Virus record (IMG/VR): IMGVR_UViG_3300036939_000049
Location: 1-64,000 of that record
Length of the DNA: 64,000 bases
Source of the DNA: a virus
Direction: 5' to 3' (one strand)
Under the pieces are notes generated by a model. It saw only the letters and a program-made list of their open reading frames with translations. It did not search any database and was not told the origin of the DNA. Every line of letters starts with the position of its first letter. Position 1 is the first letter of the stretch. A program made the translations under genes and the position numbers. This document shows, piece after piece, positions 1 through 64,000 of the stretch.

Positions 1-12
1 GCGGATAACGCA

Positions 13-636
13 TCAGCTATAAATATCAAAGTCTTCTACCCGTCTTAGTAACGGCTCTTGTCCACGCACACCGTTAGATTCACCAAGTCTAGAAGTTAAT
101 TGATTTTTAAAATTACCGAATATCATGCCTTTGTTGTTGACCGTATCCAGTGAACGAGATCGCGGAACTTCTCCTTCTAAAAACACAGACTGCATTGGCT
201 CAAACCCTTGCGGAGTTTGTAATCCAGGAATAACAATATTGTGTCCAACGGTAAGCATCAGCAACAAATTATTGGCTATGGTATCGTTGCTGCCCGAACC
301 TGTACCGGGAGCAGAACCCAAACTAGGGGCGGGCTCTTGCTCTAATAATCGACGCTTGAGTTCTGCGACAATTTTATTGTTAGCAATCTTAGCCAGTACG
401 GCTTTCGTACTATCCACAATTAACTTTAGCGGTAGCTCATAAATCTGTCCTAATATTCGAGTAATCTCTGCTTCTTCCATCCACGCCACATCGTCAATCA
501 AGGCGCGACTAACAATTTTTTTACCGTAGTAATCATGCGCTTCATCCCCATTAAATTGTGCTACCCCTTCTAAGTACAAATGCGGGAGCATATTGGCAAT
601 TTGCTCAATGGTTGTGTATTTAAATTGATAAACCAT
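13..636 (-). CDS. Head-tail adaptor, Mu gp36/DUF1320-like
   Basis: EAEITRILGQIYELPL resembles the gp36-family A-x-x-E-I-D-x-x-L-x-x-x-Y-x-L-P-L signature; lies downstream of the capsid gene. Confidence 0.55.
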   Translation of the reverse strand: MVYQFKYTTIEQIANMLPHLYLEGVAQFNGDEAHDYYGKKIVSRALIDDVAWMEEAEITRILGQIYELPLKLIVDSTKAVLAKIANNKIVAELKRRLLEQEPAPSLGSAPGTGSGSNDTIANNLLLMLTVGHNIVIPGLQTPQGFEPMQSVFLEGEVPRSRSLDTVNNKGMIFGNFKNQLTSRLGESNGVRGQEPLLRRVEDFDIYS

Positions 637-1112
637 CAGCGAAATCCCCTCCTCGCTCGACCTGCTATTGCACTCAACCTGTCTAACCGCCTTAAGCTAG
701 AATCCGTTCGTCCTATCTTTTGGGCATACTCTTTTGCTGCGGCTAAGCTTCTTACACCTCCTGCATAACTCCTAAATATCTTGGCTACAGACTCACCACG
801 CCTTAAGTGTTGGTCAAGCTTTCCTTGCCCCCGTAAAGCCGCGCTGATATTGGCACGATGTGCCTTACTAAGACGCTTCTTCTTGAACACCGTAAGTCGT
901 CGTTCGCCTGCAAAAGGGGTAGGAACTTTTGGAGCCATCACGCTTCTTGCTTTACCCCAACCCGCAGCTAACGCCCCAACCCCCGCTGTCTGAATTAATG
1001 CGTCTCGAACTTGTCCACCCACGTGACCTGCCGCCCCTCTCGCACGCCGACCTAATCGCCGCATTCTCCTGCGGTTTTTGAATCGTTGAATACGGGCGCG
1101 TATGGGATTCAT
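636..1112 (-). CDS. Arg-rich basic protein with a NUMOD3-like motif; candidate internal virion protein
   Basis: Very high R/K content, Gly-rich hydrophobic segment AGVGALAAGWG, KKRLSKAHRANISAALRG; its stop overlaps the next start in the head operon. Confidence 0.55.
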   Translation of the reverse strand: MNPIRARIQRFKNRRRMRRLGRRARGAAGHVGGQVRDALIQTAGVGALAAGWGKARSVMAPKVPTPFAGERRLTVFKKKRLSKAHRANISAALRGQGKLDQHLRRGESVAKIFRSYAGGVRSLAAAKEYAQKIGRTDSSLRRLDRLSAIAGRARRGFR

Positions 1113-1124
1113 AAATTACGCACC

Positions 1125-1406
1125 CTAACTTTTGGTTGTTGTTGTCGTAGTCTTAGTGACAGCCACGGGCGTTACTTCAGACGTAATTACTGTGCCGCCA
1201 CCATACATAGGTGGAGTCCAGTCCTTCTGAACTTTAGGGACAGGTCGCTCCCTTACAAAGTCCGGCTTCCGAAAGTCAGCAGGGATTTGCCCCAGTCGGT
1301 AAGTAAAATAGGCGTCGCTGGGGTAGTAGTTGTACGACGAACCAGATTTAGCGTAAAACCCTTTTTGAATGATAACTATTGCGTTTTCATCATTTAAATC
1401 GACCAT
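1125..1406 (-). CDS. Hypothetical protein in head operon
   Basis: 93-aa ORF tightly packed after the capsid gene, with GGAG upstream. Confidence 0.55.
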   Translation of the reverse strand: MVDLNDENAIVIIQKGFYAKSGSSYNYYPSDAYFTYRLGQIPADFRKPDFVRERPVPKVQKDWTPPMYGGGTVITSEVTPVAVTKTTTTTTKS

Positions 1407-1425
1407 TGCAATACTCCGCTACAAA

Positions 1426-2634
1426 TTAAGCTGCACGACTTTGCCGCATTTCAGGCAGATTTAAGACTTCTCTGCTGTACAGTTTTTGGGGCTTCAGGAA
1501 CACCGGTAATACGCTACCAATCCCTTCTGTTTGATCGCGCACCGGACGCATTTGTTTTTCATAGGTAATCACATTGAATCCGGTGGCAAAGTCACCCTCT
1601 ACCGTGGGACCAATGAGCTGCTCACCCATTCCCTTCATCAAGAAGATGATGCGTCCATCATGGGTGAATCTCACCTTGCGCTTCTTCTGTCGCTGAACAC
1701 CGTTTTCCATTACCCAATGGGTTTCGGTGAACTGCTCGTCATTTTCTATATAGCCAGGAAGCTCCAAGCGTTCCATCAAGTCACGTAGCTGATTTTTGGT
1801 AATCATGTCTACGCCTTGGATTACCAATCCCTGCATGTTAACTGTGCTCATCTTTCTCAAGACTGAGCGGCAGTTCATGATTTTGGTGGTAATTCCCCCA
1901 CTCCACATATAGGAATCAGGCTTGCTACCGTCATTGGAATCTTTATAAATTTCATTCCACTCTTGGAGGTCTTCTAGTGGCGTCGCAGTTTCAGACTGAT
2001 CCCATGCCTTAGCTGTACCTGCAAGGCTAGGAGGAAAGTGCGCCAGACGCCCTTGCGGATCATGCCCCCAATCCGCCTCTGGGTCACGATAATCAATGCT
2101 TTGCGAAACGTTAGTCAGAGGGGACACGTACCCGGTAATGTGTCCATACTGTAGGCACTGATACGTGAGAAACTTTAAGGCATCAAATAAAGATTTGGTA
2201 ATGGTTTCGTAATTGCCAAACAACATCTTGGCAAAAGCTGGAGCGGAACCCCGAATTACACCACCATTAGCTGCCACTTCGTCGAAAAACTCGATACCCT
2301 TGGCTTGTGCCATTTGCAGGGCTTTTCGCATTTCGATTTGCTTTTGCTTGTCATACGCGATCGCAAGGGCTACTTCAAATAAACTGTAGGTTAGTTTTCG
2401 TAGTTCACCTTGTTCGATGAGAGGAACTTCTTGACCAACGCCTATCATCTGCGCGATCGGCGCTAACTGCTCAATGTAGTGTTGAAGTTCTTCAAAATCT
2501 TCTATGTAGCGAATATCTACAAATCCAGAAAGATGATCTTCCCGTTTCATGATGGCAGATGCCGTCTCATCAACGGTAATCTGCGACATCCTGTGGGCTT
2601 TATACTCTTCTAATACTGTGGCGATTAAGCCCAT
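1426..2634 (-). CDS. Major capsid protein (lambda gpE-like family)
   Basis: 402 aa; WDQSETATPLEDLQEW matches the W-x5-TP-[LI]-x-D-[LI] motif of capsid protein E; follows protease, scaffold and decoration genes; strong AGGAG RBS. Confidence 0.8.
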   Translation of the reverse strand: MGLIATVLEEYKAHRMSQITVDETASAIMKREDHLSGFVDIRYIEDFEELQHYIEQLAPIAQMIGVGQEVPLIEQGELRKLTYSLFEVALAIAYDKQKQIEMRKALQMAQAKGIEFFDEVAANGGVIRGSAPAFAKMLFGNYETITKSLFDALKFLTYQCLQYGHITGYVSPLTNVSQSIDYRDPEADWGHDPQGRLAHFPPSLAGTAKAWDQSETATPLEDLQEWNEIYKDSNDGSKPDSYMWSGGITTKIMNCRSVLRKMSTVNMQGLVIQGVDMITKNQLRDLMERLELPGYIENDEQFTETHWVMENGVQRQKKRKVRFTHDGRIIFLMKGMGEQLIGPTVEGDFATGFNVITYEKQMRPVRDQTEGIGSVLPVFLKPQKLYSREVLNLPEMRQSRAA

Positions 2635-2671
2635 TTTTCTTTTCTCCTCTCTCCTTTATTCGCTATTTGTT

Positions 2672-3544
2672 TTAGTTAAAAGCAGGGATAAAACTGGTAT
2701 CCGGTCGCAAATTAGACAAATGGTTAATACGAATTCCTTCCCGCCAATAAGGCATGTCTTTGACGTAAATACTGGCTTGCTCAATGGCTGTTAACGCTTT
2801 AGAGTCTGCGTGCATCCAATTTTCTGCGTGGGGATGATAGCCAAGTATTCGAGCAACGGGCATTCCTACGTTGACGCCCACAGGAACTGGGAAAGGCACA
2901 TTCGCTTCTAGCGTTACTGTTCCATCACGCCCGATACTGGCAATCTTGCCAATTCGAGTTAACGGTGCCATACCTTGGGTTGGAGTCTTGGTAACAGTGC
3001 CAGTACTCACTGTTATGACCAAGTTGTAATTCGCTTCAGTATCTTTTGCGAAAACATAGAGTTCCGCGTCTCGGTTGGTCACCATCAAGTGACTACCCAA
3101 ATACGGGTCTTTATGGATAAATTCCCGTAAGTCAATCGCTAACTGAGCAGGGGATAAACCGAAAGTTCCTTCCCACGTGTAAGTAACGTCGTAGCCATTA
3201 ACTTGGAATCGGAAAGTAGCGTTTTGAGTAACACCCGTCAACGCAAGCCGCACCATCGGTTCGATGAAAAAAAGCTCATCACCCTGGGCGAATACTTGCT
3301 CTAATACAAGCTTTCCAGTTTTTTCTAGGAAGGCTTCCTCTACTTTCGATTCAGGTAAGTATGCTCCTCGCCCGTCTTTGAGGAAGCAGACGAATAGGTG
3401 TGACGGGTATTCCCAGTCTCCTCTGCGATTAAGCGAAAGACGATCATCCCTCATAATGGTGACCGCATTGGGGGTGCGCCAACCTTCTCCACGTGCAGCG
3501 GGAGGTGGTCCAGAATAACTATTGCGATGACGAGAAAACGACAT
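2672..3544 (-). CDS. Putative head decoration protein
   Basis: Position between scaffold and capsid genes; beta-rich 290 aa. Confidence 0.5.
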   Translation of the reverse strand: MSFSRHRNSYSGPPPAARGEGWRTPNAVTIMRDDRLSLNRRGDWEYPSHLFVCFLKDGRGAYLPESKVEEAFLEKTGKLVLEQVFAQGDELFFIEPMVRLALTGVTQNATFRFQVNGYDVTYTWEGTFGLSPAQLAIDLREFIHKDPYLGSHLMVTNRDAELYVFAKDTEANYNLVITVSTGTVTKTPTQGMAPLTRIGKIASIGRDGTVTLEANVPFPVPVGVNVGMPVARILGYHPHAENWMHADSKALTAIEQASIYVKDMPYWREGIRINHLSNLRPDTSFIPAFN

Positions 3545-3562
3545 AATCTAAAAGTTGAAAAT

Positions 3563-4687
3563 TTAATTGCGACCTAGCATGTGCAAAATATTGCGACGCG
3601 CTTGAACTTCTAGGGCGTCTATTTCGCTTAGCTCCTCAGCGCTAAACTCAGCCTCATGACTCAGCATCTGAGGCGAGTAAAGCGGTGTACCACCTTCCGC
3701 AAACTCAGCAAACATCTCAATCGTTCGCGCTTTGTGCGCTAACTCCGAGGCATAATCTGTGCCATTTTGCTCACAGCACATCGAAAAACCCGCAAAGCGA
3801 TCGCGTTCAGATTCCCAGCGCCCAAATTCCCGTTCAAACACGGCATAGGGCATAACGCCCATTTGCACTAAATCTGAAGCCTGCCGCTCCAAATCATCTA
3901 AAGCTTCACTGACATCTTGAGTGGTACGGGCTTGACTGAACTCTGCTTGCAGACGCTGATTTTGGCGGCGCTGATATAAGACTTCTTCTTCTAGAGCACC
4001 CACCGCGTCAACAATGGGGTCATCGTAGTAGTCTTCATCGTCGCCTTCGTACCCGCCCATCAAGACGTAGTAGTCCTCTTCAATGCCTTGATATTGCAGA
4101 GCAATTTCATCAAAGAGTTCTTCGGCTTGTTCCTCGGAGATTTCTCCGTTTTCAAAGAGTTCCTCAATGGCATCGCAGTCATTTTCTAGTTCCGCGATCG
4201 CGACATCGACGACCTCATCAAGTTCTTCAGGAGAAAGCTGCTCCAAAATAGCAATACCTTCTTCTTCAACTTCCTCAAGATCGTCTTCGTCTAACTCTTC
4301 GTCATCATCAAGAAGTTCATCTTCCGGGATATCTTCTAGGTCGGCTACTTCATCAAGAAGTGCTTCTAAATATTCCCGTTCGCTTTGGTAAAGGTCTTCG
4401 GCTTCCTCTTGAGTAAGAATACCTTCCTCTACGTCATCCAAGAGAGAGGCTTCAACAGTTCCAAGAATATCCTCAAGGGCTTCAATATCTCCCTCAAGCG
4501 CTAGTTCCTCAATGATGCTGTCGCCTTCTTCCTCTTCTTCGGGACTGAGTTCCTCGTAATACTCATCCTCAATCTCTTCGTATTCTTCCAGATTAGGACT
4601 GACAACAGCGGCATCAAAATTAGCAGTGCGAGAGAAAGTAGCTAACTTATTTTGCAAATGAGTTGATCGTCTATCGTGAAATTGCAT
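3563..4687 (-). CDS. Acidic capsid scaffolding protein
   Basis: Extremely Glu/Asp-rich helical protein between protease and capsid genes. Confidence 0.65.
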   Translation of the reverse strand: MQFHDRRSTHLQNKLATFSRTANFDAAVVSPNLEEYEEIEDEYYEELSPEEEEEGDSIIEELALEGDIEALEDILGTVEASLLDDVEEGILTQEEAEDLYQSEREYLEALLDEVADLEDIPEDELLDDDEELDEDDLEEVEEEGIAILEQLSPEELDEVVDVAIAELENDCDAIEELFENGEISEEQAEELFDEIALQYQGIEEDYYVLMGGYEGDDEDYYDDPIVDAVGALEEEVLYQRRQNQRLQAEFSQARTTQDVSEALDDLERQASDLVQMGVMPYAVFEREFGRWESERDRFAGFSMCCEQNGTDYASELAHKARTIEMFAEFAEGGTPLYSPQMLSHEAEFSAEELSEIDALEVQARRNILHMLGRN

Positions 4688-4698
4688 AAAGCATCACC

Positions 4699-5160
4699 TT
4701 AATCAATTGGAATTGAGCGAGGTGCTCCTACTGATGCGCCACCCGTGATAGGAATGTTTCTTCTCGCTCGTTTACCAGCATTTCTACGACGCTTAGGTGC
4801 GATTCGTTCAGCCGCTCTATTCAAGCCAATTGCCGCTCTGCCGCCCACATTGGCAACGCTGTTACCCGCACCAGTCATCCCCCCAGCAATGCCTCTACGC
4901 ACATGTCCAATATCTGCACCTAATCTGCGCGTGTTAAGCCCTATACGACCTCCTGGCAGGCGTCCATAACGAGAAGCTGCAAGTCCTGCGGCTGCTACAC
5001 CAGCTAAACCCCCAATCCGAGCTGCACGACCTGCTGTAGTGCGACCTAAAATTGCGCTACCTTTCCCTTTTCCGCGACGACCACGGCCTCGTCTCCGAGC
5101 AAAATTAGCCGTACCGCCACCGTACATCGCATACGCAGCTTGCGCCATTGTTATTGCCAC
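4699..5160 (-). CDS. Arg/Gly-rich basic protein; candidate DNA-condensing or internal protein
   Basis: TANF followed by ARRRGRGRRGKGKG; hydrophobic GLAGVAAAGLAA; overlaps the protease stop. Confidence 0.6.
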   Translation of the reverse strand: MAITMAQAAYAMYGGGTANFARRRGRGRRGKGKGSAILGRTTAGRAARIGGLAGVAAAGLAASRYGRLPGGRIGLNTRRLGADIGHVRRGIAGGMTGAGNSVANVGGRAAIGLNRAAERIAPKRRRNAGKRARRNIPITGGASVGAPRSIPID

Positions 5161-6116
5161 AAAGCATTCCTCCTAAATTTCCGTTTAATTTGGCAGCGTT
5201 TAAATGAGGCAAGGGTTGACGCCCTTGCCATTTGGACAGGCTTTTGCACTAATGCTTGTGCTTTACTTTTTGAATCGGGTGCGCCTGATGCTGGAGCCTG
5301 TTCCTCAGTCATGGGTTCAGACAAGCCCACTGTGTTTGAAAGCTTTGCCATCAACCCTTCCAATGCCTCAACCTGCAATTGTTCTGGGTCACGTCCCTGC
5401 AATTCTTCGTCTGATGCCATCGAGATTTGAGATGCCATCTCCCACCACATATTGAAGTGTTCGCTAGCCTCCTCATACGCAGCATCTTCATCCCAAGACT
5501 CTTGTTCTGCTTCGTCCCAAGTCAGGGCAAACTTAGCGGACTGTGATGTCTTTTTTTTGAAAATTCTCAAACCCGGAATTGCCGGCGTTGGTGTCGCTGA
5601 GATCTCTTTAATTACATCAACAGCAACGTCTAGTCCTGGTGATAGGGTAGAAATAACACCATCTGTGATTTTTTGGACGACATCTTTACCCTTCCCTACC
5701 AAGCGATCCGCAAAAATCCCTAACTTGCCAACAAGGTGTGGTAAGCCGGGAACATCTTTTGGACGCACTTTGCGAACCTCTAAGTGCCCGTCTAAGTCGC
5801 CAATGGTTGACCACTGCGTTTTCTGGTGGTCGGTAAGCCAAGGAATTCGATTGCCTTTGCTAAACCATGTATTTGTATTTTCAGCAATAGACAGCACCCT
5901 ATCTTTCGAGAAAAAATGAGGGCGTCCCATTGAATCTTCGTGGTGCCCTTCGACAAGAACCAACGCCTTTTTGACCGCGATCGCGTCCTCGCCTTCTGGC
6001 TCAAATGCAGAGGCGTCTAACAATGCAGACTCAAAATAGCGAACGTCTTCTCGTCGTCGCGGCGTAGAGACGGATATCCGATCTCTACCCTTTCCGCGCT
6101 TGGTAAGGGTAGCCAC
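5151..6116 (-). CDS. Prohead maturation protease (Mu gpI/HK97-like)
   Basis: PWLTDH (catalytic His), STLSPG (catalytic Ser) and EISATPTPAIPG motifs; first gene of the head operon. Confidence 0.7.
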   Translation of the reverse strand: MATLTKRGKGRDRISVSTPRRREDVRYFESALLDASAFEPEGEDAIAVKKALVLVEGHHEDSMGRPHFFSKDRVLSIAENTNTWFSKGNRIPWLTDHQKTQWSTIGDLDGHLEVRKVRPKDVPGLPHLVGKLGIFADRLVGKGKDVVQKITDGVISTLSPGLDVAVDVIKEISATPTPAIPGLRIFKKKTSQSAKFALTWDEAEQESWDEDAAYEEASEHFNMWWEMASQISMASDEELQGRDPEQLQVEALEGLMAKLSNTVGLSEPMTEEQAPASGAPDSKSKAQALVQKPVQMARASTLASFKRCQIKRKFRRNALWQ

Positions 6117-6201
6117 AATGGTTACTTCATAAGGATTACACCAGCTATGCTACCTTTGTGTATAGGACGACGAAACTGTTAGTGTAAAGACTCTACCGTT
6201 T

Positions 6202-6474
6202 GTGCAAAATACACACCACTTGTGCAAAATGCGCGGCATTCAAAACCCTTTAGTCAATGAACAGCAGAGAGTAGACTTTTTGCAAAAGGTATCTCGAAAC
6301 CTAAGAATTGCTAGAGTGTCGGCAAAACTAGACTCTCAATGTAAGGCGGCTGAAGTAGTAGGTTGCTCTCGCGATCGCATCACTAGAGCTGAAGGGGGAA
6401 AAGACATTAAAATCTCAGATTTACTGGAGTATGCGATCGCGTATGGTTGTGATATCAAAAAGTTTTTTGAGTAA
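6202..6474 (+). CDS. XRE-family HTH regulator
   Basis: LRIARVSAKLDSQCKAAEVVGCSRDRITRAEGG HTH pattern. Confidence 0.75.
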   Translation: MQNTHHLCKMRGIQNPLVNEQQRVDFLQKVSRNLRIARVSAKLDSQCKAAEVVGCSRDRITRAEGGKDIKISDLLEYAIAYGCDIKKFFE

Positions 6475-6476
6475 CA

Positions 6477-6908
6477 CTAAGGTAATCGTCCTCGGTCGTA
6501 GTGCCTTGTGTTTCTCAAGTTATACGCTCCTTGATGCGTATCTCGATAATGATCCCACGCATTCCAGTTCTTGCGCGATCGCGATCTTCCTCCGGGCTTT
6601 CCTAGCCGAACCGTGCGTTCAACTAAGGGAGAAGCAGGGTAGTACTCACGCCCTTTACCAGGTACGTGAACAATAGCACCGCTATGCACGACTCTTGTAA
6701 TAGGCTTGATGCTAGAAATACGGGTAGATTGAACAGACGCAAAAGGTTGTGACTGAATACTGGAAGCTTTGAGATGCGATAGTGGCAGGGATTTTCGCGC
6801 TAAAGTCACGCTACCAGCTACTAGCCCAAGAGCACCGACACCAATTCCTAGTAACGGTAAATTCCGCCGTTTGCGTTGTTGTTTTTTATGATTCCGTAGT
6901 AGCGTCAT
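6477..6908 (-). CDS. Basic protein with Gly-rich hydrophobic segment
   Basis: KKQQRKRR then LLGIGVGALGLVAG; same design as neighbouring basic proteins. Confidence 0.5.
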   Translation of the reverse strand: MTLLRNHKKQQRKRRNLPLLGIGVGALGLVAGSVTLARKSLPLSHLKASSIQSQPFASVQSTRISSIKPITRVVHSGAIVHVPGKGREYYPASPLVERTVRLGKPGGRSRSRKNWNAWDHYRDTHQGAYNLRNTRHYDRGRLP

Positions 6909-6929
6909 AGATATATATTTTTTGTCAAT

Positions 6930-7697
6930 ATGCTATCCAGTCCTTTCGCTAGGCAACGAGTCCGACAATTACAACAACTAGCTCGATACCATCAAAGAGC
7001 AGAGTTTGCCTTTGGTAGACGTAAACGCCAGAAAGCAAAAACCAGGCGTCGGCTCATGGTAAGTGCAGGGATACTGGGTGGGGGATTAGGGCTGACAGGT
7101 CTAATCGGAACGCTAGCAAAACGAGGCAGTAAAAGCAGTTCGAGTATTTCATCCCCTACAATATCCAGTGTAAGCCCAAAGAATATAACCAATCAATCTT
7201 CAGTATCTAGTGTAGGTACATCGAGGCAAAAGACCCCAAGTCTACCAAGCCAAAAATCAAAATCTATAGAATTTGAGCCTATAGCAATCAAACGAGCAAC
7301 AGGCGCAAGAAAAAGAGAGATTAAAGCCCAGATTGTTGCAGAGCGAAAAGCTGCTTATTTAGGCGGAAAAACAGTAGCTGACATTAAAAGGAACAAGAAA
7401 AAATATCGCAACACCCAGAATGTATTAAAGCGTCGAATAGCCTTAGGCGGCGAAGGAAATGCATTAAGGAATTTACAGTCAGAACGTCAAGATATAAGGC
7501 GCGCTATTGCCAATCGAGAGTATAGCAATAGAAAAGAACTTAGGAAACTAGGACGTAATTATGCAAGAACTAGCGAAAAAATTACTAATGCCAAGACAGA
7601 TGTCAGTCGAAGGCGCAATTCTGATTGGCACCGTCGCCTAGACGCCGCCGAAGCTTATTTAATAGCCAATGGGAGAGGCGCGAAAAAAACCTATTAA
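6930..7697 (+). CDS. Arg/Lys-rich basic protein upstream of portal
   Basis: RAEF then AFGRRKRQK; hydrophobic GILGGGLGLTGLIG; its TAA overlaps the portal ATG. Confidence 0.6.
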   Translation: MLSSPFARQRVRQLQQLARYHQRAEFAFGRRKRQKAKTRRRLMVSAGILGGGLGLTGLIGTLAKRGSKSSSSISSPTISSVSPKNITNQSSVSSVGTSRQKTPSLPSQKSKSIEFEPIAIKRATGARKREIKAQIVAERKAAYLGGKTVADIKRNKKKYRNTQNVLKRRIALGGEGNALRNLQSERQDIRRAIANREYSNRKELRKLGRNYARTSEKITNAKTDVSRRRNSDWHRRLDAAEAYLIANGRGAKKTY

Positions 7698-9139
7698 TGA
7701 CATATTCTTACTTTCCTCACAGAGCGCCTCGAAAGGGTAATGTTCTTCGGCATCCGACAAGCAGTGCGATGTCGGCAGGTTTGTATAGCAACCCGATCGC
7801 GCGACTCACCGCCGAAACCGTACAAGAGCTAAGCTGGCGTCCGGCAAAGGATAAACTGCGGGGGAAAGACTTCAAAAAACACACCTTGGATGATTACGCC
7901 GAGGTGCTGTTACTGGATGAAGTTATTAAATTTTGTTTTAAGTTAGTTGAACTGCGGGCCCGTGAAGCGTTTGGGACATACTCTCACGGCGATGAGAAAA
8001 TTACTGAATTTATCCGAGGAACCATCGCTGACATGGATGGAACCTTAGAGGAATTCGTAGGTATCGCCTGTGCGATCGCGTTTTACTTCGGTTTTTTTAC
8101 CGCAGAGATTGGTTGGAAATATAACACTCCTGGGTTTTACAAGCAGATGCGCTTAAAGCAGTTGCTGCCACATTCACCCTTAACCACACGCTTCAAGGGT
8201 AATCGTGATGGTTTGTTCAGGGTTGTTGATCGATCTGGTGGCGGGAAAGCAATTGAAATTCCTTACCAGAAGTGCATTCATTTGGTTAATCGCGACCCAG
8301 TTGACCCGACCAGTCCTTATGGGAATGGTGCAGGAGCAACGACGGTAGGCTTATTTAAAGCCAAGAGAACTTGTCTTAGTGAGTGGATTGTTGCTGGGAA
8401 AAATCAAAGCTCTGGTTTGTGGATCGTTCAAGCTAACACGTCTGATAGTGTTGTACTCACTGACCATAACGGTCGAGCACTGCAAGAGAATGGACGCGAT
8501 CGCGTAGTCAGTGCAATTGAAAATGCCCGTTCTCAGCTAGAAGACTTTGACAAAAACAATTTTCTTGTGATGGACAAAGCTTACAGCATTAATTGGCAGG
8601 CAATGCCCACCGATACAGCTTTCTTTCAGACGGTGCTTGATGGTATTGACAGGCGACTATTTATGTCGATGAATGTGCCATACCTCGTGGCTAACGAAGG
8701 TGTTGGAGGTGGATTTGGGTATTCAGGTGTAGCTTCACTACAAAGTATTAATTTAGATAGTCAGATTAGCGCCATTGTTAAACAGGTGCGCGACCAGATT
8801 CTTGAAAAAATCGTCAAGCCTTTACTATTTAGGAATTTTGCCCTCAAGCCTAAGCAAGGCTGGGGCAAGTTTGATGTGGAGAAAACTAACGACCCAGGTC
8901 AGGCCGGTGCGAAAATTCAGAATATACTTGCGGCTGTAGGTGCGGGCGCGTTGCCGCTCGATAATAGCGTTAGCAATATGTTGCGTGACTTACTGGGGCT
9001 ACCTAATCAGACCGAGGAGGAACGCCTCATCGCCATTCAAAAAGCCGTGGAAGTTCAACAAGCACAGCAAAACGGTGGTCAGCAACCTGCGGAACCCACC
9101 CCAAATGGCGATGAAGCGACAAAACAAAATTATCCCTGA
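7697..9139 (+). CDS. Portal protein (Mu gp29/DUF935-like)
   Basis: About 480 aa; AFYFGFFTAEIGW, SPYGNG, ILEKIVKPLLFRNF and LRDLLGLP match DUF935-type portals; start taken at ATG 7697. Confidence 0.75.
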   Translation: MTYSYFPHRAPRKGNVLRHPTSSAMSAGLYSNPIARLTAETVQELSWRPAKDKLRGKDFKKHTLDDYAEVLLLDEVIKFCFKLVELRAREAFGTYSHGDEKITEFIRGTIADMDGTLEEFVGIACAIAFYFGFFTAEIGWKYNTPGFYKQMRLKQLLPHSPLTTRFKGNRDGLFRVVDRSGGGKAIEIPYQKCIHLVNRDPVDPTSPYGNGAGATTVGLFKAKRTCLSEWIVAGKNQSSGLWIVQANTSDSVVLTDHNGRALQENGRDRVVSAIENARSQLEDFDKNNFLVMDKAYSINWQAMPTDTAFFQTVLDGIDRRLFMSMNVPYLVANEGVGGGFGYSGVASLQSINLDSQISAIVKQVRDQILEKIVKPLLFRNFALKPKQGWGKFDVEKTNDPGQAGAKIQNILAAVGAGALPLDNSVSNMLRDLLGLPNQTEEERLIAIQKAVEVQQAQQNGGQQPAEPTPNGDEATKQNYP

Positions 9140-9167
9140 TGTACACGAAAAGTTTACACGCCTCTAA

Positions 9168-9707
9168 ATGTCCAACCTCTTTGCTCCTAAATTAGTGTTC
9201 TTGTGTGCCCCAGATTTTGGGCAGTTTTGGCGCAAGCAGGGGTTAGAGGACTTGTTCTTGGGAGATACCCAAATTGTGTTGCGGTGCGATCGCGAAGACT
9301 ATCAAACCCCAGTACAAGGGGAGCGCAATGTCTTTGTAGATTATTTTGGTGGGGTTCGAGTACAGGTAGGAACGCAGCGGCTGACCTTTAAGGCGTCGAT
9401 TAAAGACCCGCGAGAAACAGCACTCATTATGATGACAGAGCTTGCCAAACCACCCGGCGGCAACCAGCAGGTTATTCTTACCTGCTACGACTACCACAGG
9501 CGGGTTGACCGAAACGATATGGTACGAGGCTTCCGGATCAGGCAAGGTATATTGCATGTAGACAGCGGGACGGGCACCTTGAGTCAGGGGTATATTCATT
9601 GCCCTAGTCGAATGGAAGTCGTGCCTGCTAATCGACAGTACTACACGCAAGGGTTTGGACTAGAGTTTATCGAGAAAGAACGAGATATTTGGAACCTTGG
9701 AGGCTAA
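9168..9707 (+). CDS. Hypothetical protein, possibly virion-associated
   Basis: 179-aa ORF in the portal operon. Confidence 0.5.
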   Translation: MSNLFAPKLVFLCAPDFGQFWRKQGLEDLFLGDTQIVLRCDREDYQTPVQGERNVFVDYFGGVRVQVGTQRLTFKASIKDPRETALIMMTELAKPPGGNQQVILTCYDYHRRVDRNDMVRGFRIRQGILHVDSGTGTLSQGYIHCPSRMEVVPANRQYYTQGFGLEFIEKERDIWNLGG

Positions 9708-9709
9708 AA

Positions 9710-10309
9710 ATGACGCATCCCCTTTATTTTATTGACACCGAATTTATTGAAGATGGGCGTAGGCGCACCATAGACTTAATCAGTATTGGTGTTGTTAGTG
9801 CCGACGGACGCGAGTACTACGCCTGTAATGACGACTGTGATTTATCAAAAGCTAACGATTGGGTAAAAGCAAACGTCATTCCAAGCTTACCTTCAAAACA
9901 CATCGGCACCAATCCAGGCGATCCAAGCGTGCATCCAAGTGTCAGAGACGATATTTTGAAATGGAAAACACGAGACGCGATCGCGCACGACATTCTAGAA
10001 TTTTGCTCTCCTGAAAAGTATGGAAACCCTATTTTTTGGGGGGAATGGGCGAGTTATGACTGGGTCGTATTCTGCTGGATCTTTGGCAACATGATAGATT
10101 TGCCCAAAAACTTCCCTATGAGGTGCAGGGATGTTATTCAGTGGGCAGAAGACCATCTTGGTATAAATGCACAGGATCTACCGTCTAGTCTAGAAACCGA
10201 AGGCAATCACAATGCATTATTAGGTGCGCGATCGGTAAAACGAAAATGGATGTACTGCTTAGATCTTGAGGTGGCTAAAGCCGAAGCGAGGGCACAGTCC
10301 AATGCCTGA
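9710..10309 (+). CDS. DEDD 3'-5' exoribonuclease (Rv2179c/RNase AS-like)
   Basis: FIDTEF, LISIGVV, WASYDWV and HNALLGA motifs; the last Asp of the usual HNAL-x-DA is Gly here. Confidence 0.8.
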   Translation: MTHPLYFIDTEFIEDGRRRTIDLISIGVVSADGREYYACNDDCDLSKANDWVKANVIPSLPSKHIGTNPGDPSVHPSVRDDILKWKTRDAIAHDILEFCSPEKYGNPIFWGEWASYDWVVFCWIFGNMIDLPKNFPMRCRDVIQWAEDHLGINAQDLPSSLETEGNHNALLGARSVKRKWMYCLDLEVAKAEARAQSNA

Positions 10310-10706
10310 TGTCTCTCGTGTACAGCGGCTAAGGGGAGGACGAATTCGGTATCGGGGACGTGTGTTTCCTGGTTTCAACAAGCCTCGACGTATCTCTCAT
10401 CCAAAACATAAGGGTGAAGTTTTAGCAAAAGTAGACAACCGGGTTGCACATCTTCGCTTTGGAAGTAAGTCTCACAGACACAATTATTCGCCAGATGCCA
10501 AGCGAGACTATCTAAGACGCTCTGGTGGTATTCGAGATAAGAGTGGGCAATTAACTCGCAACAATAAACTCAAAAAAAATTACTGGTCGCGTTCGTTTTT
10601 GTGGTCTAAAAACACGCCAACAACTAGCGAAAAACGGTTAAAAAGACGAGCCGCTAACATGGCTCGATTAAATCGATTAATTGCGTTTAGATCTCGTAGA
10701 TGGTAA
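10302..10706 (+). CDS. Conserved basic phage protein (GFNKP...RFG...YWSR type)
   Basis: FPGFNKPRR, VLAK, LRFG and NYWSR motifs recalled from small basic phage proteins; ATG 10302 overlaps the upstream stop. Confidence 0.6.
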   Translation: MPDVSRVQRLRGGRIRYRGRVFPGFNKPRRISHPKHKGEVLAKVDNRVAHLRFGSKSHRHNYSPDAKRDYLRRSGGIRDKSGQLTRNNKLKKNYWSRSFLWSKNTPTTSEKRLKRRAANMARLNRLIAFRSRRW

Positions 10707-10773
10707 AATATTAATGTCAAAACGATCGCGCTCCTCGGCTAAAAGTTCGCGATCGCCTTACCCAAGATAAAAA

Positions 10774-11718
10774 ATGGGCTGTATTTATCTTATCAGAAAC
10801 AAGGTAAACGATAAAGTTTACGTCGGACAAACGAAGTATGATTCGGTAAAAAAACGCTATAGAAACAAGAGGCTACAATACTTTGGCGGAAATGACCGTC
10901 CATTAGTCAAAGCGATAAAGAGTCATGGTATTGATGCTTTTGAATTCATAGATATCGAGACGAATGTACCAGATGAGAAGTTAGACGAAAGGGAGATACA
11001 CAACATACAGCTTTATAAAGCAACACAAAGAGAATATGGCTACAACGTAGAAAGTGGTGGGAAAAGAAACAAAACCGTATCTGAGGAAACAAAAAAGAAA
11101 ATAGCGCAATCCAGAATGTCTTCTCTAAACCACAGCTATAAATCAAGGAGCTGGTATCATCATATACATGGTTTCTTTGTGGGCGGTGTTTCCGACTTAG
11201 TACGAGCATTTCCAAATGAAAAGCTCAGTGCGGCAGCGCTATCACAACTTGCTTTACCTTATGGGAAACCAAAAAGTCACAAAGGATGGATCAGCCTAGA
11301 TACACCAAAAGAAATAAACGTAGTAAAAATTGAAAGATTCCATTGGGTTCACCAACTTTATCCAGACTTCTATGGTTCTCCTACAGAACTCAAAAATAAA
11401 TACCCGGAATTAAATTTATCGACTCGGCATTTATGGTCTATCGCACGGAAAAAAGATAATCGAGTAATACACAAAGGATGGACTACGGAAGGGTTAGAGT
11501 GTTCCCACACAAGAAAAATAGTTAGAGTATGGGAGTCACCAGAGGGGGAAAAGATTAAATGCTGTGCAACACAGCTAACGGAAAATTTCCCTATATTAAA
11601 AAGACACCAGCTTAAAGAACTCGTAGATGGAAAGAAAACAGAATTATATGGATGGAAGTACCTAGGAGACTTTAATATAGAGAAATTAAAAACAAAAGAC
11701 CAAAACGAAACAGTATAG
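10774..11718 (+). CDS. Free-standing GIY-YIG homing endonuclease with NUMOD3 motif
   Basis: GCIYLIRN...YVGQT, GYNV and SEETKKKIA; AT-rich and HIP1-free. Confidence 0.85.
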   Translation: MGCIYLIRNKVNDKVYVGQTKYDSVKKRYRNKRLQYFGGNDRPLVKAIKSHGIDAFEFIDIETNVPDEKLDEREIHNIQLYKATQREYGYNVESGGKRNKTVSEETKKKIAQSRMSSLNHSYKSRSWYHHIHGFFVGGVSDLVRAFPNEKLSAAALSQLALPYGKPKSHKGWISLDTPKEINVVKIERFHWVHQLYPDFYGSPTELKNKYPELNLSTRHLWSIARKKDNRVIHKGWTTEGLECSHTRKIVRVWESPEGEKIKCCATQLTENFPILKRHQLKELVDGKKTELYGWKYLGDFNIEKLKTKDQNETV

Positions 11719-11745
11719 ATAAACCCCGTCGCAGTTTTCGTTTTT

Positions 11746-12169
11746 ATGCCGAAATCTCCGTATACCAACAATTTGTTGCGCGATCACGTAAAGAACGAAA
11801 TCCTCAACAGCAATAAAGGCGGGCAGACCCGGACAGTGGAGTGCTAGAAAAACTCAACTAGTTGCCCAACAGTATCGTGTGGCTGGCGGTGGATACAAAA
11901 AAGGTGGTTTGCGGCAACGGCAAAGAAACTTGAAGCGCTGGACAAAGGCGGGGTGGCGCACGAACTCTGGCAGACCTAGCTTGCAGACAGGGGAGCAATA
12001 TCTACCCGATCGTGCATGGTGGTGTCTATCTCCTGCCCAAAAAGCTGCAACCAACAGGGTCAAACGTGATCGCATGAAACGCGGCAATCAATTCGTCCCT
12101 AACCCAAGTGCGGTAAAACGCGCATCCCATCGGGCGAGAGTTGAGCGACTGAAACGTTTGCGACGATAG
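11746..12169 (+). pseudogene. DUF5872-like protein split by a +1 frameshift near 11821
   Basis: MPKSPYTNNLLRDHVKNEILNSNKG (11746-11820) continues in the +1 frame as GRPGQWSARKTQLVAQQYRVAGGGY...LKRWTKAGWRT...YLP, the DUF5872 signature. Confidence 0.7.
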
Positions 12170-12201
12170 TACACTTAGAAAAACACAACGTCGAAAAAAA
12201 T

Positions 12202-12903
12202 ATGCTAACAGCCGCATACGAAAACTTGAAAGTTAGTGTTGCACCCAACGTCAAACAGCATGTAATTGGTATTGGGGATACTACCCGTGCCCTTGCAGTA
12301 GAAATTTGCAACCTGGGGAGCCAACCCCTTAAAAGCCTCATCATAAAATACCAGTCAGGTGCCGAAGGGCAATGGTTTGACCTAATCACGGAAAAGAGTG
12401 GTTTTACCACTCAGACTACGGTATTGCGGAAGTGGAATGGCGACAATCCCTACGATCTAGCACCTCAAAGAAAAGCCGCGCTGTACCTCGACGTATCTGA
12501 AATTTGGGCCCTGAAACTGGAGATGCAGTGCGTAGGAGAGCGTGATGCTTTTCCCATTCCCGAAACCAAGGTCAGTATCAGCTACTCTGCGTTGAAGAAT
12601 TTGGGTATTGTTGGCGGCGCGATCGCGCCCATCAGCACGCCATCAGACGGTACATCTTCGGGCAAAGTTTACGAACCTGGGATCGAAAGGGTGACAGGCA
12701 TTTGGACGTTGGCGACATCCCAAAGCATGAGCATCTATAACAAAGGTACAAAAGACGGCACACTGAAGGTAGGGACTAAAACTTACGTGATTCAGCCAGA
12801 AGAAACGCATTCATGGTCACCGCCTGGTGATAATACCTTAAGTGAAGTGACAATAGATGGTACTGGTACAATTTTGGTAGTTGACTACTTAGCTACTCTC
12901 TAA
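12202..12903 (+). CDS. Hypothetical beta-rich, probably structural protein
   Basis: 233-aa ORF upstream of tail-fibre genes. Confidence 0.5.
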   Translation: MLTAAYENLKVSVAPNVKQHVIGIGDTTRALAVEICNLGSQPLKSLIIKYQSGAEGQWFDLITEKSGFTTQTTVLRKWNGDNPYDLAPQRKAALYLDVSEIWALKLEMQCVGERDAFPIPETKVSISYSALKNLGIVGGAIAPISTPSDGTSSGKVYEPGIERVTGIWTLATSQSMSIYNKGTKDGTLKVGTKTYVIQPEETHSWSPPGDNTLSEVTIDGTGTILVVDYLATL

Positions 12904-12906
12904 CAA

Positions 12907-13245
12907 TTGCCAACTAGCTATAGCTACAACCCACCACAGACAGGGAAAATCTCCAGCCAAGACGGGTATACCCGTGTGGCTATTCTTTGCTATTTGTGGC
13001 GACTTCCATTAGATAGCGCAGACACCCGCATAATCCGGGAGTACGACGAAGACCTAAACCAAACAACGTTTACTGTAAGTGGTTTACCTGTAGGGTCACG
13101 CCCACAGAAGTTATGGACGGATGGGGTTGAAGCCTTTGGAGCAAAACTTGCATTCAAAGACAATGGAATAATTGTAACTATTGCTCTCAAGAAATTAATC
13201 TTATTTAATCCTGGTTGGGAAATTGAAATAATTTCTCCAGCCTAG
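12907..13245 (+). CDS. Hypothetical protein similar to the C-terminal domain of 13728..15137
   Basis: YDEDLNQTTFTVSGLPVGS versus YDAVRNETTFVVSGLPAGS. Confidence 0.55.
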   Translation: MPTSYSYNPPQTGKISSQDGYTRVAILCYLWRLPLDSADTRIIREYDEDLNQTTFTVSGLPVGSRPQKLWTDGVEAFGAKLAFKDNGIIVTIALKKLILFNPGWEIEIISPA

Positions 13246-13277
13246 ATGTACACGAAACGTTTACAAATTTCGGTGCG

Positions 13278-13685
13278 TTAGACCGAACCAAACAAAACCA
13301 AAGTTTCATCAATAATCGCGTAGTCAACTACACGACCCTGCTGCCGCCCGATCGAGACACGAAGAGACAAGCCTGAGTTAGCGGAAAGAATTGCTAAGAG
13401 GTCATCGGTTGTAAGCTCTTTGAGCTGCACAAGATTTGTCATGTCAATACGAAGTGCTGACGCGATCGCGTGCAGTTGTTTCAACCCGTCAATTTTTCCG
13501 TTCTCTAGTCGTGAAATAGTCGATCTTGAAAGGTTTGCACATTCTGCTAATTTTTCTTGGGAAAATCCCTTCAACGTTCGATAGCGTTCTACACGCCTAC
13601 CGACGATTGCTGCTAATACCTCACCGGAAACTTGCATCAGTTTTGATTCAATTCTCAAATTTTGGACAACTACTGATGCTGACAT
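13278..13685 (-). CDS. XRE-family HTH regulator
   Basis: RTLKGFSQEKLAECANLSRSTISRLENG. Confidence 0.85.
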   Translation of the reverse strand: MSASVVVQNLRIESKLMQVSGEVLAAIVGRRVERYRTLKGFSQEKLAECANLSRSTISRLENGKIDGLKQLHAIASALRIDMTNLVQLKELTTDDLLAILSANSGLSLRVSIGRQQGRVVDYAIIDETLVLFGSV

Positions 13686-13727
13686 ATTAGCAATCCTAGA
13701 ATTGCCTTATAGCAACAAAGGGCAAAT

Positions 13728-15137
13728 ATGGCTTTAAATGATTTGACCAGGGTCGCAATTCCTACTATCCGACAAGAAACAGCTATCAAGCCGCATCATG
13801 ATATTGTTTACGACTTGGATCGGATTAGTATTGGTCCACCAGCTATTAGAGAAGGTCGTATTCATTTAGAGCAGCATGTTGTTGGCGCAGACCTTGACCA
13901 AATCATTTCAGACTACACCAGTGGTATTGGTGCTCTTAGAAGTGAAGTCAATAATTGGCAACGTGGTGTAACACGAGATTATACTGTCGCGGCATTAGCA
14001 CCAACCCTAGCAGACGTAGCCACCGCTACAGTACCGACCTACCCCGCTCCTGCGCCTACTTACGCAAACTGGGTGTTAGTTCCAATTGGACCCGACGCGG
14101 GGATCTATGACCGAACAACCGGAACCGCTATTACACTCGACGGCTTCCCTGTAGGGACTCAGGTCACCGTTGATACATTAGCTGGTGATGGTGCGTCAGG
14201 AATTTTTCAAGTTAAGAACGAACCCACTGTTGGTGGCGTACCTCAGTTTGAGCCGTTTATTCGGTTCACACCTTATGATCGACGACTCGCGATAAAACTG
14301 GATGCCGATCAGCACACATTTTATTTAGATATTTCTCCTCGTTTAACTCAGGCTGGTGACATTCTCAGCTTCTCGCCAGCAACTGAAGCTGAATTAACTG
14401 GACTGCACGATACAGACAACACCATCATTCAAACCAATACCCAACAGCAGGGGCAAATTGATGGCAATGCACGTGATATTACGACTGAGCGGCTGCGTAA
14501 TGACACTCAAGACACGCGACTAACAGCAAATGAAACGTTAGACACTCAGCAGAATACACGCTTAACGACGAACGAACAGGCAATTGAAGCAGAGCGTCAG
14601 CTCAATCAAACCCAAAACGGCACTCTTGATATCCACACGCAGCAACTGGGCAGTTTAGCAACGCGGACAACCCAGCTAGAGGGACGCCAGAATCTTGATG
14701 ACGAACTCAATACCCAACAGCAATCTCGATTGTCGGGAATTGAGCAGCAATTGCCGACGTTTGATACACCTGAATTGAGAGATAGCGCGATCGCGCAGGC
14801 AATTCAAACGTTCTGGGCGAGCAAGTTCCCGAAAGTTGCTTTAATTTCTGGAGATTCCAGAGTTCAGGCGAATTACGATGCCGTGCGAAACGAGACAACG
14901 TTTGTTGTGTCTGGATTACCAGCAGGTTCGCACATATCGCGTGTTCGTGACCCGGAGGGTTATGCTGCTGAAATTTTAAAAGATCGCTCGATTAACAATG
15001 GCTCAACGCTGAGCTTTGCCGTCAAAGGTAATGTTCCACTCTCGGCAACTGCGGAAGGTGCTTGGAAAGTCAGTATTTCTGGTCATGTCCCACTGAACTA
15101 CACAGAAACCGCCACAACGCCCCAGCCAACGCTCTAA
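13728..15137 (+). CDS. Fibre-like virion protein with coiled-coil stalk
   Basis: Gln/Asn/Thr heptad repeats (QDTRLTANE, QNTRLTTNE); tail-fibre neighbourhood. Confidence 0.55.
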   Translation: MALNDLTRVAIPTIRQETAIKPHHDIVYDLDRISIGPPAIREGRIHLEQHVVGADLDQIISDYTSGIGALRSEVNNWQRGVTRDYTVAALAPTLADVATATVPTYPAPAPTYANWVLVPIGPDAGIYDRTTGTAITLDGFPVGTQVTVDTLAGDGASGIFQVKNEPTVGGVPQFEPFIRFTPYDRRLAIKLDADQHTFYLDISPRLTQAGDILSFSPATEAELTGLHDTDNTIIQTNTQQQGQIDGNARDITTERLRNDTQDTRLTANETLDTQQNTRLTTNEQAIEAERQLNQTQNGTLDIHTQQLGSLATRTTQLEGRQNLDDELNTQQQSRLSGIEQQLPTFDTPELRDSAIAQAIQTFWASKFPKVALISGDSRVQANYDAVRNETTFVVSGLPAGSHISRVRDPEGYAAEILKDRSINNGSTLSFAVKGNVPLSATAEGAWKVSISGHVPLNYTETATTPQPTL

Positions 15138-15155
15138 CCCTCCTGCCACCAATAG

Positions 15156-15548
15156 ATGAAACCTTTTCAAAATATTTCATTTCCAGGAGATTCAAGACAT
15201 CCGTGGGTGCAAGACCCTAGGGACAAGCGTTTCTTTTTTATTTCACTTACCAGGGCTTGGAATCCCCAAAAAGATACCTACTATGAGAAAAATCCTCAAA
15301 CAGGGGAGTTCCAAGCTCTGGTCTTCGATCCCGATTTCTTGAATAAGCGGTTGAAGGGCAACGTCATCCCGGAGGATTCAATAGGTATTTCCAGTGATGG
15401 CTTAACGTTGTGGCGTTTTTCTTTGGATTCAACAGCAACGCTTGAGATCGAGAAAATGGCTTTCGATACAGCTGAAGAAAGCGGATATATCACCAGTAGT
15501 GGTCAGCTATACACTGACAAAGAAGGGAGGGTGCTTTCTCCGGCATGA
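15156..15548 (+). CDS. Hypothetical tail-region protein
   Basis: 130 aa; ATGA overlap with the next gene. Confidence 0.5.
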   Translation: MKPFQNISFPGDSRHPWVQDPRDKRFFFISLTRAWNPQKDTYYEKNPQTGEFQALVFDPDFLNKRLKGNVIPEDSIGISSDGLTLWRFSLDSTATLEIEKMAFDTAEESGYITSSGQLYTDKEGRVLSPA

Positions 15549-17056
15549 ATATCAAGCTAAACGACTCTAGTTTTCCTCGTGTCTTAGCAGAGCAACTGGC
15601 TGGGAAAGAATTTAAGTTAGGCGATGACTCTCTCGCTTTAGCAACCGAGCTAATTGAGTTTATTCGTAGCCAACTTGAATTAGAACAATACGTTAGGGTC
15701 GTAAATGGGCTTATCCCATCAGCTACCCTGCCCGCCAACTTCAGTACCCGCTATACTGCTGCTTCTCAGACCGAAATGTTTGCCCTAGGTGCGCGTATCG
15801 GTGAGACTTGCATTCGCACAGATCTGAATCCAAGGCAGGTGTTCACAGTCATTAACGAACCCAGTAACGTTCTAGCTAGCTGGGATAATATTACAGATCA
15901 GGTCACTGCAATCTTAATTAATGGGCAGCAAGGTCCCATCTTTAATTTGGCGGCAGTTGATGTTGGTGCTGACCCTGTGGGCAGTTCTGCTACTGTTAGA
16001 GCACTTCTTGACTCCCACGCAAATAGTCGTAACAATCCTCATCAAGTCTCTTTGTCTCAACTAGGAGCCACAGCTTTAGGACGGAGCTTGGTTGAGGCTT
16101 CTACAGCTACTTCTGTACTAGCAATCTTAGGTTTAGGGACAGCAGCGACAGCTAATGTTGGGGATTTTGATTTAATTGGTGCAGCTAAAGCGGTGCAGGA
16201 CTTACTCACCAAGCATGTAGGCGATAGTAATAATCCTCATACCGTAAGCCTAGCTCAGCTCGGAGCAACCGCGTTGGGAATCGCGTTAGTTCAATCTGCC
16301 AATGCTGCGGCGGCAATCTCTCTTCTAGGTCTAGGAACTGCGGCTACCCGTAATTCTAGCGATTTCGATCCTAGTGGTTCAGCCGCGTCTGTATATGGGC
16401 AATTAGTAACCCATGCTCAAGACATCAATAACCCACACCAAGTAAGCTTAGCTCAACTGGGGGTTAGTACCTTTGGGATTAATTTTACCAAAGCCGCCAC
16501 AGCCAAAGCCGCTAGATCTATCATCTCTCAAGGATACGACTACTATCAAACTTCTGTTCCCACTGCACCACTTATAGGAGAGTCTTGGGGAGAATTAGAT
16601 GTTAACGGTGTATTAATTGACGAGTGGGTGTTTAACGGCTTGCGGTGGATAGGAAAACAAACTCTTGCAAAAGCATCAGCCCAAGCTAACTTCTCAACTT
16701 ATCCTGGTGCTGTATTTTTTGGTTATTTTGGTTCATCGCGAGATATTTTAGTTCAAAGAATTTCATTCAATCATAACCAAGCCTCAGGGTTTGTCGCGGG
16801 ATCTACTTATTGTTCAGCAAGATTTCAATTAACAGGTGTTCAGTTAGACCAAACGGGTAGCGGTACAAATTACCGGGAAATTGGCGTTGTCAATCAAATC
16901 TCCACAACCGCTTGTAGCGAAAAAGATATTAATCAGATTTTTACAACGGGTCTTCAACACTATGCTGTTGGTGTCCACGTTACAAAAGTAGGGACTGGAA
17001 CTACTTCAACGATTTTTACTAGTTTTGGAATTCACTACAAGTGGGTCAGAAAATAA
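15545..17056 (+). CDS. Tail fibre protein 1
   Basis: Three H-x4-NNPH-x-VSL-x-QLG repeats and LGLGTAAT repeats typical of tail fibres; distinct C-terminal tip. Confidence 0.75.
   Translation: MNIKLNDSSFPRVLAEQLAGKEFKLGDDSLALATELIEFIRSQLELEQYVRVVNGLIPSATLPANFSTRYTAASQTEMFALGARIGETCIRTDLNPRQVFTVINEPSNVLASWDNITDQVTAILINGQQGPIFNLAAVDVGADPVGSSATVRALLDSHANSRNNPHQVSLSQLGATALGRSLVEASTATSVLAILGLGTAATANVGDFDLIGAAKAVQDLLTKHVGDSNNPHTVSLAQLGATALGIALVQSANAAAAISLLGLGTAATRNSSDFDPSGSAASVYGQLVTHAQDINNPHQVSLAQLGVSTFGINFTKAATAKAARSIISQGYDYYQTSVPTAPLIGESWGELDVNGVLIDEWVFNGLRWIGKQTLAKASAQANFSTYPGAVFFGYFGSSRDILVQRISFNHNQASGFVAGSTYCSARFQLTGVQLDQTGSGTNYREIGVVNQISTTACSEKDINQIFTTGLQHYAVGVHVTKVGTGTTSTIFTSFGIHYKWVRK
15825..15913 (+). 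repeat. 89-bp near-identical direct repeat, copy 1 (copy 2 at 17897..17985)
   Basis: tgaatccaaggcaggtg...cactgcaatc, one mismatch between copies. Confidence 0.9.
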
Positions 17057-17617
17057 ATGCAGTATTTAAAAATTGATGATAAAGGTTTTTTTCAAGATGT
17101 AGAAACTTTACAAGAAAACCCTAGTAGTCCTAATTATGTAGACACGCCTTGTACTGAAAGTTTTTTGAAGACACGTTGGATAGGCGACTGGGACACCGAG
17201 ACACAACAATGGAAGCCTGGTGGCAAATGGGTTGAAGGGGCAACGGATGAGGAACTCAGCGTTTTCAAGGCACAATTCCCAACGGAGTCTCAAAGAGACT
17301 GGAAAAACCTCGCGATCGCGTTCCATACTTCAAATCTATACAACATCCACCTTCGGGAAGTAACAGCCGCCGCCGATCCAGAGTGGTCTGATAAACTTTG
17401 GTGGATTGACAAAGATATTACAGTTGTTTTTACGGCTTGGCTAGGGGATGAATTATCTAGAGTAACTCAACTAGAAAACGTGTTAATTAACTTATTTGAA
17501 ACACTTAATAACGCAAAATTTTCTGCGTCTAGTGATGATAAAGCACAGATTATTAATGCTCTTAAAATGCATGGATTCTCAGATATTTCAGAAACTATCA
17601 GTAAGGAATATAAATGA
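17057..17617 (+). CDS. Tail fibre assembly chaperone-like protein
   Basis: Directly follows the fibre; ID-x-x-G-F-F start and KWVEGATDEEL motif. Confidence 0.5.
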   Translation: MQYLKIDDKGFFQDVETLQENPSSPNYVDTPCTESFLKTRWIGDWDTETQQWKPGGKWVEGATDEELSVFKAQFPTESQRDWKNLAIAFHTSNLYNIHLREVTAAADPEWSDKLWWIDKDITVVFTAWLGDELSRVTQLENVLINLFETLNNAKFSASSDDKAQIINALKMHGFSDISETISKEYK

Positions 17618-18459
17618 CTGGAATTAAACTCAACGATTCTAGTTTTCCTCGTATCTTAGCAAGACAGCTAGCTGGGAAAGAATTTAAGTTAGGTGATGAC
17701 TCGCTTGTCTTGTCTGCTGAACTAATTGAGTTTGTTATCACGGAACTTAAATTAGATCAGTACGTTAAAACTGTCAACGGACTTGTCCCATCTAGTGTTC
17801 TACCTGTTAACTTTAGTACCCGATACACCGCCGCTTCTCAGGTAGAAATGCTGGCACTGAAAGCACGGATGGGCGAAACCTGTATTCGTACAGATTTGAA
17901 TCCAAGGCAGGTGTTCACAGTCATTAACGAACCCAGCAACGTTCTAGCTAGCTGGGATAATATTACAGATCAGGTCACTGCAATCACAATTAATGGTCAG
18001 TCAGGTCCCATTTTTAATTTAACGGCGGCGGACGTTGGAGCAATAACCCAAGAACAGCTTACTACAGCACTGCTGGCGCTACGAAACACCCCTGACTTGC
18101 TACTGCCCGCCAGTGAAGCTTTAAGCAGCAATGCCCAGGTCAGTATATTTCAAGATACCGATGGTATCTTGAAAGCACGAAATGCTGACGCTAGGCTAGG
18201 GTTCGCTGGAATGGCGCATGGGACGACGAAAGCAGCAGCACCCGCTGGAGGAACTGCGGGAATCTTCAGGCGAGCACATGCAATTCCTGGAGAAAATCTT
18301 GACCCAACAAAGCCCTACTTCCTTTCGCATACTGAACCTGGAACGTTCACCTCTACATCCGTACCTGCGGGTTCTGGATATCTACATCAAGTTCTTGGCT
18401 TCCCAAATTCCAGTTCTGAACTTTGGTGGTTTTTTACTGTACCAACCTTACGTGTTTAA
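17614..18459 (+). CDS. Tail fibre protein 2 (N-terminus paralogous to fibre 1)
   Basis: First ~143 aa closely match 15545..17056; different C-terminal domain (YFLSHTEPG...QVLG). Confidence 0.7.
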   Translation: MTGIKLNDSSFPRILARQLAGKEFKLGDDSLVLSAELIEFVITELKLDQYVKTVNGLVPSSVLPVNFSTRYTAASQVEMLALKARMGETCIRTDLNPRQVFTVINEPSNVLASWDNITDQVTAITINGQSGPIFNLTAADVGAITQEQLTTALLALRNTPDLLLPASEALSSNAQVSIFQDTDGILKARNADARLGFAGMAHGTTKAAAPAGGTAGIFRRAHAIPGENLDPTKPYFLSHTEPGTFTSTSVPAGSGYLHQVLGFPNSSSELWWFFTVPTLRV

Positions 18460-18468
18460 TTAATTATT

Positions 18469-19293
18469 ATGCCAACAGCAACTAGAAACGATGTAGATCT
18501 CGCTTCCGGATTTAATGAAACTCAAGTCATTGAAACTTTACTAACTCAATTTAGGGCAGCGGGTTTTCCAAATCCTTTTGACTATCAACCCGCTTCGTCT
18601 ACAGGGACAAATCGATACATTGTCTATGAATTCATAAACGATGCAACCAAGACCAAAGGACGAGTTTATCTTCGCATTAGGTGGGTAATTAATGCCACAA
18701 CGGGGGCAATTACTTTTTACTCTCAATTACTTGATAGCTGGAATTTAGGTACAAAAACTGGGACAAATGGCGGTACAGAAATAACATGCAACCTGGTTGT
18801 GTCTATGACGCCAGTACCTTTAGAAACAGTTGCCATTAATCACCCTGAGGTTCGAGGTGTTTGGCTAAGACAAGGTACTACCTTGGGGTGGCTTGTATTT
18901 ATTAAACCTCTTAATTTAATAACTTGGGATGGTGTTCCGCTATTAGATCAAAACAGACAAGCTGTAGGCTATATACCAGCAGCTACTGACGCAAATACCG
19001 TATATTCTACAGCGGATACGTCTGGCAGTACAGACATAACGGGAACTTGGTACGTAGCTACTAATTCGTCTTTAGCTAATAAAAGTGTATCTTTAAATCG
19101 ATATTCGATTGAACCTGCGCCCAGTGTTTATCCCAGTTCAGCTACAGGCGCTTTCTTACGCTTTAGCAATGACATTGCTACAACCGCATCTTCTGGACTT
19201 ACAGTGTTTACTTTTTTTTCTGGAACAGGATACACTTTAATTTTCCCAAGAAGTAATTCAGGTCTAGCCATTCTTCTTCCTGCAAAAATTTAA
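18469..19293 (+). CDS. Putative tail or receptor-binding protein
   Basis: Thr/Ser/Gly-rich beta protein in the tail-fibre operon. Confidence 0.5.
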   Translation: MPTATRNDVDLASGFNETQVIETLLTQFRAAGFPNPFDYQPASSTGTNRYIVYEFINDATKTKGRVYLRIRWVINATTGAITFYSQLLDSWNLGTKTGTNGGTEITCNLVVSMTPVPLETVAINHPEVRGVWLRQGTTLGWLVFIKPLNLITWDGVPLLDQNRQAVGYIPAATDANTVYSTADTSGSTDITGTWYVATNSSLANKSVSLNRYSIEPAPSVYPSSATGAFLRFSNDIATTASSGLTVFTFFSGTGYTLIFPRSNSGLAILLPAKI

Positions 19294-19298
19294 CAATT

Positions 19299-19529
19299 AT
19301 GGCATTTTCTCAAGCAAAAGTTGATTCAATTTTGATTGAATCTCGACCGGATCATTTAAAAGGAAAAATTCTTCCTGTCTCTGTTAGAGGATGTATTAAT
19401 ATTGCGCTTGGAATCCCAGTGACCCATAATGTCAACGCGATCGCGTATGATAGTAAGGGCAGACAAGTCGAAGTTAAACCTGATGTCTTAGACTCAAGCA
19501 TAGCTAAATCTTTAATTAAATTAACTTAG
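19299..19529 (+). CDS. Small hypothetical protein
   Basis: 76 aa, last gene of the tail-fibre operon. Confidence 0.45.
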   Translation: MAFSQAKVDSILIESRPDHLKGKILPVSVRGCINIALGIPVTHNVNAIAYDSKGRQVEVKPDVLDSSIAKSLIKLT

Positions 19530-19903
19530 CGATCGCGTCTGTCATTTCTTTCGTCTACGCGATCATATAAGTTGCTTACCTGGACTTCAAGCCACAGGGT
19601 TTTTTGAGTTAGTTCGGTAATCTTTTCTTGCTGCTCAGACTTAATTTTAGTTAAGTCTTTAATATTTTCTTTATTTTCTTGAGCAACAGCCCACACAATT
19701 TTAAGCTTATCAAATAACCATTTAGCCGCGCCAGCCACCATTGGTACGGAACCTAAAATAGGCTTCCAATCAACATGGGCTGCTTCTTTATCTTGTAAAC
19801 CAGACTGTAACACCCATGCAATAATAACAGCTATACCTACGCCAATAAGCAATAGGATTACTAAATCAATGTAGCTAGAATTCCGTACTGGAGGTTGCGT
19901 CAT
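19526..19903 (-). CDS. Membrane protein with C-terminal coiled coil (lysis accessory or holin-like)
   Basis: TM segment LVILLLIGVGIAVIIAWVL; last gene of the lysis operon. Confidence 0.55.
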   Translation of the reverse strand: MTQPPVRNSSYIDLVILLLIGVGIAVIIAWVLQSGLQDKEAAHVDWKPILGSVPMVAGAAKWLFDKLKIVWAVAQENKENIKDLTKIKSEQQEKITELTQKTLWLEVQVSNLYDRVDERNDRRDR

Positions 19904-20657
19904 CTGTGTCTGGTTTTTTTACTTTATACTCCAAAAAGACATTTGGGGCTATTTGAATTTTTTCCCCACCTTTTAGTTCAATCACACCATCAACCCTAAC
20001 CCCGTCTATCCACAGCCCATAGTTGCATGGCTGCGGCGTTTTTCCTATAGTGCCATCAACTAAATAGCACCCTGGTGGTTGTTGTGTAGGACGTTTTTTC
20101 TTAAAAGTACAATGAAATCGAGAAACAGCTTTGTCATCCAATTGTATCTGACACTCTTTACTGCGACCAACTAAAGTTATATCTTGTAGTTCAAATGTTG
20201 CACCTTCTGGATGAGCTGGAGATATAACAGAAACAAAATACCGTGTAACCCGTAAATTCGAGTTTGTTGAAGATTGATGAGTTTGTTTTAATCGAGCATT
20301 TACTGACTCTAATAATTCTTTTCTGGTAAATGGTTTCGTAATATAATCTTGTGCCCCAAGGTTCATGCCTTGACGTGTATCTTCCCTTGCTATGCGCGCC
20401 GTAAGAAGAATTACAGGTGTAGCTGCGGTATTTGGGTCACGACGAACTCGCTGTAGTAAGACAAGACCGTCGTCTTGACCCTGCATCGCAATATCACTAA
20501 TTATGAGATCTGGCTTTGTATCACCACCAAATACTAAGCGCAATGCATCTGAAAGGTTAACGGCTTCTGTGACAACGTGTCCTTCATCTGAAAGAACTTC
20601 TACCAGATTCTCTCGAATAGCAGCGTCGTCTTCAACTACCAAAATTTGAGCAGCCAC
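19875..20657 (-). CDS. Response-regulator receiver plus FHA domain protein
   Basis: REC motifs VVEDD, ISDIAM, LLTA, ITKPF; FHA motifs VGR and VSRFH. Confidence 0.9.
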   Translation of the reverse strand: MAAQILVVEDDAAIRENLVEVLSDEGHVVTEAVNLSDALRLVFGGDTKPDLIISDIAMQGQDDGLVLLQRVRRDPNTAATPVILLTARIAREDTRQGMNLGAQDYITKPFTRKELLESVNARLKQTHQSSTNSNLRVTRYFVSVISPAHPEGATFELQDITLVGRSKECQIQLDDKAVSRFHCTFKKKRPTQQPPGCYLVDGTIGKTPQPCNYGLWIDGVRVDGVIELKGGEKIQIAPNVFLEYKVKKPDTDDATSSTEF

Positions 20658-20661
20658 ACAA

Positions 20662-21834
20662 TTAATGGTTAACCTCTAACGGTACTTGCTTAAAACCCGC
20701 TTCGCGAAGCGCGTGCATACAATCCTCAATTCGTCTAAAAATACGGCTGCTCATTGCGACAATGCACCCAGCACTTCCAGGAGAGTAGCCCCGGTTCGCG
20801 TCATCATGAACAAAAAATTCTCCCCTACTTACCCCACTGATCATCACAGGGTCGGGAGTCATGTAGTAAGCATTCCCGTCTATGCCCTTAACCCCTCTTC
20901 GATCGTCAGGCAAAGTTCGCACCCAATAATGCGGAATCCCTACAGCACGATGTCCAGGTATGGGGCCTAACCCTTTCATTTTAGTCCCTCCGCTGTACTG
21001 GTAGGCTCTTTGCCCAGATGTACATTCAAAGGTTAGTTCTTCTCCTCGAAAACCATGTAATCTTAAGACGCCAACAATCAAGACGCCAGGCGGATGATCG
21101 TTTAAAGGCATATCGAAGGTAAAAACTGGCTTTAATGCTGTAGACGTGGAAATAGTAGGAGTTAAGGGCAAAGTACGCCACCGTTGCGCTAGCTCAGTTA
21201 AAACGTGAGGAGAGTTCCGCTCAAGCTCATCTTGCAGGTACGCGATCGCGCTGTCTTGATGCGGCAAACTTTTATAGTGGCGGCAGATATCAAGCAACTG
21301 AATCATGGAGACTTGCTGTCGCTGAAACAATTCCCCTTGTCGCAGCCACCAAGAGTCCAGTACCTCTGATCGCAGTTCAACAATACCTTGCTTCCACAAC
21401 AAAGCTTCAGCAATTCTTCGACGCTTCAGTCCCAGTAACTCAATGCGTCCCTCCCCTCGGAACCACAACAACATCCGTTTTAATGCTTCATCGTGTTGTC
21501 CTTGATTAAGGAGTTTGAGGAAACCCGATTCTAAGAACTGCTCCTCAACGGCGTTGTAAGCAAAGCTAAGAATTGCCTCGTACTGGTTCTGGTCTAAAGG
21601 AACTTTAATCGCATTTTCAATAAAATTTTGCTTTGCTGCTATAGTTCTCAGCAAATACTGCTCTGCTTGAAGCTCAGTAATAGTCAGTCCCGGAGTGACC
21701 CAACCCCCTGTGGAGCCGTAACCAATGGTTAGCCAAGACTCATGCCTCCCTTTTCCCAAAGACACATGCTCGGCTTTAGGCGAAAATCCCTCAAAATACT
21801 TTATCAGCTTGAGCGCACGACTAATATCTCTCAT
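20662..21834 (-). CDS. Endolysin: GH24 lysozyme plus C-terminal YkuD/DUF2778-like domain
   Basis: LIKYFEG, TIGYG, AILSFAYN, GLKRRRIAE; middle YKSLPHQ-x-x-AI domain; C-terminal VHDD...GSAGC. Confidence 0.85.
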   Translation of the reverse strand: MRDISRALKLIKYFEGFSPKAEHVSLGKGRHESWLTIGYGSTGGWVTPGLTITELQAEQYLLRTIAAKQNFIENAIKVPLDQNQYEAILSFAYNAVEEQFLESGFLKLLNQGQHDEALKRMLLWFRGEGRIELLGLKRRRIAEALLWKQGIVELRSEVLDSWWLRQGELFQRQQVSMIQLLDICRHYKSLPHQDSAIAYLQDELERNSPHVLTELAQRWRTLPLTPTISTSTALKPVFTFDMPLNDHPPGVLIVGVLRLHGFRGEELTFECTSGQRAYQYSGGTKMKGLGPIPGHRAVGIPHYWVRTLPDDRRGVKGIDGNAYYMTPDPVMISGVSRGEFFVHDDANRGYSPGSAGCIVAMSSRIFRRIEDCMHALREAGFKQVPLEVNH

Positions 21835-22189
21835 CGGGAGGCGCGATCGCTCTAGCGTGATACAAGTCAGGTTGCGTAATCGCGTACTCTACTTCAGAAA
21901 TATTATCGTCGCTAGCCTGAGTAACAGTCTGCGTCTGTATTTGATGAGGAGTTACTACGTTGGTAGTAGTTGTCCGCATCTCACCGTCCGCTGAAGCCTT
22001 CTTTGTTGCCGATGGCGGAGAGAACCAGTAACTAATCACTGTCCCTAAAAGCAAAAAGTAATTACTCTTGTCATCGACTTGCTTGTCTTTGGATAATTGG
22101 AAAATACAAAATCCTAGAACAACAAACGTTACAACGGCTTGAATGCAAAACTGCGGATTCAGCTCTGTGAAGCGAAACTTGGTATCCAC
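21821..22189 (-). CDS. Putative holin (two TM helices)
   Basis: Two hydrophobic segments ending in YWFS; overlaps the endolysin start. Confidence 0.6.
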   Translation of the reverse strand: MDTKFRFTELNPQFCIQAVVTFVVLGFCIFQLSKDKQVDDKSNYFLLLGTVISYWFSPPSATKKASADGEMRTTTTNVVTPHQIQTQTVTQASDDNISEVEYAITQPDLYHARAIAPPDERY

Positions 22190-22337
22190 TATAAAATCGG
22201 ATAAAAGCCCTGAAAGCTTTATTATAATCGCCTTTTATTCTCGCCGACATGCTTAAACGTCATTGCAATCTCCGTATATTTACGGTGTTACGGATACTGA
22301 GTTTTGCTTAAAAATAAAGTATTGATTTGTAACAATC

Positions 22338-22907
22338 ATGCTTGTTTGTTCTGTCCTATCCAAAACGCATCTGCCTAAAGATAGACAAATGGAAACATAT
22401 AGAAAGCTAGACAACAACCAGTCAAGTGAAATTCTCTATTTCTTAGAAGGTCTGATTGAAGTTGTCAACGTCGAAGGTAAGTTCACATTTGACTTAATGT
22501 GTGATAAAGAGATTTATAATGCTCCAATATGCTACCAGCACAAAGAACAAGCACTTAGAGCTGCGAAATTTCAAGCCTTAAAAAGTGTATTAGTTGCTTC
22601 TCCCTATTGGGTCGTATCTTGCATGTGGGGTAGCGATCGCATACTCCTTCAGTCAGATGAATCCTTAGAATTCTTTGATGATTGTCGCCTTCAAGAAAAT
22701 AAAAACTACTTTGAAAATCCAGTAATTCGACAAGAATTACTACGGAATCTCAAATGGCGACCAAAAGGAATTGAAACAAAAATTCGCTTGATTAATAAAT
22801 CAGGCGAATTTTTGGAGGGTAAAGATACGCTTCAATTAATTGACTTGGGTCTTGATACCTGGGTCACGCTTGAAACGCTTGTTCCGACAGACTTCACAGC
22901 AAGCTAG
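22338..22907 (+). CDS. Protein with C-terminal PAS-like domain
   Basis: NYFENPVIRQELLRNL...IETKIRLINKSGEFL resembles the PAS/PAC pattern. Confidence 0.5.
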   Translation: MLVCSVLSKTHLPKDRQMETYRKLDNNQSSEILYFLEGLIEVVNVEGKFTFDLMCDKEIYNAPICYQHKEQALRAAKFQALKSVLVASPYWVVSCMWGSDRILLQSDESLEFFDDCRLQENKNYFENPVIRQELLRNLKWRPKGIETKIRLINKSGEFLEGKDTLQLIDLGLDTWVTLETLVPTDFTAS

Positions 22908-23783
22908 GTCACGCTTAAGACCTGCCACATCCCCTCGGTAGGTAGAAGCCGAGGGGGCGTAATTTGGCTCATCGCCCAACCAAGGATTAGCTTCATTAAG
23001 TCTAGGACATAGCGCAGCAATCACAATCCAGTCATCAGATTGAATTCGCCACCCTTCTTCACCTGAATAAACTCCATGCAAAGCTCGCATACCTAGCTCT
23101 TTAGGGTGAAACCCAAGACCTACAATAGCAGCACGAAGTGTGCGGTAACCTGCGTCTGCAACACCACGCTGCAACAATTTTGATAAACGCTCTCGCTCTA
23201 ATGGCGTTAAGCTATCTCCCATCTGCGACATATCTGTATCACCCTTACTTACGGTATCGGGTAATAGTTTATGTCGCAGATGACTCTTCCTAGTTTTGTT
23301 TTGCTTATCGCTTTGGTGGGGATTTATTACGGATAATGCCTGCAAAGCGTCACTCTTCCTCTGAAGAACGTTTCCCATCGCGTCTGCGCGATCACGCAAT
23401 ATCAAGGCAATAGCAATATCTTTTTCAGTTTCTGGCAATGACGCATAGAGGCTATAGACCTCGTCCAGTGAAGCGATTTTTGGGCGAATTGCCAGAAGCT
23501 GTTCCAAGCTCAGCTCATCATTAAAATACGCCTCTAACTCCTGCTCGCTGACTTTAAGGAGTTTTTGAGCGATCGCACGAAGCGTACCCGGTTGGGGCAT
23601 AGTTTGCTTGTCTTCTGACGCAACCCATCGGTAAAAGGTTTGGTACGCGACGCCAAGAATTTGTGTAATCTGCGTAACGTCCATTGCGGGTCGAATCATT
23701 ACGCCATTTATCTCCCCAGACCTGATAGTCTCTAGAAGCCTACTAATTTTTCTTAAATTTTCGGGTGACGTTTCTATACGCAC
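22836..23783 (-). CDS. HTH transcriptional regulator (repressor-like)
   Basis: VTQITQILGVAYQTFYRW...PQPGTLRAIA HTH; divergent from the early operon at 23979. Confidence 0.6.
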   Translation of the reverse strand: MRIETSPENLRKISRLLETIRSGEINGVMIRPAMDVTQITQILGVAYQTFYRWVASEDKQTMPQPGTLRAIAQKLLKVSEQELEAYFNDELSLEQLLAIRPKIASLDEVYSLYASLPETEKDIAIALILRDRADAMGNVLQRKSDALQALSVINPHQSDKQNKTRKSHLRHKLLPDTVSKGDTDMSQMGDSLTPLERERLSKLLQRGVADAGYRTLRAAIVGLGFHPKELGMRALHGVYSGEEGWRIQSDDWIVIAALCPRLNEANPWLGDEPNYAPSASTYRGDVAGLKRDLACCEVCRNKRFKRDPGIKTQVN

Positions 23784-23978
23784 AATTTGTTACAGGTAAA
23801 CACACTCTATATTATCCATGATCGTACAAGAGTCTGTTGCTTCTGTTACAAACAATTAAAAAATATATTTTCGCATCTGCGACTGTTTTTTTCTCATCTG
23901 TGACATACAATTCTTTTAGAAAGAAAACACGACTAATCGCTACAGCACATTTGTACTATAGCGATCAATTGATTCTGT

Positions 23979-24305
23979 GTGCTTAAAATGGCTCAGTTTT
24001 TGTGCGGAAACGATTTGCGGGTTTTGCAATTTATTGCAGAAAATCCAAATATCCAAAACCGCCAATTGACCCTTACTTTTGCAACAACCTGCGACATCGC
24101 TCACGTTGTTGCGGGACTGCGCGATCGCGGATTAATTCGCCAACGTTGTTGCCGTCGATGGTCTAAGCATGTTTACAACATCACAAAAGACGGCAAGCGC
24201 CAGCTAACAAAATCTCAAAATACAATTGTAACACAGCATGCTAACACGAACAACAGAACAGACGATCAGCAATCAAGACAAAGAACTCTCAGAGTTGTTG
24301 GATAA
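23979..24305 (+). CDS. Winged-helix DNA-binding protein
   Basis: LRVLQFIAENP...VAGLRDRGLI...YNITKDG MarR-like pattern. Confidence 0.55.
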   Translation: MLKMAQFLCGNDLRVLQFIAENPNIQNRQLTLTFATTCDIAHVVAGLRDRGLIRQRCCRRWSKHVYNITKDGKRQLTKSQNTIVTQHANTNNRTDDQQSRQRTLRVVG

Positions 24306-24696
24306 ATTAATAAACCTAGACTCTACCTTTGTCTGTTTTGACAATAGCGGAGGTAATTACCTTGTTCGTTTAAAAGAAAACTGGCTAACGATAGCGTGGC
24401 AATATTCAGATGACTTTGATTATATGCGTCTTGATCGTGCTTTGAGAGCACGCATCACTGAACGTGGCTGGTTTTATGGCTTAGGTCTGATGTCCAGTGC
24501 TGTTTTAAATACAAAACTCGCGAGAGTTTGTATACCAAGCTCAAAAGACTTATCATCCTCACCCTATATCCCTCGCCCTCTTTGGATTTGGGGGAGTCAT
24601 GAAGAGGAAGACGCGATCGCGCTATTACGGTCGTATTGCAGAGCTGTTGAAAAAATAGAGGAGCTGATGGCTCATGCTAACAACCAAGTGGCATAG
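24238..24696 (+). CDS. Hypothetical protein
   Basis: 152-aa ORF in the early operon. Confidence 0.5.
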   Translation: MLTRTTEQTISNQDKELSELLDKLINLDSTFVCFDNSGGNYLVRLKENWLTIAWQYSDDFDYMRLDRALRARITERGWFYGLGLMSSAVLNTKLARVCIPSSKDLSSSPYIPRPLWIWGSHEEEDAIALLRSYCRAVEKIEELMAHANNQVA

Positions 24697-24765
24697 TTAC
24701 AAAGCCCTCCATAAACCCAACCAGCTCATTTATGGTACGGGTAGTGTTGTGGTGATAATTACCTT

Positions 24766-24978
24766 GTGGAATTAGTGGAGAACCAGATTAAGGTTTCTCG
24801 CATGGATAAGCAAGGAACTACCGTGCGGCAATACTCAGGGCGAAATATACAAGCGTTGATGGACGCGATCGCGCTTGATGCTCCAGCCATGCGCCCGGAT
24901 CATGCGTTGTACTTGGGTGTGATGCTTGAACGTGCTTGGAATGCTTTGCGATACGGCGAAAAGTTTATACAAGGCTAA
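24766..24978 (+). CDS. Small hypothetical phage protein
   Basis: DHALYLGVMLERA...FIQ C-terminus; precedes nrdA. Confidence 0.45.
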   Translation: MELVENQIKVSRMDKQGTTVRQYSGRNIQALMDAIALDAPAMRPDHALYLGVMLERAWNALRYGEKFIQG

Positions 24979-24983
24979 AAACA

Positions 24984-26339
24984 TTGATCGAAATTCCAAA
25001 ATACACAGCCGTCACCGGCAGAATCGAAAGCTGGCTAAAAAATCCAGAAAGCAAGCTTCCTGTTTCTTGTACAGTACTCGAAGTACAAGACAGCATGGAA
25101 GGACGTGATGGGATTGAAGATTCTTGGATCTTTGCCTCTAAAGCATTACGGTACGCGGCTGGGGTGGCTTTAGATCTATCAAACCTCCGACCCAAAGGCA
25201 AAAGTAACGGACGCGGCTTAGTAGCATCGGGTCCAGTGAGTTTTTGCCAAATCTACTCCAAGCTAAACGAGACTATACGTCGTGGTGGGTGGTACAAGAA
25301 TGGCGCGCTCACTGTTTATGTCGATCATCGACATCAAGATGCTGAAGAATTCTTAAACGCTAGCCGCAATGAACTCCCTTGGGTAAAAAGAGCGCTGTAC
25401 GTTGATGAAAGTTTTCTGTCTTCCCCTTTGCTGCCCCTAATTAAAGCCAAAGTTGACGACGGAACTGTATGGCTTGCCAAGAAGCGCTGGGATAAAAACG
25501 GGAACAGACTTTTTTCTCAGGTTTGCTTAGAGATACTACTGCGATCAAGAGGCACATGTCTTCTTGCTCATGCCAACTTAGGAGAGACACCTATTGGGGC
25601 TATACCTTCAGCATTCAAAAACGCCATGAGGTTTTTGTGTGAAATACACAAAGTAACTGGTGTAGGAGAGTCCGAAATTTATCTATCACCTGAAGAAGAC
25701 CGACAAGTTGGTTTGGGTGTACTGGGCTTAGCTAATCTGCTAGCCATTGAAGGGGTTAGCTACGCCGAACTCGTCCGAGCAATGGAAAAAGCCTTGTCTG
25801 CTGGCTACTGGGCTTGGAGCATGGACAAGGCCGAGCAAATTGCGCTAGCTCTGTTGGAAGGTTTCCAGCAGGCAGCGGCAGTAGCCAAAGCTTACGGCAT
25901 GGATCGCGCCTTCACGGTAGCGCCAACAGCTAGCTGCTCTTACAGATATCGCGATCGCGAAGGCTACACCACAGCCCCTGAAATCTCGCCCCCAAACTGC
26001 CACCCCATTACGAAGGAAGTAGACCGGGACTCCGGCACGTTCGGCGTAATGACCTACCAGTATCACCCCAGCACGGAAACAGCGGCATCTGTGGAGTGGG
26101 ATGTGCAGTGGCGGCTATTAAAGGTATGGCAGATGTATATGGAAAGTACCGGACTGGCACATTCAATTAGTGCCAATATCTGGGACAAGCAGGCAATTAC
26201 AACCGAGTGGTTAAAAGATTGGTGGGAGTCCCCTTTGGTTACAACATACTACAGGCTTGTCACTCAGCAAGCTGCCGTGGATAAGAGTACAGTCTGGAAC
26301 CAGTGTAACGACGAAGTTTGTTCAGCGTGTGCGGAGTAA
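24984..26339 (+). CDS. nrdA: Ribonucleotide reductase alpha subunit, compact cyanophage class I type
   Basis: PVSC, VCLE (radical Cys/Glu), GTCLL, APTASCS, YY dyad (TTYYR) and terminal CSAC; likely start TTG 24984. Confidence 0.85.
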   Translation: MIEIPKYTAVTGRIESWLKNPESKLPVSCTVLEVQDSMEGRDGIEDSWIFASKALRYAAGVALDLSNLRPKGKSNGRGLVASGPVSFCQIYSKLNETIRRGGWYKNGALTVYVDHRHQDAEEFLNASRNELPWVKRALYVDESFLSSPLLPLIKAKVDDGTVWLAKKRWDKNGNRLFSQVCLEILLRSRGTCLLAHANLGETPIGAIPSAFKNAMRFLCEIHKVTGVGESEIYLSPEEDRQVGLGVLGLANLLAIEGVSYAELVRAMEKALSAGYWAWSMDKAEQIALALLEGFQQAAAVAKAYGMDRAFTVAPTASCSYRYRDREGYTTAPEISPPNCHPITKEVDRDSGTFGVMTYQYHPSTETAASVEWDVQWRLLKVWQMYMESTGLAHSISANIWDKQAITTEWLKDWWESPLVTTYYRLVTQQAAVDKSTVWNQCNDEVCSACAE

Positions 26340-26349
26340 GTAGTAAGAA

Positions 26350-27066
26350 ATGTCGTTTTACAGCAATTTGCTAGCAAAAAAACGTTTGTGGTCCCCAACA
26401 ATGGGGGATAAACAGCCAGTAATGCCAGGAAGCGAAGGAACTATTGGTCGCTGCTTGGCTTTGCGTGTACTGGAGATTCCCGTTGGGGACTGGGTGAACG
26501 AAACCCAAGAAAAAGGAACATTACCAGAAGACGCGATCACGCTCCTCAAATCCAACGCCGAGGACGAGCTTAAACACGACAAACTACTACAAATGGCGCA
26601 CGACACTTATGCGTTGACTACGGTAGAGATGCAACAGGAAGCTAACGTGATCGCGCTCGAATGGTTCAAGCATCCAGACCCCCCAATAGTAAAAGCCTTC
26701 GTACTGGAAAATGCCGTGTTTTTTATCATTTTGCCCATCCTGCGGAAGTTTGGTGGACAAGGACTGAGAAATGCAGCGTTCGATATTAGCTCAGACGAAA
26801 GTATTCACGCGCCATGTAACAGAGCTGTAGCGAAACGTATGGGATACTCGTTCAGTCCAAGTTTGGATAAGCTACGTGATCGCACAGCCCGGTTTTTAGT
26901 GCGTGACTTAAATGCCCCTGGTAAGCTAGGTCTTCCTCAGCCTTGGCTAGATGCTTCAGAAAGCTTGTTGCATAAGGGACTAGCCCCTCAGTTACAAGAG
27001 ACTCAAAATTACATAATGCCTGCGTTTTTTGAATCTCACGCTGCCGACCTCCCGCAGTACTCCTAG
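26350..27066 (+). CDS. nrdB: Ribonucleotide reductase beta subunit (ferritin-like)
   Basis: Metal ligands E, DELKH, E, DESIH; C-terminal Tyr; directly after nrdA. Confidence 0.8.
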   Translation: MSFYSNLLAKKRLWSPTMGDKQPVMPGSEGTIGRCLALRVLEIPVGDWVNETQEKGTLPEDAITLLKSNAEDELKHDKLLQMAHDTYALTTVEMQQEANVIALEWFKHPDPPIVKAFVLENAVFFIILPILRKFGGQGLRNAAFDISSDESIHAPCNRAVAKRMGYSFSPSLDKLRDRTARFLVRDLNAPGKLGLPQPWLDASESLLHKGLAPQLQETQNYIMPAFFESHAADLPQYS

Positions 27067-27087
27067 TTTGTACACGAATCGTTTACA

Positions 27088-27564
27088 GTGTCCCAACTAA
27101 CACTTGCATTTGATCGCGTACCCATCCCTAACTATCCCAAGTACGCGATCGATTCTTCAGGAAACGTCTACGGGCGCAAAGGACAACCCCTCAAAGGTAA
27201 CTTTGTTGATGGATACAACAAAGTCCACCTAGGTGATAAATACCATTACGTTCATCGACTCGTATTGCTGACATTCGTTGGTTCGTGTCCAGAGGGGTAT
27301 GAGGCATGCCATAAAAACAGCGATCGCGCAGACAACCGCCTCTCAAATTTGTGTTGGGGGAGCAAGAAACGGAATGCGCGTGACCGAAAGAAACTAGGTT
27401 ACCACCGCCCAGGTCTTAGCCCCGCACAGAAGGAACGTGCTCGCTATCTCTATGAGGTTGAGCGCTGGTCGTTTGATAAATTGCATAAGGAATTCAAATG
27501 TGATGACCATACCATCCGCAGATACGCCAAAAAATACGGCTGGCAACGCCAACAAGCCGCTTAG
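27088..27564 (+). CDS. HNH homing endonuclease (NUMOD4/HNH_3 type)
   Basis: YAIDSSGNV, YVHRLV, ACHKNSDRADNRLSNL. Confidence 0.85.
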   Translation: MSQLTLAFDRVPIPNYPKYAIDSSGNVYGRKGQPLKGNFVDGYNKVHLGDKYHYVHRLVLLTFVGSCPEGYEACHKNSDRADNRLSNLCWGSKKRNARDRKKLGYHRPGLSPAQKERARYLYEVERWSFDKLHKEFKCDDHTIRRYAKKYGWQRQQAA

Positions 27565-27848
27565 TCTTGTTAGGGCTGCTGGCATCCTGGATGAAGACTC
27601 CAACAGAGTGTTAGCGATTGCTGGTGAGCTAGAGCCTAAACCTGTGTGCCTTCAGCGCCTAGCAGGACGCATCGAGCGCCACACTCGCTTATCGCTAGGA
27701 CAGAAAGAGCAGGCACTACACTTTTTGTTCCACCCTGCTTATACAAAGGATGGGTACGCGATCGCGCTCCAATACCTGCGATTGTGCCTAAACCCGCGAT
27801 ATACCGCCAGAGGTACGGCTTGGAAAGCCCGATAGTTAGCCGTGTAAA

Positions 27849-28082
27849 CTATTCGTGTACTTCATCCAAGGTTTGATCAAGCGCTCGTGCTACTCGAATC
27901 AAGGTATTTAATCTTGCTCCAGCATATCTACTAGCTTCAAGTTTTTGAACTTGCTGCTCCGTTACACCCAGCCTATCTGCTAACCTCTTTTGAGTCCACC
28001 CCAAATCTTTACGTGTCTGAATCAACTCTAGACCAACATGTTCTAGAAATACTCTAACCCCAATTGACATACCTGTACGCAA
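27849..28082 (-). CDS. XRE-family HTH regulator
   Basis: RKDLGWTQKRLADRLGVTEQQVQKLE. Confidence 0.85.
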   Translation of the reverse strand: MRTGMSIGVRVFLEHVGLELIQTRKDLGWTQKRLADRLGVTEQQVQKLEASRYAGARLNTLIRVARALDQTLDEVHE

Positions 28083-28190
28083 CTCAATTGCTGTGTTACT
28101 CTATCAGAGTAGCAAGAAAAACTGCAAAACAAAAGACAGCCGTCGTAGCCGTCTTTTGAGTAGTAAATATTTGATTAAGGCTTGATAATT

Positions 28191-29027
28191 GTGAGCAGTA
28201 TTGAATGGACGGATGCCACATGGAATTGGTTAACTGGTTGTTCTCGTACCAGTCCGGAATGTGACTTTTGTTATGCAGCAGAGGCAGCCAAGTCAGCTCG
28301 GTTGCAACAGTTTTCCCAATATCAAGGGGTAGAGAAGTGGGATGGAACCGTCAATTTTGCGGAGAGTCAGCTAGAGAAGCCACTCTCATGGCGCAAGCCA
28401 AAACGAATATTCACCTGTTCGATGTCGGATGTATTCCACGAAAACGTTCCTGATGAATGGCGCGATCGCGCTTTTGCAGTCATGGCGATCGCGAATCACC
28501 ACACGTATCAAGTTCTAACGAAGCGAACCGCAAGGATGGTGGAATATTTTTCTCAACCTAACCTCGGCAAGCGCTGGGCAAAGATTATTGAGAGTAATTT
28601 TATGTCTAGTCCATGCCTTGGGCATTTATTGGACGAGCTAAAAGAGGACTGCTTTTTAGGTAATGTGTGGCTTGGAACTACAGCTGGGTGCCAAGAGTCT
28701 GTACGTGATCGCGTACCTCTAATATCTGGGCTAACAGATAAAGGCTGGACAACCTTCATTAGTGCAGAACCACTACTTGAAGAACTGCATTTAGGTTTTG
28801 CCTTTCCTGGGTATCGAGTTAGTTGGGTTATCACTGGTGCTGAGTCTGGTCGTAGTGCTCGTCCAATGAATGAAGACTGGGTAAGAAATTTACGCGATCA
28901 ATGCGTAGAGGCGGATGTAGCGTTCTTCTACAAGCAAGATTTTAAAAAAGGCAAAAAAATCAGCTTGCCAGAACTAGACGGTAAGCAGTGGGCTGAATTT
29001 CCACAAAAACAGGAGGTGGCAGCGTGA
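28191..29027 (+). CDS. DUF5131 (phage Gp37/Gp68) family protein
   Basis: SIEWTDATWN..GC...SPECDFCYA, SMSDVFH, LTKR, SAEPLL, WVITGAESG, FFYKQ. Confidence 0.9.
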   Translation: MSSIEWTDATWNWLTGCSRTSPECDFCYAAEAAKSARLQQFSQYQGVEKWDGTVNFAESQLEKPLSWRKPKRIFTCSMSDVFHENVPDEWRDRAFAVMAIANHHTYQVLTKRTARMVEYFSQPNLGKRWAKIIESNFMSSPCLGHLLDELKEDCFLGNVWLGTTAGCQESVRDRVPLISGLTDKGWTTFISAEPLLEELHLGFAFPGYRVSWVITGAESGRSARPMNEDWVRNLRDQCVEADVAFFYKQDFKKGKKISLPELDGKQWAEFPQKQEVAA

Positions 29028-29602
29028 TTGTTGCTCGTGTCGAAGAATCAAAGCGCGGAAACTGGTTCGGTCCTATTGTCGCGATCGCGTCCATACCATT
29101 CGACGACAAAGCTCCCGAACTCGCTCGGTTACTCAAAGGTCGAAAAGGGCAGCTACGGGATTCCAAGATGATGTCCAAGATCGTTCGCCAGAAACTTCTA
29201 CCTCAAATTCAAGAGTCTATTATCTGGCGTATTGGCTACGCTACAGCGACTGAAATTGAGCGAAACGGTATTTACTGGGCTTGGGCAAAGGCTTGTGATA
29301 GAGCCGTACAAAAACTCCCCATTGTCCCAGATCGCGTACTGGTTGATGGCAACCAAAAGATTCCTTGCCTCGAAATTCCCCAGACAACTTTGGTTGATGG
29401 AGACAAGCGAGATTTCTGCCTTGCTGCCTCCAGCGTGATCGTCAAAGAATGGTCCGACGGTTTAGTAGAACGACTAGGAAAGAAATACCCTCATGCATTG
29501 GACAAGCATCACGGATATGGCACGGTACAGCATCGCCAAGAACTAGCACTACACGGGCTAACTCCTCAGCATCGTAAAGGCTTCTGCCAGCGGTACGCCT
29601 AG
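29024..29602 (+). CDS. rnhB: Ribonuclease HII
   Basis: EESKRG-x-x-FGP, RDSK, LVDG, GD...AASSVIVK, HHGYGT, HR motifs. Confidence 0.85.
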   Translation: MIVARVEESKRGNWFGPIVAIASIPFDDKAPELARLLKGRKGQLRDSKMMSKIVRQKLLPQIQESIIWRIGYATATEIERNGIYWAWAKACDRAVQKLPIVPDRVLVDGNQKIPCLEIPQTTLVDGDKRDFCLAASSVIVKEWSDGLVERLGKKYPHALDKHHGYGTVQHRQELALHGLTPQHRKGFCQRYA

Positions 29603-30222
29603 TATGTACACGAATCGTGTACATACTTCTCTACTGGAGAAGCTTTCAAAGCCTCAAGCATCTTCTCCAGTAGTTCCTTCCCTGTCCCGTATTCTTCTAA
29701 TTCAGGGTGCTCAATCAAAAAGTCTATGTACTCGCGAAGGACATCTGATTTTGTAGCTTTTACGCGATCGCAGTACTCGCTAAATTCTTCTAAAAGTCTT
29801 GGCTCAATCCAAACTGCCATCGGCTTGGACTTAACTCGCTTCTCTAATCTCTTCTCTCGTTCTGGCTTTACACAAAATCTAATATCAACATGCGGCTTTT
29901 TCTCTCGGGCAGTACGCAATATAGGCATCGGAACGCCATTCAAAGGAGGCTTAAAGTGACTAATCAAAGCCTTCTCTATTTCCAAGAGCAAAGCTGGATC
30001 ACTCACTTCTACCCAAGCAATTCGGACATCACCAATTTCAACCAATTCTTGAAAACGATGGTGCTGTCGCCATCTAAAGCGAACTCGTATCGACTTGCCT
30101 ACGTACAAAACAATCTTGTCTTTTGCTATAGCCAAGTAAATACCTGCGGAATCAGGCAGCAGCTTTCTGTCTTCCAATGGAACACTAGGAAGACTATCTA
30201 CAAATTCATTTGTGAAATACAT
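29599..30222 (-). CDS. GIY-YIG nuclease fused to a ribbon-helix-helix domain
   Basis: AGIYL...YVGKS...RW..H...E...PPLN; C-terminal MAVWIE...TKSDVLREYI. Confidence 0.75.
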   Translation of the reverse strand: MYFTNEFVDSLPSVPLEDRKLLPDSAGIYLAIAKDKIVLYVGKSIRVRFRWRQHHRFQELVEIGDVRIAWVEVSDPALLLEIEKALISHFKPPLNGVPMPILRTAREKKPHVDIRFCVKPEREKRLEKRVKSKPMAVWIEPRLLEEFSEYCDRVKATKSDVLREYIDFLIEHPELEEYGTGKELLEKMLEALKASPVEKYVHDSCTY

Positions 30223-30450
30223 CTAAGACTCGTTATTCTTCTTAACAACCTCTCTCGCAAGGTTCATTCCGCCAGATCGCAGCATAATTTCCAACAATTC
30301 CGATCGCGTAAGCCCCAATTCAAACGAAAGATTGTCCAATTCGTCCGAAATCGTCTCAGTCAGAACAAAGTTATAACGCTTCTTTACTTCACCGTATTTG
30401 AACACTTCCGCTTTTTTGGGGCGTTTGACCATGGTATGGGGTGTATACAC
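30223..30450 (-). CDS. CopG/RHH DNA-binding protein
   Basis: YGEVKKRYNFVLT...LGLTRSELLE. Confidence 0.75.
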   Translation of the reverse strand: MYTPHTMVKRPKKAEVFKYGEVKKRYNFVLTETISDELDNLSFELGLTRSELLEIMLRSGGMNLAREVVKKNNES

Positions 30451-30518
30451 AATTCCACAACTTTAACTTACCTAACTAGCTTACCTTGGTGTTGCATAAT
30501 TAAACAAGTGTGTATACA
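30441..30518. promoter_or_regulatory. Putative RHH operator (two TGTATACA palindromes)
   Basis: GTGTATACAC at 30441-30450 and TGTATACA at 30511-30518, at the 5' end of the RHH gene. Confidence 0.45.
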
Positions 30519-30795
30519 ATTATATTATCCCAAAACGGCGAAACACCTCATGCCGGAGGTGTTTCCAATTGTTCTTATTGAATTCGCCAAACTAATTAGC
30601 TTCTTAGCTTTTGGCTTGCTAATTAGCCTTCTACCTTACAGCCCAACAAAGGGTTCTGTTTGCTTATGAGTATATCTGGTAATGTACCCCCACTGCAAGG
30701 GGGGTGGTTCGTACTTATCGAGAGTTCTTCTCCCTCTCCTCTTCACTGGCTAGGTTGGACGGTACTACTTTGGTCAAAACCTGCGGATAAAATTT

Positions 30796-31269
30796 GTGTC
30801 GAGGAGAACCGCCGTGACGTCGCAGAATGACACTACTGTCCCGCAGCCATTCGACGCTGTTTTGGGGGGTATACCCCTGCAAAAGCTGATTAAGCTCACC
30901 CAAATCGAGGTGATTACAGGTGTAGGAAAATATAAGGTTCCGGCTATTGTGACAGGTCAGCTAGCCGTTAATCGTGACCCTCTAGTAGAAAAATGGGTAA
31001 TCACCCATGTCAGGTCTGGAAGACGAATAGCAGACCGCAAACGCAGCATTCAATTCGATACTGAATTCTCACTCTTTGGTGCCTTATATGTGGCGATGTC
31101 TCTAGAAAAGCTTGATTTTTCTTGGTTTACCCAAGATGCGAAGTTAAATACGAAAAAAGCACCGAATGGGTTTCGCGATCGCATTGCAGAAATCCTACAA
31201 GAGGCTAGGAACTGGGAAGTTAACGCACTGACAACAAGCCTAGAACCAATTCAGGAGGAAGAAAGATGA
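30796..31269 (+). CDS. Hypothetical protein
   Basis: 157 aa; WVITHVRSG motif. Confidence 0.5.
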   Translation: MSRRTAVTSQNDTTVPQPFDAVLGGIPLQKLIKLTQIEVITGVGKYKVPAIVTGQLAVNRDPLVEKWVITHVRSGRRIADRKRSIQFDTEFSLFGALYVAMSLEKLDFSWFTQDAKLNTKKAPNGFRDRIAEILQEARNWEVNALTTSLEPIQEEER

Positions 31270-31513
31270 GCAGTACTACCGACTAGAGATCAATCACGAA
31301 GTAGCCCTAGTAAGAAAAATTCGCCGCGATCCACTAGCCGACTTAAAGGTCAAAGTGCTTCAGGTCAATCATCTTGTCCTAGAACCAGAGGGCAGACCTT
31401 ATACCTCAACATCCTGGTTGTTTGCAGGGTATCTAAAACATGACGGAGCGCTATTCATTCCCGCTACAGCAACGTACGATCCAGCTGGTTGCGAGAAACA
31501 ATTACGCGGTAGA

Positions 31514-31560
31514 GCGTACCAAGCACTAATCACCAAGGGCAGAAGTTAAACAAATTTGTG
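31514..31560 (+). repeat. 47-bp direct repeat, copy 1 (copy 2 at 32128..32174)
   Basis: gcgtaccaagcactaatcaccaagg(g/a)cagaagttaaacaaatttgtg, one mismatch; both upstream ORFs end AYQALITK(G/D)RS. Confidence 0.9.
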
Positions 31561-31575
31561 CCTTTGGTGTAATAA

Positions 31576-32163
31576 ATGCGACACAACACTTATTCATTTG
31601 CAAAAAAGATGGACGACCTATTAGAGTACTACAAAAACAAACTTGAGAATCTTGCAACACATTGCAGAGTGGAGACAATTCATTATTTTGACGAATCCAA
31701 TGGACCACAGGTATGGGGCGATTACTGTGGAGACTGCGCGGAATGGATAGTTAGCCTAACCCGTTGCAAGCTTGTAATGGGTTGCCTCGCACTCTTGGCG
31801 CATCCATTACTCAGACAACGCTATTACCAGTTTTATCAACCGTGGTGGGAGTTTAGCTACTGGGGGGAAAGCGAAATTCACCCTCATATAGAAATTTGCG
31901 CGGAAAAAGACAGCATGTCTTGCTGTGATCGCTGTGGCGTAATTCTGTCCTACAGCCTTACTGAATACGGTGTTAGGACGGAAATTGAGCATTTTGAGTC
32001 TTTGGATGTCAACTCAGTTAATTCACGTAACGCTTACCAACTTTGGCAAGTATTTCAATCAGGCATAGACCTTGAAATTGAATACGAGCGATTAGCGGCA
32101 TTAGGAGAAAAGTTTCTAGGGAAAATCGCGTACCAAGCACTAATCACCAAGGACAGAAGTTAA
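31576..32163 (+). CDS. Cys-rich hypothetical protein bracketed by direct repeats
   Basis: CGDC and CDRC motifs suggest zinc binding. Confidence 0.55.
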   Translation: MRHNTYSFAKKMDDLLEYYKNKLENLATHCRVETIHYFDESNGPQVWGDYCGDCAEWIVSLTRCKLVMGCLALLAHPLLRQRYYQFYQPWWEFSYWGESEIHPHIEICAEKDSMSCCDRCGVILSYSLTEYGVRTEIEHFESLDVNSVNSRNAYQLWQVFQSGIDLEIEYERLAALGEKFLGKIAYQALITKDRS

Positions 32164-32231
32164 ACAAATTTGTGTCGCATTTATGTAACAAATGCGACAC
32201 AAAACTAACCCATTTGCGACATTATACTACG

Positions 32232-33059
32232 ATGATGGCTATTTCACGTCCAGCCTTACGTTATCCCGGTGGTAAATTTCGGGATGGGTATTGGATTATC
32301 AACCACTTCCCCAAACACATGACTTACTGCGAACCATTCGGTGGTGGTGGTTCAGTCCTACTACTTAAGCAACCTTCGACCTATGAGTTCTACAATGATC
32401 TCGACGGAGAGGTTGTTAACTTCTTCAAGATGCTGCGTGACAGAGGAAGCGCGTTAATTGAGAAGATTCAACTCACGCCTTACAGCCGAGTAGAACAAGA
32501 ACTCAGCCGTATTCCAGAAGGTGATGAATTGGAAAGGGCGAGACGTTTCTATACCAGAAGTTGGCAGACCATAAATGGTGCAGAAAAACGTTATGCCTCT
32601 GGCTGGCGAAATATATATAAAAGTACTCGCGGGACTGATGTGATTCGCGAGTGGAATAACACTGAACACTTGCAGGCAGTTGTTTGGCGGCTTCGTCAAG
32701 TTCAGATTGAAAACCGTCCAGCCTTAGATTTAGTTAAGCGCATTGATACTGAGGAAACTCTGTTTTATTTCGATCCACCCTATGTAAAGAGCACTCGATC
32801 TGAAAAGCATAGAGATTTGTATAAATTTGAGTTGAACGACGAAGAACATTGTCAACTAAGTAAAGTCATTCATTCGCTCAAAGGAATGAGCATCATCTCT
32901 GGGTATGACTGTGCGTTATATCGAGAACTCTTTAAGGATTTTTACTTAGTTAAGAAAAAGACAACCAAAAATCATGGCAAAACAGCCATTGAATGTCTTT
33001 GGCTTTCACCAAATGTCATAAAAAGTCAACAACAATTAAACCTATTTGAGGTGCAGTAA
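32232..33059 (+). CDS. DNA adenine methyltransferase (D12/Dam family)
   Basis: RYPGGK, EPFGGGGSV, NDLD, DPPY; C-terminal QLNLF resembles a beta-clamp-binding motif. Confidence 0.9.
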   Translation: MMAISRPALRYPGGKFRDGYWIINHFPKHMTYCEPFGGGGSVLLLKQPSTYEFYNDLDGEVVNFFKMLRDRGSALIEKIQLTPYSRVEQELSRIPEGDELERARRFYTRSWQTINGAEKRYASGWRNIYKSTRGTDVIREWNNTEHLQAVVWRLRQVQIENRPALDLVKRIDTEETLFYFDPPYVKSTRSEKHRDLYKFELNDEEHCQLSKVIHSLKGMSIISGYDCALYRELFKDFYLVKKKTTKNHGKTAIECLWLSPNVIKSQQQLNLFEVQ

Positions 33060-34420
33060 TGGGTAAAACATCATGCGTCAGACACTCACCAAACGCTAGA
33101 TACGTGAAATTGAGAGAAGACTATATCGCAATTTGTGATGGACTTGATTGTGCAGCAAAAATACTCGATTTATTTGAGTATTGGACAAACTGCAAACTTG
33201 AGGCAATCAAAGAGGTTCGCTCATACAACACGATGGCTAAAAAGCTGAAACAGCCTGAGATGAACGAACCCACATTGTGGTTATACGAAAGAGTTGCAGA
33301 TTTTCGCGAAGGTTTACTCAATGATCCGAAATTTAGAAAAGCCGTTGGACGCCCAGGGACAGGTTCTGCGGATACACACATCAAAGCTAGTCTTAAGTTT
33401 TTGCACAAAAAAGGCTTTATCAGCTGGCGGGCATCTAGACAAAAGTGTGACAACACAAAAGAGTACCTATTGAATACGAGCGTTGTACAAAAAGCCATTG
33501 ACGCTTGGTGGGAACATCAGCAAAGCGCTGAAAGCCTTGAAAAATCAGATGAGTCAGATTTGACTGACCATGAGTCAGATTTGACCGACCATGAGTCAGA
33601 TTTGACCGACCATGAGTCAGATTTGACCGACCATGAGTCAGATTTGACCGATATCTTTACTAATAGTCAATCTATTAGTCTTCCTAAAAATTCCTACTAT
33701 TCCTCCAACGAAGCGCCCCCTAAACCCGGCGCACCCCCCACCCAAGAAAGCGTGTGTGTGGCAGACCCGGAGGTCAGTCAAGAGGACAAAGGCAATAGCA
33801 ACAACCTCAAAGACTCTCAAACAACCACCCTGGCTACGAAACAGGATTTAATCAGCATCCGGGAAGAAAGCATAGTTTCTGGTAAAGACAAAAATTCCGC
33901 TGCGACGAATGAGAATGATTATCAAAAGAGCTTGTCTGATGCAGAAATTGCAAAAGCCAAAGCAAAACTTGAATCTAGGTACACGGAAGGCAGATTAGCT
34001 AAGCAATGGTTAGAGGACAAGACTTTTCACAAGTTTATTGCTGAGCACCACCTAGTAAATACGTCTCATTGGCAAAAAGCATCTAGACCCCCGCAAGGAA
34101 ATGATGCCAAAAGCTGGGTCAGAACTAAGCTCAAGGAAGATGCTGGGATTATCCAAGACAAGTGGGAAGCTTATCAGCAAGAGCTGGCGCGACGTGTAGA
34201 AGTTGAGCAAATCAAACAACCTGCTGCTGAACCAGCAGTAGCTGAGCAGGCACCGCCCCGCAAAAACAACCAGTTTCAGTTTTACAGGTCAGCCATCAAG
34301 TCCAACGTACCCATACTGCGTCCCCATCGAGAGCGTGGGATTGAGTGGGCAAAGCAGCAGCCAAACGTGGCTCTAGTCTTCGATGACAACGGCGAAGTAA
34401 TCGACATAGAGGAATTTTAA
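33059..34420 (+). CDS. Replication initiator (lambda O-like) containing iterons
   Basis: N-terminal wHTH-like region, internal 21-bp repeats, adjacent to dnaB. Confidence 0.75.
   Translation: MGKTSCVRHSPNARYVKLREDYIAICDGLDCAAKILDLFEYWTNCKLEAIKEVRSYNTMAKKLKQPEMNEPTLWLYERVADFREGLLNDPKFRKAVGRPGTGSADTHIKASLKFLHKKGFISWRASRQKCDNTKEYLLNTSVVQKAIDAWWEHQQSAESLEKSDESDLTDHESDLTDHESDLTDHESDLTDHESDLTDIFTNSQSISLPKNSYYSSNEAPPKPGAPPTQESVCVADPEVSQEDKGNSNNLKDSQTTTLATKQDLISIREESIVSGKDKNSAATNENDYQKSLSDAEIAKAKAKLESRYTEGRLAKQWLEDKTFHKFIAEHHLVNTSHWQKASRPPQGNDAKSWVRTKLKEDAGIIQDKWEAYQQELARRVEVEQIKQPAAEPAVAEQAPPRKNNQFQFYRSAIKSNVPILRPHRERGIEWAKQQPNVALVFDDNGEVIDIEEF
33549..33651 (+). repeat. Five tandem 21-bp iterons; putative replication origin
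   Basis: atgagtcagatttgac(t/c)gacc x5, each containing the GTCA-N4-TGAC palindrome, followed by an AT-rich tract. Confidence 0.85.
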
Positions 34421-35776
34421 ATGCAAGAACTTAAGCAGCAACTAGAAGCGCAGTTCTCATCTGCGCCCATGCTTCCACCGCAAAACGTTGAGGCTGAGGA
34501 AGCTGTCCTAGGGGGAATACTTCTCGACCCAGGAGCTATAGCTCGTGTAGCAGACCTTTTGCCGCCAGATGCGTTTTACATCGCAGCCCACAAAGAAATC
34601 TACAAAGCCGCACTAGCGCTTTATCACGCCGGACGTCCCACAGATTTGTTGCATCTTTCCACTTGGGTCTTCGATCATCACCTGAGCGACAAAATTGGTG
34701 GGAATAACAAGCTTGCCGAATTGGTTGACCGGACGGTATCCGCTATCAATATCGACCGATATGCGGCACTGCTTTTGGATAAGTGGCAGCGGCGGCGCTT
34801 AATTCATGCTGGGAACGAGATTGTTCAGTTGGGGTATGACACGAGCCGTGAGTTGGAGGAGGTAACCAACGAGTCAGAGCAGAAAGTCTTTGCCTTGTCT
34901 CGTCAGTCTCAAAACAACACGGCAACATCTGACCTCTGTGACACGATCGCGTCATGTTATGGACGAATTGAGCAAATTTCTTCTGGTCAGACAGCACCGG
35001 GTATACCTTCAGGCTTCTACGACCTGGATGCTAAGACTGGTGGTTTTGGGCGTGGTGACTTGATAGTTGTTGCTGGGCGGCCGGCGATGGGAAAAACCGC
35101 TTTTGCCACGGGCTGTGCTCGCAACGTGGCTGACAAAGAGCCTACGCTCATTTTCAGTCTGGAGATGAGCAAAGAGCAGCTAGGCGACAGATTTCTCTCG
35201 ACTGAATCTGGTGTTCCTTCCGAGCGGATGCGGACGGGGAAGCTCCAAGACAATGACTGGGCAGCACTGTCAGACGCATTGGGGACACTAGCAAGCCTTC
35301 CAGTTGTGATCAACGACCAAAGCATCATCACGGTTGCTCAGATGGCTAGTATCGCCCGCCAAGTCTCTATCGACAAAGGAGGGCTTGGGATGGTCTTGAT
35401 TGATTACGTACAGCTTATGGGGGAGGGTAAGGATAATCGAGTCCAAGAGCTATCACGAATCACCCGACAGCTCAAAATAATGGCAAAAGAACTAAAAGTT
35501 CCAGTAATCCTGCTTAGTCAGCTCTCGCGAGAAGTGGAAACTCGGACAAACAAGCGCCCGATGATGAGCGACTTGCGGGAGAGCGGCAGTATCGAGCAGG
35601 ACGCAGACATAGTGCTCATGTTGTACCGAGACGAGTATTACAACCCAAACACGCCCGATCGCGGCATTGCTGAACTGATCATTGCTAAGCATCGCAATGG
35701 TCCAACCGGAACAATCAAGCTTTTGTTCGATAGCGAAGTCACGCAATTCAAAAACTTAGCGCAGAAGGGGTTTTAA
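34421..35776 (+). CDS. dnaB: Replicative DNA helicase
   Basis: PPQNVEAEEAVLG, GRPAMGKT, IDYVQLM, SQLSR, LRESGSIEQDAD, KHRNGPTG. Confidence 0.97.
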   Translation: MQELKQQLEAQFSSAPMLPPQNVEAEEAVLGGILLDPGAIARVADLLPPDAFYIAAHKEIYKAALALYHAGRPTDLLHLSTWVFDHHLSDKIGGNNKLAELVDRTVSAINIDRYAALLLDKWQRRRLIHAGNEIVQLGYDTSRELEEVTNESEQKVFALSRQSQNNTATSDLCDTIASCYGRIEQISSGQTAPGIPSGFYDLDAKTGGFGRGDLIVVAGRPAMGKTAFATGCARNVADKEPTLIFSLEMSKEQLGDRFLSTESGVPSERMRTGKLQDNDWAALSDALGTLASLPVVINDQSIITVAQMASIARQVSIDKGGLGMVLIDYVQLMGEGKDNRVQELSRITRQLKIMAKELKVPVILLSQLSREVETRTNKRPMMSDLRESGSIEQDADIVLMLYRDEYYNPNTPDRGIAELIIAKHRNGPTGTIKLLFDSEVTQFKNLAQKGF

Positions 35777-35777
35777 G

Positions 35778-38489
35778 ATGCTGTATACAGCTAGTTATTT
35801 CCAACCAGAAAATCATCATGGGCAGTTGCTGAGCATCTCGCGATCGCGCCCCGCGAAATTCCAACAAGCTCCTACGCTAGACTTCTTCGCTCCCACTCAA
35901 GACCTGCTGGATTTCTGGCACAGAGAAACCAAGACAGCACAACGCGAAGCTATTCCCCAGTTGTGGACGCAGTATCAAGATCAATTTTTTGAATTACTTG
36001 ACGACCGGGCGTCTCAGATTGAGGACTGGATAGCTCAACTAAATCCAGTAGAGGACTACACTCTCTGCTGTTGGGAGAGAACCACCGACCGGATACCCAA
36101 CTGCCACCGCAATGATGTTGGTGCGTTATTAGCGGTTCGGTGCAAAGAACTATGGGGTGGTTTTGACGTCATTGTCACGCCCCAGGAGCGTGCTTGGAAT
36201 TCACCTGAATTTGAAATTTGCGACGAAGAGGGCACAAAATCAATTTGGTTTTGGGTTGATAAACCAACCGATTCTACAGCCCGACAGCTAACAACAAAAT
36301 GGGGGACTAAAATTGTTCAGCTGAAAGAGATTAAAAAGGTAATCTCAGAATCTTGCGAAACAAACCTGCCGCCCCAAGCTTGTTTGGTTCAATCAGAAGC
36401 CAAACCTTGCAAAGTTTTTGTTCAACCGCAAAAACCACCAATAGATTTCAATGATCCAGTTGTTATCCTCAACCCACAGACACCGGACTATCAAGCACAG
36501 CTAAAAGCAATAGCACAAGCTGACTTATTAGTCTTGGACTTAGAGACGTATGGAGAAACCAATTACAAACATGGGGGCTTGCACCCTTGGGATGGGCGGA
36601 TTCGTTTAGTCCAGTTGTTTGACGGCAAAACCGTTTGGATTGCGGATTTAGGCGGACGTTCGCTCAACACCTTACCGTTATTCGCTACTTGTGAATCTGA
36701 GCGTGATGTTAAGCATCAGCAGTTTCAGGAATTCTTTGAGGTACTGCGCGATCGCGTATCTTCCCCAGAGTGTCGAATTGTGGGTCATAACATACACTTC
36801 GACTTGAGGATGCTGGCTACACAGCTAGGAATTAAAGCCCAAAATATAGCTTGTACTTTAGTTGGCGCTAAAGTATATTTTGGTGACTACGGTAAAGGCG
36901 ACGATACTGATAAAAAAGGGGCATCAGACCCTATTTTATCTGGGGGTTATGGTCTAGGAAATTTAATCAAGCGTTGGTTTGATATGCCGCTTGATAAATC
37001 TCAGCAAAAATCAGATTGGGGCGGGTATCTTACAAACGAGCAAATTGAATATGCCGCTAGGGACGTGATAGCTACATGGCATCTCTATCAGACGCTACAG
37101 GGCTTGTACTCGAATAAAAAATCTCCACTCTACAGTTCAACTTTACTGGAGAGCTGGGAAGTCGAAAATCGTTGCATTCCGGTTGCAGTTGACATCGAAT
37201 GTTGGGGAATGCCCGTGGACTTAGAGTTGGTCGAAGTACAAGGGCAACAAATTGAAAGTATTCGGCAGCAACTTTTACAAGAATGGGAGCAAATCAGTCC
37301 CAATGTCACTTACAACCAAACCGCTGAATTGACCAAACTGTTAGCCGAACAGTACAACATTCACCTAGAGAAGTTGGATAAAACTGAGCTAGCGGCACAT
37401 CAAGATAATCCATTGGTTAAGCTCCGGCTTAAACTCAAGGCTTTGGATGTGAAGCTCAACAACCTAAAAGCATTTGCTCGGTCGGCGGTGCGTGATGGGC
37501 GTGTGCACACAACCTACCGAACGCTTACGGGATTTGGTCGGTTTAGTAGTGGCGAGTCTAAAAACTTTGACGATTTACCCAACTTACAGTCTATCTCCGC
37601 TAAAGACAGCCCGATGATTAGCGAGTACAAACTCCCTAATCCAAGGTCAACCATCAAACCTCCCCCAGGTTATGCGATGGGTGTTATTGACTTGGCGGGT
37701 GCTCATGGTCGGATTGCGGCTGACCAAGCAGAAGATGAAACCGCGATCGCAGGAAATAATGACAAATCAATAGACAACCACAGCAAAGTTGCAGTTTACA
37801 TTGCTAAATGTCAAGGATTGGATTGGACATGGGAGGACATTGCTCGGCTTCGTGAGGAACCGTCTGACGAAGGGAAGAAAGCGGATGCGTTTCGATCCAC
37901 AGCAAAAAATACCTATTATGGTTGGCTTAACGGCGCTGGTGCTGGACGCATTCAAGACCAAATTACTGCTAATACTGGAAAAGAACCAAAGCTTGAAGAC
38001 TGCGAAGCTGCTATTGAAGGGTGTAAGGTGCTTTACCCTAAAGTGTTGAAACATCGTGCAGCACTTCACAAGCGTTTAGTGAAAACGGCTGTTGAGGTTG
38101 ATGGGCGTAAAGTCGCTGTGAATAAAACCTCAGATGGGTTTAGGATTTTGCTCCCATTAGTCGCCAATCGCAACAACCCAGATCGTCTAGAAGCACCCTA
38201 CACACAATCTCTTGCAGCGATTTGGACGCGAATTGAAGCCACAGCCGTAAAAAGGGCTTTACCCAAAATCCAATATCTAATCAACCAATACCCTGAATGG
38301 GATTTGCAGATTATTGGGGTAGTTCACGATGAAGTGGATGTGTTGGTCAAAGAAGAATTTGCCCAGGTCGCGATTATGCAAGTTAATGACTTGATTGGGG
38401 ATGAATTCAAAGCCCAGCTTAAGTACGTGATTGATGGGCGAAAAACCAATTGGAAAAAATTAATTGTTCCATCGTGGGCTGACAAGTAA
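35778..38489 (+). CDS. polA: Family A DNA polymerase with 3'-5' exonuclease and N-terminal DUF488-like domain
   Basis: Exo I DLET, II HNIHFD, III YAARD; TGFGRFSS, PNLQS, motif A D, motif B R..AK, motif C VHDE; N-terminal LYTASYF...LCCWE...CHR. Confidence 0.85.
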   Translation: MLYTASYFQPENHHGQLLSISRSRPAKFQQAPTLDFFAPTQDLLDFWHRETKTAQREAIPQLWTQYQDQFFELLDDRASQIEDWIAQLNPVEDYTLCCWERTTDRIPNCHRNDVGALLAVRCKELWGGFDVIVTPQERAWNSPEFEICDEEGTKSIWFWVDKPTDSTARQLTTKWGTKIVQLKEIKKVISESCETNLPPQACLVQSEAKPCKVFVQPQKPPIDFNDPVVILNPQTPDYQAQLKAIAQADLLVLDLETYGETNYKHGGLHPWDGRIRLVQLFDGKTVWIADLGGRSLNTLPLFATCESERDVKHQQFQEFFEVLRDRVSSPECRIVGHNIHFDLRMLATQLGIKAQNIACTLVGAKVYFGDYGKGDDTDKKGASDPILSGGYGLGNLIKRWFDMPLDKSQQKSDWGGYLTNEQIEYAARDVIATWHLYQTLQGLYSNKKSPLYSSTLLESWEVENRCIPVAVDIECWGMPVDLELVEVQGQQIESIRQQLLQEWEQISPNVTYNQTAELTKLLAEQYNIHLEKLDKTELAAHQDNPLVKLRLKLKALDVKLNNLKAFARSAVRDGRVHTTYRTLTGFGRFSSGESKNFDDLPNLQSISAKDSPMISEYKLPNPRSTIKPPPGYAMGVIDLAGAHGRIAADQAEDETAIAGNNDKSIDNHSKVAVYIAKCQGLDWTWEDIARLREEPSDEGKKADAFRSTAKNTYYGWLNGAGAGRIQDQITANTGKEPKLEDCEAAIEGCKVLYPKVLKHRAALHKRLVKTAVEVDGRKVAVNKTSDGFRILLPLVANRNNPDRLEAPYTQSLAAIWTRIEATAVKRALPKIQYLINQYPEWDLQIIGVVHDEVDVLVKEEFAQVAIMQVNDLIGDEFKAQLKYVIDGRKTNWKKLIVPSWADK

Positions 38490-38550
38490 TTTTTGTAGGT
38501 TAACTATCGCTGATGCGTTACATCACTATCACATCTGGGACAATTAAAAA

Positions 38551-47856: not shown

Positions 47857-47874
47857 TTCAATAGATTTCGCTGA

Positions 47875-48642
47875 CTATACAGTCACCAGCAATTCCGGTC
47901 TTTCGACTACATCCGATTCTTGTTTTCCACGACTTAATACTAAGTCGCCCACGCCCGTTCGTTCACATTGGAAGTGAACTAACATCCAGCCAGCCTTAGT
48001 ACGAATCCGAGCAGCCTGCTCAAACCGGGTTTTACCCTGTGCATACAGCTGTCGTTTCTGCTCTAAATCTTCTGGATGCCAGTCTCCAGATGTGTCGCGC
48101 TGAATCGCGGCTTTCATGTCTTCCATAGACAAAGCATTGAAATTGAACAAATCAACGCTTGCCTTGTTAATACCCCACTGGATAGTGCGAATAACACCAC
48201 CGTTACTATTTAAGATGGGCTGAACCAAACCCATCGGCTCATCGGAATTTTGCATTCGGTCAATAACGGCATCCATTTGTAATTTCTGGTCTGGGGTGAT
48301 AATTCCACCAAACCAGACAAAACGATCGGGCACTTGAATGCTTGATGCTAGATTAGAAGTTGATTCCATTGTTTCTCTCCTTGGTATAGGTATTGGTTCT
48401 TCGGGAGCCATGCTGGCAAATACCCGGTAACCGTTTACTTTGCCAGGGCAGCAAATCTGAGCAACGTCCAGCCCTACCCGGCGTAAAAGTAGGGCTATCC
48501 GCTCAGAGACACCTGGTTTTTTGATAAGGGTCTGCACAGAAGATTTAGGTAAACCCCTTAGCACTAGTTTATTTCCTTCAGCCTGCCAGCCTAACTGCAA
48601 AAGGCTTAAATCAAGTTTGTCTACAGCGTTGTCAAACCCCAT
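47875..48642 (-). CDS. PAS-domain protein
   Basis: INKASVDLF...WHPEDLE...FEQAARIRTKAG PAS/PAC pattern. Confidence 0.6.
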   Translation of the reverse strand: MGFDNAVDKLDLSLLQLGWQAEGNKLVLRGLPKSSVQTLIKKPGVSERIALLLRRVGLDVAQICCPGKVNGYRVFASMAPEEPIPIPRRETMESTSNLASSIQVPDRFVWFGGIITPDQKLQMDAVIDRMQNSDEPMGLVQPILNSNGGVIRTIQWGINKASVDLFNFNALSMEDMKAAIQRDTSGDWHPEDLEQKRQLYAQGKTRFEQAARIRTKAGWMLVHFQCERTGVGDLVLSRGKQESDVVERPELLVTV

Positions 48643-49165
48643 TCCTCTTTCTTCCTCTCTTGTGTTTTTGGACGAGCTTGACGATTTCTGTCAAGCTTTC
48701 CGCTTCAGTATCTTCAAGGTCTAAAGCCCCTGAAAGCTCTAGGGCATCATCTGAATCAGCTTTTGCTGTGATCAGCTTTTGAATAAACGCGATCGCGAGC
48801 TTGCCCGCATCTTCTATTTCATCTTCTTCATGCGGTAGATTTTCACGCTGCCGCATAGTGGACTCCGCCTGAGCCAAAATTTCGCGACCCAGCCGAATCA
48901 ACTGAATTCCAGAAAACCGGGCGAATGATCGACGTACCTCGTCAATTGACAACACGCGATCGCTTACGCTGCTTTTTTCGTCTAGCTTCAGTAGCCCACG
49001 TGCAAACCGCTCAATAACTTCGGCAAATGAAACCCCCAAGGAATCAGCGATTTCCTTGAAAAGTCGTTTGCCCGTAGCCGTCAGTTGAAGGTTAAGGCGT
49101 TCCGATTTCGGCTCATCCCATGCTTCACCCTGCCCCCGTCGAGATTTGATTCCTTTTTTTCCCAT
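48632..49165 (-). CDS. RHH/CopG-type regulator
   Basis: WDEPKSERLNLQLT...LGVSFAEVIERFAR; overlaps the PAS gene start. Confidence 0.7.
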   Translation of the reverse strand: MGKKGIKSRRGQGEAWDEPKSERLNLQLTATGKRLFKEIADSLGVSFAEVIERFARGLLKLDEKSSVSDRVLSIDEVRRSFARFSGIQLIRLGREILAQAESTMRQRENLPHEEDEIEDAGKLAIAFIQKLITAKADSDDALELSGALDLEDTEAESLTEIVKLVQKHKRGRKRNGV

Positions 49166-49569
49166 TTTTTTATCCTAAGGCATTGCACGATACCTCCACC
49201 AGCAGAAGCCCCGATATATAGGTACTCTATCATTTATTTATTTATTTGTACGATGCCCTTGACAAGGCTCTACAGAGCACCTAAAGTAAGTAACAGGTCG
49301 AGCAAAGACCTTTTGCACCTTGCAGGCTACACAAAACCGTGTAAGCCAGCAGGTTTACACGGTTTCTTTTTCTATGAAAGAACTATTTTGTCTCTCGGCT
49401 CTCGCGATCGCGCTCCTCCTTCTCATAGGAATAACCGCGCAATCGACTATCGAGCTATCCAATCCTTTACTCGAACGAAACGATGAATTTTAAGTCAATG
49501 TTTCACCTAACCCTAGAGCTAGGTGCTTGGTTAGTGACAATGCAAGTTTTGGTAAGTTTAATCCACGAA

Positions 49570-49768
49570 CTAGGGTAGTAGTTTTATCCAAAACTCACAC
49601 CGTTTACCTGGATTAGCCGCTGCCGCTCTGGCAATCACTTGAACTAACTTTTCTAATTCCCAGCTTTCTTCATCAGGGCTTCTGAGAATCACCTCAGCTT
49701 CTGGTACTGAGAGGAAAGCGTTCACATGCACTGTTTCGCTGACCTTGTACACGCCTTTTGTTTCGCTC
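49570..49768 (-). pseudogene. 66-aa gene whose ATG is split by IscB element 1
   Basis: Removing 49769..51388 rejoins AT (51390-51389) with G (49768) to give MSETKGVYKV...IKLLP. Confidence 0.65.
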
Positions 49769-50013
49769 GTCAATAACTCGCCGCTAAGTTCTAACGAACT
49801 ATAGCGGGAGCTTGTGAAAACAGGCTCTAGTTGACCAGACTCAGTTCGCAAGAACTACGTTATTCAGTTCATGAAACCTACAAATACGTGCCAGTTTGTA
49901 GCTCTTTCGTACAACGTTAAACATCTGTAATGAGTTAAGGAAGTGCGTTGTGCTAAAAAAGGCTGGATAACATTGTCGAGGCAAACTTAACCAGTAATGA
50001 GAGTCTCAAAGTA
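49769..50013 (+). ncRNA. omega-RNA (HEARO-like) scaffold 1
   Basis: gtcaa...gttgaccagact...tacgtgccag...gaggcaaacttaaccag upstream of iscB; blocks conserved with element 2. Confidence 0.75.
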
Positions 50014-51297
50014 ATGCGAGTTTTCGTTCTAGATAAAAACCTAATTCCTCTTGACCCTTGCCATCCAGCACGGGCGAGAGAACTACTACAAAAGGGGAGG
50101 GCTAAAGTATTCAAGCGATATCCATTCACTATTGTTCTACAAGATAGAACTGCGGAGGATTCGGTTACACATCCACATCGAGTCAAAATTGACCCAGGTA
50201 GCAAAGTTACAGGGTTTGCGGTTGTTCAAGAAGAAACAGGGCGAGTAACAAATGCTTTAGAAGTTGCCCATCGGGGACAGCAAATCAAGGACTCCCTTGA
50301 GTCTCGACGCGCTTTAAGAAGAGGTCGGCGCAATCGAAAAACTCGATACCGCAAGCCTCGCTTCTTGAACAGAACTCGTAAAGCTGGATGGCTTCCACCT
50401 TCTCTTGAGAGTCGTATTACCAACATTGAGACTTGGGTAAAGAGACTCAGAAAACTTTGCCCAGTTACTGCAATTTCTCAGGAATTGGTAAGGTTTGATC
50501 TACAGAAAATAGAGAATCCAGAAATTAGTGGGGTTGAGTATCAAAGAGGCGAACTGTTTGGCTTCGAGGTTAAGGAATATTTATTAGCTAAATGGAACAG
50601 GAAATGCGCCTATTGTGGAGTTGAGAACGTTCCTTTCGAGATTGAACATATCCTTGCCAAAAGCAAAGGGGGTTCAAACCGAGTTAGTAACCTCTGCCTA
50701 AGCTGTCATTCCTGCAACCAATCCAAGGGTAACAAGCCTGTTGAGGAATTCCTCAAGAAAAAGCCTGAAGTTCTCAAGAGGGTATTAGCTCAAGCCAAAG
50801 CACCCCTTAAAGATGCTGCTGCGGTTAACGCAACTCGTTGGGAACTGTATAGCCGCCTTCAATCTACGGGTTTACCTGTAGAGGTTGGGTCAGGCGGTCG
50901 AACAAAGTTTAACCGTAAAACCAGGGGGATTGAGAAACATCACTGGACAGATGCCGCTTGTGTTGGAGCATCAACTCCAGAACAACTTCTGCTTAAGGGT
51001 GTCAAACCTCTGATTGTTAAAGCTAAAGGTCACGGAACTAGGCAACGCTGTCGCCCTGATAAGTTTGGTTTTCCAAAAGCGCATGCGCCCAGCGCTAAGT
51101 ATTTTCAGGGCTTCCAAACCGGAGACATCGTTAAAGCCAACATCCCGTCTGGAAAATTTGCAGGTAATTATGTTGGCAGAGTTGCTATTCGATTTAGACC
51201 AAGTTTCGTCTTGCAACTGCCTACTCAAAAATTTGATGTACACCCAAAATACTTGAAAACTATCCACAAAGCGGACGGCTATGAATATCAATTCTGA
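50014..51297 (+). CDS. iscB: RNA-guided endonuclease IscB
   Basis: PLDPCHPARAR (PLMP), IDPGSK, RRGRR bridge helix, ELVRFD, HNH EH..N..CN, HWTDA. Confidence 0.95.
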   Translation: MRVFVLDKNLIPLDPCHPARARELLQKGRAKVFKRYPFTIVLQDRTAEDSVTHPHRVKIDPGSKVTGFAVVQEETGRVTNALEVAHRGQQIKDSLESRRALRRGRRNRKTRYRKPRFLNRTRKAGWLPPSLESRITNIETWVKRLRKLCPVTAISQELVRFDLQKIENPEISGVEYQRGELFGFEVKEYLLAKWNRKCAYCGVENVPFEIEHILAKSKGGSNRVSNLCLSCHSCNQSKGNKPVEEFLKKKPEVLKRVLAQAKAPLKDAAAVNATRWELYSRLQSTGLPVEVGSGGRTKFNRKTRGIEKHHWTDAACVGASTPEQLLLKGVKPLIVKAKGHGTRQRCRPDKFGFPKAHAPSAKYFQGFQTGDIVKANIPSGKFAGNYVGRVAIRFRPSFVLQLPTQKFDVHPKYLKTIHKADGYEYQF

Positions 51298-51546
51298 AAA
51301 GGATTCGCTTCGCTCAATTATTCTTGGCGGCAATTCCCCTCCCGCTAACCCTATCGGGTATAACGGGAGTCCCCTTGCCGCATTTTAGATGGTATTTTGG
51401 GGAACTCTAAAAGGGACACGCGATCGCTAGTGGTCTAGCAGCACAAGTCAGCTGACTGGGTTCAATTCCTGACGATTGCAACTGAGAGCCAGCAGATTAC
51501 GAGGCTTCTGGCTCCCAGGTAAACCTTAGTTAGGTTCTACATTATC

Positions 51547-51666
51547 ATGCCACCAACCGACGACGAAATTCGACGGACTGAAGAAACTAAAAGAGTTTTA
51601 AAAGAGGCGGTCGATAAGCGGGAGGCTGAGCAAGCCGCTAAACAGCGGGGGGATAAGCCAAAGTGA
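51547..51666 (+). CDS. Unannotated 39-aa charged peptide
   Basis: MPPTDDEIRR...DKPK; its TGA overlaps the GTG of the next ORF. Confidence 0.4.
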   Translation: MPPTDDEIRRTEETKRVLKEAVDKREAEQAAKQRGDKPK

Positions 51667-51782
51667 AATATCTAATGTTCGCGATCGCGCTGACCACCTT
51701 GCTCTGTTTCAAAGCTTGTCCTGAGTCCCCCGACCGAGGCGACTGCCGAGAAAACTGCCCGAAACCAACTCAACCCAAGTAG
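51663..51782 (+). CDS. Unannotated 39-aa putatively secreted peptide
   Basis: MKYLMFAIALTTLLCFKAC-PESPDRGDCRENCPKPTQPK; signal-peptide-like N-terminus. Confidence 0.5.
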   Translation: MKYLMFAIALTTLLCFKACPESPDRGDCRENCPKPTQPK

Positions 51783-51922
51783 TTTCGCGCACCTGCTCAT
51801 TCCTTTTAAGGTTGAGCGGGATGGGCGAATCAATAAAGCCCCCTAGCGGTAGAGTTTCTATCATCTCGACCGGGTGAGCCGCTAGGTTTCTTCTTCCAAT
51901 TAATTAAATAAGGTTAACAGCC

Positions 51923-52135
51923 ATGCCAATGACTAAATTGCAACGTGAACAGCATCGGTTAGTTTTGCTACGTCGTTATCGCCAGCAATTGATTAACCAG
52001 GGTATATGCGAAGACTTGGCGAATGCCGCATTCCGCATCTGGAAGCGCGGTGTTCAACGTCAAAGAGATACACTAATTCTCGATCGCATCGAAGAACTTC
52101 TGGCTATGCCCGTATCCCGTCGTTTAGCGGCTTAG
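51923..52135 (+). CDS. Small hypothetical protein
   Basis: 70 aa with AAGG upstream; first of a tightly packed run of small ORFs ending at 52961. Confidence 0.5.
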   Translation: MPMTKLQREQHRLVLLRRYRQQLINQGICEDLANAAFRIWKRGVQRQRDTLILDRIEELLAMPVSRRLAA

Positions 52136-52400
52136 GTAAAATGCAACAAAACTGGAAAATAGGCGATCACGTCCGCTCCCAAACTAAACTACATCGGGTA
52201 ACCGGTACAAAACCCAATGGTGTTGAGTTGACCTCAGAGGACGGATGTGTCAAAACTCATTCACAAGAGGTGTTTGAAAGCAATGGCTTCCACAAAGAAG
52301 AGATTAACTTTTGTCGAAGTTCGCAAACTAGCGAATCAGAAAGGGTTGTCGATGGACAGACATCATAAGCAAGGTTTCCGCATATGGGACAACACTTTCC

Positions 52401-52781
52401 ATGCAGAGAAATACAACAGCAAAAATCTCTACCCAAATTTGCATGCTGCAAAAGAGTTCATCGAAAGTTACGAACCCAGTACATCTAGCTGAACCTGCTG
52501 AGTACGTTTATTTGAGGCACTGGCAAAGCGGGGTCATTATTCGGTGTCGGTTAACACGCGATCGCGCAGACTTCCAAATCGAAAATTTCTTAGGTTCTCA
52601 AGTTCTCGACTACATCAACAGCTTTTGGGAACCAATATCGAGTAGTGCTGTTTTGTATGTAGGTAACCCACCAAATCTAAAGCTGCGTCATCAGCAGCGT
52701 GCATACTATCTCCAAAACTACCTCAATCGTCTACAGTTCCAAAGGATTGAGGAGTTACTAAAAGCATTAACAGTGAGGTAA
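52401..52781 (+). CDS. Hypothetical protein
   Basis: 126-aa ORF in the small-gene cluster. Confidence 0.45.
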   Translation: MQRNTTAKISTQICMLQKSSSKVTNPVHLAEPAEYVYLRHWQSGVIIRCRLTRDRADFQIENFLGSQVLDYINSFWEPISSSAVLYVGNPPNLKLRHQQRAYYLQNYLNRLQFQRIEELLKALTVR

Positions 52782-52969
52782 ATCATGCAGAGAATTGTTA
52801 CGGTTGCCAAGTATCAGAAAGCTGCTGACAGCGATGTTAAACATCTCTTGATAGCAGCCAACAAAGATTGGATTGAATGCGACAAGCTTACTCATTCGCT
52901 GGCTTGGAAAACCATCACATCTGGAGGTGTATTTTTTTCAAGTGAGCGCATTTCAAAGTAAGGCGGAGT

Positions 52970-53213
52970 GTCAACGACCCGCCGCTAACCGCTTAGGCGG
53001 TATAGCGGGGGCTTGAAAGAGTCCTACGTTGACCAGCTCACTTGGTAACAAGTAAACGTTAATTTGGTCATCTCACCTTGGGGTACGTGCCAGCTCCAAG
53101 CTCTGAGGTTCAACATTAAACAGCAAGGACGGGAAAACCAAGCAGTGTGTTGAACGTAAAAAGCCAAGTTAACTGAGCGAGGCAAACTTAACCAGTAATG
53201 AGAGGCAGCAGTA
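52970..53213 (+). ncRNA. omega-RNA (HEARO-like) scaffold 2
   Basis: Shares gttgaccag, tacgtgccag and gaggcaaacttaaccagtaatgagag blocks with scaffold 1. Confidence 0.75.
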
Positions 53214-54497
53214 ATGCGCGTTTTCGTTCTAGACAAAAACTTAAAGCCTCTTGACCCTTGCCATCCTGCACGGGCAAGAGAACTACTACAAAAAAGGAGG
53301 GCGAAAGTATTCAAGCGCTATCCATTCACCATTGTTTTGCAAGATAGAACCGTTGAGGATTCGGTTACACATCCTCACCGAATCAAAATTGACCCCGGTA
53401 GCAAAATCACGGGCTTTGCTGTTGTTCAAGAGAAGACAGGTCGCGTCACAAGCGCCATTGAAGTCTCGCACCGAGGGCTGCAAATCAAGGATGCTCTTGA
53501 GTCACGCAGGGCATTACGAAGGGGTCGGCGTAACCGTAAAACCCGTTACCGTAAACCTCGTTTCTTGAACAGAACTCGTAAACAGGGATGGCTTCCACCT
53601 TCTTTTGAAAGTCGAATAGCCAATATTGAGACTTGGGTGCGGAGGATCAGAAAACTCTGTCCAATTTCAGACATCTCTCAAGAACTGGTAAGGTTTGACC
53701 TTCAACAGATGGAAAATCCTGAAATATCAGGAGTTGAGTATCAAAGAGGGGAGTTATTCGGATTTGAAGTTAAGGAGTACTTACTTCAAAAATGGGGTAG
53801 AAAATGTGCCTACTGCGGCATTGAAAACGTTCCGTTCGAGATTGAACATATCCTCGCCAAAAGCAAAGGTGGCTCTAATAGAGTTAGCAATCTCTGTCTG
53901 AGTTGTCATTCATGCAACCAAGCCAAAGGCAACAAGCCTGTTGAGGAATTCCTCAAGAAAAAACCTGAAGTTCTCAAACAGATTTTAGCTCAAGCCAAAG
54001 CACCTCTCAAAGATGCTGCGGCTGTCAATGCGACCCGATGGGAACTGTACAGACGACTGCAATCAACTGGGTTGCCTGTAGAAGTCGGGTCTGGCGGTCG
54101 GACAAAGTTCAATCGTAAAACCAGAGGGATTGAAAAAGCTCACTGGACTGATGCAGCTTGTGTAGGTGCGTCTACTCCAGGGCGATTACTTCTTAATGGG
54201 GTAAAACCACTGAATGTCAAAGCCAAAGGGCATGGAAGAAGGCAGCGTTGCGGTACAGACAAATTTGGATTCCCAGTCCGTCATGCTCCAAGTCAGAAAC
54301 TTTTCATGGGATTCCAGACAGGTGACTTGGTTAAAGCTGATGTTCTGGCTGGAAAGTATGCAGGGAGCTATACGGGTCGAATTGCAATCCGATTCAAACC
54401 AAGTTTCAAGTTAACAACTGGAGGAAAGAGTTTTGACGTGCATCCGAAATATTTGAAGACCATCCATAAGGCTGATGGCTACGAATATGCATCCTAA
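53214..54497 (+). CDS. iscB: RNA-guided endonuclease IscB (second copy)
   Basis: Same motifs and length (427 aa) as copy 1; most divergent at the C-terminus. Confidence 0.95.
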   Translation: MRVFVLDKNLKPLDPCHPARARELLQKRRAKVFKRYPFTIVLQDRTVEDSVTHPHRIKIDPGSKITGFAVVQEKTGRVTSAIEVSHRGLQIKDALESRRALRRGRRNRKTRYRKPRFLNRTRKQGWLPPSFESRIANIETWVRRIRKLCPISDISQELVRFDLQQMENPEISGVEYQRGELFGFEVKEYLLQKWGRKCAYCGIENVPFEIEHILAKSKGGSNRVSNLCLSCHSCNQAKGNKPVEEFLKKKPEVLKQILAQAKAPLKDAAAVNATRWELYRRLQSTGLPVEVGSGGRTKFNRKTRGIEKAHWTDAACVGASTPGRLLLNGVKPLNVKAKGHGRRQRCGTDKFGFPVRHAPSQKLFMGFQTGDLVKADVLAGKYAGSYTGRIAIRFKPSFKLTTGGKSFDVHPKYLKTIHKADGYEYAS

Positions 54498-54655
54498 GAA
54501 CAAGGATTCGCTATCGCTCAATTTATTTACTGGCGGCAATTCCCCAGACGCTAAGTTGTCGGCGGTACTCGCCTTACGGCTCGATATATCCGCCTCAACT
54601 ATAGCATCCGCCCCCTTGCCGCATTCTAGGTGGTGTGTTTAGTTCAGATTAAAAA

Positions 54656-55759
54656 ATGGTAAAAAGAGGACCAAAGATAAACCTCCGCGAAGCTTGGGAG
54701 GATGACGAAGAAGAGGTTCTTCCTGAACCTGAACTGGAGCTTGATGAGGTCGAATCAGCTCCAGATATTGAAGAAGTCCAGCAAGTTGAAGAAGAGGAAA
54801 TTGTAGATGAGCGCGATCGCGCCAACCCAGAACCGGACGAACCTCAACAAGAGCCTGAGCAACCAAAGGCTGAGGAAGTCAAAAAAAAAGATGAGCTGCT
54901 TGTCCGTCACATAATCCCAATCGACCCGGAACTGGCGGAGCGAATGTGGGGGCGACCGTTAACCCCAGAGCAGCGTCAGCAACTTGAAGAAGACTGGGCG
55001 TTAGGCTTCCGACAATTAACGGATGAAGAGAGACGCTTCTGCGGTATCTCAAACAACCCGGAAACTTATTCTCGGATGGAGGCTCTTTCAAAGAATTACT
55101 TGAAGGTATCTTTCCAGCAAGGTAAAGACGACTTAATTGTCTTAGAGTTAGCCAGCAAACAATACGGCTGGCCGGAGGGCTACCTCCGTGATGAGAACGG
55201 ACGATTTACCGATCGCTGTGTTTTTGAACTCATGCAGCTTCGGCGTCGCGTTCGAGAATGGATACTTCCTGAAGAACCTGATGGGAGCATAGCTCTCGAA
55301 AAATATAAGCGAGGAGACTTAGCCGCCAAGCGCGGGATTCGGATAAAAAACCCACGTTACAGCCAACGGTTTGATTATCTAGATGCCCTGTTTGAACGGG
55401 CTAAACGCTGGAGGGCATGGAAAGAGGAACGCGATCGCGCAGTCCCTGTTGTTGTTGATGTTGGCGAAGCCGTGTTTGGGGAATTAGTTCTAACTCCTCA
55501 GACTAGAAGTCAACACGAAGCTCAACGCAGTGTCGCCCTTCAAAAGCTGGAAGAAGCAGAGCACTTACTGTGTTCTGTCCCGGAGCAGTTGAAAGACTCC
55601 ATCTGGGAAACAGTCCGCCCATTATGGGCAAACGTTGGACTTGAATTGCGAGCCAACGGTATCGCATATGCGACTCAAATAATGCAAACAGGAGAAATCA
55701 ATGAAAGCACTGAATCCGATCAGCCAAATGAACAACACCCAGACAGAGAATCCTATTGA
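54656..55759 (+). CDS. Hypothetical protein with acidic N-terminus; possible partition adaptor
   Basis: Overlaps the start of the ParM-like gene; helical C-terminus. Confidence 0.45.
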   Translation: MVKRGPKINLREAWEDDEEEVLPEPELELDEVESAPDIEEVQQVEEEEIVDERDRANPEPDEPQQEPEQPKAEEVKKKDELLVRHIIPIDPELAERMWGRPLTPEQRQQLEEDWALGFRQLTDEERRFCGISNNPETYSRMEALSKNYLKVSFQQGKDDLIVLELASKQYGWPEGYLRDENGRFTDRCVFELMQLRRRVREWILPEEPDGSIALEKYKRGDLAAKRGIRIKNPRYSQRFDYLDALFERAKRWRAWKEERDRAVPVVVDVGEAVFGELVLTPQTRSQHEAQRSVALQKLEEAEHLLCSVPEQLKDSIWETVRPLWANVGLELRANGIAYATQIMQTGEINESTESDQPNEQHPDRESY

Positions 55760-56903
55760 GATACTGGGGCGTCCAAACGACCAGACTTGGATTTTCCCAG
55801 AGCCTATTAATTTGCCAGAAATCCCTGTTTTGATGTTGGATACAGGAAAATCTCCTGACAACGGCAACAAAATTGCAATGTTTCGTGATTCACGAACGCT
55901 TAATATCAAAAAGGTTCCTTGCAACCTAAACAAGAAACCAGGGCATATTGTTCAGTCAGACCCCTCCGATTTCTTTGCAGAACAATACAGCGATCCGGAT
56001 GCATCCTTCTTGGAATTTGAGATGGATGGAGTTGTTTACACAGCTGGTAACCTTGCCGCTGACGAAAATGCTGGTGTAGGACTAGGTTTGGATAAGTTCG
56101 TTGACATAAAACCGCGTGTCACCTCGGCATTGGCTTTGTTTGGCATCACTGGACCATTCGCGTTGTGTTTGACAGCAACCTACGAAAATCTGGAGCACTT
56201 TCAATATCAGTCTCGCCAGATGGAGAACGCCCTGTTGGGTGGGTTTAATTGGACGACAATTTCTGGTTCTTTTTCTGCTCAAATCTTCAAGCAAGATACT
56301 GGGGATGACAATCCCGCAAAGAAAGGGTTGTTTACTATTCCTGAAAGTTCTGAATCCTGGCAGTTCCCTAAGCTTTTTGCTCAGGACAAAAAGCTTTCAC
56401 TAGAAGGTAAACCTAACGTAACGGTTGAGCTTGGTTTTCAGACAACGAACTATATGTTTCGTAAAGCAGGCGCGACGGCACCAGCGCCTGCTTTGTCTGG
56501 AGCCGATAAAGAACTGGGCGGAAATCTTTTTTACGCTGATATTGCTCAGCGAATTGGTGCTAATAACCCCCAATCTCCGGAATTAATTAACGCTATTAAT
56601 CGAGGTGACGCTAGTATTTACTTGCCAGAGCTGGGACAAAAGATAGCATTGCTCTCTGTAGTTAATGCGGCAAAGCCTAGCTTTGAAACTCGCTACATTG
56701 ATAGCATTCTCAAAAATATGAGGAGCGAGTACAGAATCGTAACGCTATCTGGTGGAATGGTTTACTTGTTCGGACCCGCAATCAAGCAAGCTTTAGAGCA
56801 AAAAGGGTTTGAGGTGCGATTAATTCCGCAGTTTCCTGAATTAGCTCAAATCGTGTCCATGAGCGTCATGGCTGTTAATCGCTTCTATCGGATGTTTAAC
56901 TAG
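55701..56903 (+). CDS. ParM/StbA-like actin-fold ATPase
   Basis: LMLDTG (phosphate 1), YTAGNLA, IPES, VELGFQTTN (phosphate 2), LSGGM (adenosine). Confidence 0.7.
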   Translation: MKALNPISQMNNTQTENPIEILGRPNDQTWIFPEPINLPEIPVLMLDTGKSPDNGNKIAMFRDSRTLNIKKVPCNLNKKPGHIVQSDPSDFFAEQYSDPDASFLEFEMDGVVYTAGNLAADENAGVGLGLDKFVDIKPRVTSALALFGITGPFALCLTATYENLEHFQYQSRQMENALLGGFNWTTISGSFSAQIFKQDTGDDNPAKKGLFTIPESSESWQFPKLFAQDKKLSLEGKPNVTVELGFQTTNYMFRKAGATAPAPALSGADKELGGNLFYADIAQRIGANNPQSPELINAINRGDASIYLPELGQKIALLSVVNAAKPSFETRYIDSILKNMRSEYRIVTLSGGMVYLFGPAIKQALEQKGFEVRLIPQFPELAQIVSMSVMAVNRFYRMFN

Positions 56904-56966
56904 TAGGCTTTGCGCTTCCCGCCCTCTGCAAAGTAGGCGGGACGAGCCAAGCTCAAGCATAAATCA

Positions 56967-57581
56967 ATGATTAAACACCTTCTATCGTTTTTCAGGAGGC
57001 TATTTCTTATGCCACGCAAACCTGCTTCTGGGGGTTCACCCAGGAATAGAAAAAAATCAACTCCATCACCAGAGATATCGACAGAGTATCAATTCGATAC
57101 GCTAACAGAAAGTGAAAAAGCTTTGCAACGTGCGGGTTGGAAACCAACCTTGCTTGATGATTTTGCCGAATTTCGCCGCATCCATAACATTACACCAGAG
57201 ATTATTGCTCAAAAACGCGCTGAGGGTTTCGAGATTGCCGATATTGTTAGCTTAGAAGCGACCTCAATTCATGGCGATGTTTTAGAGACAAGTCGTTTAC
57301 GAGGTAGCTTTCATTCTTTGGCGGTGTCAGAAGACCAACTGGGCTTGGTTAAAGAGTTGGAAGCCGCACGTCGCGAGAATGCCCGATTGAAAGGTGATGC
57401 AATTGTGTTGCCTGTCTCCAAAAGCCAAATTGTTGATTTGTTTTGCTGGTGTAAAGACAACATGGCATGGCTCATTGTTGGAATGTTAGGTGTTTCCCTG
57501 ATTTGGGTAGTATTCTTCAAGTCTGCACCTACCCCACATCAAGCGCCTACGCCAACGGTAACTCAAAAAACGCAACGCTAA
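56967..57581 (+). CDS. Membrane-anchored coiled-coil protein
   Basis: Coiled coil followed by TM WLIVGMLGVSLIWVVFF. Confidence 0.55.
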   Translation: MIKHLLSFFRRLFLMPRKPASGGSPRNRKKSTPSPEISTEYQFDTLTESEKALQRAGWKPTLLDDFAEFRRIHNITPEIIAQKRAEGFEIADIVSLEATSIHGDVLETSRLRGSFHSLAVSEDQLGLVKELEAARRENARLKGDAIVLPVSKSQIVDLFCWCKDNMAWLIVGMLGVSLIWVVFFKSAPTPHQAPTPTVTQKTQR

Positions 57582-57633
57582 ACATCAGGGTGCGTCCGCT
57601 AGAACTCATCTACCAATCTAAGGACGCACTATC

Positions 57634-58131
57634 GTGTCTAATTTTTTTGCTTCATTTTTCAAATCATCCAGCAAAGATTCAACGCCACAAACACCAAATG
57701 CTGAAATAGAATTTCTAAATTTTGCAGGTCGTAACCTCGCAGGCTATAACTTTTCGGCAGCTGGATTAAAAGACGCTAACTTTTCAGATGCGGATTTAAC
57801 AGAAGCTGACTTAAGTTTAGCGATTCTTGCTTGGGGTAACTTTACGCGATCACGCATGACCCACACAAACTTAAGAGGTGCCAATTTAATTGGTGCAAAG
57901 CTGATTAGTTCTGATTTAACCAAAGCTAATTTAGTTGGGACAAACTTGATTGGTGCAGACTTAACCGGAGCTAATCTTGTTGGCGCAAATCTTTCAGGAG
58001 CCACGCTTCAAGCTGCTGACCTTACAGGCGCGAATCTAACAGGTGCAAATTTAAGTGGCGCTAATTTGCTAGATGCCATTATTACAGGGACTAATTTCCA
58101 CGGAGCAATTTTAACGAACGCTAATTACTGA
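57634..58131 (+). CDS. Pentapeptide repeat protein
   Basis: Continuous A[DN]L-x-x repeats. Confidence 0.92.
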   Translation: MSNFFASFFKSSSKDSTPQTPNAEIEFLNFAGRNLAGYNFSAAGLKDANFSDADLTEADLSLAILAWGNFTRSRMTHTNLRGANLIGAKLISSDLTKANLVGTNLIGADLTGANLVGANLSGATLQAADLTGANLTGANLSGANLLDAIITGTNFHGAILTNANY

Positions 58132-58136
58132 GAAAA

Positions 58137-59861
58137 ATGGTTGGAACATTACGCAAGCCTTCTGCTATTCGATCTACCACTACATCTTTACCTGTAGCTT
58201 TACCTAAATCTCAATATTGCCTTGCGAGTGAACTTCTTGTAGAACAATCCAAACTTCTGGCAAACCGTGTCACTGGACTTAAAGAGCAGGCGTTGCTCGA
58301 TAGCCAGTGCCAAGAGCTTGCGAGACAAATTGAGGAGCGGGCGCTTCACCTGATTCGTAGGTACGAGTCGGGTGAAATTGACCTTAAAGTCTTCGAGAAG
58401 CATAAGCGCGAGATACTGGGAGCCGCCGCTGCCATTGGCTTGAGTTTGTTGATTTTGAGCAATTTCAATCCAGTCTCAAAAAAAGGGAATACCGAGGTGA
58501 AGTCATCCGCAGTCTCAGTTCAGCCTCAAGTTCAAACTTTGTTCTCTGCGCCAGCTAAGCCTGACACTTTTAAGTCTGTAGACAAATTGAATAGCCCAAT
58601 CAAATCACTTGCTGAACTAAAAGCGTTGTTCGCCGATCCGAAAGCACCGGGCGCGATCGCGATAGGTGCTGCCGAAGGTAATTACGACAGTAAAGGTAAT
58701 CGTCTGAGGAATTGGTATGGGCACTCTGACCCTGGGGATAATCGGTACAACAAAGGTTTTTGTTCTATTGCCCCTGGTAGAGGTGACCATTTTAGTGGGG
58801 GAACACCGGAAGAGGCGGATGCGGCTTGTATCCGGATGCTGCAAGGGAAATTGGAGAAAGTATTTGCTGACTTCGAGAGAGCTGGCGCAGAGTTAACCTT
58901 AGAGCGGGCCATTAATTCTCTTGACCTTTACAACCAAGCTTCTCCTGATGTCTCAAAGAGGTTCCCAAAGCGTCTTGTTGAATTTGAAAGGAAGTCAAGT
59001 GGAGTTGACTTGATTGCCGATGCTCGGACTGCGGCATTCTACAAAGGCAATCGCAACACCGCTACTGGTTTGCTGAGTATCTGTCGTAGGGAGAATCGCC
59101 CGGTTTCGGACTGGAACTGCGTGCGGGGTGACCAGATGCGGCGTGCTGTGGCAATCCGCAAAACCCTTAACGAACTACCTGCTATTGCGCCAAGCTTGCC
59201 CGTTCAAGCTGAATCTAAGAGCAGCATTTTTCGCCCGATTGTCAATTTTTTCAACAAGACCGCTGGGCAGCAATACTCTGCTGAAGCCATTATTCAATTA
59301 ATGGAGAAGCGCGGATACAAAGTCACTCGCAATCCACAAGAAGTCAACATTGTTCACGTTCGCAATGGAATTGAGGCACGCGATCGCTTTGAAGATGATC
59401 GCTTGGTTATTCAGTTCGACGCTTCAGGAAAGCCCCAGATCATCGGGCAGTGGAAAGAAACAACCAAACCAGGTCTAGGTGTGGTACGAACAACCCAACG
59501 ACGGGATGGCGCCATTACTGTTTCAGAAGGGCAGTGGGAGTATAAAGTTGGAACGCACTACGGACAAACGGGCCTGTTTGCCCACGAAGCATTAATTCAG
59601 GTATCCCCTAGTAGAGGAAGACGTGACACCAATCGCGATGGTACGCCTGATAAGCCTGTTTTCGGGCATTACTGGACGAATATCCACGGACCTTGGACAG
59701 ATGAAGGGGACAGGGTACACAAGAAAAGTGCAGGTTGTTTCGTAACCAGAACCAAGAAAGCGCATCAGCAGTTTATGGAAATTGTTAAGCGCGATCGCAG
59801 GTATCAACGAAACTCCGAACATGTGTTTTTAGCAACTGTAATCAACGCAGAGGATTTATAG
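58137..59861 (+). CDS. Membrane-tethered putative cell-wall enzyme (lysozyme-like plus YkuD-like domain)
   Basis: TM ILGAAAAIGLSLLIL; IGAAEG...YGHSDPG..N.G; C-terminal TNIHG...SAGC. Confidence 0.6.
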   Translation: MVGTLRKPSAIRSTTTSLPVALPKSQYCLASELLVEQSKLLANRVTGLKEQALLDSQCQELARQIEERALHLIRRYESGEIDLKVFEKHKREILGAAAAIGLSLLILSNFNPVSKKGNTEVKSSAVSVQPQVQTLFSAPAKPDTFKSVDKLNSPIKSLAELKALFADPKAPGAIAIGAAEGNYDSKGNRLRNWYGHSDPGDNRYNKGFCSIAPGRGDHFSGGTPEEADAACIRMLQGKLEKVFADFERAGAELTLERAINSLDLYNQASPDVSKRFPKRLVEFERKSSGVDLIADARTAAFYKGNRNTATGLLSICRRENRPVSDWNCVRGDQMRRAVAIRKTLNELPAIAPSLPVQAESKSSIFRPIVNFFNKTAGQQYSAEAIIQLMEKRGYKVTRNPQEVNIVHVRNGIEARDRFEDDRLVIQFDASGKPQIIGQWKETTKPGLGVVRTTQRRDGAITVSEGQWEYKVGTHYGQTGLFAHEALIQVSPSRGRRDTNRDGTPDKPVFGHYWTNIHGPWTDEGDRVHKKSAGCFVTRTKKAHQQFMEIVKRDRRYQRNSEHVFLATVINAEDL

Positions 59862-59862
59862 T

Positions 59863-60189
59863 ATGTTACCAGATGAACACTGGCTTAATGTACCAATCGA
59901 CGACTACCAATACTACGATTGGAAGCTACAGTGTAAACTCGACCCTAAGGGGATTTACTTTCGTTACCAAGCACCTGGAATGACTGACTGGTGGGACGGG
60001 TTCATTTCTGGGGGTACGCTTGATTATGTCCGCTATTATTTTTCAGCTTGGGCGGACATGCGCGTGCGATCGCTTCCGTTAAGTCCTAAAAAACAAGCAA
60101 AAACTCGGTTGGTAAAAGTAAAAGTAAAACCAGTGCCGTCAACAATTCCAGAAACTTCTAAATCAAAGAAAAAACAGAGTGTAAAATAA
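59863..60189 (+). CDS. Hypothetical protein
   Basis: 108 aa, last gene before the terminator. Confidence 0.5.
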   Translation: MLPDEHWLNVPIDDYQYYDWKLQCKLDPKGIYFRYQAPGMTDWWDGFISGGTLDYVRYYFSAWADMRVRSLPLSPKKQAKTRLVKVKVKPVPSTIPETSKSKKKQSVK

Positions 60190-60223
60190 GAAGGTTAGTA
60201 GAACGAGATGCACCCTGTAACCG

Positions 60224-60256
60224 AAAAAGCGACGTCGCATACAACGTCGCTTTTTT
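60224..60256. terminator. Bidirectional intrinsic terminator
   Basis: aaaaagcgacgt-cgcataca-acgtcgctttttt between convergent operons. Confidence 0.8.
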
Positions 60257-60270
60257 ATGGCTAGAAAAAA

Positions 60271-60651
60271 TCAGGTAACGGTAGTAGCACCCGCGCCGCC
60301 ACCTCGAACACTAAACCAATCCCCAACCGCTGTTGTATTAATTGAAATAAAAATATTTCGACTGACGGAGTTAATGAATACTAAATCAATAAATAGAGGA
60401 ACGAGGGTTGGTGCCGTCTCGCGAACGACAACGTTGTTGTGACAGATCCATTTTCTAGTGCCTCCTAACACAGGAGTAATCACAATCGGTTCATAATCTG
60501 GAAGGGTGCTATCCAAGAGTGTGTAGCTACAAGGCGGTAACCCTGCTCCAGGACTTTTAACAACCAGTGTTGTCCCTGTAAATACGTTGGTTAGATCTAT
60601 CGCTCTTAGCCTGAATAAATTGTCTAAAACGATTGGGTTACTTGCTGGCAT
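60271..60651 (-). CDS. Small virion protein (paralog of 60653..61009)
   Basis: Shared L[RK]AI...SPG..L.P..YTL...P.VI.P...WI...AP...PLFI..IN pattern. Confidence 0.55.
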   Translation of the reverse strand: MPASNPIVLDNLFRLRAIDLTNVFTGTTLVVKSPGAGLPPCSYTLLDSTLPDYEPIVITPVLGGTRKWICHNNVVVRETAPTLVPLFIDLVFINSVSRNIFISINTTAVGDWFSVRGGGAGATTVT

Positions 60652-60652
60652 C

Positions 60653-61009
60653 TTAAATCCTCACCCAGTTTGCACTACTAGTAGTTCCTGTTGATTCGTA
60701 CACTTGGACAGGGGTTGTAGCGGTGTTAATCCAACGCTGACCAATAAATAGCGGTGCTGTAGCTGGTGCAGCTGCTGCTGTGAATACTTTAGCCGTATCA
60801 GCAATCCAGCAATCAGCTGTTAAAGATGTTGGTATCACGACAACGGGTAAACTTTCCGTTTGAGTTACAGCTTTGAATAGGGTATACCAACTGGGCAGTA
60901 AATTGGTTCCAGGACTTCCCACAACCCGGCGTGCGCCATTGGGCAAATTGGCTGTGGGTATTGCTTTTAATGCCGCTACATTAGCGACGTAATAAACAGC
61001 ATCAGGCAT
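60653..61009 (-). CDS. Small virion protein
   Basis: Paralog of 60271..60651. Confidence 0.55.
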   Translation of the reverse strand: MPDAVYYVANVAALKAIPTANLPNGARRVVGSPGTNLLPSWYTLFKAVTQTESLPVVVIPTSLTADCWIADTAKVFTAAAAPATAPLFIGQRWINTATTPVQVYESTGTTSSANWVRI

Positions 61010-61015
61010 TGAACT

Positions 61016-61387
61016 TTAAATTTGAATTACACTCAGATCGATTTGCGCGATCGCGCTCAATGGCGTAATCTCTCCAGGGTTGTCCCAGTCTGAGTTTAGA
61101 TCCCAGTCTGGAAGGGAGTGCCAATCAATTGTATTTACTTCCATTACTTTAGCGCTAAAGCCTTCTCCAGCGCGTAAAACAACTTTCCCTGGTAATCGCC
61201 ACGTAGTGTTTGCAGCTAATCTCACGGTGTACTCTACCGAGGTTTCGCCGGCAGAACGCACAAGATAGAGATTACACGCTTTGCTGCTAATGGCTAACAA
61301 GCTAAATATTATCTCGCCATTTTGGGTAGCCGTATAAATATTAGATCTAGTTCCTGATAATTGAGATACGCCACGATCAATTTTCAA
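61016..61387 (-). CDS. Hypothetical virion protein
   Basis: Beta-rich; in the minus-strand structural operon. Confidence 0.5.
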   Translation of the reverse strand: MKIDRGVSQLSGTRSNIYTATQNGEIIFSLLAISSKACNLYLVRSAGETSVEYTVRLAANTTWRLPGKVVLRAGEGFSAKVMEVNTIDWHSLPDWDLNSDWDNPGEITPLSAIAQIDLSVIQI

Positions 61388-61401
61388 GAGTCACCTCAAT
61401 C

Positions 61402-63318
61402 TTAATCTGATAATGCCAATATTAGCCCAATTGCATCGCCGATCGTCGGAACATCCAATTGAGCAGGCGTTACTTGATGGGGGTTGTTGGTATCTATGAG
61501 GTGACTAAATAAATCCACAAAGCTCCCAGGTACTTCAACCATGCAGCCCTCTGCCGGATTGTGAGAAATGCGTGACACTTGAGTTCCATCCAGGTAGTAC
61601 GCGATCGCGATTTCGTATGTACCCGCTATCAGGCTTCCCCCAGATGCGCCTTGTAGCGTAATGGTGGGAGGGCTAAACAATCCGTGGTCACTACTTGGAG
61701 GGGCAGGAAGCGTGGTAATCTCCGTCAATCCGCTTAACGTGCCAATTTGCGGATTTGCAATTGCAGGAACTCGCACTTCGTAAATTCTCCCGCCAAATCG
61801 AACGAAAACCGCTAAGACGGGTAAATTAAAACTACCTTTAGTATTTCCCCCAATTACCGGGTAATCATTCCGGATTGCGTTTGGATAAGTGCAAGTGATG
61901 GAAATAGCTTGATTGACTGTTATTGCCACACTCTTCCATTCCCCGGCTTGGGAGTATCCCACAGCACAATCTACAATCGCTCGGATAGCTTCTGTACTAG
62001 GCACACTACCACCACGTAAAAATATTCCTCCGTTCCCATCAATGGTTACTTTTTGTCCTGTCCTGTTAGGTGCAATCCCATAAACACGATGTCTTGCTTT
62101 TGCAGGAAAGCTAAATCGCTCTACCAAGGCACTACCTTCCAAGACGTCTACGCCGCCCCCATCGTTCGGCAACACACGCAGTAAGTCGCCATTGAAAAAT
62201 ACCAAACTTTTGCCACCAACAAGCTCCCATAAGTCTCCAGCAAAATTCCCAGCCTGTGCAAAGGGAAACAAGATGATAGACAGCCGAGTCCCTTCCAATA
62301 TTTCTCGCTGTACCTGTTCTGAGCTAAATTGTAGGTATACTTCTACAAAGTATGCCCATCCCGTAGGTAAGTCTGTCCGTAAAGTTAGCAATCCCCTTAC
62401 GCCGTACTCCCAAGTTCGAGTTCCGCCCAATTCGTTAATTGTGGTGCCATTACTATCGACTGTCACCAATGCCCCATTAGCTAGATTGACCATCCCTCTT
62501 GGGCGCACAATTAACAAGCGGTCATAAACCTGGCTTCTGATAACCCCTTCTTGCCTTACCTCTATCCCAAATGTCGTTCCCGCCGACACTGCCATAGAAC
62601 TGTTGTTGCGCCAATAAAGCTTTAATGGAAAGCTGCGCGACCCATCCATTGGGTATTTTGGTGGTGCTAGTACCGCATCAAGCGGGACGGTTGTCACGTC
62701 TTGAGCACAACCACTGTCTCCGTAAGGGTCGGTAACTGCACTTAATAAAGGATTTCCTGCCATCCTCACCCATTTCTCCGTTGGGCGACTTGGAGGTGTA
62801 ATTACTTGCGTTCCATCTACTGCCCTATACTCCCCTGGATCATAGTAATAAAAAGCCCCTTTACTACTAATTAAGCGCACCATTCCTTGTAGTAAGTCAG
62901 CGCCTATCGGTAACTGTGTGGCGGTATCGACTGCGGGTGCAAGTGTGATGTGTGCCGCTCTGTTTAAAACGATTGGGGTAAGTACGCGATCGCTAATTCC
63001 AATTACCCGCCTATTTTCATCAGTAGCGTATTCATACGTCTTCCATCCACACAAAATCATGCCGTCATGACATAACCAGTACCAATGAAAATCAGTTGCG
63101 TCTGTTTTATTGCTTATAGGTAGTGTAATTTGAATTGCTTGAGACGCTGTGTAATTTACGGTTACTTCATTACTGGCAATCGTAAACCCTGCCCTGTTTT
63201 GTCCATGCAAGGTTAATGTGAGAGAGCCTGCGGTGCTAAACTGTCCGCCATTGAGTAACGCGATCACGGAGCTATCAAATGCAAGTTTTGTTAATCCGTA
63301 AGCGAATTCACAAGGCAT
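61402..63318 (-). CDS. Large tail or baseplate structural protein
   Basis: 638 aa; C-terminal HLIDTNNPHQVTPAQL shares the tail-fibre NPH repeat. Confidence 0.6.
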   Translation of the reverse strand: MPCEFAYGLTKLAFDSSVIALLNGGQFSTAGSLTLTLHGQNRAGFTIASNEVTVNYTASQAIQITLPISNKTDATDFHWYWLCHDGMILCGWKTYEYATDENRRVIGISDRVLTPIVLNRAAHITLAPAVDTATQLPIGADLLQGMVRLISSKGAFYYYDPGEYRAVDGTQVITPPSRPTEKWVRMAGNPLLSAVTDPYGDSGCAQDVTTVPLDAVLAPPKYPMDGSRSFPLKLYWRNNSSMAVSAGTTFGIEVRQEGVIRSQVYDRLLIVRPRGMVNLANGALVTVDSNGTTINELGGTRTWEYGVRGLLTLRTDLPTGWAYFVEVYLQFSSEQVQREILEGTRLSIILFPFAQAGNFAGDLWELVGGKSLVFFNGDLLRVLPNDGGGVDVLEGSALVERFSFPAKARHRVYGIAPNRTGQKVTIDGNGGIFLRGGSVPSTEAIRAIVDCAVGYSQAGEWKSVAITVNQAISITCTYPNAIRNDYPVIGGNTKGSFNLPVLAVFVRFGGRIYEVRVPAIANPQIGTLSGLTEITTLPAPPSSDHGLFSPPTITLQGASGGSLIAGTYEIAIAYYLDGTQVSRISHNPAEGCMVEVPGSFVDLFSHLIDTNNPHQVTPAQLDVPTIGDAIGLILALSD

Positions 63319-63323
63319 TAAAA

Positions 63324-64000
63324 TTATGCTCCATTCTTTTTTGTATAATAACTTGCTACAAGCACTTTAGCGTTTGGTAATAAACCTAAAACTGTAACTT
63401 TTTTATCTTCTTTTACTACAAGACCATTATTTAGTATTTTAGCTACCCAAACTAAGACATCTTTGGTTGTTTTTTCTGGGTTCGTTTTGTCATATATATT
63501 GAATTCCCGATAATCTCTAAATCTTTTCTTTACCCATAGACCTGAGCCATAAGCGCCTTCCATAATATCACTTTCAATAACGTCTTTATCGATAGAAGGT
63601 GCTACCAGATAAAAATTGTTTTTGACAAGAGTTGCACCAAACCTAGGATTTATTGAGCTTATACTAGTGTTTGTATCTTCATAAGCGTAGCTTGCTAATG
63701 TATTAACTATGGTTGAGTTATCAGCACTCATTTGACTAACAATCACTTTATTGGTGACAACTCTACTAGGTGCAGTCCTAGAGCTACCATCAGAACTTTC
63801 ATACCTTGTAGATGTGTTTTGTTCAAGATGTACAATTGAGTTATTACATCCAATAATAAGAGAGTTTATATTAGTTTCTTCTTTTTGACTAAAAATATCT
63901 AAATACCCTCTAGTCCTAGGTGTTTCACTACTTATGTCTATCAGTTTATAATCAATCGTAAAACCGTCGTTTCCTATAAAAATAGGTTTTATTTTTTCCT
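63324..64000 (-). CDS. Partial AT-rich CDS entering from beyond the window edge
   Basis: The frame of 63324..63746 stays open to the end of the window. Confidence 0.55.
   Translation of the reverse strand, partial: EKIKPIFIGNDGFTIDYKLIDISSETPRTRGYLDIFSQKEETNINSLIIGCNNSIVHLEQNTSTRYESSDGSSRTAPSRVVTNKVIVSQMSADNSTIVNTLASYAYEDTNTSISSINPRFGATLVKNNFYLVAPSIDKDVIESDIMEGAYGSGLWVKKRFRDYREFNIYDKTNPEKTTKDVLVWVAKILNNGLVVKEDKKVTVLGLLPNAKVLVASYYTKKNGA

What the first reader, a model, noticed from the sequence alone, without database searches (positions are those of the whole stretch)
37680..37935. PolA with non-canonical nucleotide-selection residues
Seen: motif A is DLAGAHGR where Pol I has DYSQIELR, so His replaces steric-gate Glu710. 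Motif B is RSTAKNTYYGWLNG, giving Tyr at 762 and Asn in place of Tyr766. The catalytic Asp residues of motifs A and C are intact. Established: E710 excludes rNTPs and works with Y766 in fidelity. Inference: the enzyme may incorporate ribonucleotides or modified bases, or prime synthesis. No primase is visible, and the phage encodes RNase HII, which removes embedded rNMPs.
Basis: partly seen in the sequence, partly recalled or inferred. Interest (0 to 1): 0.75.

Follow-up and report, generated by a model that had tools for sequence, protein, structure and literature searches.

The report
Phage DNA polymerase with His–Asn sugar pocket
The only DNA polymerase of this cyanobacterial phage belongs to a large family I did not find described, in which two active-site residues reported as invariant in Pol I-type enzymes (Glu, the ribonucleotide "gate", and its partner Tyr) are always His and Asn; this most likely still selects DNA building blocks, but nobody has measured it.

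Summary
The 903-aa ORF at 35778-38489 is a proofreading family-A DNA polymerase. A profile-profile alignment to E. coli Pol I places His643 at the Glu710 position, Asn718 at Tyr766 and Tyr714 at Phe762. The catalytic Asp residues and the exonuclease motifs are intact.

This is a family hallmark. All relatives with the region aligned carry His (166/166) and Asn (160/160), down to about 25% identity. Two further fixed residues, Trp816 and Glu820, lie in a remodelled motif 6. On a tree the family forms one well-supported group. Nodularia phages have the same signature. An unchecked first-reader note of this scan reports the signature in another genome.

The functional inference is not supported:
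- His is the proven sugar gate of PolD and the proposed gate of Pol III.
- About 30 of 171 relatives are fused to primase-helicase domains, so priming is done by other modules.
- A DnaB-type helicase lies immediately upstream and could recruit host primase.
- RNase HII accompanies the polymerase only in the one syntenic close relative.
- The phage encodes ribonucleotide reductase, and I found no base-modification genes.

Best reading: an ordinary replicase whose coupled Glu-Tyr pocket pair is replaced by His-Asn. Its substrate selectivity is untested.

The parts
35778..38489 (+). Whole gene: 903-aa family-A DNA polymerase (N-terminal extra domain, 3'-5' exonuclease, polymerase). It is the only DNA polymerase found in the 101-kb record.
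   Evidence: ORF; Pfam PF01612 and PF00476; six-frame searches for PolB and Pol III alpha were negative, and PolA was found once.
35778..36167 (+). N-terminal ~130 aa: DUF488-N3a-like domain. This is a lead only. It is present only in the closest relatives.
   Evidence: Protein-atlas nearest clusters carry PF22751/PF04343, score 0.87-0.88; phrog_2450, unknown function, E 2.8e-8; no Pfam or NCBIfam hit. The alignment shows it only in P0001, P0003 and L010.
36510..37112 (+). 3'-5' proofreading exonuclease domain with intact Exo I (D254, E256), Exo II (D342) and Exo III (Y425, D429) residues.
   Evidence: Pfam PF01612, 69.6 bits; conservation 146/147, 147/148, 159/159 (D or E), 160/160 and 160/160.
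37155..38486 (+). Polymerase domain (thumb, palm, fingers).
   Evidence: hhalign to E. coli Pol I; AF2 model and Foldseek hits to apPOL, Aquifex Pol I and Klenow.
37671..37721 (+). Motif A: beta strand ending in catalytic Asp638, then His643 (codon 37704-37706) at the Klenow Glu710 steric-gate position, then Arg645.
   Evidence: His 166/166 and Asp 166/166; secondary structure of the model.
37866..37943 (+). O-helix / motif B: Arg706, Lys710, Tyr714 (Phe762 position), Asn718 (codon 37929-37931, Tyr766 position).
   Evidence: Lys 164/164, Tyr 153/163 (Phe 10), Asn 160/160.
38196..38255 (+). Remodelled motif 6 (helix Q). The Klenow N845 and Q849 positions are Ala813 and a variable residue (Thr817 here). 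The family-fixed residues are Trp816 (M848 position) and Glu820 (A852 position).
   Evidence: hhalign and hmmsearch registers anchored on the shared K-R-A; Trp 156/160, Glu 159/159.
38316..38342 (+). Motif C: His850-Asp851-Glu852, the second catalytic Asp.
   Evidence: Asp 157/157.
34421..35776 (+). DnaB-type replicative helicase, ending 2 nt before the polymerase start. It is a likely recruiter of host primase.
   Evidence: Pfam DnaB_C 338 bits and DnaB N-terminal domain 96.9 bits. Host-primase recruitment is inference.
33059..34420 (+). 453-aa ORF of unknown family, abutting dnaB upstream (its stop codon ends at 34420 and dnaB starts at 34421), with a five-fold acidic repeat. It is a candidate origin-binding or helicase-loading protein, judged by position only.
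   Evidence: No Pfam, PHROG or NCBIfam hit; sequence; conserved upstream of dnaB in L010.
29024..29602 (+). RNase HII gene.
   Evidence: Pfam PF01351, 79.5 bits; six-frame hit.
24936..27066 (+). Ribonucleotide reductase alpha-like and beta subunit genes (dNTP supply).
   Evidence: PHROG hits phrog_367/84 and phrog_6799.

Best explanation
This is the phage's replicative, proofreading, DNA-dependent family-A DNA polymerase, working with the adjacent DnaB-type helicase. It belongs to a large, deeply diverged and apparently undescribed PolA subfamily found mostly in phages, prophages and plasmid-like elements. In this subfamily the hydrogen-bonded Glu710-Tyr766 pair that lines the sugar and nascent-base-pair pocket of canonical PolAs has been replaced as a set by His-Asn. 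This replacement comes with a remodelled motif 6 (fixed Trp and Glu; the N845 and Q849 equivalents are lost) and a T7-like Tyr at the Phe762 position. Shown: the gene, fold, residue equivalences, family-wide invariance, a single well-supported group, and the replication context. Inferred: the imidazole of His643 packs under C2' of the incoming nucleotide and still excludes rNTPs, as His does in PolD and is proposed to do in Pol III. Also inferred: Asn718 (and possibly Glu820) positions it in place of the Tyr hydroxyl. On this reading the enzyme makes ordinary DNA from the dNTPs supplied by the phage's own ribonucleotide reductase, primers come from host DnaG or an unrecognised phage protein, and RNase HII removes them.
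For: Gene and domains. Residue equivalence: hhalign probability 100%, and hmmsearch to 8jrb and 7sxq. Fold: AF2 pLDDT 94.6; Foldseek TM 0.68-0.80 to apPOL, Aquifex Pol I and Klenow. Invariance: His 166/166, Asn 160/160, Glu820 159/159, Trp816 156/160, with exonuclease motifs kept. This strict purifying selection matches that on the catalytic Asp residues, as expected for an essential, precise pocket rather than a relaxed one. One group on the tree: SH-aLRT 99, branch length 0.71. Sharp separation from canonical PolAs in 301 cyanobacterial genomes: above 700 bits against at most 301 bits. The five lower-tier hits whose motif A aligned all carry D-Y-S-Q-I-E-L-R. Sole polymerase in the record. 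DnaB is adjacent and RNR is present. Precedent for His gates: PMC7708050 (H931A abolishes discrimination) and PMC8485763. E710 and Y766 form a coupled pair: PMC3715850. Relatives are fused to primase-helicase modules.
Against: No biochemistry exists for any member. Single substitutions E710Q, E710A and Y766A in Klenow are mutators and impair fingers closing (PMC3715850), so the pocket must work differently in detail. Asn cannot stack on the template base as Tyr766 does in the open state. Loss of the N845 and Q849 equivalents suggests that more than sugar selection has changed. I could not measure His-Asn-Glu distances because no coordinates are available. The canonical outgroup sampling in the tree is thin (8 sequences). 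The record is estimated to be 80% complete.
Confidence: 0.6

Rival explanations
1. Relaxed sugar gate: the His-Asn pocket lets the polymerase embed rNMPs at an elevated rate (or use rNTPs when dNTPs are scarce), and the phage RNase HII removes them afterwards.
For: The canonical gate Glu and its partner Tyr are both gone. An RNase HII gene lies 6 kb upstream and is syntenic in the closest relative, L010. In single-subunit RNA polymerases the Tyr766-equivalent hydroxyl reads the 2'-OH (my own knowledge, not tested here), so this position is tied to sugar choice.
Against: His is bulky and is a proven (PolD) or proposed (Pol III) steric gate (PMC7708050, PMC8485763). RNase HII is absent from a complete Nodularia phage genome and a viral record rated 100% complete by CheckV, both with this Pol type, and from 12 other neighbourhoods. 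The phage invests in RNR. Absolute invariance of His over about 25-95% identity argues for a precise role, not a loosened one. Active proofreading is retained.
Confidence: 0.13
2. Pocket adapted to a modified nucleotide (base- or sugar-modified dNTP) that the phage incorporates during replication, by analogy with DpoZ or the polymerases of T-modified phages.
For: Several pocket and minor-groove residues change together (H643, N718, W816, E820; N845 and Q849 equivalents lost). Many ORFs of the genome have no assigned function.
Against: I found no nucleotide-modification genes (PurZ, dNMP hydroxymethylase, deazaguanine genes, etc.) in Pfam or PHROG scans of about 55 ORFs. I found only post-replicative DNA methyltransferases, DndB and RNR. 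The NCBIfam DpoZ models score far below their cut-offs (31 bits against 500). The same signature occurs in very different genomic contexts, both fused and free-standing.
Confidence: 0.08
3. Self-priming polymerase: the altered pocket allows de novo initiation with an rNTP, replacing a primase.
For: No primase family was detected in the 101-kb record.
Against: About 30 of 171 relatives carry the same pocket fused to DUF3854 (Toprim-like)/D5_N/DUF5906 primase-helicase modules. DnaB is adjacent and could recruit host DnaG. The model shows an ordinary Klenow-type primer-template cleft with a full thumb. No family-A DNA polymerase is known to prime (my own knowledge). The record is only about 80% complete, and ORFs of unknown function remain.
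Confidence: 0.03

Closest known systems
Aquificae-like / apicoplast PolA ('Hot Spring 1', cluster #8 of Czernecki et al. 2023, PMC10201439; structures 8jrb, 5dku, 7sxq, 9qsc)
   Same: These are the best sequence and structure matches in the PDB: profile E 1.4e-83 to 8jrb and 1.4e-77 to apPOL, with Foldseek top ranks. Both have an exo+ Klenow-like architecture. Both share the R-I-A-A-E stretch after motif A. Both tend to be fused to N-terminal primase-helicase modules.
   Different: Cluster #8 has the canonical motifs D-F-S-Q-I-E-L-R and A-K-A-I-N-F-G-L-I-Y-G and N-x3-Q-G. This family has His, Tyr and Asn at those positions and a Trp/Glu motif 6. The fused modules here are DUF3854/D5_N/DUF5906, whereas the apicoplast enzyme carries a TOPRIM primase plus helicase as described in PMC10201439.
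Canonical bacterial Pol I large fragment (Klenow, Bst, KlenTaq)
   Same: Same fold (TM up to 0.80). Shared residues: the catalytic Asp pair, Arg754, Lys758, Arg668, Arg682 and His734 equivalents, the HDE motif C, and DEDDy exonuclease residues.
   Different: The Glu710-Tyr766 pair, called invariant in family A (PMC3715850), is His-Asn. Phe762 is Tyr. The Asn845 and Gln849 equivalents are lost. There is no 5'-nuclease domain.
T7 DNA polymerase (cluster #5)
   Same: Tyr at the Phe762 position. A replicative phage enzyme working with a hexameric helicase.
   Different: T7 keeps Glu480 and Tyr530. It is on the canonical side of the tree. No thioredoxin-binding insertion was examined here.
divPolA1 / divPolA2 (Yutin et al. 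2024, PMC11348598) and other His-gate PolA clades noted by this scan
   Same: According to earlier follow-up notes of this scan, divPolA1 also has His at the gate position.
   Different: Per the paper, divPolA1 has a truncated thumb and an inactivated exonuclease. divPolA2 lacks both a homologous thumb and the exonuclease. Both are accessory enzymes carried beside a regular replicase. The enzyme here has a full thumb and intact exonuclease motifs, and is the sole polymerase.
Histidine steric gates of PolD (H931) and Pol III alpha (H760)
   Same: A His side chain next to C2' of the incoming nucleotide excludes rNTPs. This is shown by mutagenesis for PolD (PMC7708050) and by modelling for Pol III (PMC8485763).
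   Different: These are unrelated folds. This is analogy only, and no contact was measured for the enzyme here.

Membership tests
Family A DNA polymerase (Pfam PF00476) | Klenow-like palm, fingers and thumb fold | tested here: met
   AF2 model with pLDDT 94.6. Foldseek probability 1.00 and TM 0.68-0.80 to apPOL, Aquifex Pol I and Klenow. Pfam 41.4 bits against a cut-off of 34.3.
Family A DNA polymerase (Pfam PF00476) | Catalytic Asp of motif A and Asp of motif C; Arg and Lys of motif B | tested here: met
   D638, D851, R706 and K710 align to D705, D882, R754 and K758. They are invariant or nearly invariant in the family.
Family A DNA polymerase (Pfam PF00476) | Steric-gate Glu (E710) hydrogen-bonded to the motif-B Tyr (Y766), described as invariant in family A (PMC3715850; positions A2 and B4 of PMC10201439) | tested here: not met
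   His643 and Asn718 occupy these positions, in 166/166 and 160/160 relatives. Fold and catalytic residues still place the enzyme in family A, so this feature is evidently not universal.
Family A DNA polymerase (Pfam PF00476) | Motif 6 minor-groove residues N845 and Q849 | tested here: not met
   The aligned positions are Ala813 and the variable Thr817. The fixed residues Trp816 and Glu820 occur instead.
DEDDy 3'-5' proofreading exonuclease (PF01612) | Exo I D-x-E, Exo II D, Exo III Y-x3-D | tested here: met
   D254, E256, D342, Y425 and D429 are present and conserved across the family.
Hot Spring 1 / Aquificae-like / apPOL subfamily (cd08639) | Canonical motifs with Phe at B3, Glu at A2 and Tyr at B4 | tested here: not met
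   Tyr, His and Asn occupy these positions here, while 8jrb and 7sxq are canonical. The nearest canonical-motif PolAs of cyanobacteria score at most 301 bits against more than 700 bits for family members and fall on the other side of a branch with SH-aLRT 99.
DpoZ (aminoadenine-specific PolA) | Match to the NCBIfam phage_DpoZ models above their cut-offs | tested here: not met
   31.2 bits against a cut-off of 500, and 23.7 bits against 350.
divPolA1 / divPolA2 | Truncated or missing thumb, inactive or missing exonuclease, accessory to another replicase | tested here: not met
   The model has a full thumb, the exonuclease motifs are intact, and there is no second polymerase. Family description from PMC11348598.

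The most novel reading that the evidence does not exclude
The His-Asn-(Trp/Glu) pocket is a natural alternative solution for nucleotide selection in family A. It may change sugar selectivity, for example through tolerance of rNTPs or 2'-modified nucleotides, or a different ddNTP and fidelity profile. If so, a whole clade of phage and plasmid replicases (at least 150 clusters at 50% identity) would synthesise or tolerate ribonucleotide-containing DNA, and would offer a new scaffold for polymerase engineering.
Probability: 0.13. Interest if true: 0.8.

Novelty: new variant of a known kind. Interest (0 to 1): 0.6.

Why it matters
The Glu710-Tyr766 pair is textbook. It has been called invariant in A-family polymerases and is treated as conserved in the 2023 classification of 19 PolA subfamilies. 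It is also the standard target when engineering Taq, Klenow or Pol theta to accept rNTPs or XNA. A large natural clade that replaced both residues together and kept them fixed shows that the pocket has a second viable design. It gives biochemists a ready-made double-mutant cycle (His to Glu, Asn to Tyr). It also defines an additional PolA subfamily, often built into giant primase-helicase-exonuclease-polymerase proteins that recall the apicoplast PREX enzyme. If sugar selectivity turns out normal, it becomes a third independent example (after PolD and Pol III) of histidine as a steric gate.

Tried and rejected
- Residue-level 3D check of the gate (His-Asn-Glu distances, clash with a 2'-OH): not possible, because structure prediction returns no coordinates. 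I used the secondary-structure register and profile alignments instead.
I used viral, genome and metagenome locus scans instead. These reach only close relatives (18 loci), so co-occurrence statistics are small.
- The search for related loci with the diverse alignment A2 failed because it had no conserved stretch.
- Search for a primase: the Prim-Pol, DUF3854, DnaG_N, Toprim_3 and DnaG Zn-ribbon families were all negative in six frames. The 453-aa and 911-aa ORFs have no family.
- N-terminal 239 aa as a hidden primase: nothing supports it. The only lead is DUF488-N3a.
- DpoZ, divPolA1/2 and T7-like membership: rejected.
- Gordonia phage Cleo, a weak tblastn hit, has canonical D-Y-S-Q-V-E-L-R and is not a member.
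- Literature: five full-text searches found no description of a His/Asn PolA. The library lacks most subscription journals, so this is not proof of novelty.
Full report
WHAT IS THERE. The finding lies inside a 903-aa ORF at 35778-38489 on the + strand. Pfam finds a 3'-5' exonuclease domain (PF01612, 69.6 bits) and a weak but significant family-A polymerase domain (PF00476, 41.4 bits against a cut-off of 34.3). The window is the first 64 kb of a 101,252-bp viral record that CheckV estimates to be 80% complete.

The record carries terminase, MuF-like, protelomerase and integrase-family genes. It is a tailed phage of a filamentous cyanobacterium. Its closest relatives are a syntenic contig of an Allocoleopsis MAG and elements in Leptolyngbya and Rhizonema.

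Directly upstream lie a DnaB-type helicase (34421-35776) and a 453-aa ORF of no known family. Further upstream lie a Dam-type methylase, RNase HII (29024-29602), DUF5131, an HNH endonuclease and ribonucleotide reductase genes. Six-frame searches find no PolB and no Pol III alpha, and find PolA only once. This enzyme is therefore the only polymerase detected in the record.

A profile-profile alignment of a 64-member family alignment against E. coli Pol I gave probability 100% and E 1.7e-41 over 570 columns. It pairs the residues as follows:
- Asp638 with Asp705
- His643 with Glu710
- Arg645 with Arg712
- Arg706 with Arg754
- Lys710 with Lys758
- Tyr714 with Phe762
- Asn718 with Tyr766
- His850-Asp851-Glu852 with His881-Asp882-Glu883

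HMM alignments to Aquifex pyrophilus Pol I (8jrb) and to the Plasmodium apicoplast polymerase give the same register. An alignment against T7 gp5 agrees for motif B.

An AlphaFold2 model of residues 240-903 is very confident (pLDDT 94.6, pTM 0.93). It matches apPOL, Aquifex Pol I and Klenow over its whole length, with TM up to 0.80. In the model the motif-A strand ends at Asp638 and the following helix begins at His643. Asn718 sits immediately after the O-helix. These are the places of Glu710 and Tyr766 in Klenow. I could not superpose residues in 3D because coordinates are not returned.

IT IS A FAMILY HALLMARK. A full scan of 1.84 billion representative proteins found 1229 hits at E of 0.001 or less, and 109 at 1e-30 or less. 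I aligned the 150 best of these, together with the hits of a second search, to a family HMM. Every sequence covering the region has His at the gate position (166/166) and Asn at the Tyr766 position (160/160). This holds down to about 25% identity. The catalytic Asp residues (166/166 and 157/157) and Lys710 (164/164) are equally fixed.

Tyr occupies the Phe762 position in 153 of 163 sequences. Two more residues are fixed: Trp816 (156/160) and Glu820 (159/159). They lie in helix Q, where canonical PolAs have the N-x3-Q-G motif. The Asn845 and Gln849 equivalents are Ala and a variable residue. The exonuclease residues are conserved, so these are proofreading enzymes.

The isolated Nodularia phages (Ravarandavirus) carry the same signature. 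Gordonia phage Cleo, a weak hit, is canonical.

A maximum-likelihood tree of 31 members and 8 canonical PolAs puts all His/Asn sequences on one side of a branch (SH-aLRT 99, length 0.71). One origin is therefore consistent with the data. The canonical sampling is thin and the root is arbitrary.

In 301 sampled cyanobacterial genomes the family profile gives three tiers:
- above 700 bits in 3 genomes, all His/Asn;
- 183-301 bits for second PolAs. Five of the seven I examined aligned at motif A, and all five read D-Y-S-Q-I-E-L-R;
- about 130-170 bits for the housekeeping polA.
I saw no intermediates.

HOW IT PROBABLY WORKS. In canonical PolAs, Glu710 and Tyr766 are hydrogen-bonded and line the pocket for the sugar and the nascent base pair. 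E710A, E710Q and Y766A are mutators that fail to close the fingers. The hydrogen bond has been described as invariant in A-family polymerases (PMC3715850). The 2023 classification treats the gate (A2) and this Tyr (B4) as conserved positions of its 19 clusters, with Phe at B4 unique to DpoZ (PMC10201439).

Here both partners changed together and then stayed fixed. That is the pattern expected for a compensated pair, not for loss of function. Histidine is a competent sugar gate elsewhere. In PolD, H931A abolishes rNTP discrimination, and the imidazole is proposed also to bind the 3'-OH (PMC7708050). In Pol III alpha the invariant His760 is modelled against C2' (PMC8485763).

My best reading (confidence 0.6) is that His643 remains the gate. 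It would be positioned by Asn718 and perhaps Glu820, and the enzyme would make ordinary DNA. This step is inference. Nothing here measures selectivity.

- No primase: I confirm this for five primase-related families. However, the adjacent DnaB-type helicase has the N-terminal domain and could recruit host DnaG. This is an inference from how DnaB-type helicases work. In about 30 of 171 relatives the same polymerase is the C-terminal part of 1,200-1,860-aa proteins. Five such proteins scanned against Pfam carry DUF3854 (Toprim-related; PMC10079941), D5_N and/or DUF5906 modules. Priming in this family is thus the job of other domains.
- RNase HII: it is present, but it travels with the polymerase only in the syntenic Allocoleopsis contig. 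It is missing from 12 other neighbourhoods. It is also missing from the whole genomes of a 200-kb viral record (100% complete by CheckV) and of Nodularia phage kac65v151. A polymerase without a 5'-nuclease domain needs an RNase H for primer removal in any case.
- Modified bases: scans of about 55 ORFs found methyltransferases, DndB and RNR, but no nucleotide-modification pathway. The NCBIfam DpoZ models score far below their cut-offs.

COMPARISON AND NOVELTY. The nearest described subfamily is the Aquificae-like/apicoplast group, which gives the best PDB matches. It shares the habit of primase-helicase fusion but has canonical motifs. divPolA1 and divPolA2 (PMC11348598) are accessory enzymes with a truncated or missing thumb and no working exonuclease, and they are not this family.

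Five full-text searches found no description of a His/Asn PolA. The library is incomplete. Follow-up agents have reported other His-gate PolA lineages, so His at the gate may have arisen more than once. I did not test that.

I rate this a new variant of a known kind. It is a real, large, apparently unnamed PolA subfamily with a rewired nucleotide pocket and unmeasured biochemistry.

LIMITS. There are no coordinates and no biochemistry. The record is about 80% complete.

Noticed in passing
window 35778-36167 (aa 1-130 of the polymerase): An extra N-terminal domain is fused to the polymerase. Its nearest protein-atlas clusters are phage DUF488-N3a proteins (score about 0.88, a lead only). It occurs only in the closest relatives (P0001, P0003, L010). 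Other members have different or no N-terminal extensions.
   Followed up: partly
relatives P0012, P0032, P0036, P0039, P0043; L008:6620-12016; L011:6953-12028: Giant 1,580-1,860-aa single polypeptides place primase-helicase modules ahead of the 3'-5' exonuclease and the His/Asn PolA. P0012 has all three modules (DUF3854 Toprim-like, D5_N, DUF5906). P0032, P0036 and P0039 show only DUF3854. P0043 shows only DUF5906. The L008 protein shows none in Pfam. The architecture recalls apicoplast PREX but uses different primase-helicase modules. The genes sit next to terminase or SF2-helicase genes.
   Followed up: partly
window 50014-51297 and 53214-54497: Two paralogous 427-aa genes each combine an RRXRR domain (PF14239, about 245-250 bits) with an HNH nuclease domain. 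From memory this is an IscB-like arrangement. I did not look for any associated RNA.
   Followed up: no
window 33059-34420: A 453-aa ORF abuts dnaB upstream. It has no family match and carries a five-fold tandem acidic repeat (E-S-D-L-T-D-H) in its middle. Its N-terminal 200 aa are conserved in the syntenic Allocoleopsis contig. By position it is a candidate initiator or helicase loader.
   Followed up: partly
G000 beyond the window: 79026-80006 (-), 80279-81730 (-), 89540-90619 (+): A protelomerase (ResT/TelK catalytic domain), a CHASE3 histidine kinase and a DndB homologue are encoded in the same phage record. The protelomerase agrees with an earlier first-reader note suggesting a linear phage-plasmid lifestyle.
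   Followed up: partly
window 24936-27564: The RNR alpha-like ORF is short (467 aa) and matches only internal parts of large-subunit profiles. It is followed by RNR beta and an HNH endonuclease gene. I did not examine whether the alpha subunit is complete, split or of an unusual class.
   Followed up: no
cyanobacterial genomes G154, G082, G251, G216, G237 etc. (loci L030-L036): About 20 of 301 sampled cyanobacterial genomes carry one or two extra PolA genes (mostly 600-840 aa, two of about 2,500 aa) beside the housekeeping polA. The five examined that aligned at motif A are canonical there. They are the nearest canonical relatives of the His/Asn family and may belong to the published Aquificae-like cluster. 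I did not verify this.
   Followed up: partly
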